The notes beneath the pieces were generated by a model. The model did not search any database. It saw nothing but the letters and a program-made list of their open reading frames with translations, and was not told the origin of the DNA. This document shows positions 1 through 9,884 of a stretch of DNA of 9,884 bases, one piece after another. Made by a program: the position numbers and the translations under genes. The stretch lies in the IMG/VR virus record IMGVR_UViG_2648501669_000003, positions 1-9,884 of that record, one strand, 5' to 3'. This DNA is from a virus. Its lineage: Duplodnaviria > Heunggongvirae > Uroviricota > Caudoviricetes. Within the stretch, counting starts at the first letter, position 1, and every line of letters starts with the position of its first letter.

Positions 1-27
1 CGATGTTGGAAACCCCATAAAACCACA

Positions 28-45
28 ACCCGCATGGAGGCGGGT
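28..45 (-). terminator. Possible stem-loop immediately 3' of the methyltransferase stop codon
   Basis: Inverted repeat acccgc(28-33)/gcgggt(40-45) with a 6-nt loop; on the minus strand it is followed by tgtggttttatggggttt, which is U-rich but interrupted. Weak intrinsic terminator candidate. Confidence 0.3.
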
Positions 46-1095
46 TTAATTGCACATTGCCGAAATTTCACCGACTGTCTGTTCAAACCGTTCAGTTTCA
101 AGCTCAACGCCGATTACCCGACGCCCCAGCGCCATCGCCGCTTTTATTGTTGACCCGGATCCCATAAAGAAATCCGCAACCAAATCACCGGGGTGACTGC
201 TGGCCTCTATTATCTGCCGCAACATATCCGCCGGTTTTTCGCAGGGATGTTTGCCCGGATAATACTGCACAGGCCTGTGCGTCCAGACATCCGTATACGG
301 AACGGCAGCTGATACGGAAAAATAACGCCGCAAAGATTTGTACTCTTCCAGCAGGCTGGCGTATTGACGGTTCAGTTCACTGTATGCGCTGACCAGCTGG
401 AGGTGTGGCTTTTCCAGTTCCCCGCGCTGATGCTTTTCTGCTGCAACACGCGCAAACAATGCCTGCAGTTTTCTGTAATCAGCTTCGTTCGGTAACTGCC
501 ACTGACTGGCACCAAACCAGTGCGAAGCCATATTTTTCTTTCCGGTGGCTTCCGCTATCTGTTTTGACGTTATCCCCAGTGATTCCCGCGCATCACGAAA
601 GTAAGAAATCAGCGGGGCCATGACGTGCTGTTTTAGCTCGCGCCCCTTTGCCGCATAGCCGTCATTTTTGGGCTGGTATGGCCCCTGATAATGTTCTGCA
701 AACAGAATGCGTTCTGTTGCCGGGAAATACGCCCGCAGGCTTTCCTTGTTGCATCCGTTCCAGCGTCCGGACGGCTTCGCCCAGATAATGTGGTTCAGCA
801 CATTAAAGCGTTCACGCATCATGATTTCGGTGTCAGATGCCAGGCGATGACCACAGAACAGGTAGAGACTTCCGGCAGGTTTCAGTACCCGCCAGAATTG
901 CGCCAGACACTGATCCAGCCATTTCAGGTAATCATCGTCGCCCTTCCACTGGTTATCCCAGCCCTCGGGCTTCACTTTAAAGTATGGCGGGTCTGTGACT
1001 ATCAGATCGACAGAGTTTTCCGGCAAGGTCTGGATAAATTCCAGGCAATCAGCGTTGATTAACTCACAACTGGATATTTTTACAGTATTAGCCAT
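46..1095 (-). CDS. DNA methyltransferase, beta-class (N6-adenine or N4-cytosine), orphan
   Basis: 349-aa ORF with ATG at 1095 and TAA at 46-48. Catalytic DPPY motif near the N-terminus (LIVTDPPYF) and AdoMet-binding FxGxG motif near the C-terminus (DFFMGSGST); this IV-then-I order is typical of beta-class amino-MTases. No adjacent restriction endonuclease gene is visible. Confidence 0.85.
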   Translation of the reverse strand: MANTVKISSCELINADCLEFIQTLPENSVDLIVTDPPYFKVKPEGWDNQWKGDDDYLKWLDQCLAQFWRVLKPAGSLYLFCGHRLASDTEIMMRERFNVLNHIIWAKPSGRWNGCNKESLRAYFPATERILFAEHYQGPYQPKNDGYAAKGRELKQHVMAPLISYFRDARESLGITSKQIAEATGKKNMASHWFGASQWQLPNEADYRKLQALFARVAAEKHQRGELEKPHLQLVSAYSELNRQYASLLEEYKSLRRYFSVSAAVPYTDVWTHRPVQYYPGKHPCEKPADMLRQIIEASSHPGDLVADFFMGSGSTIKAAMALGRRVIGVELETERFEQTVGEISAMCN

Positions 1096-1194
1096 AGATC
1101 AATAAGCACTTCTCTGATAGGCTCATACCGCTTTTGCGCAAAGCAGATGGCTGGCAGGTGCCGCTAACACCCACCAGCCGCCCATTACCACAAA

Positions 1195-1219
1195 TAAAAA
1201 AGCCTTCACTGCGGAAGGC
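1195..1219 (-). terminator. Rho-independent terminator overlapping the stop codon of the small HTH ORF
   Basis: Minus-strand hairpin GCCTTC(1219-1214)/GAAGGC(1207-1202) with a 6-nt loop, followed by a TTTTTTA run (1201-1195). Confidence 0.5.
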
Positions 1220-1403
1220 GTCTGTAACAACCGAACTGATAATCTGCCAGACCCGCCATAACAAGCTGAGTCAGTATTAACTGGCAGCGTTCGCGTGAAA
1301 GGTACGTATTCTGCGCAATTTCCCCGACGGTCGCCGGTTCGGTGACGCTTAATTCATTAAACACCACTCTGGCAGTTTCGGTCATATCCTGCTGTTTTAG
1401 CAT
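1206..1403 (-). CDS. Small hypothetical protein with helix-turn-helix-like segment (65 aa)
   Basis: The ORF-track frame 1206..1541 begins at a TTG inside the upstream terminator, so the start was moved to the in-frame ATG at 1403, which has GGGA about 9 nt upstream. An ATG at 1385 is an alternative. The segment TVGEIAQNTYLSRERCQLILTQL looks like an HTH. Flanked by intrinsic terminators on both sides. Confidence 0.4.
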   Translation of the reverse strand: MLKQQDMTETARVVFNELSVTEPATVGEIAQNTYLSRERCQLILTQLVMAGLADYQFGCYRRLPQ

Positions 1404-1526
1404 GTCTTTTTCCCTTTTCTGGTTAACGTGACATACCAATAGCTCTTGTCGAAAAAGCCAGCAAGCTGAAAGACCGGTATTCGCAACCATCAGCGCGTTT
1501 AACGTCCTGTACCGTTTTTCAGGCAT

Positions 1527-1549
1527 AAAAAAAACCCGCAAAAAGCGGG
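1527..1549 (-). terminator. Rho-independent terminator about 80 nt downstream of the Q-like gene (tR'-like)
   Basis: Minus-strand RNA reads GCCCGC-UUUUU-GCGGG followed by eight U (plus-strand A-run 1527-1534). Its position after a Q-like gene matches the lambdoid pR'/tR' arrangement. Confidence 0.6.
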
Positions 1550-1628
1550 CTCTTTCAAATGTCCATGTCTGCTATTCGCCTCGCGGTACAGCTTTGCGAA
1601 GCGTACCGGCATTGAAGCAGTTTTTACG

Positions 1629-2195
1629 TCAAAAAGCAATAACTTTTTTCTCTATACCAAAAGCCATAACCATTGGTTTGTACAAAATAAATTCTGCCAC
1701 CTTTAGCCAATGCTCAATGCGTCTTTCACAGGTTCTTAAACTCCATTCCGGGTGTGCATCATTCAGCAGTTCAGCCATTTTGCGCTTAGTCATCCCCCGC
1801 CCCACATAACGCTGACTCAGGACATTGAGCAGCCCGGGATAACCGGCCAGGGCTTCACCAATAACCCTGTCGATTATTAACGCCTCTGAATCGGTACAAT
1901 GCGCCAGCCAGCTCTTTTGCTTACCATTGATCATCTCTCGCAAAAAAGCCTCAAGTTCAGGTTTGTCCAGACCCGCTTTTTTCATCCTCCGGAGCGCCTC
2001 GTTAATTGCCGTTTTTGTCAGCTTTTTAGAGGTCAGTAATTGGTTGAACATATTTCCCGTCTTACCGCCGCCAATATACGACCAACGCCCCCACATACGC
2101 AGTTTCCCCTGGAGCCAGACACTTTCCAGCGTTTTCAGGCGTAAATGCTCACCGCTTTTGCCTGTAATTTCCGGGTATATCATATTTACGCTCAC
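1629..2195 (-). CDS. Putative late-gene antitermination protein (Q-like)
   Basis: 188-aa ORF directly downstream of rusA and upstream of an intrinsic terminator, which is the canonical lambdoid position of Q. The annotated start is a GTG overlapping the rusA stop (GTGA); an ATG at 2183 is an alternative. Family assignment is positional plus vague recall, not verified. Confidence 0.55.
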   Translation of the reverse strand: MSVNMIYPEITGKSGEHLRLKTLESVWLQGKLRMWGRWSYIGGGKTGNMFNQLLTSKKLTKTAINEALRRMKKAGLDKPELEAFLREMINGKQKSWLAHCTDSEALIIDRVIGEALAGYPGLLNVLSQRYVGRGMTKRKMAELLNDAHPEWSLRTCERRIEHWLKVAEFILYKPMVMAFGIEKKVIAF

Positions 2196-2551
2196 TCACT
2201 TTCAATTTTGTAAATCTTCACGCCCAACCGACCACCAGGAACGACCTGACCGCGCACAATATTGATTTCATCAAACTGCTCGTCGTCGATAAGCAACCGC
2301 GCATGTGTCAGTGCATCCAGTGGTGCTTTCAGAATATTGTCCAGGTCACGACGGCGCTTATCCGGCGGCTCTGCAATGATCTTTATCGCCAGCCTTCCGG
2401 ACAGGTTTAATTTCAGTCGCTGCTGGCGAACAATAAGTGCCACATCCCGGCGATAACGCTCACCGGCTTTTGATACAAAATATGTGCTGCCACGACGACG
2501 CCAGTAGGTGTTCACCGTCGGCGGGTAAGGCAAAACAAACTCTATACGCAT
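2192..2551 (-). CDS. rusA: Holliday-junction resolvase RusA
   Basis: 119 aa with ATG at 2551 and GAGG SD 8-11 nt upstream. Recognisable RusA family pattern (VLPYPPTVNTYWRRRG ... DKRRRDLDNILKAPLDAL ... DDEQ), including the conserved RRRDLDN acidic catalytic region. Confidence 0.85.
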   Translation of the reverse strand: MRIEFVLPYPPTVNTYWRRRGSTYFVSKAGERYRRDVALIVRQQRLKLNLSGRLAIKIIAEPPDKRRRDLDNILKAPLDALTHARLLIDDEQFDEINIVRGQVVPGGRLGVKIYKIESE

Positions 2552-2563
2552 CAGTAACCTCTT

Positions 2564-3613
2564 TTACCCGAGCACACCGGTTGCAAAGGCGTGATCAAGA
2601 AAACGAAAAATTAAATCAACCTGAGAACCATGCTTTTCTTCGAACGCCAGCGGATCCGCATGAAGTTCGTTGTGATGCTCCCGGCACAGCGGTAGCGTGA
2701 AAATATCGTGGGATTTTGTCCCCATTCCGCCCTGACCATGACCAATCAGGTGATGGGGATCGTCGGCTGGCTTACCACAACACGCACACGGCTGTGTCTT
2801 CACCCAGCGCGTGTATTTCTCATTTATCCAACGGCGACGTTTAGGTCGCTTCATGAAAGATTCCGGAGACTCCGGATCTACGGCAATGCTGACCACCGTC
2901 TTTTCCTGTGGTGCGTTCTGTTGCTGGTGGATGTGAGGCAACGGCGCAAGATTTTTTGTGCGCTGCTTCAGTATGCTGGTGGCGGTCTGCTCTCCCGGTA
3001 TGATGTCGCTTTCGCGGTACACCGAGCGGATTTTTTCCGCACGTAACCCCAGAGAACGACGTAATACTGCCTCCGGTAGCGCGTCCGCCAGCTGATTGCG
3101 GACCGCCCACCAGGATAATTCAGCCAGAGATAATTCACGCTCCTGCGTACCGCTTATTGCGTGACCGATGACGTCAATCATCCATGCTGACAGGTTTTGA
3201 TGAGCAAGTTGCTCGAGTGATTCGGATGTCTGGTCACGCAGCTGGTTGTCGCAGTGCCAGCACAACACCATCGCGCCGGTACCGTAACGATGTATGACGG
3301 TTTCACTGTGATGGTAGTCGCCATGAGGCCACTGGCAGGATTTGACATGACGCAACAGCCAGTCAGACAGTGCACCAGCGCCGCCAGCAGCACGAATCAC
3401 CCGTTCGTTGCTGAAAAATGGCAGTAATGATTTATCTTCCGCCAGCGGCTGGCGAACGGCAGGAACGACTCCGGACGGCAGACCGCGCATGCTTTTTGGC
3501 TCCGGTTCAACCAGCACTCTGCCGTTATGGAATACCTGCATGGATTCACGACCTGGCTTAACGATAACCACCCCAAGTTCCGGTACCGGAACAGGTCGAA
3601 GCAATACCCGCAC
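2564..3613 (-). CDS. DUF968 family protein with C-terminal HNH-like nuclease motif (YdfU-like)
   Basis: 349 aa with GTG start at 3613, GGAGG SD 4 nt upstream, 1 nt after the upstream stop. The C-terminus carries a Cys/His cluster (CACCGKPADDPHHLIGHG ... LCREHHNELH) consistent with an HNH fold. Same position relative to hok and Q as ydfU in K-12 Qin (from memory). Confidence 0.75.
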   Translation of the reverse strand: MRVLLRPVPVPELGVVIVKPGRESMQVFHNGRVLVEPEPKSMRGLPSGVVPAVRQPLAEDKSLLPFFSNERVIRAAGGAGALSDWLLRHVKSCQWPHGDYHHSETVIHRYGTGAMVLCWHCDNQLRDQTSESLEQLAHQNLSAWMIDVIGHAISGTQERELSLAELSWWAVRNQLADALPEAVLRRSLGLRAEKIRSVYRESDIIPGEQTATSILKQRTKNLAPLPHIHQQQNAPQEKTVVSIAVDPESPESFMKRPKRRRWINEKYTRWVKTQPCACCGKPADDPHHLIGHGQGGMGTKSHDIFTLPLCREHHNELHADPLAFEEKHGSQVDLIFRFLDHAFATGVLG

Positions 3614-3614
3614 G

Positions 3615-3887
3615 TTACCTCCAGATGCGTTGCTGGAATGTGCGGGACGGACGCGGTGGGCGTTCGGAATAAGGGAGTCTGACGTAGATTATCCAGTGAC
3701 GATAATCGAGGCTGAGGGCTTTCCTAAACTCATACCCACGTCTGCGGTAGTTCTGAATCAGCCATTCGGCCTGTTCTTCAGTGCAGGGATCGTGCTGATA
3801 CCAGTCATATTTGAATGCGTGTGAACGCCGCCCATGCCGGATGGCAAGGTCGGTATCAGAATTGTGAAATTTGGTTTTGTGCGCCAT
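3615..3887 (-). CDS. Hypothetical protein (90 aa), in the position of rem in Qin
   Basis: ATG at 3887 and TAA at 3615-3617; its 3' end carries the SD for the DUF968 gene, suggesting coupling. No recognisable motif. Confidence 0.55.
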   Translation of the reverse strand: MAHKTKFHNSDTDLAIRHGRRSHAFKYDWYQHDPCTEEQAEWLIQNYRRRGYEFRKALSLDYRHWIIYVRLPYSERPPRPSRTFQQRIWR

Positions 3888-3954
3888 CTGTTTTCTCTGC
3901 TGGCGCAGCAGGTGTCAGGTGTTCAGGCTGACGTGCGAATTGTAAACCAGAATG

Positions 3955-3985
3955 CCAGGAAAAAACAAAACCCGCCGAAGCGGGT
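3955..3985 (-). terminator. Rho-independent terminator of the hok transcript
   Basis: Minus-strand hairpin ACCCGC(3985-3980)/GCGGGT(3975-3970) with loop UUCG, followed by UUUUGUUUUUU (3969-3959). Confidence 0.6.
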
Positions 3986-3990
3986 TAAGT

Positions 3991-4005
3991 GCGGGTGCGT
4001 TGAGG
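3991..4005 (-). promoter_or_regulatory. fbi-like 3' element of hok mRNA, complementary to the transcript 5' end
   Basis: Plus-strand 3991-4005 gcgggtgcgttgagg is the reverse complement of plus-strand 4368-4381 cctcaagcacccgc apart from one extra base. Within a single minus-strand transcript these would pair 5' end to 3' end, as in the tac/fbi fold-back of hok mRNAs. A separate perfect 9-bp hairpin lies at 4026-4047. Confidence 0.45.
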
Positions 4006-4054
4006 ATGCCTGACTCATCAGAGGTGGCGAGGGATTTCTCCCTCGCCTGGTCTC

Positions 4055-4210
4055 TTACTCCTCAGGTTCGTAAGCTGTGAAGACAGCGACCTCCGTCTGG
4101 CCGGTTCGGATTCGTACCTCACAGAGGTCTTTCCTCGTTACCAGTGCCGTCACTATGACGGTTAAACAGATGACAATCAGGGCGATTAACATCGCCTTTT
4201 GCTGCTTCAT
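4055..4210 (-). CDS. hokD: Hok/Gef family type I toxin (51 aa), matching HokD/RelF
   Basis: ATG at 4210 with AGGAG SD 9-13 nt upstream and TAA at 4055-4057. Product MKQQKAMLIALIVICLTVIVTALVTRKDLCEVRIRTGQTEVAVFTAYEPEE has the single TM helix and conserved Cys/Glu of Hok proteins and matches my recollection of E. coli HokD. Confidence 0.8.
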   Translation of the reverse strand: MKQQKAMLIALIVICLTVIVTALVTRKDLCEVRIRTGQTEVAVFTAYEPEE

Positions 4211-4267
4211 AGCCTGCTTCTCCTTGCCTTTCGGCACGTAAGAGGCTAACCTACATGTGTTCAGCAT
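4055..4267 (-). CDS. mok-like overlapping reading frame (translational coupling frame for hok)
   Basis: ATG at 4267 with GAGG about 9 nt upstream; the frame runs through and is co-terminal with hok, as in hok/mok loci. Whether it is translated is not determinable from sequence. Confidence 0.35.
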   Translation of the reverse strand: MLNTCRLASYVPKGKEKQAMKQQKAMLIALIVICLTVIVTALVTRKDLCEVRIRTGQTEVAVFTAYEPEE

Positions 4268-4367
4268 GGATTGGCCTCAGATTAATGTTAAGCGTCTTGC
4301 AGGACGCGTAATGTTAACTGGGGCTTTTCTCTATCTGCCTTTTGGTGTTCATGCCTGAGGCAGATAG

Positions 4368-4420
4368 CCTCAAGCACCCGCAGCAATTCTACTTAACTCT
4401 CCTTTTCCCGCAAACCGTTT
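4368..4420 (-). promoter_or_regulatory. Putative hok promoter and 5' end (tac-like element) of hok mRNA
   Basis: Minus-strand TAGAAT -10 candidate (plus 4386-4391) about 6 nt upstream of a GCGGGUGCUUGAGG element (plus 4368-4381) that is complementary to the 3' element at 3991-4005. The -35 is weak. Confidence 0.35.
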
Positions 4421-4500
4421 TTATCCCCATCGGCAAATCGAATACACCACCAGCGCCACCGCCATCGCAATTCCTACCGTTGTGAATGCTTCAGGCCAGC

Positions 4501-5244
4501 TCACTTATCCCCCTCCTCATGACCTCCCCGCTCCCACGGGATGACCAGATCAACATCCACCTTCGCAGCAGCTATTTCCTCCTGTGGAAGGGTGCCATAA
4601 AATTTACGAAGACTTTTCGACATTCTCTCGAAAAAATTAGCCATGTATAAAACACCATCCCCCGCATCCTCTCTGATGCACGAACTTGTATACGCCTTTA
4701 GCAAATCCAGAAACGATATACGTAATGCTCCAGCACACGTATCAAATAAATCCTCATCCTGATCACCTTCAATGTAGGGAATTATCATATACGGCGGCAC
4801 TGATACCCACACCTCAACATCATCAGCACAACTAACACTGATACTCGCAGAGAACGATTCAGGGACATCATCCTCTGGTTCAGAGCCAGTTAATGGCACG
4901 CTCCATTCCTCACCAGTCCAGACGAATTCTTCCAGTAGCTCAACCCCATCGTTCGGTAACACTTGTGCTGGCGGCGCTGCGTAAAGTGGTGTTATTTCTG
5001 CCCGAAAGTCACCTATTTCATGCAGTCGCACCCACCGTTCGGCTTCTACTTTGTCAGAATACAGAGCAGTGAACGTATTATATTCATTGTCAATTTGCGT
5101 GAAGGTTGCCTTCCACGCCACTGGCTCTGCTTCCAGTGATGCCAGAGCAATCCGTGCCACTTCCATTTGTTCGCTACGAGTAAGCCCGTTTTCAAGCGGA
5201 TTTTTAATGAACAATTCAATACGTTCTTTGGTGATAGCGTTCAT
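4501..5244 (-). CDS. Hypothetical acidic protein (247 aa), paralog of the upstream gene; unknown function
   Basis: ATG at 5244 with AAGGA SD, starting 3 nt after the upstream stop. Shares an N-terminal module with the 140-aa protein (RIALASLEAEPVAW ... PLYAAPPA). The C-terminal two-thirds is strongly acidic (EPEDDVPE, EGDQDEDLFD, HEEGDK). Confidence 0.75.
   Translation of the reverse strand: MNAITKERIELFIKNPLENGLTRSEQMEVARIALASLEAEPVAWKATFTQIDNEYNTFTALYSDKVEAERWVRLHEIGDFRAEITPLYAAPPAQVLPNDGVELLEEFVWTGEEWSVPLTGSEPEDDVPESFSASISVSCADDVEVWVSVPPYMIIPYIEGDQDEDLFDTCAGALRISFLDLLKAYTSSCIREDAGDGVLYMANFFERMSKSLRKFYGTLPQEEIAAAKVDVDLVIPWERGGHEEGDK
5111..5160. repeat. Nucleotide-level paralogous segment (copy A) shared between the two adjacent genes
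   Basis: About 38 of 50 nt identical to 5517-5566 by hand alignment (core ctgcttccag[t/c]gatgccag). Encodes the conserved LASLEAEPVAW motif in both proteins. Confidence 0.5.
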
Positions 5245-5247
5245 GTG

Positions 5248-5670
5248 TCATTCCTTAACCTGCAACTGCTTCTTAACCAGTTTACGTAGATGTGCCACAG
5301 CCATAGAAAGAGTTTCCACCGCTCGTTTATCCAGCTGTGGGGACAGAGACACCAGTTCGTTTATTGCGATCTCAATTCCCTGTGCCTGCACTGTGGGAGC
5401 TGGCGGCACACGATACAGCGGAATTACACGACGCGGGTCTGCGTATTTATCTGGAGGACAAGGTAATAAATAACCTAAACCAATTTGCTCAACATCTCGC
5501 AGTTCCTCGTCATCAGTCCATGCAACTGGTTCTGCTTCCAGCGATGCCAGCGCGATACGAAACACATTGGCAAGCAGGCTGCTTGAAGATTGGTTATCGT
5601 GCGCCGGGTCGCTCAGGAAACCAGTGATGAATGATTTAATTTCCGCGTTTTCTCTGGTAGTAGTGGTCAT
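5248..5670 (-). CDS. Hypothetical protein (140 aa), paralog of the downstream acidic protein; unknown function
   Basis: ATG at 5670 overlapping the upstream stop (ATGA), GAGG SD. Contains the shared module (VFRIALASLEAEPVAW ... PLYRVPPAP) and an S-rich segment. Confidence 0.75.
   Translation of the reverse strand: MTTTTRENAEIKSFITGFLSDPAHDNQSSSSLLANVFRIALASLEAEPVAWTDDEELRDVEQIGLGYLLPCPPDKYADPRRVIPLYRVPPAPTVQAQGIEIAINELVSLSPQLDKRAVETLSMAVAHLRKLVKKQLQVKE
5517..5566. repeat. Nucleotide-level paralogous segment (copy B)
   Basis: Counterpart of 5111-5160 at about 76% identity over 50 nt. Confidence 0.5.
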
Positions 5671-5876
5671 TTGTTAATCCTCAAAACTTTATGCCCGGGC
5701 GCAAAAGCACGTGTTTTGTCTTTACTTATTCGCCACCCGTCTTTACGGGCTTCTTTTGCACAACCAGACCATGACGTACCGATATACTCACCGAAGTCTG
5801 GCACTGGATATACACCTTCCGTACACTGGCGGCAGTCACAATAGAGATGCATGGTGTAACTTGCGGCAATAGCCAT
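5667..5876 (-). CDS. Small Cys-rich hypothetical protein (69 aa)
   Basis: ATG at 5876 with strong AAGGAG SD 7-12 nt upstream. Contains CDCRQC and a further Cys (SGC), a possible zinc-binding motif. Stop overlaps the start of the 140-aa gene. Confidence 0.65.
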   Translation of the reverse strand: MAIAASYTMHLYCDCRQCTEGVYPVPDFGEYIGTSWSGCAKEARKDGWRISKDKTRAFAPGHKVLRINK

Positions 5877-5887
5877 ATCAGTCTCCT

Positions 5888-6265
5888 TTAGTGCGCATAT
5901 AACAGTGATTTTTCCAGCGGTTTTGCTCTCCTGCGCTCTCCCCCAAGCGCATAACGTGCTTCTACCGGGTCTTTGTCTTCATATTCATAATTGACGCTTT
6001 TAACCATCGCTACACAGCACTCATTGCAGCATCTATAGGACATAAGCTCGCCATCAAATTTCCATGTTGTGCTGCGGTGTATTTCACCCTTTGAGATTTT
6101 TCCGGCGCATATGTGGCATGTATATTCACCGCGAGAGGTAACGATTTTATTCGATAACTCAATATCGAATGGCGCACCAAAATCACCTTCAAAAAGATAA
6201 AAATCCAGAGCGTCTCCTAAATCTTGTTTACTGTATCTCTGCTGCTCTTTTGTGGTAATGGTCAT
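5888..6265 (-). CDS. Cys-rich hypothetical protein (125 aa), putative zinc-binding
   Basis: The ORF-track start at 6355 is a TTG that overlaps the upstream gene, so the ATG at 6265 was used (AAGGA SD; 1 nt after the upstream stop). Motifs CHIC and CCNECC. Confidence 0.6.
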   Translation of the reverse strand: MTITTKEQQRYSKQDLGDALDFYLFEGDFGAPFDIELSNKIVTSRGEYTCHICAGKISKGEIHRSTTWKFDGELMSYRCCNECCVAMVKSVNYEYEDKDPVEARYALGGERRRAKPLEKSLLYAH

Positions 6266-6266
6266 T

Positions 6267-6485
6267 TCAGTTTTCCTTATATGGATTAATTTTATTGTGC
6301 AGTGCGTTGAACGGGGCCCATACAACGTCGTTATACAATTCAATAACGGGCTCAATTACTTTTCCGATTCCCCATACCAGAATTAAAGGGGATATCGGTA
6401 TCATCAATACGATAAACAGAATGAGAAACAGAAATTCTGTCGCTCTACTTTTTCGCGGATATTTTTTTCTGAATAATGTAGTCAT
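6267..6485 (-). CDS. Small hydrophobic (single-TM) hypothetical protein (72 aa)
   Basis: ATG at 6485. Basic N-terminus (RKKYPRKSR) followed by a hydrophobic stretch FLFLILFIVLMIPISPLILVWGIG typical of a membrane helix. The SD is weak or atypical. Confidence 0.55.
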   Translation of the reverse strand: MTTLFRKKYPRKSRATEFLFLILFIVLMIPISPLILVWGIGKVIEPVIELYNDVVWAPFNALHNKINPYKEN

Positions 6486-6517
6486 TTCTTACCGCCCTTT
6501 CGGGCGGCCCCCTGACA

Positions 6518-6730
6518 TTAATCGTTGTGATAACTCATAGCTTCATTTGCAGCATCAACTGGATCAACATCCCACCAGCAATAATTTGGGTCGGCTCCTT
6601 CAGGTGTCCACGGCTCTAATTCATTTTTTGCCGCATTCTCGTCGCCAGTAATTTTAAAAATCTGCTCAGAAAATTTCCTCACCCACTCGTTATATTTTTC
6701 CGCATTAATGGTTTTCTGTGTATTTAACAT
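6518..6730 (-). CDS. Hypothetical protein (70 aa)
   Basis: ATG at 6730 with GGAGG SD 8 nt upstream and TAA at 6518. Acidic, Trp-containing C-terminal half. Confidence 0.65.
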   Translation of the reverse strand: MLNTQKTINAEKYNEWVRKFSEQIFKITGDENAAKNELEPWTPEGADPNYCWWDVDPVDAANEAMSYHND

Positions 6731-6780
6731 AGATATACCTCCAGTTAAGGATTTGATTTTATTTACAGTGCTAAATTTAT

Positions 6781-7137
6781 TTATTCAGTTCTGGATTTTG
6801 TCGCCCTGCGTATCCGCGCTTTCGCGTTACGCTCAATCTGAATTAACTTTTCTATATTTTTCCGTCTTTCCTGTTCCTCCTGGCGCAATAGCCTTACATC
6901 ATCTGCCAGTCTGGTTTCTCTTTTCGCCACTGAGAGCATCCAGTCAAACGGCTCCACAACTGCACCGCAGATTTTACAGCGGACCTGACGCTCTTTTTCG
7001 TCAACCCGGACAGAGGCGTGATGGCAATATGGTCTTTCCGATGGCTCATAAAGAAAATTAACCTGATTACGTGGGTCATCCTCTTTTGCCGGAAATAAAA
7101 CAATATTACTTAACTCATCTTCTGGTTTTATTTCCAT
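6781..7137 (-). CDS. Hypothetical protein (118 aa) with zinc-ribbon-like motif and basic coiled-coil tail
   Basis: Start moved from the ORF-track ATG at 7179 to the ATG at 7137, which has a strong AGGAGAGGAG SD immediately upstream. Motif CHH-x14-CKIC, then a Lys/Arg/Glu-rich helical tail. Confidence 0.6.
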   Translation of the reverse strand: MEIKPEDELSNIVLFPAKEDDPRNQVNFLYEPSERPYCHHASVRVDEKERQVRCKICGAVVEPFDWMLSVAKRETRLADDVRLLRQEEQERRKNIEKLIQIERNAKARIRRATKSRTE

Positions 7138-7606
7138 ACTCCTCTCCTTTGATATGAATGCCAGCAACACGTAGTTCATGTTCTAAGTCAGCCAGATAAA
7201 GCCAGCAGCCATTTTCTTTAGGTATCATGACGTGGCGCTCATCATCATTTATCGGATGTCCATATCGAAGGCCGTAGCGAGTCGGCAAATGAACTTCCCG
7301 CGCTTCCAGCTCTTTAATGCGTTCCTCGAGTTCGTAGACTCTGCATTGTTCTTTATCATCAATCAGATATAACCCAAGACATTCGCTTTCTACCCAGCCA
7401 CCGAAATCATGATCGTAACGCTCACACGAAAACTCACCATCGCTGTCCTTTGTTGGAATGGTGTAACTGTCTAATGGGCCGCCATACGTCGGCACATTGC
7501 CCAATTTCGGATGCTCAATCCACATGAAAAATGCACGTCCGGTTATAGGACAAATATCTGGTCGCCATTGGTTACTCACTGTTTGCCTCCTGGAAAATAA
7601 CTGCAT
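7115..7606 (-). CDS. Hypothetical protein (163 aa)
   Basis: The ORF-track start at 7645 is a GTG with no SD, so the ATG at 7606 (GGAG about 10 nt upstream) was chosen. The start is uncertain and overlaps the DUF4406 3' end by 35 nt. No recognised family. Confidence 0.5.
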   Translation of the reverse strand: MQLFSRRQTVSNQWRPDICPITGRAFFMWIEHPKLGNVPTYGGPLDSYTIPTKDSDGEFSCERYDHDFGGWVESECLGLYLIDDKEQCRVYELEERIKELEAREVHLPTRYGLRYGHPINDDERHVMIPKENGCWLYLADLEHELRVAGIHIKGEEYGNKTRR

Positions 7607-7871
7607 GCCCCAGTTTCTCCGCCAGTGCCAGTTCTGCCTTAGCACCTGCTGACCGCTGCCAGCCTTTCAGCATGTAAATCGCATCCACACAACGAATCAT
7701 TGCCATGCAAATATCCATGTAGTGTGGCTGTGTCAGCCCGTCCGGAAGTACTGCCGGGCTTAAGACTGTATGCCCTTCCCGTTTCAGTTCCTCTTCCGCA
7801 TTGTGGAACGCCTCACGGTTGAAATTTTTATACCCGGTCATTGGACCGGCGATATAGACTCTCACCCTCAC
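7572..7871 (-). CDS. DUF4406 / nucleoside 2-deoxyribosyltransferase-like protein
   Basis: 99 aa with GTG start at 7871 overlapping the Ren-like stop (GTGA) and AGGAGG SD 7 nt upstream. N-terminal VYIAGPMTG motif and C-terminal IYMLKGWQRSAGAKAE segment are characteristic of this family. Confidence 0.75.
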   Translation of the reverse strand: MRVRVYIAGPMTGYKNFNREAFHNAEEELKREGHTVLSPAVLPDGLTQPHYMDICMAMIRCVDAIYMLKGWQRSAGAKAELALAEKLGHAVIFQEANSE

Positions 7872-8263
7872 CCCATCACCTCCTGAAAGTTTCCCCGATA
7901 AAACGCCAGCACTCGCTGCATAACCTCACTCTTCCGGCACTCGCGACAGATTATGTTCTGGCTCCTGTCGTAGCGGCGTATCTCTCCGTCTGGTAACTTC
8001 CGAATCAGCGTCTGGTCAGTTGTTTTCTCCGGTGTCTTACGCCATTCACGATACGCCTGCTCTGATGCAAAAACACCGTATTCCCCGGACATGTATAAAT
8101 CACCACAAGCCAGTACATCCACAAGGCAGCGTCGGACCGAATGCCAGCCTGCTCCCGTCGCTCTCTCCAGTTGCGACATCGTCATGCGTCCATTTTTGCG
8201 TACCAATCCGATAATTCGTGCCTTCAGCTCTTCCCGCTGTTCGGGTGTAAAAGGTTTCGCCAT
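7868..8263 (-). CDS. Ren-like protein
   Basis: 131 aa with ATG at 8263 and GGAGGG SD. The C-terminal segment ICRECRKSEVMQRVLAFY resembles my recollection of lambda Ren (FKECRQSAAMKRVLAVY), and the gene sits immediately after the P-like gene, as ren does in lambda. Confidence 0.6.
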   Translation of the reverse strand: MAKPFTPEQREELKARIIGLVRKNGRMTMSQLERATGAGWHSVRRCLVDVLACGDLYMSGEYGVFASEQAYREWRKTPEKTTDQTLIRKLPDGEIRRYDRSQNIICRECRKSEVMQRVLAFYRGNFQEVMG

Positions 8264-8292
8264 AAACCCTCCCGGTAAAATTACTTATCAAC

Positions 8293-8958
8293 TCAAACAA
8301 AACCTGCCGCTTTCCTGCGTTCATATTCCTGTTTCAGCAACTCAATTGGCGTTGGTCCCGCAGGACGTATGGGTGCTGCCAGTTGCCTACGGACGGGTGG
8401 AACACTCAGTCCGTTACCAACATGCTTTGCCCATTTCGCCAGTTGCCGTTCTGCAAGCCGTTTTAACTCCCCTTCGGTCATCTGGCGCTCAATCCCCTTT
8501 GAACGCATCTCGAGACAAATGTGATACAGCACAGGCTGAGACCACGGGTATTTATCGCTTCCGTCGTATCGCCAGGACTCGTTGCGCCAGCGTCGGTACT
8601 CCTCCATCACGTTATCCACCGTCAGACCAAATGGATTTGCCCCGCTCTCCGAAATCAGCGCCACAAACTCAGCCAAGTCCGGAGGCCATGTTTCACCTGC
8701 CCTGCAACGGTCCATGCACTGGCGGCAGACCAGCCGGATTTGCTGCTCAGTCATCGCGCCAATCTGTGCAATCCAGAGCTTCGAAGGTGCGGCCCCGTTC
8801 TTCTGGGTCCAGCGGTTCGAATAAACCTCCCCCATGAGTTCCCACAGCTTCCACGCCGTTTCCGTCGCTGATAAATCCATTTTCACGTTCCCACTGCTCA
8901 CGTGCTGCCCGAATTTCCTGAACTGCCCGTGATGCGGTGCCACCTGGTGCGGCTGCAT
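8293..8958 (-). CDS. Replication protein P-like (DnaB helicase loader); start uncertain
   Basis: The C-terminal 150 aa align by eye to lambda P (PPDLAEFVAL ... YPWSQ ... ELKRLAERQ). ATG at 8958 has a GGGGGTGA SD but makes a 212-nt out-of-frame overlap with the O-like ORF. Alternative in-frame ATGs lie at 8880 and 8754; the latter overlaps the O-like stop by 8 nt. Confidence 0.7.
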   Translation of the reverse strand: MQPHQVAPHHGQFRKFGQHVSSGNVKMDLSATETAWKLWELMGEVYSNRWTQKNGAAPSKLWIAQIGAMTEQQIRLVCRQCMDRCRAGETWPPDLAEFVALISESGANPFGLTVDNVMEEYRRWRNESWRYDGSDKYPWSQPVLYHICLEMRSKGIERQMTEGELKRLAERQLAKWAKHVGNGLSVPPVRRQLAAPIRPAGPTPIELLKQEYERRKAAGFV

Positions 8959-9787
8959 GGCTCACCCCCTTGCTGACTGGTTTAACCTGCGCCCTGACGT
9001 GATTTACGTGACGGGCGAATTTCTGCTCCCACTGAACCTGCGTAAATACTTTCCCCTCCGCTGCCCAGTAGTCCCGGAAGGCGGCAAGTTCAGCAGGTGT
9101 AAATTCCGGCTCCGGCAAAGCCATCCCCCACACCGCAGCCCGTCGTCGAAAATCCCGTGACGGATGCCAGCTATCGGTCATCGGAAATTTTCCGATGGGT
9201 TCGCTCAGGCCATCCAGGAATACGGGTGGCACTGCCTGTAACGACAAAACTTCCTGCTCACTGGTCGGAGCACTCTCGCGTGCATTATGTGTGGGGTTTA
9301 GATCTTTGGGTTCCTTTGGGTTCCGTGATCCGTTTTTGGGTGTCTTTGATGGAAAATTTGGGTGTCTTTGGTTATTTTCCATGCAGCTAAGAGTTCCGTT
9401 TTTGGGGCTGTTTTGTGCTGAAACATAACCATTTTCGGTACTGTTTTTATTAACAGTACCAATTTTACCCACCTTTAAAGACTCCCGTTTTTGGGTGTAT
9501 TCAGGCTCGGCAACGCTTTCTTCTACACCGATAAGTCGGTACACTACGATTTGCTTTGTTCGGCCTTTTCTCTCACCGGTATCAACAATTAACCCAATCT
9601 CCATCAGGTGTCGTAAGCTGTCCTGCACAGTCTTTTTGTTCAGCTCCGTTACTTCTGCCAGTGCAGATACAGACGGGTATGCACACAAATCGGCACCGCA
9701 CATATCAGCAAGCCAGGTCAATACTGACTTACTGGATGAACTGCCGGTTTTCACCTTTTTAGCCCATCGTAGTGCATCGATACTCAT
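8747..9787 (-). CDS. Replication initiator (O-like): N-terminal wHTH DNA-binding domain fused to a DnaT-like C-terminal domain
   Basis: The ORF-track start at 9862 is a TTG, so the ATG at 9787 (MSIDALRWAKK, GGGG upstream) was used. The N-terminus looks like a winged HTH. The C-terminal segment GKFPMTDSWHPSRDFRRRAAVWGMALPEPEFTPAELAAFRDYWAAEGKVFTQVQWEQKFAR matches the C-terminal region of E. coli DnaT as I recall it. The central linker is low-complexity and encoded by the iterons. Confidence 0.75.
   Translation of the reverse strand: MSIDALRWAKKVKTGSSSSKSVLTWLADMCGADLCAYPSVSALAEVTELNKKTVQDSLRHLMEIGLIVDTGERKGRTKQIVVYRLIGVEESVAEPEYTQKRESLKVGKIGTVNKNSTENGYVSAQNSPKNGTLSCMENNQRHPNFPSKTPKNGSRNPKEPKDLNPTHNARESAPTSEQEVLSLQAVPPVFLDGLSEPIGKFPMTDSWHPSRDFRRRAAVWGMALPEPEFTPAELAAFRDYWAAEGKVFTQVQWEQKFARHVNHVRAQVKPVSKGVSHAAAPGGTASRAVQEIRAAREQWERENGFISDGNGVEAVGTHGGGLFEPLDPEERGRTFEALDCTDWRDD
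9304..9499. repeat. Iteron array (putative phage replication origin) embedded in the initiator gene
   Basis: Direct repeats: ctttgggttc twice in tandem (9304-9313, 9314-9323); ccgtttttggg at 9330-9340, 9396-9406 and 9485-9495; tttgggtgtctttg at 9335-9348 and 9357-9370. An AT-rich block follows at about 9410-9480. This is analogous to ori-lambda inside gene O. Confidence 0.6.
9437..9460. repeat. 9-bp inverted repeat with 6-bp spacer inside the AT-rich part of the putative origin
   Basis: ggtactgtt-tttatt-aacagtacc; a perfect palindrome in the AT-rich segment. Confidence 0.4.
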
Positions 9788-9884
9788 ACGAACCCCTGGC
9801 AGACATTTGTTTATCTGCAAAGTAATATTGGTATTGCTGACGATACGCACGCTTGAAAGCAATGGCTTTTTCTATAAGCTCGTC
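9759..9884 (-). CDS. Partial CDS: C-terminal about 41 codons of an upstream gene, truncated by the window edge
   Basis: Minus-strand frame open from the window edge to TAA at 9759-9761 (DELIEKAIAFKRAYRQQYQYYFADKQMSARGSYEYRCTTMG). It has more G-initial codons than the alternative TTG-extended O frame and overlaps the O-like start by 29 nt. Identity unknown. Confidence 0.3.
   Translation of the reverse strand, partial: DELIEKAIAFKRAYRQQYQYYFADKQMSARGSYEYRCTTMG

Follow-up and report, generated by a model that had tools for sequence, protein, structure and literature searches.

An M.EcoGII-family adenine methyltransferase and its structured leader RNA in a conserved, probably Q-controlled cassette of lambdoid prophages

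The methyltransferase gene near one end of the analyzed viral DNA (a stretch of 9,884 nucleotides, hereafter the window) probably encodes a SAM-dependent, non-specific adenine methyltransferase of the M.EcoGII family, which forms part of a conserved two-gene 'moron' cassette located after Q and ahead of the lysis or stx genes in lambdoid prophages of Enterobacterales, is controlled by Q and serves an anti-restriction role. The cassette is read on the minus strand in the order of a candidate PR' and pause site at the end of Q, a tR'-like terminator, a promoter-like motif, a winged-helix ORF, a hairpin, a leader and the methyltransferase (Table 1). Of 5426 complete E. coli genomes, 2863 (about half) contain matches to it; phiP27 and Stx2 phages carry it too, always with Q on one side and the lysis or stx genes on the other. 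The setting in the window is that of a prophage, in which the methyltransferase has Q, RusA, DUF968 and replication genes as its neighbors; no tRNA genes were found in the window.

Table 1. Coordinates of the cassette features in the window
Feature	Position	Strand	Basis
Candidate terminator-like hairpin directly after the methyltransferase stop codon	27..46	-	terminator scan; z -0.74, no better than shuffled sequence
M.EcoGII-family beta-class N6-adenine DNA methyltransferase, 349 aa	46..1095	-	PF01555 and M.EcoGII alignment
Remnant of the structured 5' leader of the methyltransferase mRNA	1096..1191	-	covariance model R1, 66.8 bits, E=3e-15
Hairpin over the winged-helix ORF stop codon with U6AUUU, weak terminator or attenuator	1192..1219	-	terminator scan; dG -8.9, z -1.8 (hairpin 1219-1202)
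65-aa winged-helix protein, phrog_331, annotated 'TrmB family'	1206..1403	-	phrog_331 E=1.4e-37
Promoter-like motif CTTGCTG-N17-TATTGG before the winged-helix ORF	1436..1465	-	conservation
tR'-like intrinsic terminator GCCCGC-UUUUU-GCGGG with U8 (1534-1527)	1527..1550	-	dG -21.2 kcal/mol, z -5.0
TACGCT, -10-like element TAnGCT at about +1 to +6	1600..1605	-	candidate sigma70-dependent pause site
Candidate late promoter PR'	1611..1639	-	-35 TTGCTT 1639-1634, 17-nt spacer, -10 TTCAAT 1616-1611
Q antiterminator, DUF1133 / Phage_antitermQ type, 188 aa	1629..2195	-	PF06576 E=9e-106; PF06530 E=3.9e-7; phrog_753 'anti-termination protein Q-like' E=1.3e-80

An earlier reading of the letters and ORFs, termed here the sequence-only reading, had described a 349-aa beta-class methyltransferase with DPPY and FxGxG motifs, and this assignment is confirmed. 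The protein matches PF01555 (N6_N4_Mtase) over residues 29-340 with E=1.5e-44 and 153.1 bits against a cut-off of 26.7, and DPPY (residues 35-38) precedes FMGSG (310-314), placing catalytic motif IV before SAM-binding motif I in the beta-class order. Its sequence matches in the PDB are exclusively beta-class enzymes, to which core residues 8-114 and 281-333 align at E ~4e-24. The top Foldseek matches of its predicted structure are likewise all beta-class, with TM-scores of only 0.4-0.6 from a model of mean pLDDT 63.8. Alignment with M.EcoGII, which also comprises 349 residues, gave 298 identical residues among 348 aligned positions (86%) with two gap positions, and the two proteins are collinear, insert included; the reference sequence was that of PMC11551740 supplement 5 (SUPREM), which is machine-read and contains a few scanning errors. 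Across 154 distinct relatives of 63-98% identity, 145 family columns are near-invariant (at least 98% conserved), and the window protein differs in none of them. As judged from these alignments, the methyltransferase is an ordinary close relative within a known family, representing another allele with about 50 substitutions.

[quoted passage not shown] From this biochemistry we infer that the window enzyme would be similarly indifferent to the context of adenine, although 86% identity is no proof of the same specificity. The sequence-only reading had instead suggested that about 200 residues between the motifs could hold a target-recognition domain of unknown specificity. The motifs are in fact separated by 271 residues, about 168 of which (113-280), judged from the PDB alignments, constitute the non-core insert. 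The mean column identity among the 154 distinct relatives is 0.81 for the insert versus 0.86 and 0.81 for the two catalytic cores. Since the insert is as conserved as the cores, it does not behave like a specificity-determining, diversifying domain, and the end-to-end identity to a non-specific enzyme further speaks against the suggested recognition domain. We weighed a sequence-specific orphan methyltransferase, whose central domain reads an unknown motif and protects against one particular restriction system, as a very improbable alternative. Most beta-class type II methyltransferases are site-specific, and the NCBI label of the relatives is 'site-specific DNA-methyltransferase'. Moreover, the AlphaFold2 model has pLDDT values of 22-59 over much of residues 100-290, so that DNA recognition is not readable from it and a recognition domain is not structurally excluded; in the PDB comparison, no solved structure covers residues 113-280. 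In opposition to these points, the protein follows M.EcoGII throughout, including the insert, which is not hypervariable among relatives as distant as 63% identity, and M.EcoGII, the member that has been characterized, acts regardless of sequence (PMC5778455).

The absence of a partner endonuclease, also claimed by the sequence-only reading, agrees with the gene neighborhoods. Neither the ORFs nor the Pfam matches upstream of the methyltransferase in the window included an endonuclease. The window ends 45 nt past the methyltransferase stop codon, so the claim rests on the relatives for the downstream side. In 67 loci, the downstream neighbors include holins, lysozymes, toxin-antitoxin genes and Tad2-like genes, and there is no nuclease among the matches listed (25 of 35 matched families). 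The closest relatives, TUM1881 (97.6% nucleotide identity) and RM8082, carry a gene for a 104-aa hypothetical protein, TerB, DUF3927 and holins at this position. Upstream, the neighbors in 78 related loci are Q proteins of four Pfam families, and a BsuBI/PstI nuclease was found in one of these loci. It is extremely unlikely that the methyltransferase is half of a restriction-modification system with its nuclease just outside the window: the early end of the window and the single BsuBI/PstI nuclease would allow it, but the relatives show other genes in the downstream position, and that nuclease may belong to a separate PstI-type system. Such a system, with its own methylase, is carried on Stx2a prophages (PMC3893438).

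The region between Q and the cassette contains candidate elements of a lambdoid late promoter. The candidate PR' overlaps the Q stop codon (1631-1629). A consensus promoter scan of positions 1..2600 yielded nothing, and PR' was located only by comparing the regions behind related Q genes. In this alignment, a PR'-like block (TTGnnT-17-TTCAAT, then TAnGCT) directly follows DUF1133-type Q genes in unrelated phages as well, and distant relatives contain near-consensus hexamers at the equivalent positions (TTGACT-16-TAATAT in locus L068 and CTTGAT..TCATAT in locus L054). The sequence TA[ACT]GCT occupies the same place in all aligned Q-downstream regions, including relatives with Q proteins of 44-47% identity. 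By analogy with the PR' regions of lambda, 82 and 21, TACGCT is a candidate pause site at which Q would load. Together, PR' and tR' would yield a short transcript of roughly 75 nt. A terminator with another loop lies at the same relative place in phage 683R6, and a terminator-like hairpin precedes the cassette in 147 of 180 distinct upstream regions. A sub-threshold isrK-like Rfam match at 1602-1529 (E=0.22) is driven by the terminator. Regarding the two minus-strand intrinsic terminators named by the sequence-only reading, the upstream one (1550-1527) is strong, with a z score of -5.0, whereas that at 1219-1202 was recovered by the scan and is weak (dG -8.9, z -1.8). The latter hairpin, at the end of the winged-helix ORF, is conserved throughout the genera, including loci without the small ORF, and counts as terminator-like in 92 of the 180 regions. 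The methyltransferase is not the first gene after Q and tR', as had been stated, because the winged-helix ORF comes first. Q-dependent expression is the most economical reading, since the Q gene, a PR'-like promoter and terminators precede the methyltransferase; this dependence is an inference from the late-gene control of lambdoid phages. The late-promoter paper (PMC6266700) makes no mention of a methylase.

These elements suggest how the enzyme could be timed. In the lysogen, transcripts from PR' would end at tR', and the methyltransferase would not be made. This silence matters because unregulated expression is harmful: constitutive expression of a family enzyme caused slow, unstable growth (PMC5778455). 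After induction, Q-modified RNA polymerase would pass both terminators, and the methyltransferase would be made together with the late gene products. It could then heavily methylate the replicating phage DNA before packaging, and the progeny phages would arrive in new hosts with simultaneous protection from many adenine-sensitive restriction systems. The activity and the anti-restriction role of the window enzyme are thus projected from the biochemistry of M.EcoGII. The anti-restriction function put forward by the sequence-only reading agrees with the published view of the family, in terms of both self-methylation and silence in the lysogen (PMC5778455; PMC4659465). M.EcoGI and M.EcoGII produce no methylation in the native lysogen, and their anti-restriction role is a proposal (PMC5778455). 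The M.EcoGI-like prophage methyltransferase M.EcoMV is not transcribed in strain EC958 (PMC4659465).

The sequence-only reading overlooked the winged-helix ORF, the promoter-like motif and the structured leader, and control of the methyltransferase may not lie with Q alone. The 65-aa ORF is conserved alongside the methyltransferase across Enterobacterales, lying about 100-200 nt upstream in most loci; among viral contigs that extend far enough, 101 of 108 show it ahead of the methyltransferase. Modeled with AlphaFold2 (pLDDT 91.3), the protein exhibits an H-H-H-beta-beta topology, and its structural matches are generic winged-helix proteins only. Comparison of its sequence with the PDB and PADLOC gave nothing informative, and Pfam gave no Xre-type match; speculatively, the protein could read m6A through its winged helix, as in DpnI. 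Ahead of the ORF, CTTGCTG..AGAG..TAnnTG occurs 57-71 nt before the ATG in 129 of the 137 distinct upstream regions compared, which range from E. coli to Xenorhabdus. The -10 element of this motif is non-canonical, with G as its final base, and the spacing ruled out sigma-54, sigma-32 and sigma-E readings of it. The palindrome GCTTTAGCGCTAAAGC and the CTTGCTG region are conceivable binding sites of the winged-helix protein. Because the motif is situated past tR' but ahead of the small ORF, Q may not be needed to transcribe part of the cassette.

This arrangement could also reflect a self-contained unit, in which CTTGCTG-N17-TAnnTG is a promoter that drives the winged-helix protein, the protein and/or the leader gate the methyltransferase, and Q is not the deciding factor. 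The wide conservation of the motif across genera, the co-occurrence of the winged-helix ORF with the methyltransferase at most loci, the strong covariation of the leader with its strict linkage to the methyltransferase, and the lack of an evident Shine-Dalgarno sequence before the methyltransferase AUG all point in this direction. We regard it as unlikely, however: the -10 element is devoid of the key final T, the promoter scan was negative, the cassette lies almost always right behind Q in the late orientation, and family members are silent in lysogens (PMC5778455, PMC4659465). Furthermore, the leader persists in loci without the small ORF, which indicates that the winged-helix protein cannot be its obligatory partner. 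A self-contained unit need not exclude control by Q. Within the favored Q-controlled cassette, expression is probably subject to additional control by the leader and the winged-helix protein.

The leader of the methyltransferase, roughly 140 nt in length, forms a covarying three-way junction (P0, P1 and P2) with highly conserved loops and joining strands. The methyltransferase follows it at 117 of 120 sites in viral contigs. The window copy keeps the 5' strand of P0 (1184-1180), the P1 hairpin (1179-1149) and P3, whereas P2 and the 3' strand of P0 have been lost by a 40-nt deletion within 1150-1142; positions 46-71 of the R1 model are missing from its match to this copy. Full-length leaders score 99-172 bits with R1, except for one divergent copy (L078) at 63.9 bits. 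Rfam 15 yielded no sense-strand match to the leader in the window or in the full-length copies from loci L009 and L001, even at E<=5. The word 'upstream' is absent from the text of the M.EcoGII paper (PMC5778455), which makes a description of the leader in it very unlikely; this RNA seems to be undescribed. It is distinct from the prophage sRNAs AgvB and AsxR, which are 51-60 nt long, are located 3' of moron genes and have Rfam entries. A protein-coding cause of its conservation was rejected owing to frequent 1-nt indels. An AUCAG/CUGAU hairpin just before the AUG was also dismissed, as its common substitutions are uncompensated by eye.

Whether this RNA gates translation of the potentially self-harmful, non-specific methyltransferase as a cis-regulatory element of a new kind is a tentative proposal, to which we assign somewhat less than even chances; the deletion in the window would then represent a natural regulatory mutant. 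The start codon of the methyltransferase has no evident Shine-Dalgarno sequence. The loop and 3' strand of P2 could pair with the 12 nt before the AUG, and possible inputs include SAM or SAH, the neighboring winged-helix protein, and the methyltransferase itself, the last because the family enzyme also acts on RNA. Owing to the deletion, regulation in the window may differ from the family norm.

The same deletion bears on whether the window carries a non-functional relic that is decaying within a cryptic prophage, which appears improbable. In addition to the loss of 40 nt from an otherwise strongly conserved leader, the whole window is not matched over 80% or more of its length by any E. coli genome, and M.EcoGII itself was described on a cryptic prophage. 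Conversely, the methyltransferase ORF is intact and full-length with every near-invariant residue kept, and its flanking genes are all intact ORFs. The deletion is rare, and an exact junction search revealed the same junction in a second viral contig that is only 92% identical. This observation suggests that the allele has persisted or has arisen more than once.

Earlier publications already cover this enzyme family, including its occurrence in prophages, its silence in lysogens and the anti-restriction role presumed for it, and the methyltransferase finding itself adds little. What the present analysis contributes is the consistent placement of the family behind Q, a PR'-like block and one or two terminators, which provides a concrete account of the silence in lysogens. 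In clinically important Stx2 phages, the cassette is part of the transcript that runs from Q to stx2, and the DNA of induced Stx phages may consequently be hypermethylated; if so, this would bear on host range and methylation-based typing. The analysis also shows that the methyltransferase is accompanied by a winged-helix gene and by a covarying leader that is absent from the RNA family library. A leader acting as a switch, if real, would constitute a new restraint on a promiscuous nucleic-acid-modifying enzyme and a possible part for controlling EcoGII-based tools. The leader merits follow-up, while the methyltransferase belongs to a known family and is ordinary.

Several known systems resemble the cassette in part. 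The site-specific enzymes M.BceJIV, CcrM, M.RsrI and M.MboIIA are the top fold matches and share the catalytic core (8-114, 281-333) with the window protein, but their inserts are much shorter or different. The alpha-class promiscuous adenine methyltransferases of phages, as cited in PMC5778455 (Drozdz et al. 2012), show a similar combination of phage location, relaxed or absent specificity and a presumed anti-restriction role. In contrast to the window protein, these enzymes have FxGxG first and DPPY last and are not homologous over the insert. The placement of a small protein with a DNA-binding fold just upstream of a gene that is harmful when expressed at the wrong time recalls C-protein control. 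The window protein, however, is a 65-aa winged helix and not an Xre-type HTH, the cassette has no nuclease, and visual inspection identified no C-box operators at the cassette; C-protein-like control by the winged-helix protein is a conjecture. The arrangement at the Q end resembles lambda PR'-qut-tR', the source of 6S RNA, in having a candidate promoter where Q ends, a -10-like element just past the putative start site, a strong terminator and a predicted RNA of about 75 nt, whereas the Q family and the sequence differ. The short StxS transcript of Stx phages presumably bears the same likeness to the PR'/tR' arrangement of the window.

Among the phages, the 'DNA methylase' between Q and stx2 in Stx2a, Stx2c and Stx2d phages belongs to the same two-gene cassette, with 83-92% nucleotide identity when phiP27 is included, and Stx2a_WGPS2 carries it in the same place. 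In phiP27, L23-L24 match the window cassette at 91.6% and sit between Q and stx2e. In both phiP27 and the Stx2 phages, the cassette follows Q, and tRNA, stx and lysis genes come after it. Unlike in phiP27, the Q of the window is of the DUF1133 type and is joined to the cassette inside the terminator, where the phiP27 match stops at 1539. Phage 1720a-02 matches the whole window cassette at 86% nucleotide identity, and the M.EcoGII paper reports a very similar enzyme in this phage (PMC5778455). M.EcoGII itself, along with M.EcoGI from E. coli O104:H4 C227-11, remains the closest characterized counterpart, sharing the length of 349 aa, the beta-class order, 86% identity and the prophage location, and the window copy departs from it through its substitutions and the 40-nt deletion in its leader.

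The 349-aa methyltransferase encoded in the window matches PF01555 and carries DPPY at residues 35–38 followed by FMGSG at residues 310–314, the motif order that defines the beta class, as the sequence-only reading had assigned it. Among solved structures, it is matched best by M.BceJIV, M.RsrI, CcrM and M.MboIIA. These alignments cover only residues 8–114 and 281–344, and therefore delimit an insert of about 168 residues (113–280). An AlphaFold2 model built with 25 close homologues is of low confidence (mean pLDDT 63.8, poor in the insert), and its structural matches are beta-class methyltransferases only. The insert had been taken as a possible recognition domain of unknown specificity. Among 154 distinct relatives (63–98% identity), however, it is conserved like the two core segments (0.81 versus 0.86 and 0.81), contrary to what a diversifying recognition domain would show, and all 145 columns with at least 98% conservation are retained in the window protein. 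The protein is also identical to M.EcoGII at 298 of 348 positions without rearrangement, as compared with a machine-read reference sequence from the SUPREM supplement that contains a few errors. Unknown specificity is thus not the best reading.

Every long ORF called in the window lies on the minus strand, and the window spans the boundary between the early-right and late regions of a lambdoid prophage (see table). Coverage of the window reaches 80% in no complete E. coli genome; its modules occur separately, at 90–95% identity, in thousands of genomes. The DUF968 protein, upstream of RusA and Q, has a C-terminus with weak HNH-like similarity (PF16784, E=1e-4). With 21 of the 145 ORFs scanned in related loci, DUF968 ranks among the commonest neighbors 5' of Q. 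Across 78 loci, the upstream neighbors of the cassette include Q antiterminators of four Pfam families, PF06530 (26), PF06323 (15), DUF1133 (13) and PF03589 (10), with DUF968 and RusA likewise frequent. DNA alignment of the regions after Q revealed a conserved block 3' of DUF1133-type Q genes. The candidate late promoter PR' overlaps the Q stop codon, and distant relatives are near-consensus at its positions, such as TTGACT-16-TAATAT in a Xenorhabdus locus. By analogy with lambda-type PR' promoters, the TAnGCT element likely causes sigma70-dependent pausing close to the promoter. Transcription from a PR' start near 1604 to tR' would yield a short RNA, about 75 nt long. Rfam gives, far below threshold, a weak isrK-like match at 1602–1529. 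The match to phage phiP27 stops at 1539, within the terminator, so that the Q module and the cassette also meet in this element.

Features of the window and the evidence for each
Feature	Position	Strand	Basis
Replication-initiator-like ORF	9862-8747	-	ORF call, profile search
nin-region ORFs	between replication-initiator-like ORF and DUF968	-	ORF call, profile search
DUF968 protein, 349 aa	3613-2564	-	ORF call, profile search
RusA	2551-2192	-	ORF call, profile search
Q antiterminator, DUF1133 / Phage_antitermQ type	2195-1629	-	ORF call, profile search
Candidate PR' (-35 TTGCTT, 17-nt spacer, -10 TTCAAT)	-35 1639-1634; -10 1616-1611	-	alignment after DUF1133-type Q genes
TACGCT element, directly after PR' -10	1605-1600	-	invariant as TAnGCT in aligned regions
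tR' hairpin with U8 tail	1550-1527	-	-21.2 kcal/mol, z -5.0
CTTGCTG-N17-TAnnTG motif	1436-1465	-	kept in 129/137 distinct upstream regions
65-aa winged-helix ORF	1403-1206	-	phrog_331 match
Second "terminator" hairpin with U6	1219-1202	-	spans winged-helix ORF stop codon
Structured leader (full-length copies in relatives, e.g. L009:5208-5347, L030:3866-4006)	1096-1191	-	RNAalifold, covariance model
40-nt deletion between direct repeats CCATCTGCT	within 1142-1150	-	alignment with full-length leaders
Methyltransferase, 349 aa	1095-46	-	PF01555, E=1.5e-44

The methyltransferase had been read as the first gene after tR', preceded by two terminators. The tR' terminator is indeed strong, but the second hairpin, though present, is weak in the window; a hairpin at this position is kept in all genera and is a strong terminator in some. 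The first gene is instead the 65-aa winged-helix ORF, which the sequence-only reading had not mentioned. A mechanically called 111-aa ORF, with a TTG start inside the terminator, is not credible. The 65-aa protein yields a confident winged-helix model (pLDDT 91.3) with only generic structural neighbors, namely IclR/MarR regulators, O-methyltransferase N-terminal domains, the RNA-binding SelB winged helix and Z-alpha. Of 108 viral contigs with enough sequence, 101 contain the ORF. In prophages of Klebsiella, Salmonella, Xenorhabdus, Photorhabdus and Providencia, it lies about 100–200 nt 5' of the methyltransferase, and its pairing with the methyltransferase, as the upstream gene, is conserved from E. 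coli to Xenorhabdus and Providencia. In E. coli strain 43905 (L005:3041-3238), the ORF occurs without a methyltransferase and adjoins a truncated DUF3927 gene, probably as a deletion remnant of the cassette. The CTTGCTG motif, situated 57–71 nt before the winged-helix ATG, looks like a promoter with a poor, non-canonical -10, and could allow Q-independent transcription of the cassette.

The spacer 5' of the methyltransferase exceeds the genes in conservation. This leader RNA, which directly precedes M.EcoGII-family methyltransferase genes across Enterobacterales, is the sole element that looks new. It accompanies the methyltransferase even in loci without the winged-helix ORF. RNAalifold on 55 distinct copies gave a three-way junction in which P0 (UGGGC/GCCCA) and P2 (CGCU/AGCG) join P1, a hairpin of about 12 bp; a small P3 comes after the junction. 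In 57 copies realigned to the covariance model, pairing is retained in 97.7% of cells, and both partners vary at 10 of the 20 pairs. Both-side changes were observed in 42 cells, compared with 8.1 ± 2.5 in shuffled alignments (0 of 500 reached the observed value) and at most 11 in slid controls. One P2 pair occurs as C-G (27), U-A (11) and A-U (10), and one P1 pair alternates between U-G and U-A, which favors sense-strand RNA over DNA. Rfam gave no sense-strand match even at E≤5. A leader signature of 21–22 nt was found at no fewer than 120 sites in viral contigs; the methyltransferase ATG lies 52–53 nt 3' of it at 117 of the 120 sites listed, and two of the other three lie at contig ends. The AUG has no evident Shine-Dalgarno sequence; directly 5' of it, GCUU..UGAUC is complementary to the P2 loop and 3' strand (GGUCA.AAGC), in a helix that is 95% paired and varies too little for a covariation test. 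In the window, the deletion eliminates P2 together with the P0 3' strand. The covariance model still detects this copy (66.8 bits). A single viral contig (L214), whose cassette is 92% identical, shares the exact junction. Xenorhabdus/Photorhabdus loci (L062-L091) carry, about 150 nt before the methyltransferase ATG, a shorter, different leader missed by the covariance model; it starts with a P1-like GGCUGG..CCAGCC hairpin and is perhaps a divergent version of the leader described above.

Since the window stops 45 nt past the methyltransferase stop codon, downstream neighbors were judged from relatives. Strain TUM1881 is 97.6% identical to the window over 9–1560 at the nucleotide level; there and in RM8082, the methyltransferase is followed by an opposite-strand 104-aa hypothetical protein, TerB, DUF3927, two holins and endolysin. 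In phiP27 and Stx2a_WGPS2, tRNA genes and stx2 lie downstream of the cassette. In a scan of 67 genome loci across many genera, phage lysozymes (31) and holins predominate among the first two ORFs downstream. The claimed orphan status holds in these relatives: of 35 matched families, the 25 listed include no nuclease family. Eight of the downstream ORFs encode Tad2-like (Thoeris anti-defence 2) domains, and toxin-antitoxin pairs (HicAB, ParDE, RelBE) are common there too. Counter-defence cargo seems to collect preferentially between Q and the lysis genes. The cassette shares 91.6% nucleotide identity with phiP27 genes L23-L24 and 83–90% with many Stx2 phages. The 1560-nt cassette query matches 2863 of 5426 complete E. 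coli genomes, with at least 80% of it covered in 1861, and the protein search returned 2977 relatives across Enterobacterales.

We infer methyltransferase activity, lack of specificity, Q dependence and an anti-restriction benefit. Expressed late under Q control, a non-specific adenine methyltransferase would methylate progeny DNA in advance; in the lysogen, it would be kept off by the terminators, probably helped by the leader and the winged-helix protein. M.EcoGII, a prophage-borne enzyme of 349 aa, methylates adenine in any context; its constitutive expression slows growth and makes clones unstable, and its native lysogen shows no methylation (PMC5778455). The same paper names phage 1720a-02 as the carrier of a very similar enzyme (PMC5778455); this phage matches the window cassette over 64–1539, and its enzyme shares 93% protein identity with M.EcoGII. 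The original finding was correct in substance, though its subject is already well known: by its sequence, the window methyltransferase is an M.EcoGII-family member in the family's usual place.

Follow-up and report, generated by a model that had tools for sequence, protein, structure and literature searches.

What is already known about the hok loci closest to the one described here? The hokW-sokW system of Sp5 is a toxin with an RNA antitoxin that has its own promoter, HokW being toxic and sokW neutralising it (PMC8621323). In Sp5 lysogens the hokW mRNA is already there before induction, and upon induction the sokW RNA vanishes in a RecA-dependent manner (Takada et al. 2021, PMC8621323). HokW is seen approximately 1 h before the endolysin on induction, lysis is earlier and phage yield is doubled, and this aid to lysis and phage release on prophage induction is the only role shown for hokW-sokW (PMC8621323). 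Smaller hokW RNAs and a partial dependence on RNase III/Hfq have been reported, and HokW exhibits only ~44% protein identity with the Hok of plasmid R1 (PMC8621323). In the R1 model, a 5' tac element, a metastable hairpin and a ucb element over the mok Shine-Dalgarno (SD) sequence are combined with a 3' fbi element beside the terminator, and the antisense Sok RNA lies over the mok start (PMC9841398). A recent survey, in which HokD served as a toxic control, found hok to be enriched in prophages and cites earlier tests in which the chromosomal hokA, hokB and hokC gave no post-segregational killing (bioRxiv 10.1101/2025.08.07.668861).

The window, the whole 9,884-nucleotide stretch of phage DNA analysed here, very probably (a probability of roughly 0.85) carries in full a type I toxin-antitoxin module, hok/mok/sok, that falls in the hokD/hokW subgroup, is situated in the nin-like, early-right part of a lambdoid prophage and would operate by the R1 mechanism. 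The locus is ~94% identical at the nucleotide level to hokW/mokW/sokW of 933W (AF125520), over a stretch that starts in the small ORF upstream and extends to fbi, and to the loci of many Stx phages. The hokW locus of 933W/Sp5 has the same hok -10, tac, ucb, mok start, Sok promoter and fbi, identical to those of the window, and likewise an in-frame, 70-codon mok and a 27-aa ORF upstream. Clear differences can nevertheless be discerned: the C-terminus of Hok reads …FTAYEPEE in the window but …FVDYESEK in 933W, one nucleotide differs in the Sok 5' tail/mok SD spacer, and 933W is without the terminator hairpin after fbi, the homology to the window stopping just past fbi. The 933W locus adjoins attR, downstream of the pL operon after excision, whereas the window locus is found between P and Q.

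The hokD (relF) gene of the E. coli K-12 Qin cryptic prophage provides a second close relative, with DNA that is 97.4% identical across positions 4224-3961, a stretch that includes the hok SD, fbi and the terminator. The Qin neighbourhood is similar to that of the window, with a DUF968/YdfU gene and a Q-like gene downstream, but the gene between hok and ydfU in the window is a different one and is not Rem. In K-12, relBE has taken the place of the entire leader, with its promoter, tac, ucb, mok start and Sok, making hokD the third gene of the relBE operon, and since only positions 4224-3961 are shared, the window carries the complete form. Each of the R1 elements named above, at the 5' end, at the 3' end and over the mok start, has a counterpart in the window. 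In R1, however, mok is in another frame than hok, unlike the in-frame mok of the window, and R1 hok/mok/sok is a plasmid-stabilising system whereas the window locus resides on a prophage. Other chromosomal loci, including hokC (gef)/mokC/sokC, belong to the same subfamily, with toxins 72-82% identical in protein sequence to that of the window, and they share the in-frame mok of 57 nt and the tac and fbi core. They differ from the window in having a shorter Sok hairpin and a different Sok -10 (CACTCT-like), are chromosomal rather than prophage-borne, and are often disrupted by insertion sequences.

The locus has a match in 4743 of 5426 complete E. coli genomes, and 2666 genomes cover at least 80% of the 581-nt query with both flanks; the RefSeq gene name at matching loci is hokD. 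In strain JB2, the one top match that was inspected, the order is replication genes, small ORFs, hokD, a small ORF, DUF968, RusA and an antiterminator, and the phage record vB_Apl-pPE4 has the same arrangement. A locus of this kind is nothing new: publications already cover the family and the way its RNA folds, its occurrence in lambdoid prophages, and what the near-identical hokW-sokW does.

Within the window the genes follow the order known from the early-right arm of lambdoid prophages, and every one of them is on the minus strand, as judged from the ORF list, Pfam and PHROGs: an O-like DnaT/HTH protein (9862-8747), replication protein P (8958-8293), a Ren-like protein and several small phage ORFs, the hok locus, a 90-aa ORF directly after it (phrog_1212, function listed as unknown), a DUF968/YdfU protein (3613-2564), RusA (2551-2192), a Q-like antiterminator (DUF1133/Phage_antitermQ, 2195-1629) and a DNA methylase (1095-46). 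The hok locus thus has P upstream and the Q-like gene downstream, all three on one strand, and this gene order shows that its placement in the nin operon by the original prediction was right. The 90-aa ORF was considered as a candidate for Rem, which follows hok in the K-12 Qin prophage, and was ruled out because its sequence is unrelated. NCBIfam gave no matches for the genes neighbouring hok, and a tRNA scan found no tRNA genes in the window. At most 78% of the window is covered by any one complete E. coli genome or phage record; it is a mosaic lambdoid prophage.

The two reading frames are as first proposed, a 51-aa hok overlapped by a co-terminal mok-like frame. The hok toxin gene occupies positions 4210-4055 on the minus strand with an SD sequence, GGAG, at 4223-4220, and the 70-codon mok frame, in frame and co-terminal with hok, occupies 4267-4055 on the same strand, with a GAGG SD at 4278-4275, 7 nt before the mok ATG. 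The toxin matches Pfam PF01848 (HOK_GEF) with 82.9 bits against a cut-off of 22, and all 51 of its 51 residues are shared with E. coli K-12 HokD (RelF); it falls below the cut-off of the NCBIfam Hok models (48.5 versus 73). The mok frame matches phrog_251, 'MokW-like host killing', in PHROGs with E = 7.7e-33, and the position of the mok ATG is kept in 34 of 36 relatives, either in frame or in the +1 frame. By analogy with homologues, translation of hok in the window locus may be coupled to that of mok, and the toxicity of HokD and of HokW suggests that the window Hok would be toxic and would be neutralised by Sok.

What marks the hok mRNA of this family is its long-range fold-back, and in the window it is readily recognised. 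The tac element, GGGUGCUUGAGG, is found on the minus strand at 4379-4368, where the hok mRNA probably begins, a position indicated by the start of the Rfam match, by the fold and by conservation. Its partner fbi, CCUCAA-C-GCACCC (CCUCAACGCACCC), identified from the fold and from covariation, lies at 4005-3993 on the same strand and is complementary to tac with one bulged C. The predicted near-perfect complement of the 5' element is indeed present in the 3' UTR, its fuller form being CCTCAACGCACCCGC at 4005-3991, minus strand. The complement of tac has one exact match (a 13-mer) in the window, and chance would give 0.23 matches in 9.9 kb even with up to two mismatches; the tac/fbi pairing is well beyond chance. 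When the predicted 427-nt transcript was folded, the 5'/3' pairing that had been anticipated appeared as the outermost helix of the minimum-energy structure, which has an energy of -179.5 kcal/mol and z = -8.3, with none of 100 shuffled sequences being as good. The Rfam covariance search suggested as a check was likewise positive: RF01794 matches positions 4379-4205 on the minus strand with 118.6 bits against a gathering threshold of 59, and does so over its full length (model positions 1-157). Although RF01794 is named 'sok', the model has the sense of the hok mRNA, its consensus opening with GGGUGCUUGA (tac) and closing at the hok AUG. A reading of the minus-strand match as a hit on the wrong strand was thus set aside, since the alignment shows that the model describes the hok mRNA leader, which is why it falls on the hok strand.

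To place the fold in its family, relatives were collected by a scan with the Hok protein, taking one genome per species, which gave 53 loci from Escherichia, Shigella, Kluyvera, Pseudocitrobacter, Citrobacter, Photorhabdus, Pantoea and others, and 36 full-length loci were aligned for covariation. The tac/fbi pairing is kept with compensatory changes in 35 relatives, spanning Escherichia, Kluyvera, Photorhabdus, Pantoea and Citrobacter. Its core, GGGUGC with GCACCC, is paired in 35-36 of the 36 loci, the variable position is a UA pair in 22 loci, CG in 11 and UG in 2, and the second half compensates as GAGG/CCUC, GAGA/UCUC (Kluyvera and Photorhabdus) or GAAG/CUUC (Citrobacter). Every intact relative possesses a 12-bp 5'/3' duplex of -18 to -27 kcal/mol, whereas the duplex of a frameshifted Shigella pseudogene reaches only -10 kcal/mol. 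When the whole minimum-energy structure of the window RNA was mapped onto the 36 loci, 85.9% of cells were paired, compared with 37-47% in slid controls, and in 34 pairs both partners change. That the sequence and RNA-structure elements are present, conserved and covarying is directly observed, and compensatory changes that keep the pairings across genera indicate ongoing selection. Together with the Rfam and Pfam scores and the 94% identity to hokW/mokW/sokW of 933W, the covariation upholds the original prediction of a structurally complete hok/mok locus with a tac/fbi fold-back.

Other pairing partners of tac are also recognisable. A 5' hairpin, CUUGAGGC-UAUCU-GCCUCAGG at 4374-4354 on the minus strand, is paired in 95.5% of cells over the 36 loci (26-51% in slid controls) and has two pairs with compensatory changes; following the R1 model (PMC9841398), this metastable hairpin could hold tac in the nascent transcript. 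The ucb (anti-SD) element, AAGCCCC at 4326-4320 on the minus strand, has two partners, the mok SD region when the full-length RNA is folded and tac in one truncated fold. In the full-length fold its helix (helix 4) joins GCC.CAG to CUGAGG.C and includes AU/GC compensations. In the alternative tac/ucb stem, GGG.GCUU is joined to AAGCCCC; this stem is 99.2% paired but never varies, and so offers no evidence from covariation. Within tac a single position (U/C) covaries, and it is the base that is bulged in the tac/ucb stem, which fits a base constrained only by fbi. Shortening the RNA in silico gave an equivocal picture of a switch between the two states, with one of two truncation points leading to the open form: the mok SD is paired in the minimum-energy fold of the full-length RNA, but when the RNA is cut at 4006 the minimum-energy fold contains tac/ucb and a free mok SD. 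With a cut at 4020 the closed form stays, and the ensemble probability that the SD region is unpaired hardly shifts across the truncations, from 0.25 to 0.31.

The 3' UTR contains a perfect 9-bp hairpin, GGCGAGGGA/TCCCTCGCC, at 4047-4026 on the minus strand. It had been predicted to follow the 3' complement, and of that claim the hairpin itself stands but the order does not, for it sits between the hok stop codon and the complement. It is 96.9% paired, with three pairs showing compensatory changes (helix 14), and by reference to R1 it is probably the stem-loop that protects the 3' end of the processed mRNA (PMC9841398). After fbi comes the strong intrinsic terminator that had been expected, AACCCGC-TTCG-GCGGGTT followed by a T-run, at 3986-3960 on the minus strand (stem-loop 3986-3969). 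The same terminator is found in K-12 hokD and in several E. coli and Shigella loci and is absent in 933W.

Where the original prediction failed is in finding no convincing promoter for a Sok antisense RNA on the plus strand. The Sok promoter, recognised by its conservation, consists of a -35 TTGCCT (4224-4229), a 17-nt spacer and a -10 TAACCT (4247-4252) on the plus strand, and it is identical to the sokW promoter of 933W and homologous in position to the Sok promoter of R1. Across the 36 loci the pattern is TTGCCT or TTGACC, approximately 17 nt, and then TAACCT, TAATCT or variants. In the promoter-less sokW construct of Takada et al. 2021, primers YO-421/422 replace exactly TAACCTA, and this construct lost antitoxin activity (PMC8621323). 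Projection of the annotated sokW of 933W by alignment places a predicted Sok RNA of ~70 nt at 4259-4328 on the plus strand; its predicted fold (-31.5 kcal/mol, z = -5.05) has an unpaired 5' tail that is complementary to the mok start, followed by a single long hairpin and a tail rich in U. At the level of sequence, then, the locus appears to encode a ~70-nt Sok with its own promoter, covering the mok start.

Does hok also have its own promoter, or is it a passenger of the early-right (pR) operon that would be made only on induction, as a lysis accessory? The layout would suit a passenger: the genes on either side, from P to the Q-like gene, share the orientation of hok, and terminator prediction gives nothing between hok and the genes that precede it. 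The predicted -10, TAGAAT at 4391-4386 on the minus strand, is present, and with a 16-nt spacer and TTGCGG (4413-4408) it forms a candidate hok/mok promoter at 4413-4386, in which TTGCGG would be a weak -35. A simple consensus promoter scan found no promoter on either strand of the locus, which, like the weakness of the -35, could be counted on the same side. The scan was rejected as proof of absence: the hok and Sok promoters narrowly miss its cut-offs, but each keeps its register throughout the family, and the Sok promoter escapes the scan because its -10 matches only three of six consensus positions. Against a passenger stands a TAnnnT hexamer, which precedes the conserved GGG by 6 nt in 35 of 36 related loci, chromosomal and plasmid-borne ones among them, although the upstream flanks of these loci differ and are unrelated DNA among clades. 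Its fixed register despite unrelated upstream DNA argues for an own hok promoter and against pure co-transcription. The predicted 5' element upstream of mok is also in place, as GCGGGTGCTTGAGG at 4381-4368 on the minus strand, 114 nt upstream of the mok ATG. From GGG (4379) onward it forms the conserved duplex, but the first two bases (GC) of this 14-mer, which would form GC pairs, are paired in only 10-14 of 35 relatives; that part of the prediction was not sustained, and tac was trimmed to start at GGG. Since the conserved duplex begins at GGG and the two preceding bases pair in a minority of relatives, the hok transcript probably begins at GGG, 4379, and a tac/fbi covariation that starts exactly at GGG is as expected if GGG is the 5' end of the RNA. 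The presence of hokW mRNA in Sp5 lysogens before induction (PMC8621323) also speaks against an induction-only transcript, and we regard a hok without its own promoter as highly improbable.

Could the window locus instead be an inactive relic, retaining inherited elements but neither killing nor regulation, as has been reported for several K-12 chromosomal hok loci? Decay does occur in this family, for K-12 hokD has lost its whole leader, leaving homology to the window at 4224-3961 only, and degraded copies exist, a frameshifted one among them. In the window, however, both frames, the ribosome-binding sites, the promoters, tac, fbi, ucb, the hairpins and the terminator are all intact, the compensatory changes across genera point to pairings still under selection, and the 94%-identical hokW-sokW works in its native prophage (PMC8621323). 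A relic is an unlikely explanation, and a complete module of the R1 type accounts for the locus better.

How would a complete hok/mok/sok module operate here? The account that follows leans on homologues for its start sites, 3' processing, Sok expression, toxicity and biological role. A weak constitutive promoter (-10 TAGAAT) would produce an mRNA of ~418 nt, from ~4379 to ~3962, and in the nascent transcript the local hairpin would hold the 5' tac. In the finished RNA, tac would pair with fbi just before the terminator and ucb would cover the mok ribosome-binding site, giving a stable, untranslated message. Slow 3' trimming to the 9-bp hairpin would strip fbi, whereupon tac would move to ucb and the mok ribosome-binding site would be freed. 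The trimmed RNA would then be either translated, mok and then hok by coupling, or bound by Sok: the short-lived, ~70-nt Sok made from TTGCCT-17-TAACCT would cover the mok start and bring about decay of the duplex. Once Sok synthesis stops, Hok, identical to K-12 HokD, would be made and would damage the inner membrane. Post-segregational killing and defence against other phages are possible roles, taken from R1.

What might the place of the module in the early-right arm entail? The position and orientation of the locus may couple the release of Hok to prophage induction, a suggestion that we put forward tentatively and consider rather doubtful. With hok co-oriented inside the early-right operon, the Sok promoter fires head-on into transcription that has to traverse the locus on its way to the Q-like gene. 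The 933W arrangement is comparable: the N-antiterminated pL operon ends at attL position 1 and after excision runs into L0142-L0139-hokW on the same strand, so that the Sok promoter faces antiterminated early transcription in both settings. Transcriptional interference could thus remove Sok on induction. If so, derepression of the early promoters could shut off Sok and could also yield a read-through hok RNA that ignores the hok terminator, which would explain the RecA-dependent loss of sokW RNA. The hok terminator would then double as a nin-type terminator, and expression of Q would need antitermination.

The value of the present analysis is mainly a clean annotation, the base-level map of the regulatory RNA elements being its only addition to what has been published. 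The window possesses a complete, ancestral-looking hokD locus, of which the K-12 copy is a version truncated by relBE. Its anatomy makes the shut-off of Sok at induction testable, and the co-orientation of hok with the early operons suggests that transcriptional interference may be the means.

What is conserved across the overlapping mok and hok reading frames (minus strand, 4267-4055 and 4210-4055)? The position of the mok start is maintained among relatives (hok loci L010, L011, L023, L025 and L028-L031, compared with window positions 4210-4267), and in most relatives 57 nt separate that start from the hok ATG, which places the two in frame. In Kluyvera and some others the spacing is 58 nt and mok is in the +1 frame, and in most of these loci the mok reading continues deep into hok. 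The mok of plasmid R1 is likewise in the +1 frame relative to hok. The conserved feature across mok/hok is translation through the region, rather than a Mok protein.

In the Qin prophage of E. coli K-12, the homology of hokD to the window starts at 4224, the first base of the -35 hexamer (4224-4229) of the promoter for the antisense RNA Sok. Replacement by relBE has removed tac, ucb, the mok start, the Sok RNA and the remainder of its promoter; fbi (4005-3993), the 3' complement of tac, and the terminator are retained. The window shares its terminator (3986-3960) with K-12 hokD and with several loci from E. coli and Shigella. Phage 933W differs: when its positions 3275-3330 in the compared locus are set against window 3960-3990, homology ends a few bases past fbi and, unlike the window, 933W has no terminator hairpin at the position after fbi. 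On the plus strand, a 59-codon ORF (3834-4013) runs antisense to the 3' UTR of hok, to fbi and to the terminator. RefSeq genomes annotate an ORF at the equivalent position as a hypothetical protein, for example WP_001112732.1 in E. coli strain JB2; the window's ORF is probably a spurious call, because it overlaps these hok RNA elements.

Upstream of hok lies an unannotated, hydrophobic 27-codon ORF (minus strand, 4421-4504; V/M-SWPEAFTTVGIAMAVALVVYSICRWG), whose GTG start shares bases with the stop of a 247-aa ORF (GTGA) and whose 3' end immediately precedes the hok promoter. It is kept 5' of hok, with amino acid changes, in 933W, E. coli JB2, phage vB_Apl-pPE4 and other loci, and it had no match in PHROG or NCBIfam. 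Elsewhere in the window, the ORF list gives the O-like (8747-9862) and P-like (8293-8958) ORFs a 212-nt same-strand overlap (8747-8958); the true P-like start is probably downstream of the listed first ATG.

Some E. coli-type hok loci occur under unexpected host names: one in PP818812.1, deposited as 'Actinobacillus phage vB_Apl-pPE4', while in the Acinetobacter idrijaensis and Xanthomonas pisi assemblies two more (L017 and L022) sit on contigs of 275-431 bp. The loci are 94-98% identical in DNA or protein, and their presence there looks like contamination or a misassigned host.

Within hok itself, codon 47 (Tyr47, UAC) and the following G (minus strand, 4069-4072) are part of a UACGAA that is invariant in the alignment (36/36 loci). 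UAC followed by G is the reported motif for A-to-I editing by TadA, which recodes tyrosine to cysteine in hokB; the corresponding codon of hokC, hokD and hokE is reported to be recoded likewise (bioRxiv 10.1101/2025.08.07.668861). Because the invariant UACGAA matches this motif, RNA editing may be a further requirement for toxicity of the window's Hok.

Follow-up and report, generated by a model that had tools for sequence, protein, structure and literature searches.

What are the two adjacent, related genes that lie upstream of the hok/sok locus of this lambdoid prophage, and does their arrangement in tandem reflect a joint function or merely a shared origin? The stretch analysed here, which we refer to as the window, comprises 9,884 nucleotides of a virus of the class Caudoviricetes (IMG/VR record IMGVR_UViG_2648501669_000003). 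The ORF listing confirms an earlier note in that two minus-strand reading frames of 140 and 247 codons are separated by a 3-nt spacer (5245-5247). The 140-aa gene (5248..5670) is the constant first gene of the tandem and the 247-aa gene (4501..5244) its variable second gene, whose Shine-Dalgarno sequence (AAGGA) is embedded in the 3′ end of the first. On the upstream side, the stop of a 69-aa Cys-rich nin-region gene (5667..5876, minus strand; PHROG 926, E=9e-37) overlaps the start of the 140-aa gene (ATGA), and the order across the window runs from replication genes and small ORFs through the pair to hok, rem, DUF968, RusA and Q. The hok locus expected downstream is confirmed by matches to Pfam HOK_GEF (E=3e-23) and to the Rfam sok family RF01794 (118.6 bits at 4205-4379); together the mok/hok reading frame and the sok RNA match form a neighbouring landmark outside the pair (4055..4379, minus strand).

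The two genes are tightly packed and their translation is probably coupled. A simple consensus scan of positions 3800-6600 found no promoter-like (sigma-70-like) site, and no minus-strand terminator-like site precedes the one located after hok, a hairpin at 3986..3969. Operon read-through is suggested by the ATGA at which the upstream gene overlaps the 140-aa gene, and the pair is most likely read within the early-right (pR) operon of the nin region and not as an autonomous bicistron.

A shared N-terminal module of an accessory protein family

The paralogy of the two proteins is borne out by BLASTP (35% identity over 106 aa, E=8e-9). Identity resides mostly in the segment RIALASLEAEPVAW (14/14 residues) and in PLYxxPPA, and the leader and middle segment of the two proteins are different variants of the same architecture. 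In the 140-aa protein a leader predicted to form two helices is followed by the IALASLEAEPVAW island, by a PVAW...PLYRVPP unit rich in proline and, at the C-terminus, by a short helical tail; the AF2 model of this protein places helices at residues 3-20, 32-45, 92-108 and 115-137, with residues 47-91 at low confidence. The 247-aa protein begins with an EaA-type leader and the island, continues with a PVAW...PLYAAPP unit of beta-beta-alpha-beta order and ends in a rare acidic domain, and its N-terminal module (pLDDT 56-76) is modelled with helices at 6-14, 23-37 and 65-76 and strands at 43-50, 57-62 and 80-87. Both window proteins thus contain the island as well as the unit ending in PLYxxPP. 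In an alignment of 28 sequences W44 and Y88 are invariant, and I32-A43, P86, L87 and P92 are conserved to at least 90%.

At the nucleotide level the island forms a direct repeat, the only one in 4400-5800. Its existence had been noted before in a register that was off by one; the copies actually span 5112-5154 in the 247-aa gene, where the repeat encodes RIALASLEAEPVAW, and 5517-5559 in the 140-aa gene, both on the minus strand, and are 84% identical over 43 nt. All seven differences between them are synonymous, such that 7 of the 14 codons differ and all 14 residues are identical. Judged on sequence, the island is constrained at the level of the peptide.

The earlier note recognised no known family, a verdict that did not survive database searches: the shared N-terminal module is that of P22 EaA, HK620 HkaE and the E. 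coli proteins annotated as 'DUF551/DUF550 domain-containing', with more than 4000 database matches. The module of the 247-aa protein matches 4218 proteins, mostly annotated as DUF551-domain or Eaa, and tblastn recovers P22 eaa (E=9e-13), HK620 hkaE and many P22-like phages. PHROGs 60, 660, 5117 and 3323 match the two window proteins, PHROG 60 matching the 247-aa protein (E=1e-21) and PHROG 660 the 140-aa protein (E=4e-20). Among 5426 complete E. coli genomes, 1666 contain the leader DNA, which lies at 2640 places under the annotations DUF551, DUF550 or hypothetical. The 140-aa protein recurs unchanged on 79 contigs, and Salmonella widely carries a form of it with 88% identity (1333 indexed blocks of the collection); full-length relatives of the 247-aa protein are few (P0001-P0004).

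With the EaA, HkaE and DUF551/DUF550 proteins the window pair shares the leader, the IALASLEAEPVAW island and the PVAW...PLYxxPP unit, as well as an early accessory (ea or nin) location in lambdoid or P22-like prophages and a cassette-like mosaicism. Family members elsewhere adjoin int/xis, and the window pair lies in the early accessory (nin) region. Unlike the DUF551/DUF550 proteins, the 247-aa protein carries an orphan acidic domain in place of these domains and the 140-aa protein only its short helical tail; Pfam detects neither DUF551 (PF04448) nor DUF550 in either window protein at E<=1. We consider it likely that both genes, side by side here, belong to a single large mosaic family whose products are non-essential accessory proteins made early by lambdoid and P22-like temperate phages, and the similarity within the pair that had attracted attention earlier follows from the family architecture.

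The closest functional precedent is lambda Ea22/Ead (PF13935), likewise early and non-essential, whose N-terminal part is conserved and whose C-terminal domains are mosaic, portable and mostly acidic (PMC10834534). In Ea22 the conserved N-terminus is joined to a coiled coil and followed by variable acidic C-terminal domains, and in one Stx-phage variant the C-terminal domain is DUF551 (PMC10834534). In contrast to Ea22, the window proteins have no predicted coiled-coil domain, and a pro-lysogenic function has been shown for Ea22 only. The Ead_Ea22 signature (PF13935) is absent from both window proteins in Pfam searches; neighbouring loci carry a separate Ead_Ea22 gene. A literature search on EaA or DUF551 function returned the Ea22 work and nothing on the EaA/DUF551-protein family.

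Cassette exchange at the repeat island

Family alignments reveal at least five leader types and several middle units (at times two copies in the same protein), which are combined in every way with one another and with many C-termini. Each family protein can be described as a helical leader of ~35-45 aa and a near-invariant IALASLEAEPVAW, followed by a variable unit bracketed by PVAW and PLYxxPP and by an exchangeable C-terminal payload. In the window the exchangeable cassette of middle unit plus C-terminal domain occupies 4504..5117 on the minus strand, as delimited by blastn breakpoints at 5118 and 4503 against loci L009-L012 and L014-L018. Loci with a 140-aa gene and a 191-aa second gene are 98-99.5% identical to the window over 6400..5118, unrelated over 5117..4504 and similar again from 4503, and most E. 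coli leader matches also stop at 5117. The sibling cassette encodes a 191-aa protein and the Salmonella cassette a 231-aa protein. A third arrangement is a single fused gene, at loci that match the window over 5670..5517 and then over 5154..4000; its 254-aa product consists of 51 residues of the 140-aa protein followed by residues 45-247 of the 247-aa protein. Eight contigs, 4 complete genomes and one IMG/VR contig carry this fused gene, in which the acidic body occurs without the 140-aa gene.

The breakpoints thus coincide with the island, and the island copy at 5112..5154 is the mosaic joint. On this pattern, the nucleotide island is the stretch where homologous recombination swaps cassettes, and the 247-aa gene of the window is, by its composition, the leader usual on 191-aa and 231-aa second genes joined to the body of the 254-aa single-gene form. 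The locus shows, to the base, how cassettes are exchanged within a gene at an island whose peptide is constrained. Such exchange within genes explains why annotation pipelines mis-call them: in 4/4 complete genomes PGAP gives no annotation to the DNA that encodes the acidic domain of the fused form, and in the one genome examined for this its sole call is a partial pseudogene at the 5′ end of the fused gene.

A chimera of this kind might be a neutral by-product of recombination among family members with no selected function of its own, as its rarity (the 140+247 tandem was seen in the window, L013, L019 and L023) and its neglect by PGAP would allow. However, the reading frame is intact in every copy examined, and the domain and its motifs are conserved in distant stand-alone homologs. 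The differences among close copies are too few for dN/dS to be meaningful, and those few do not favour replacements. We regard a purely neutral origin as improbable.

The constancy of the tandem raises the alternative that the two genes form a functional two-component unit, in which the 140-aa protein would hetero-oligomerise via the N-terminal module with a paralog of variable payload and would regulate, stabilise or target this partner. All contexts read have, exactly 3 nt after the 140-aa gene, a family member that shares its leader with the others but has another body: of the 10 E. coli places shown, nine have a second gene of 191 aa and one (L013) a second gene of 247 aa, and the three Salmonella places shown, which stand for 24 contigs read, have one of 231 aa. 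The Shine-Dalgarno sequence of the second gene inside the first points the same way. Yet the 140-aa gene and the leader of the second gene lie in one conserved block (98-99.5%) that ends at the island, so linkage alone explains their co-occurrence; moreover the acidic body also exists without the 140-aa gene, as the fused 254-aa protein, and thousands of leader-bearing proteins occur singly. A two-component unit is, on balance, a less likely reading. That a paralog always comes next after the 140-aa gene could nevertheless be a sign that the two are functionally coupled and not just linked.

The cargo site beside hok

The earlier note had also drawn on the organisation of Qin, and the K-12 order on which it relied (relB-relE-hokD-rem-ydfU-ydfT) is correct. 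The relBE-hokD (relBEF) locus of Qin resembles the window in having hok, rem, ydfU (DUF968) and Q downstream. In contrast, the two loci become similar only within the hok coding region (4224..4000), the Qin locus lacks an equivalent of the window sok region up to 4379, and the pair is unrelated to relBE in both sequence and kind.

Sibling loci reveal where cargo is accommodated. An approximate insertion point lies between the second gene and hok at 4392..4422 and is empty in the window. At L009 and similar loci the segments corresponding to window positions 4503..4423 and 4391..4000 flank a 1.16-kb insert with a KilA-N/BstA_C gene on the opposite strand, and at L011 and L017 genes for HTH, ParE and ParD follow the same 80 nt (window 4503..4423). 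BstA-type or ParDE cargo of sibling loci stands between the second gene and hok, or replaces hok. The cargo insertion point beside hok is hence located, and other prophages carry BstA-type genes, ParDE or, in Qin, RelBE there.

These observations bear on the proposal that the pair is a novel toxin-antitoxin or abortive-infection module in the slot held by relBE in Qin. The two genes are adjacent and tightly spaced beside hok, and the hok-proximal region is a cargo hot spot in other prophages (BstA-type, ParDE, DUF262, AAA ATPase), all of which invited such a reading. However, a different two-gene module does not occupy the toxin-antitoxin slot: siblings carry the 140-aa gene and its paralog beside ParDE+HTH or KilA-N/BstA cargo, so that toxin-antitoxin or defence cargo co-exists with the tandem at a distinct point. 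Nor does the pair replace relBE, which upstream of hokD is limited to the Qin arrangement (1172 genomes, compared with hokD at 9990 places in 4723 genomes) and was found in 0/6 sampled hokD loci. Toxin-antitoxin cargo next to the pair and a Qin-only relBE count against the proposal on the earlier note's own terms. The partners are moreover paralogs, the second of which is exchangeable (191, 231 or 247 aa) and the acidic body of which is found without the 140-aa gene; no toxin, antitoxin, DNA-binding or defence model in Pfam, NCBIfam or PADLOC matches them, and the consensus scan described above found no promoter-like site. The toxin-antitoxin or abortive-infection reading is largely refuted, and we give it a very slim chance.

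The acidic C-terminal domain

The pair itself is ordinary: two genes in a lambdoid prophage's mosaic nin region that belong to a sprawling accessory family, long catalogued and uncharacterised. The only unusual part of the pair is the rare, strongly acidic C-terminal domain of the larger protein. The previous description of both proteins as acidic holds in full for the 247-aa protein (pI 4.23, net charge -28; residues 99-247 pI 4.05, net -23), whereas the 140-aa protein is only mildly so (pI 5.23, net -4). The domain comprises residues ~114-247 (4504..4905, minus strand) with a core of ~120 aa, and it represents an orphan family that also exists as stand-alone proteins of 120-160 aa. A phmmer search of 1.84 billion representatives recovered 8 clusters, six of which are stand-alone proteins with 37-54% identity. 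Because stand-alone homologs at 33-54% identity share both motifs and charge, the core carrying a net -15 to -18 in each of the 7 family members, this is, as far as sequence comparison can tell, a real conserved domain.

The claim that the domain belongs to no described family stands, as searches of Pfam, PHROG, NCBIfam, PADLOC and PDB sequences gave no match to it; with the two whole proteins and the C-terminal domain as queries, Pfam, NCBIfam, PADLOC and PDB sequence searches were likewise negative. A homologous-protein search with the C-terminal domain only recovered just a fragment, a genome scan of GTDB found no copy, and a metagenome scan yielded only one stand-alone copy and another copy of the same prophage region. 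A stand-alone acidic homolog had no tblastn match among INPHARED phages and PLSDB plasmids. Structure prediction was of little help: the mean pLDDT values of the AF2 models of the two proteins are 48.5 and 58.5, with the C-terminal domain below 50, and a Foldseek comparison of these low-confidence models with BFVD and PDB produced no credible match. Owing to the low AF2 confidence these fold searches are uninformative. An EF-hand-like reading of the D-x-GDG-x-L motif was dropped upon inspection of the alignment, in which the calcium-ligand positions vary across the family.

On the basis of analogy and charge, the conserved N-terminal module could be a handle through which family members oligomerise or dock on a partner common to them, and the acidic domain of ~120 aa could be a payload directed at a basic host or defence protein, possibly one that interacts with nucleic acids, which it would bind or decoy. 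The 140-aa protein would then be a payload-less family member that may co-assemble with its payload-bearing paralog. Such a handle-and-payload model parallels lambda Ea22, owing to the conserved N-terminus and coiled coil of the latter and its variable acidic C-terminal domains (PMC10834534).

In one specific version of the payload idea, the acidic domain would inhibit a restriction or defence system of the host, as a DNA mimic or some other kind of decoy. This version is consistent with a net charge of -15 to -18 over ~120 aa that is kept across homologs of 33-54% identity, with a position among early-expressed accessory genes, and with rapid cassette exchange and a patchy distribution (4 of 5426 complete E. 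coli genomes contain the acidic body). The mimics T7 Ocr and ArdA are, similarly, small, very acidic and early-expressed proteins of phages or mobile elements, but the window domain has no detectable sequence relation to any PDB chain, known mimics included, and its fold model is unusable (pLDDT <50). Acidity is also common among phage early proteins, which counts against the decoy inference. The acidic C-terminal domains of lambda Ea22, furthermore, act on the lysis-lysogeny decision (PMC10834534). A decoy of this kind is a rather unlikely, if specific, explanation. We put similarly little weight on the broader notion that the domain is a new effector for anti-defence or host takeover (such as a mimic of DNA or of a protein), which temperate enterobacterial phages might deploy alone or on an EaA-type handle, with the IALASLEAEPVAW handle as a putative docking or oligomerisation device for payload swaps and the 140-aa protein as a possible co-assembling partner. 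As a rare conserved domain without family assignment, the acidic domain is nevertheless a reasonable candidate for anti-defence or lysis-lysogeny screens.

Relatives of these elements occur at other loci as well. An Ead/Ea22-like protein at L025 has a PVAL...LFTAPQ segment that resembles the bracketed unit and falls outside the PVAW...PLYxxPP pattern, and it shares its tail with a stand-alone acidic-domain homolog. One stand-alone copy of the acidic domain is located directly after a phage ParB-like gene, homologs of which are found, together with an EaA gene, in an early accessory region.

Gene order and paralogy of the two genes

The recognisable genes of the window all lie on the minus strand and follow the order usual in Qin/Rac-like lambdoid prophages: first a DnaT-like replication initiator (9862..8747) with a lambda-P-like gene beside it, a tightly packed run of small nin-type ORFs, the pair discussed here, mok/hok with sok directly after it, and then a rem-like ORF, DUF968/YdfU, RusA, antiterminator Q and a DNA methyltransferase. 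The longest lambda-P-like (8293-8958) and DnaT-like (8747-9862) minus-strand ORFs overlap by ~210 nt; since the former is called in related loci as 140-aa, 153-aa, 180-aa and 221-aa forms, its true start is probably internal. The pair consists of a 140-aa gene (gene 1, 5670..5248) and a 247-aa gene (gene 2, 5244..4501) separated by a 3-nt spacer. The Shine-Dalgarno of gene 2 sits within the 3' end of gene 1, and the start of gene 1 forms an ATGA overlap with an upstream 69-aa gene (5667-5876; Cys-rich, PHROG 926). A consensus scan of 3800-6600 returned no promoter-like site, nor any minus-strand terminator-like site ahead of the one after hok. Further upstream, the minus-strand ORF 5888-6355 matches PHROG 19515 and, weakly and short of the Pfam cut-off (E=3e-4), the zinc-ribbon-like DUF7576. 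A plus-strand 140-aa ORF (5051-5473), antisense to the junction of genes 1 and 2 and present also in loci L013 and L023 simply because they share this DNA, is almost certainly a spurious shadow of the coding strand.

The earlier note described two genes 3 nt apart sharing an N-terminal module, and BLASTP bears this out (35% identity over 106 residues, E=8e-9), the identity residing mostly in a near-invariant peptide, RIALASLEAEPVAW (14/14), hereafter the island, and in PLYxxPPA. The nucleotide repeat that it reported is present, one base out of the register given: 5112-5154 matches 5517-5559 (43 nt, 84%) as the sole direct repeat in the region. All seven differences between the island copies are synonymous (7/7), implying that the island is constrained as a peptide. 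The description of both proteins as acidic applies strongly to the 247-aa protein (pI 4.23, net charge -28; C-terminal 149 residues, -23) and just mildly to the 140-aa protein (pI 5.23, net -4). The observation is confirmed; the interpretation placed upon it is partly supported.

A mosaic family joined at the island

Searches of Pfam, NCBIfam, PADLOC and PDB sequences returned no match for either protein; both match PHROGs 60, 660, 5117 and 3323, all four without functional annotation. The 247-aa query gave 4218 matches among 5.8 billion proteins, only four of which (P0001-P0004) span 87-100% of its length. For the others, similarity is confined to ~100 N-terminal residues, and most carry the name 'DUF551 domain-containing protein' or 'Eaa protein'; by tblastn the same module heads P22 eaa, HK620 hkaE and many P22-like phage genes, so that the impression of proteins belonging to no known family has to be abandoned for the N-terminal module. 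Of 5426 complete E. coli genomes, 1666 contain DNA encoding the leader, the helical part preceding the island (window 5117-5244); this DNA lies at 2640 places, with up to 8 per genome, annotated as DUF551, DUF550 (dATP/dGTP pyrophosphohydrolase) or hypothetical. Copies identical to the 140-aa protein are encoded on 79 contigs; a variant at 88% identity, for which the collection indexes 1333 blocks, is widespread in Salmonella.

Alignments reveal at least five unrelated leader types, each ending at the invariant island. This is followed by one of several different middle units bracketed by PVA[W/Y] and [L/F][Y/F]xxPP, two of which stand in tandem in some family proteins, and by C-termini of many kinds, including DUF551, DUF550, an 'Eaa' tail, the acidic domain and a short helical tail. 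In the AF2 model of the 247-aa N-terminal module (pLDDT 56-76), two helices precede a beta-beta-alpha-beta arrangement whose first and last strands are the PVAW and PLY brackets. A 119-aa nin ORF of sibling loci (L001 5699-6058; L009 4435-4794) carries the bracketed unit KPVAWRYRY...ALFTAPPVP without a leader, showing that the unit is used as a building block more widely among prophage accessory proteins. L025 has a looser version, PVAL...LFTAPQ, in a 310-aa Ead/Ea22-like protein. The locus is a new payload combination in a known, uncharacterised mosaic family.

Breakpoints were mapped by comparing window 6400..4000 with the collected loci in blastn. In nine loci the 140-aa gene is followed by one of 191 aa. 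Between 6400 (or 5889) and 5118 these loci match the window at 98-99.5% identity; over 5117..4504 they are unrelated to it, and similarity resumes at 4503, directly past the stop codon. The leader of the 191-aa protein, MNAITKERIELFIKNPLENGLTRSEQMEVARIALASLEAEPV, is identical to that of the 247-aa protein; the middle unit and tail differ. A single 254-aa gene in L001, L003-L008 and L020 matches window 5670..5517 (the 140-type leader) and 5154..4000 (the 247-aa body), combining residues 1-51 of the 140-aa protein with 45-247 of the 247-aa protein. Such sharp breakpoints at the island, in both kinds of locus, show the 247-aa gene to be a chimera joined there. The arrangement recurs in L019 (IMG/VR UViG_2740892423_000028; 100% identical over the compared segment 6400..4081) and L013 (99.1% over 6400..4000), and the metagenome contig L023 encodes the same 140+247 tandem. 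The fused 254-aa ORF of L001 (region 4497-5351, NZ_CP080223.1) is intact, yet PGAP calls only a 151-nt 'incomplete' pseudogene at its 5' end; with the acidic-domain DNA left without a feature in all four complete genomes that carry the fused form, this looks like a systematic mis-call due to the mosaic joint.

The tandem and the neighbouring cargo site

In every context read, the 140-aa gene is followed after 3 nt by a family member. This is the 191-aa form in nine of the ten E. coli places listed and, in the remaining one (L013), the 247-aa form known from the window; in Salmonella it is a 231-aa protein with another middle unit and tail (3 places listed, standing for 24 contigs read). A constant gene 1 beside a changing gene 2 makes this a recurrent tandem, as would be expected if the 140-aa protein were the partner of the gene 2 product. 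We regard such a partnership as unlikely, because gene 1 and the gene 2 leader form one conserved DNA block ending at the island, whose linkage explains the pattern, and because the acidic body exists without any 140-aa partner in 8 contigs, 4 complete genomes and one IMG/VR contig. The proposal of a toxin-antitoxin or abortive-infection pair is rejected on four grounds: the partners are paralogous, gene 2 is exchangeable, it occurs alone, and neither protein shows a toxin, antitoxin or defence signature in Pfam, NCBIfam or PADLOC.

That proposal had placed the pair in the slot of relBE, and relB and relE do lie upstream of hokD in K-12 Qin. This arrangement is the exception: relB-relE-hokD-ydfV is found in 1172 genomes, hokD-type loci in 4723 (9990 places). 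At six hokD loci taken as a spread sample the upstream neighbours are DUF262 with a hypothetical protein, a large AAA ATPase, a DUF4209 protein or plain small nin ORFs, and relBE at none (0/6). Sibling loci carry the tandem together with opposite-strand cargo inserted ~80 nt beyond the end of gene 2: a KilA-N/BstA_C gene (BstA-type abortive-infection) in L009 (6081-7238) and similar loci, and HTH+ParE+ParD in L011 (6080-7200) and L017, the ParDE-carrying loci being without hok. The window has no cargo at the corresponding insertion point (~4392-4422), which falls between hok and the last of the nin accessory genes. The pair adjoins a cargo hot spot and replaces no toxin-antitoxin module. Similarity to K-12 Qin (L021) starts only inside the hok coding region (4224-4000 versus 5289-5065); nothing in Qin corresponds to the window's sok/mok stretch upstream of 4224, and relE of Qin ends 71 nt upstream of hokD.

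The acidic C-terminal domain

Among 1.84 billion cluster representatives searched exhaustively with phmmer, only 8 clusters contain the acidic domain. Six of these are stand-alone proteins of 122-159 aa (37-54% identity) with the shared motifs GSEP(E/D)D..P, YM.(I/A)P and D.G.G.L..A..F, their core net charges lying between -15 and -18. The domain has no relative in Pfam, PHROG, NCBIfam, PADLOC or PDB sequences; tblastn with a stand-alone homolog gave no match against 50,697 phage records and 72,556 plasmids, nor did a pattern scan of one-per-species GTDB genomes. Of the 5426 complete E. coli genomes, four contain its DNA, all of them from pig isolates and carrying the fused form, and in none does this DNA bear a PGAP feature. 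In L022 a stand-alone copy begins at the stop of a phage ParB-like gene, homologs of which (73% identity) occur in E. coli and Klebsiella temperate phages; in the one annotated phage examined the order in this region is cI, ParB-like, small ORFs, EaA, adjoining an oppositely oriented integrase gene. The homolog P0244 has its tail in common with an Ead/Ea22-like protein adjoining xis/int. Together these settings place the domain in the early accessory cassette pool of temperate enterobacterial phages.

Among studied proteins, the one nearest in architecture is lambda Ea22, a tetramer with a conserved N-terminus, a coiled coil and mosaic, predominantly acidic C-terminal domains, which favours lysogeny via a host partner (PMC10834534). 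Neither window protein matches the Ead_Ea22 model. By analogy, island and leader may serve as a common oligomerisation or docking handle, with the acidic domain as an exchangeable binding or decoy payload and the 140-aa protein as a payload-less member that possibly co-assembles. A DNA-mimic anti-restriction role, one of the candidate functions in the earlier note, is suggested for the domain by its negative charge and seems improbable to us, and we would give no better than an outside chance to the orphan domain being a new anti-defence effector mounted on the common N-terminal handle. The C-terminal ~40 aa of the stand-alone homolog P0247, after the acidic core, show a weak UBA-like match (PF14555, E=0.001), an odd tail for a presumed phage protein.

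Follow-up and report, generated by a model that had tools for sequence, protein, structure and literature searches.

The window, as the whole 9,884-nt stretch of DNA analyzed here is called, corresponds to the early-right region of a lambdoid prophage, with downstream genes that include DUF977, DUF4406, and DUF968/HNH genes, a Q-like antiterminator, and a DNA methylase. A gene for an O-like replication initiator is followed there by one for a P-like helicase loader, and the two reading frames share 212 nt (Table 1). The O-like protein consists of an N-terminal HTH, an iteron-bearing middle, a DnaT DNA-binding domain at residues 201 to 267, and a C-terminal tail. In the Pfam search, PF17948 was matched with 62.8 bits against a cutoff of 25, while HTH_36 at the N terminus reached 20.8 bits, under its cutoff of 25. 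With a DnaT domain, an N-terminal HTH (subthreshold), and iterons within the gene, the protein has the features of a DnaT-domain phage initiator of the O-like, DopC-like type, and the same 1,041-nt coding sequence is carried in annotated relatives. The iteron-like repeats lie outside the overlap and are the probable origin, as in lambda. The initial annotation of this DNA had the O-like frame running on for about 80 codons past the DnaT-like domain; the count, based on the Pfam domain, was 79.

The long form of P was assigned to the Phage_lambda_P family by a match to PF06992 over residues 59 to 188 (60.7 bits; cutoff, 26), and phrog_109, "P-like helicase loader," matched residues 20 to 220. 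No NCBIfam model matched P. A further profile, phrog_15931 (482 positions), matched both O residues 161 to 345 and P residues 12 to 221 and probably represents a family of fused or miscalled ORFs.

TABLE 1 Positions of the O-like and P-like genes and of the features in and around their overlap
Feature	Position	Strand	Remarks
O-like replication initiator gene	8747..9787	(-)	346 aa; most likely start, ATG at 9787; stop, TGA at 8749-8747
Iteron-like direct repeats within the O gene	9305..9502		A 19-nt unit and a 14-nt unit, each in three copies
P-like helicase-loader gene, long form	8293..8958	(-)	221 aa; proposed true CDS
O/P overlap, out of frame	8747..8958	(-)	Exactly 212 nt; O codon position 1 is P codon position 3
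Shine-Dalgarno sequence of P, AAGGGGGTGA	8962..8971	(-)	Inside the O coding sequence
Proposed start codon of P, ATG	8956..8958	(-)	ATG 39 to 50 codons upstream of the invariant W50 in every locus
ATGACTGA, O stop (8749-8747) plus ATG of P M69 (8754-8752)	8747..8754	(-)	8-nt overlap; start of the 153-aa RefSeq form
ATG of P M42	8833..8835	(-)	Start in 180-aa public annotations; W36, W39, and helix 29-46 lie upstream
ATG of P M27	8878..8880	(-)	Lineage-specific in-frame ATG; ACG in most relatives
Overlap segment A	8878..8958	(-)	O frame constrained; P residues 1 to 27 form a variable, disordered leader
Overlap segment B	about 8750..8874	(-)	P frame constrained; O residues about 306 to 346 form a low-confidence Gly/Asp/Glu-rich tail

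All of the coordinates given for the overlap in the initial annotation held, including the O end at 8747, the P ATG at 8958 with its Shine-Dalgarno (SD) sequence, and an ATG at 8754 whose 8-nt overlap with the O stop is present as ATGACTGA. That annotation had left open whether the overlap was genuinely dual coding, whether P truly began at 8754, or whether a frameshift had altered the end of the O-like gene. It had also pointed to an enrichment of G at the first position of about half of the O codons and to a richness of NNG codons in the P frame. The former was confirmed (37 of 70 codons, 53%) but is not independent of the latter: because the third base of every P codon opens an O codon, both figures describe one set of nucleotides, and a single signal had been counted twice.

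Near-identical DNA was found in PPompW/Stx2a phages, in Rac-SA53, and in 1,295 of 5,426 complete E. coli genomes. RefSeq (PGAP) always gives a 153-aa "replication protein P" that starts at the equivalent of 8754 and overlaps O by 8 nt, and two GenBank phage records also begin P there. In the PPompW records P was called as 140 aa, and in further public records of the same gene as 180 or 221 aa. With four start calls (221, 180, 153, and 140 aa), the databases thus disagree on the start of P, a very common gene of E. coli and Enterobacterales prophages.

The reading adopted by RefSeq supposes that P starts at 8754 and is coupled to the O stop, that the real overlap is 8 nt, and that the ORF upstream is untranslated. 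Besides the annotations that use it, this reading has in its favor the form of ATGACTGA, a classical coupling junction, and the pairwise BLASTP comparison of long P with lambda P, in which the alignment begins only at residue 86 and which leaves the N terminus unsettled. It is contradicted by the P frame upstream of 8754. Residues 28 to 67, DLSATETAWKLWELMGEVYSNRWTQKNGAAPSKLWIAQIG, were nearly invariant among eight relatives of 85 to 98% nucleotide identity, with two conservative substitutions, and the O-frame translation of the same bases varied. Polymorphisms upstream of 8754 were mostly synonymous in P. Homologs were found in Salmonella, Citrobacter, Enterobacter, Klebsiella, Kluyvera, Pectobacterium, Brenneria, Serratia, and others, and those of 212 to 223 aa spanned residues 1 to 221. 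In alignments reaching down to 45% identity, W39, W50, K53, N54, G55, P58, and W62 were invariant or nearly so, and residues 35 to 68 were conserved to the same degree as the rest of P; amino acid identity was 0.77 for residues 37 to 70 against 0.72 to 0.83 elsewhere and, deeper, 0.51 against 0.44 to 0.54. Nor do the homologs uniformly start at the equivalent of 8754, since annotations of the same gene in other genera run to 180 to 223 aa and 9 of 30 lineages have a residue other than Met at position 69.

Structure prediction was consistent with these alignments. In the AF2 model, based on a 38-sequence alignment (mean pLDDT, 72.8), residues 1 to 27 of P were disordered and were followed by confident helices at 29 to 46, 48 to 54, 60 to 67, and 71 to 86, so that a start at 8754 would delete the confident helices within residues 29 to 67. 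When the P model was searched with Foldseek, lambda P bound to DnaB gave the best PDB matches (9oa1 chains Y, V, and Z), with a probability of 1.0, 194 to 224 aligned columns, and TM values of 0.41 to 0.51, as expected of a lambda-P fold. An HMM built without lambda P matched lambda P only from family position 69 onward, which fell on residue 81 of lambda P. Ahead of that point, the long form thus carries an N-terminal stretch comparable in size to that of lambda P, and the 153-aa form carries next to nothing. For residues 1 to 68, which include TAWKLWELMGEVYSNR, homology to the lambda P N terminus was not detected by BLASTP or with this HMM. An earlier full-length HMM match to lambda P was set aside as circular, lambda P having been part of that alignment.

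P is thus almost certainly coding upstream of 8754. Although a short coupling junction (ATGA or ATGNNTGA) is present at 8754 to 8747, it is not the true boundary between the genes, given the at least 34 conserved P-frame residues and three predicted helices upstream of it, and a P that starts at 8754 is very improbable.

The extent of the overlap was then determined in other species. A scan of one genome per species yielded 38 loci, 30 of which carried an intact P of the present subfamily behind an initiator gene. The remaining eight were two stand-alone Erwinia copies, one frameshifted and one degraded locus, and four true lambda-type modules; in three of these modules, the P-frame ORF opens only 22 to 29 nt before the O stop. 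In all 30 intact loci, the initiator ORF ended 20 to 92 nt beyond the KNG codons of P, and loci L025 and L041 had shorter O tails. Both ORFs were open, with an overlap of 149 to 224 nt in the same phase, in 38/38 sequences analyzed, comprising the window, 7 annotated relatives, and the 30 genome loci, which represent more than 12 genera. The recurrence of one phase in the 30 loci of other species and the 7 annotated relatives indicates that the overlap is more than chance.

These data also bear on the suggestion that a frameshift or a lost stop particular to the present prophage produced the O tail as an artefact. Tail-less DnaT-type initiators of 263 to 276 aa do exist, but they sit in modules with a different P subfamily, and in the 37 related sequences the tail is always present in the same frame and extends through the overlap; no O-like homolog among them ends near the equivalent of 8958. 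A frameshift in the window was rejected on the universality of the tail in the family, and the probability left to it is next to nil.

Start signals for P were conserved within the O gene. Every intact locus with an initiator gene (30 genome loci, more than 12 genera) had an ATG 39 to 50 codons upstream of W50. At a distance of 3 to 11 nt upstream of this ATG, 28 of 30 nonredundant loci had an SD match of 4 nt or more, mostly GGAGGT, compared with an O-gene background of 17%, and 20 of 30 had a match of 5 nt or more, compared with 5%. The O dipeptide encoded across the ATG took eight forms (HA, NA, HV, HE, YV, YA, DA, and NG), while the nucleotide pattern xAT-Gxx was always kept. A varying dipeptide over an unvarying ATG points to selection on the P start codon rather than on the O residues. 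The equivalent of 8958 was the only P start conserved throughout the family.

A start at a codon between 8958 and about 8850, such as M27 or M42, would shorten the overlap to 89 to 134 nt and leave residues 1 to 27 unmade. Those residues are indeed poorly conserved and modeled as disordered, the ATG at 8880 is present in the window, 180 aa is called in many public records, and some Pectobacterium proteins are called from MAW... However, most relatives have ACG in place of the M27 codon, which lacks a good SD, and M42 lies too late, because helix 29-46 and the conserved A35, W36, and W39, the last of these invariant, are upstream of it. Given also that only the ATG and SD at the 8958 equivalent are kept in all lineages, an internal start appears distinctly unlikely.

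A somewhat less remote, though still unlikely, alternative is that P is made in two forms, the full-length protein from 8958 and a short P' of 153 aa by termination-reinitiation at ATGACTGA. The junction is conserved in the Escherichia-Klebsiella-Salmonella group, and 17 of 30 lineages retain the third-base T in the Thr/Ser codon responsible for the O stop. Neither M69 nor the junction, however, persists in the deeper lineages, whose O stops lie between +59 and +92 nt and some of which have L or F as residue 69. The two-form reading is compatible with a long overlap and is not opposed to it.

From the sequence comparisons, P probably starts at 8958, giving an overlap of 212 nt. This start would make the 153-aa RefSeq form, as well as the 180- and 140-aa calls, N-terminal truncations produced by annotation. 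The RefSeq form would be short by about 68 residues that include three conserved helices, and any cloning or modeling based on the 153-aa "replication protein P" would then deal with a truncated protein.

The two frames were not constrained over the same bases. Variants were classified among 72 distinct haplotypes at E. coli-level divergence. In segment A, 25 variants were found, of which 14 were synonymous in O and nonsynonymous in P and 5 the reverse; in segment B, taken here as about 8850 to 8750, the corresponding numbers among 29 variants were 6 and 17. Variant density was 29 to 31 per 100 nt in the overlap and 44 to 45 in the flanks. At depth, O synonymous sites were normal in segment A and frozen in segment B, where O codon identity, given an identical amino acid, was 0.79 to 0.99, compared with 0.44 to 0.75 outside the overlap. 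The P leader (residues 1 to 27) retained 24 to 38% identity at depth. Purifying selection was thus detected on each frame in its own part, on O from 8958 to 8878 and on P from 8874 to 8750. The initial impression that both frames look coding was correct, but not for the same bases.

The structural models divided the overlap in the same way. In the O model, the confident DnaT domain is followed by a disordered linker, which carries the SD and ATG of P, then by a helix at residues about 287 to 302 (nt 8929 to 8882; motif, ASRAVQEIRAAREQWER; helix sequence, SRAVQEIRAAREQWER), and then by a tail at about 306 to 346 that is mostly of low confidence. Where one product is modeled as helical, the other is largely modeled as disordered, the helices being those of O in segment A and of P in segment B.

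In segment B, the sequence of the O tail appeared to be barely selected. P third positions there showed no significant extra conservation at depth over those elsewhere in P (median, 0.45 versus 0.43; p = 0.28), which indicates that only the openness of the O frame is maintained. The comparison of synonymous sites in both frames, proposed at the outset as a check, gave frozen O sites and no significant P excess. Toggling between R and W in the O tail accompanied synonymous AAC/AAT changes in P, which likewise argues that the tail residues matter little. When P codons were resampled synonymously, the per-locus fraction of trials in which no O-frame stop arose ahead of the observed one was about 24%, and the product over 12 lineages of <60% identity was about 1e-9. 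This value is taken as supportive rather than exact, since the test takes the stops as they were observed and the independence of the lineages is approximate. With that support, the O tail reading frame is kept open beyond chance.

The passage of constraint from O to P at about 8880 could also mark a programmed +1 ribosomal frameshift that fuses the two products, and the match of phrog_15931 to both O and P could reflect fused ORFs in some genomes. A fusion is highly improbable, however: the conserved and properly spaced SD and ATG indicate independent initiation, +1 shifts are rare in bacteria, the sequence at the hand-over is by inspection not conserved between genera, and the O frame stays open for 35 to 45 codons past that point.

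The O tail was found to be associated with the type of P rather than with the type of initiator. A common tail of about 70 residues, GG..[HN]A...A.QQIRAAR..W...G..G..L.EPLD.EE[RW]..., follows five Pfam architectures (HTH_36+DnaT, DUF1376+DnaT, Phage_rep_O, HTH_36/DnaD_N, and DUF1376 alone) and also initiators without any Pfam match. Conversely, tail-less DnaT-type initiators (263 and 276 aa), 84% identical through KFARHV.H.R, then change to a lambda-like end, NNTDWIEGVWDE, the junction falling directly after that motif. They precede lambda-type P proteins of 258 to 260 aa, with overlaps of 4 and 29 nt. This exchange indicates that the extreme C terminus of the initiator travels with its P type. 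In lambda, the C terminus of O recruits P, and the joint movement of tail and P type fits that role.

Taken together, the conservation of P, its start signals, and the constant phase in 38/38 sequences support a genuine long overlap. The preferred reading, held with good confidence on comparative sequence evidence, is that two essential phage replication genes overlap on the same strand and out of frame, with P beginning at 8958. Ribosomes translating the O-like initiator gene would run on to the TGA at 8749 to 8747, and other ribosomes would initiate independently at the internal SD and ATG (8971 to 8956) to make the 221-aa loader. Over the first 80 nt or so of the overlap, the conserved O helix would be encoded across the disordered P leader, and over the last 125 nt or so, the first three conserved P helices across a flexible acidic and glycine-containing O tail whose frame is kept open. 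Because the O tail shares its DNA with P, the two would be inherited as one recombination unit, and initiator bodies of several unrelated kinds may have acquired it. Initiator tail and loader would then form an indivisible unit, present with at least five initiator architectures, and this provides a testable hypothesis on the seat of initiator-loader specificity in non-lambda O/P systems.

Two roles are proposed by analogy. Within the overlap, the conserved helix of O probably serves as a P-docking element, and synthesis of P, a toxic protein that sequesters DnaB, is probably held low relative to O because the ribosome-binding site of P falls within a translated gene. A more specific version, in which the overlap co-encodes both halves of the initiator-loader docking interface, with O helix 287-302 binding P helices 29-67, is possible but doubtful. 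If it were true, recombination among mosaic prophages could not part the P-recognition element of an initiator from its cognate P, and the presence of one tail-plus-P unit on at least five initiator architectures would be explained. Control of the dosage of toxic P through ribosome traffic over its start site would be a second consequence.

The locus resembles the lambda O/P module in gene order, in the origin-like iterons inside the initiator gene, in a P of the PF06992 family, and in a predicted P fold that matches over nearly the full length. P is of similar size (221 aa versus 233 aa for lambda P, structures of which are available as 6BBM, 8V9T, and 9OA1). Deletion of lambda P codons 9 to 86 abolishes P function (PMC3640518). 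The overlap differs: that of lambda O and P is 4 nt (ATGA), and those of related lambda-type modules are 4 to 29 nt, compared with 212 nt here. The O-like initiator is also not a homolog of lambda O. BLASTP of the O-like protein against lambda O gave no match, and the DnaT domain and the 79-residue tail are both absent from lambda O.

A parallel to the tail is lambda O', a minor UGA read-through product that extends O within the 5' part of P, as described by Yates et al. (1977) according to PMC3640518. Its extension runs for 35 codons to the next stop, in another frame of P. In both cases, a C-terminal extension of the initiator is encoded in the 5' part of P in a different frame. The phase is not the same, since the O codon starts on P position 2 in lambda and on P position 3 here. 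The present extension would moreover be constitutive, is twice the length of that of O', and is kept as an open frame.

The pair of protein architectures is shared with DopC/DopE and their phage relatives, in which a protein with HTH_36 and a DnaT C-terminal domain is encoded directly upstream of a lambda-P-like protein (Brezellec et al. 2017, PMC5509034). DopC and DopE are domesticated chromosomal copies found in Cellvibrionales and Oceanospirillales (PMC5509034). Gene overlap is not mentioned for DopC/DopE in that paper, where the word "overlap" occurs 0 times. No description of the present O/P overlap was found in the literature searched, the coverage of which was incomplete, so this is not proof of novelty; the long overlap is of a known general kind, and this instance has apparently gone undescribed.

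Long same-strand overlaps are well known among viral genes, including those made by overprinting (reviewed in PMC8227390). The present genes resemble such pairs in having two frames on one stretch of DNA, disorder opposite order, and one frame that dominates the pattern of substitutions. Unlike in overprinted pairs, neither gene is nested or appears newly made, and each protein contributes only part of a terminus, the P leader (residues 1 to 27) or the O tail (about 306 to 346). Selective dominance, moreover, changes frame midway along the overlap. As a natural case, the locus shows cleanly how two genes can tolerate a long overlap, each giving a poorly conserved, largely disordered part of one terminus opposite a conserved helix of the other.

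Public records disagree on where the P-like protein begins. Four N-termini were found among the deposited proteins for the E. coli gene, giving products of 221, 180, 153, and 140 aa, of which the 153-aa form is the choice of the newest RefSeq models. A single PHROG family, phrog_15931 (482 positions), matched both the C-terminal half of the O-like protein (residues 161 to 345; gene at 8747-9787) and residues 12 to 221 of the P-like protein, and this double match suggests that some phage records contain a fused or mis-framed O-P ORF. The start of the O-like gene is overlapped by 29 nt in annotated relatives by an upstream gene for a YdaT-family toxin, which is truncated here by the end of the window.

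Disrupted copies of the overlap were also observed. In Leclercia adecarboxylata NCTC13032, the P-frame ORF was found to pass into the O-frame tail (…WQVMGGNILEPVDAEEW…), indicating that a 1-nt indel within the overlap disrupts both genes; this copy is either a pseudogene or the result of a homopolymer sequencing error. Among the 72 close haplotypes (relatives L047 to L126), one has its P frame interrupted by a nonsense mutation in segment B, the P-dominated part of the overlap, and presumably represents a decaying cryptic prophage.

Intact homologs of the P subfamily were found standing alone in two Erwinia loci. In one of them, a ttcA-like gene and a DEAD-box helicase gene flank the homolog, the neighborhood occupied by Rac in E. 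coli; in the other, it follows a PTS transporter gene. These copies may be domesticated or may be the last remnants of prophages.

Positions of the features discussed, by locus
Feature	Locus	Position	Remark
P-like gene	Window	8293-8958	E. coli
Truncated YdaT-family toxin gene	Window	9759-9884	
P-frame nonsense change (in one close haplotype; window coordinates)	Window	~8750-8850	
Iteron-like direct repeats	Window	9305-9502	Inside O-like gene
19-nt unit, TCCGTTTTTGGGTGTCTTT	Window	9329, 9395, 9484	3 copies
14-nt unit	Window	9305, 9335, 9357	3 copies
Indel copy	L038	~2437-2690	
Stand-alone P	L031	2492-3118	No upstream initiator gene
Stand-alone P	L039	2507-3076	No upstream initiator gene
Open O frame past UGA	L008 (lambda)	984-1092	Inside P

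The iteron-like repeats coincide with the low-complexity middle of the O-like protein and probably constitute the phage origin. This candidate origin would lie within the O-like gene, just as ori-lambda sits within O. In lambda, the O frame remains open for 35 more codons past its UGA, in agreement with the historical O' read-through product (Yates et al. 1977, as cited in PMC3640518), but the phase of this extension relative to P is not the same as that of the overlap described here.

Follow-up and report, generated by a model that had tools for sequence, protein, structure and literature searches.

The window, which is the whole stretch of 9,884 nucleotides analyzed here, carries on its minus strand a replication initiator gene and, downstream of it, a P-like helicase-loader gene (Table 1); the initiator gene occupies the canonical early-right position. 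The initiator open reading frame stays open beyond the ATG, up to a TTG at 9862, and its product matched PHROG 1032 ('replication initiation protein') with E=1e-89. Three parts are distinguished in this gene: a winged-helix N-domain (HTH_36-like), a disordered linker encoded by a repeat array, and a DnaT-like C-domain. PGAP labels the identical gene only 'DnaT-like ssDNA-binding domain-containing protein' and annotates no origin there.

Table 1. Features of the initiator and loader genes in the window.
Feature	Position	Strand	Sequence	Remarks
P-like helicase-loader gene	8293-8958	minus		Pfam Phage_lambda_P (PF06992), 60.7 bits, E=2e-16
Replication initiator gene	8747-9787	minus		ATG at 9787, 346 aa; ORF list
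DnaT-like ssDNA-binding domain segment	8987-9187	minus		aa 201-267; Pfam PF17948, 62.8 bits, E=2.6e-17
Predicted disordered linker segment	9263-9514	minus		aa 92-175; AlphaFold2 pLDDT <50
Module junction	9287-9305	minus	AGATCTAAACCCCACACAT	end of N-domain and iteron cassette
Two half-site-like copies	9305-9321	minus	AACCCAAAG	TTTGGGT matches
Iteron 6	9322-9348	minus	CAAAGACACCCAAAAACGGATCACGGA	PWM 24.4 bits; translates TPKNGS
Iteron 5, variant	9344-9370	minus	CAAAGACACCCAAATTTTCCATCAAAG	intact left half, replaced right half; translates RHPNFPS
Iteron 4	9388-9414	minus	AAAACAGCCCCAAAAACGGAACTCTTA	PWM 32.6 bits; translates SPKNGT
AT-richest stretch of the gene	9420-9479			27-30% GC, inside the array; candidate unwinding region
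Iteron 3	9421-9447	minus	AAAACAGTACCGAAAATGGTTATGTTT (also given as TACCGAAAATGG)	PWM 24.1 bits
Perfect 9-bp inverted repeat	9437-9460		GGTACTGTT (9437-9445) / AACAGTACC (9452-9460)	6-nt spacer; repeat search
Iteron 2, decayed	9451-9477	minus	TAAAGGTGGGTAAAATTGGTACTGTTA	PWM 2.3 bits; right arm retained, CC core gone
Iteron 1	9477-9503	minus	TGAATACACCCAAAAACGGGAGTCTTT	PWM 32.9 bits; translates YTQKRES
Winged helix-turn-helix DNA-binding domain segment (predicted)	9515-9787	minus		aa 1-91; AlphaFold2

The initiator and loader genes

An AlphaFold2 model of the initiator, run with database proteins, has given pLDDT values of 83-95 across aa 1-91, with the topology H-H-H-H-beta hairpin. Comparison of this N-domain by Foldseek and with PDB profiles retrieved generic winged-helix regulators and plasmid Rep N-domains at E values of about 2e-3 to 3e-2, including weak structural matches to the staphylococcal plasmid Rep N-domains 4pql, 4pt7 and 5kbj. 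Against Pfam HTH_36 (PF13730) the window protein scored 20.8 bits, below the gathering cut-off of 25 bits, while relatives that align full-length scored 30-49 bits, above the cut-off. The PF17948 assignment of the C-domain exceeds its gathering cut-off (25 bits).

The initial annotation had placed the repeat array in an O-like gene. The array does lie inside the minus-strand open reading frame, but homology of its product to lambda O was rejected, since a Pfam scan of the initiator gave no PF04492 (Phage_rep_O) match at E<=0.01 (lambda O itself reaches 123 bits), BLASTP against lambda O gave no alignment, and hhalign of the N-domain family against lambda O returned a probability of 6%. Only weak matches to PHROG 'O-like' families were found (E 1e-5 to 1e-10). 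By these sequence and profile comparisons, the initiator is a member of another family than lambda O.

The gene directly downstream passes the PF06992 cut-off of 26 bits and matched PHROG 109 (E=7e-62, from residue 20 of the open reading frame), with a colinear BLASTP alignment to lambda P (E=9e-7). Its annotated start is at 8754; the open reading frame and the family homology reach approximately 8958, overlapping the initiator 3' end. Megablast identity to ydaU/ydaV of Rac-SA53 (92.7%) and to phage pPE4 (94%) was confined to 8700-9280. Rac-SA53 resembles the window in the DnaT-like C-half and the downstream P-like gene (92.7% identical in DNA) and in the location of the replication module after dicA/dicC/ydaT-like genes. 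It differs in that YdaU has a DUF1376 N-domain and a linker devoid of CC-RAAAAC-GG iterons, the exchange point (the module junction in Table 1) being located right after the array of the window.

Repeat unit and composition of the array

The heptamer TTTGGGK has seven matches in the window, six of them at 9305, 9315, 9335, 9357, 9401 and 9490, against an expectation of about 0.06 per 192-bp span (Poisson P of about 8e-11 per span, or about 1e-8 allowing for about 100 spans). The at least six copies with this core described initially are thus present and non-random, but the heptamer covers no more than the core of the actual unit, a partly dyad-symmetric iteron of 24-27 bp with the consensus AA(C)N4CC-RAAAAC-GGN4(G)TT on the sense (minus) strand. 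As the relatives show conserved flanks, the heptamer was dropped as repeat unit in favor of a 27-nt position weight matrix (PWM) for which only relatives from other genera, and not the window, were used. This matrix found four strong copies in the window (24-33 bits), all on the sense strand in 9322-9503, compared with a mean maximum of 4.3 bits in shuffled windows. The reverse strand of iteron 3 scored 12.4 bits because of the dyad symmetry. Every iteron match falls inside the predicted disordered linker.

The earlier list of copies has been corrected accordingly: the strong iteron 3 had been missed, the match at 9357 belongs to a variant half-iteron, and those at 9305 and 9315 are not conserved. 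At the positions of these last two, relatives L004-L007 read CTACCAAGG/ACCATAAAG, therefore the motif is not conserved there, and the two AACCCAAAG copies are probably not functional iterons. The decayed iteron 2 is the positional homologue of the second iteron of the relatives (gene offset 318). The variant iteron 5, with a PWM score below 0 bits, was identified by direct reading of the sequence, and a variant element at its position is kept in relatives (CACCCAATTTTGG in Edwardsiella, TACCGTTTTTCC in Scandinavium/Enterobacter). Iteron 6, the last one, was found in all close relatives, and iteron 4 carries a CGG>CAG change in the PPompW relatives. The spacings in the window are irregular (26, 30, 33, 44 and 22 bp). 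Promoter and terminator scans of 8700-9884 gave nothing above chance, the one 'terminator-like' match being iteron 4.

The repeats had also been said to encode a linker with recurrent PKNG/NPKEPK motifs. The linker is indeed encoded by them, and CCCAAAAACGG on the minus strand translates P-K-N-G twice (SPKNG and TPKNG), but the six TTTGGGK cores occupy three codon phases (TQKR, PKNG, HPNF, NPK and EPK) and do not all yield PKNG.

An AT-rich block containing a perfect 9-bp palindrome had been described as following the array. Both exist, but they are located between iteron 1 and the rest of the array, as a decayed and a strong iteron. In the composition profile, 9420-9479 is the GC minimum of 8700-9884, and just 0.6% of the 60-bp windows within the whole stretch have a lower GC content; this minimum lies between iterons 1 and 4, and the sequence past the last iteron is not AT-rich. 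Among 110 relatives, the GC minimum of the gene is in the linker in 80%, at a varying position, and a separate AT-rich unwinding tract flanking the last iteron was found neither in the window nor at a conserved position in these relatives. The palindrome is composed of the outer arms of two adjacent iterons, iteron 2 contributing its right arm and iteron 3 its left arm. Its homologue GGAACTGTTAATACTAACAGTGCC is present in relatives L004, L005 and L007, and it is disrupted (GGTGCTGTT) in PPompW prophages that are 97% identical. The AT-rich block plus palindrome was consequently rejected as a separate lambda-like element, since its counterparts in the relatives are iterons 2 and 3, it is broken in the 97%-identical relative and it has no fixed position.

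Conservation of the repeats and association with the N-domain

The repeats are conserved at the DNA level, are associated exclusively with the N-domain and are unique in the prophage genome. Because most entries retrieved by a protein search with the N-domain were truncated or frameshifted, scans of loci were used in its place, on a comparison set of 110 distinct homologous loci of 3-5 kb each. All the 475 matches of at least 15 bits had the sense orientation and fell within gene nt 240-620, right after the winged-helix segment, and none was found elsewhere in the 3-5 kb of the 110 loci. In a complete 44-kb PPompW prophage, matches of at least 10 bits were restricted to 8171-8352, which is the iteron array. 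The copy number among the relatives ranges from 1 to 7 and changes by whole units.

Codon analysis has revealed that the iteron core is translated in all three frames, with 134, 53 and 9 distinct sites. Among P[KE]NG peptides picked without the PWM (69 distinct ones), proline was encoded by CCC in 68 cases (6% background), lysine by AAA in 38 of 38 (49% background), glutamate by GAA in 31 of 31 (52% background) and asparagine by AAC in 67 of 69 (59% background). Iteron 1 agrees with the first iteron in relatives at 20-25 of 27 nt (74-93%), compared with identities of only 65-71% for the HTH-coding DNA and 38-46% for its third positions. The motif is shared by Enterobacterales and Burkholderiales relatives, and the HTH-coding third positions are near saturation in the enterobacterial relatives compared. 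Judged from these frame and codon patterns, the constraint on the repeats is at the DNA level and not at the peptide level. The earlier description of dual-use DNA is supported by the multi-frame reading and the constraint on synonymous sites: the array is embedded in, and encodes, the linker of the initiator.

The motif accompanies the N-domain across genera and is found with DnaT-like, Phg_2220_C and unclassified C-termini alike. The coupling of the array is to the N-domain and not to the C-domain, because the motif is present with each of these C-termini and absent from Rac-SA53 YdaU. Where the N-domains are 33-43% identical, different repeats occupy the same place, such as four copies of CCCCGCAGAATCTGC with a 22-bp period in frames 2, 0, 1 and 2, or TGACACC...GTGTCA dyads in another example. 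The distinct initiator/repeat specificity pair suggested initially is supported by this pattern, in which the motif appears to follow the N-domain and to be replaced where that domain is more divergent. The iterons, described initially as different in sequence from those of lambda, read ACACCC-AAAAAC-GGGAGT in the window and TCCCTC-AAAAC-GAGGGA in lambda.

The array as a candidate replication origin

The array at 9322-9503 is probably the set of initiator-binding sites (iterons) of a lambdoid prophage origin located inside the initiator's own gene, a reading to which a probability of roughly 0.7 is assigned. From the sequence we infer binding, unwinding and origin activity of the array. The winged-helix N-domain (aa 1-91) would bind each dyad of about 24 bp, probably as a dimer, and several bound iterons, in one orientation and centered on A-tracts, would form an O-some-like complex in which the DNA is wrapped or bent. 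This complex would destabilize the AT-rich center of the array (9420-9479), and the host DnaB would be recruited jointly by the DnaT-like C-domain and the P-like product of the next gene. As the sites coincide with a part of the protein for which a flexible tether is enough, the iteron DNA could double as code for the disordered linker (aa 92-175). Counting against the origin reading are the N-domain score under the HTH_36 cut-off and, unlike lambda, the lack of a conserved AT-rich element beside the array. Two of the six iteron positions in the window are decayed or variant and the 97%-identical PPompW prophages are altered in the otherwise invariant CGG; therefore, the origin of this particular prophage may be weakened.

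Iterons in plasmids and in Vibrio chromosome II reportedly have roles in both initiation and control. Such dual roles are one reason to consider that the sites bound by the N-domain might serve in autoregulation, copy control or exclusion (titration/handcuffing), with the true origin elsewhere, e.g. upstream of the gene beyond the window. That the window ends at 9884, with the gene start at 9787, and that no conserved unwinding element flanks the array would also agree with this. However, the complete PPompW prophage has no second motif cluster and the 3-5 kb of the relatives score nowhere outside the linker, and this explanation is considered quite unlikely. Moreover, intragenic iterons are the origin in every characterized lambdoid case (PMC8022706, PMC7466680).

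A selected secondary structure, i.e. hairpins in mRNA or single-stranded DNA, in one version a primosome-assembly-like site for the DnaT-like C-domain, was also weighed and appears very improbable. Compared with shuffled sequences, 9300-9510 folds better on the sense strand (z = -2.55 as DNA, -3.9 as RNA), mostly through the 9-11 bp palindrome hairpin, and the protein has an ssDNA-binding DnaT-like domain, but the palindrome is broken in the 97%-identical relatives. In addition, the array goes with the N-domain, Rac-SA53 YdaU having the same DnaT half without it. Across 221 distinct sites, complementarity between the arms equals the expectation from column composition at all pairs but 7-22; therefore, there is no compensatory covariation beyond this one pair, the dyad symmetry belongs to the consensus itself, and selection for a hairpin or cruciform was rejected. 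The Rfam scan of the region gave no RNA family. Least probable of all is that the repeats are a peptide-level feature of a low-complexity linker (PKNG-type) or a neutral product of slippage, with the DNA similarity as a by-product. The segment does encode a predicted disordered linker of biased composition, the copy number is variable and many database entries are frameshifted within it. Nevertheless, one DNA core is read in three frames as unrelated peptides, synonymous positions are fixed far past codon usage, and the motif spans both bacterial orders despite the near-saturated HTH third positions of enterobacterial relatives, so this explanation seems largely refuted already.

Dual-use iterons inside the coding region of the initiator have been documented for lambda and Stx phages, in which extra iterons lengthen the initiator protein (PMC7466680), and P22 and L have their own distinct iterons within this region (PMC8022706). 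The ori-lambda arrangement proposed in the initial annotation holds for the dyad-containing direct repeats placed in the initiator gene after the DNA-binding segment, but not for the AT-rich tract, which lies within the array instead of flanking it. Like the window, lambda and the Stx phages 933W and P27 (six-iteron origins) have direct repeats of about 18-27 bp within the initiator gene, and these repeats encode a flexible part of the protein (PMC7466680). The first iteron of lambda begins at codon 117, just past the Phage_rep_O match (aa 22-115), and that of the window begins at codon 95, after a winged helix that extends to aa 91. In both, the iterons are partial dyads centered on an A-tract and the gene for a P-type helicase loader comes next after the initiator. 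Unlike lambda, the initiator of the window has no detectable lambda O sequence homology and a DnaT-like C-half, its longer repeat unit carries conserved AA/TT patches on the outer sides, and the spacing is 22-44 bp and irregular, compared with 20-24 bp in lambda.

Gene 18 of P22 and L offers a similar case of distantly related or unrelated origin-binding initiators, each with its own repeats in the coding region; in phage L, six imprecise repeats of TGTCCAACGGA were found by sequence inspection and proposed as the origin (PMC8022706). These phages differ from the window in initiator and repeat sequences and in the partner, a DnaB-type helicase (gene 12) instead of a lambda-P-type loader. Iteron plasmids with a winged-helix Rep also have a direct-repeat array (its binding being presumed in the window), a variable copy number and a lineage-specific repeat type, but plasmid iterons are normally intergenic, with DnaA boxes and a flanking unwinding element, whereas the array of the window is entirely coding. 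Very probably, the array represents the replication origin of the phage, the arrangement being an ordinary lambda-style one within a different initiator family. The literature search found no paper that mentions the iteron motif, the motif strings matching unrelated primers only, and neither iterons nor DnaT are mentioned in a paper on non-lambdoid Stx replication regions.

A more speculative and rather doubtful extension of the origin reading is an origin without flanking unwinding element, in which the central iterons of the array (9420-9479), AT-rich and partly decayed, would be the place where melting begins and an interchangeable C-domain would capture the opened strand. The winged helix and the array would then constitute a portable 'origin-specificity cassette' recombining at the fixed junction 9287-9305 with alternative helicase-recruitment modules, and the C-domains, DnaT-like here and Phg_2220_C or others in relatives, may be interchangeable.

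The iteron consensus provides a concrete, testable candidate origin for prophages with this module and would allow a simple typing of prophage replication specificity or incompatibility. The concept itself, already established for lambda, P22 and L, is unchanged; the array is a clean example of a putative protein-binding DNA function that overrides codon choice and reading frame. The replication module is common. Its N-domain and array were found at 95% identity or more in 908 of the 5426 complete E. coli genomes, the carriers including O157:H7 and PPompW prophages adjoining Stx2a phages, and relatives occur in Klebsiella/Kluyvera, Enterobacter, Edwardsiella, Serratia, Plesiomonas and Pandoraea.

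The iteron array and its repeat unit

The minus-strand winged-helix/DnaT-type initiator gene carries a genuine and strongly conserved iteron array that is most likely the origin of a prophage (probability of about 0.7); binding to the iterons and origin activity of the array are inferred. The window contains seven matches to TTTGGGK, six of them clustered at 9305, 9315, 9335, 9357, 9401 and 9490, against an expectation of 3.25 per window and about 0.06 per 192-bp span (P ~8e-11 per span, ~1e-8 over all spans). A repeat search of the window has also revealed longer families, such as CCGTTTTTGGG..., in 3-4 copies, and the GC minimum of the region lies at 9420-9479 (27-30% GC). The raw observation of the initial annotation, at least six TTTGGGK copies, is therefore real, but its description needed revising: the true unit is a longer element, described by a 27-nt matrix, and the copies at 9305 and 9315, which relatives do not conserve, are probably not functional iterons.

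Scans of genome and viral collections provided 127 homologous loci (110 distinct) from Scandinavium, Enterobacter, Kluyvera/Klebsiella-like, Plesiomonas, Edwardsiella, Serratia and Pandoraea/Burkholderia-like prophages. The 27-nt weight matrix (consensus GAAACACACCCAAAAACGGGACTGTTA) was built solely from loci L002 and L004-L012. When the window was scanned, four minus-strand matches were found and nowhere else was comparable; the mean maximum in shuffled windows was 4.3 bits. Copy number in relatives ranges from 1 to 7. Positions A3 A4, C10 C11, A13-A15, C17 G18 G19 and T25 T26 are invariant over 221 distinct sites, which defines the dyad AA(C)N4CC-RAAAAC-GGN4(G)TT. The 9-bp palindrome consists of the right arm of iteron 2 adjoining the left arm of iteron 3, and is built likewise in L004, L005 and L007 (GGAACTGTTAATACTAACAGTGCC). 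The 97%-identical PPompW prophages (L001/L211, changes at 8260-8286 and 8200-8225) show the palindrome disrupted by A>G and, in iteron 4, CGG>CAG at an otherwise invariant position, changes that could reflect a decaying origin in partly defective prophages.

Features of the initiator region and of the hok/sok module in the window
Feature	Position	Strand	Details
Initiator ORF	8747-9862	minus	346 aa from ATG at 9787; contains 9304-9499
Iteron 1	9477-9503	minus	matrix 32.9 bits
Iteron 2	9451-9477	minus	decayed copy; sub-threshold, 2.3 bits
Perfect 9-bp inverted repeat GGTACTGTT/AACAGTACC	9437-9445/9452-9460		repeat search
Iteron 3	9421-9447	minus	matrix 24.1 bits
Iteron 4	9388-9414	minus	matrix 32.6 bits
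Iteron 5	9344-9370	minus	variant, left half intact; sub-threshold
Iteron 6	9322-9348	minus	matrix 24.4 bits
Mosaic junction AGATCTAAACCCCACACAT	9287-9305		directly after array; sharp break in homology to Rac-SA53
Hok/Gef ORF	4055-4267	minus	Pfam E=3e-23
sok	4205-4379	minus	Rfam match, 118.6 bits

Selection on DNA, peptide or secondary structure

The iterons had been described as encoding a PKNG/NPKEPK linker. PKNG, NPK and EPK are indeed read, but the six TTTGGGK cores fall in three codon phases and the others give TQKR and HPNF; family-wide, distinct iterons occur in frames 0/1/2 in numbers of 134/53/9. A codon analysis independent of the matrix, covering every one of the 69 distinct linker peptides of the type P[KE]NG, revealed CCC for Pro in 68/69 (6% elsewhere in the same genes), AAA for Lys in 38/38 (49%), GAA for Glu in 31/31 (52%) and AAC for Asn in 67/69 (59%). 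In comparisons of the window with relatives, iteron 1 retains 74-93% identity, compared to 65-71% for the HTH-coding DNA of the same relatives and only 38-46% for its third positions. These comparisons indicate that selection on the iterons is directed to DNA rather than peptide. Many database proteins of the initiator family (P0004, P0006, P0008, P0002) terminate within the linker after a frameshift; frameshift mutations or sequencing errors seem to arise easily in the iteron A-runs.

Maintained base pairing was considered as a less likely selected feature. For 9300-9510, the sense strand has a more stable predicted fold than shuffled sequences (z = -2.55 as DNA, -3.9 as RNA), with the palindrome as the main contributor. 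However, complementarity between arms across sites was that expected from column composition, except for the pair 7-22 (0.41 vs 0.26). The symmetry is therefore a property of the consensus rather than maintained base pairing, and such a dyad would be as expected of a dimeric protein site. No Rfam family was matched.

Association of the array with the initiator N-domain

All 475 matrix matches of at least 15 bits fall between gene nt 240 and 620, in the sense orientation, and none was found elsewhere in the 3-5 kb of the 110 loci. The array is also the sole place scoring at least 10 bits in the complete 44-kb PPompW prophage. The motif goes with the N-domain irrespective of the C-terminus, which may be DnaT-like, Phg_2220_C or unclassified. 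Edwardsiella phage EPP-1, 58.5% identical to the first 163 residues of the query, has the differing Phg_2220_C C-terminus and 5-6 copies of the same DNA motif in its linker, whereas YdaU of prophage Rac-SA53, whose C-terminal half and P-like gene share 92.7% DNA identity with the window, lacks such iterons and has DUF1376 as its N-domain. Downstream of the mosaic junction, Rac-SA53 ydaU/ydaV and phage vB_Apl-pPE4 match the DNA of the DnaT half and P at 92.7-94% identity; upstream of it, the DNA shows no relation to either. N-domains at 33-43% identity have different repeats in the same location. In a distant HTH_36 initiator (L120, 1770-1850), four exact 15-mers CCCCGCAGAATCTGC, 22 bp apart, are read in frames 2, 0, 1 and 2 as TPAESA/PRRICT/PPQNLR/SPAESA, a very clean case of a single DNA repeat translated in three frames, also seen in L121-L125 and L127; L126 has TGACACC...GTGTCA dyads at the iteron location.

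The gene had been called O-like, which holds for its position and not for its ancestry. It is placed in the initiator slot because of its PHROGs assignment (phrog_1032 'replication initiation protein', E=1e-89; 'O-like' families matched weakly), a confident AlphaFold2 winged helix-turn-helix at aa 1-91 (pLDDT 83-95), a lambda-P-type helicase loader as the next gene and the early-right context. Pfam detected a DnaT DNA-binding domain at aa 201-267 (62.8 bits), whereas HTH_36 scored below threshold (20.8 bits) and Phage_rep_O was not matched; BLASTP found no match to lambda O, and the N-domain family profile aligned to it with a probability of only 6%. Structural and profile searches with the N-domain pointed to generic winged-helix DNA-binding proteins and to the N-domains of plasmid Rep proteins, and aa 92-175 are modelled as a disordered tail (pLDDT <50). 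The gene works like O without O homology.

The proposed ori-lambda arrangement is retained in array logic and iteron design (CCC-type arm, A-tract, GGG-type arm). The annotated lambda origin has four 18-bp iterons from codon 117 of O, directly past Phage_rep_O (aa 22-115), with an AT-rich tract flanking them on their far side (PMC7466680). In contrast, the present unit is longer, spacing is irregular (26, 30, 33, 44 and 22 bp) and the AT-rich part with the palindrome is internal to the array and not fixed in position in relatives. Since lambda, P22 and L carry distinct iterons within each initiator coding region (Casjens and colleagues, PMC8022706) and additional iterons lengthen O by residues in Stx phages (PMC7466680), the dual-use principle was already established. 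A literature search found no paper mentioning the motif. The array has annotation value rather than being a conceptual surprise, because, of 5426 complete E. coli genomes, 908 carry the N-domain and array (9290-9790) at ≥95% identity, with as many as four copies in one genome and three occurrences on plasmids; the gene is annotated solely as 'DnaT-like ssDNA-binding domain-containing protein'.

Surrounding prophage region

Beyond the initiator and loader genes, the window is occupied by a lambdoid early-right/nin region with every gene on the minus strand: DUF977, DUF4406, hok/sok, DUF968, RusA, a Q-like antiterminator and a DNA methylase. An E. coli chromosome with 100% identity places the initiator gene downstream of dicA/dicC-like regulators and a YdaT-family gene. 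The hok/sok toxin-antisense module (4055-4379, minus strand) is complete. The palindromic AAAAAACCCGCAAAAAGCGGGCTCTTT (1529-1555) lies in the gap that separates the Q-like antiterminator gene (1629-2195) from the next ORF. Its minus strand shows a GC stem with a T-run after it, and it matches the iteron matrix weakly (6.9 bits); it may be a late-operon terminator, and was not among the predictions of a terminator scan of 1150-1700. The P-like ORF (8293-8958, minus strand) overlaps the 3' end of the initiator gene by 212 nt (8747-8958) in a different frame. Public annotations start P with MTEQQ at 8754 (153 aa); however, the PHROG 109 alignment begins at ORF residue 20, Pfam P at residue 59, and lambda P is colinear (ORF residue 86 corresponding to lambda 94). 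P therefore probably starts within the initiator gene, which would make for a long overlap out of frame.
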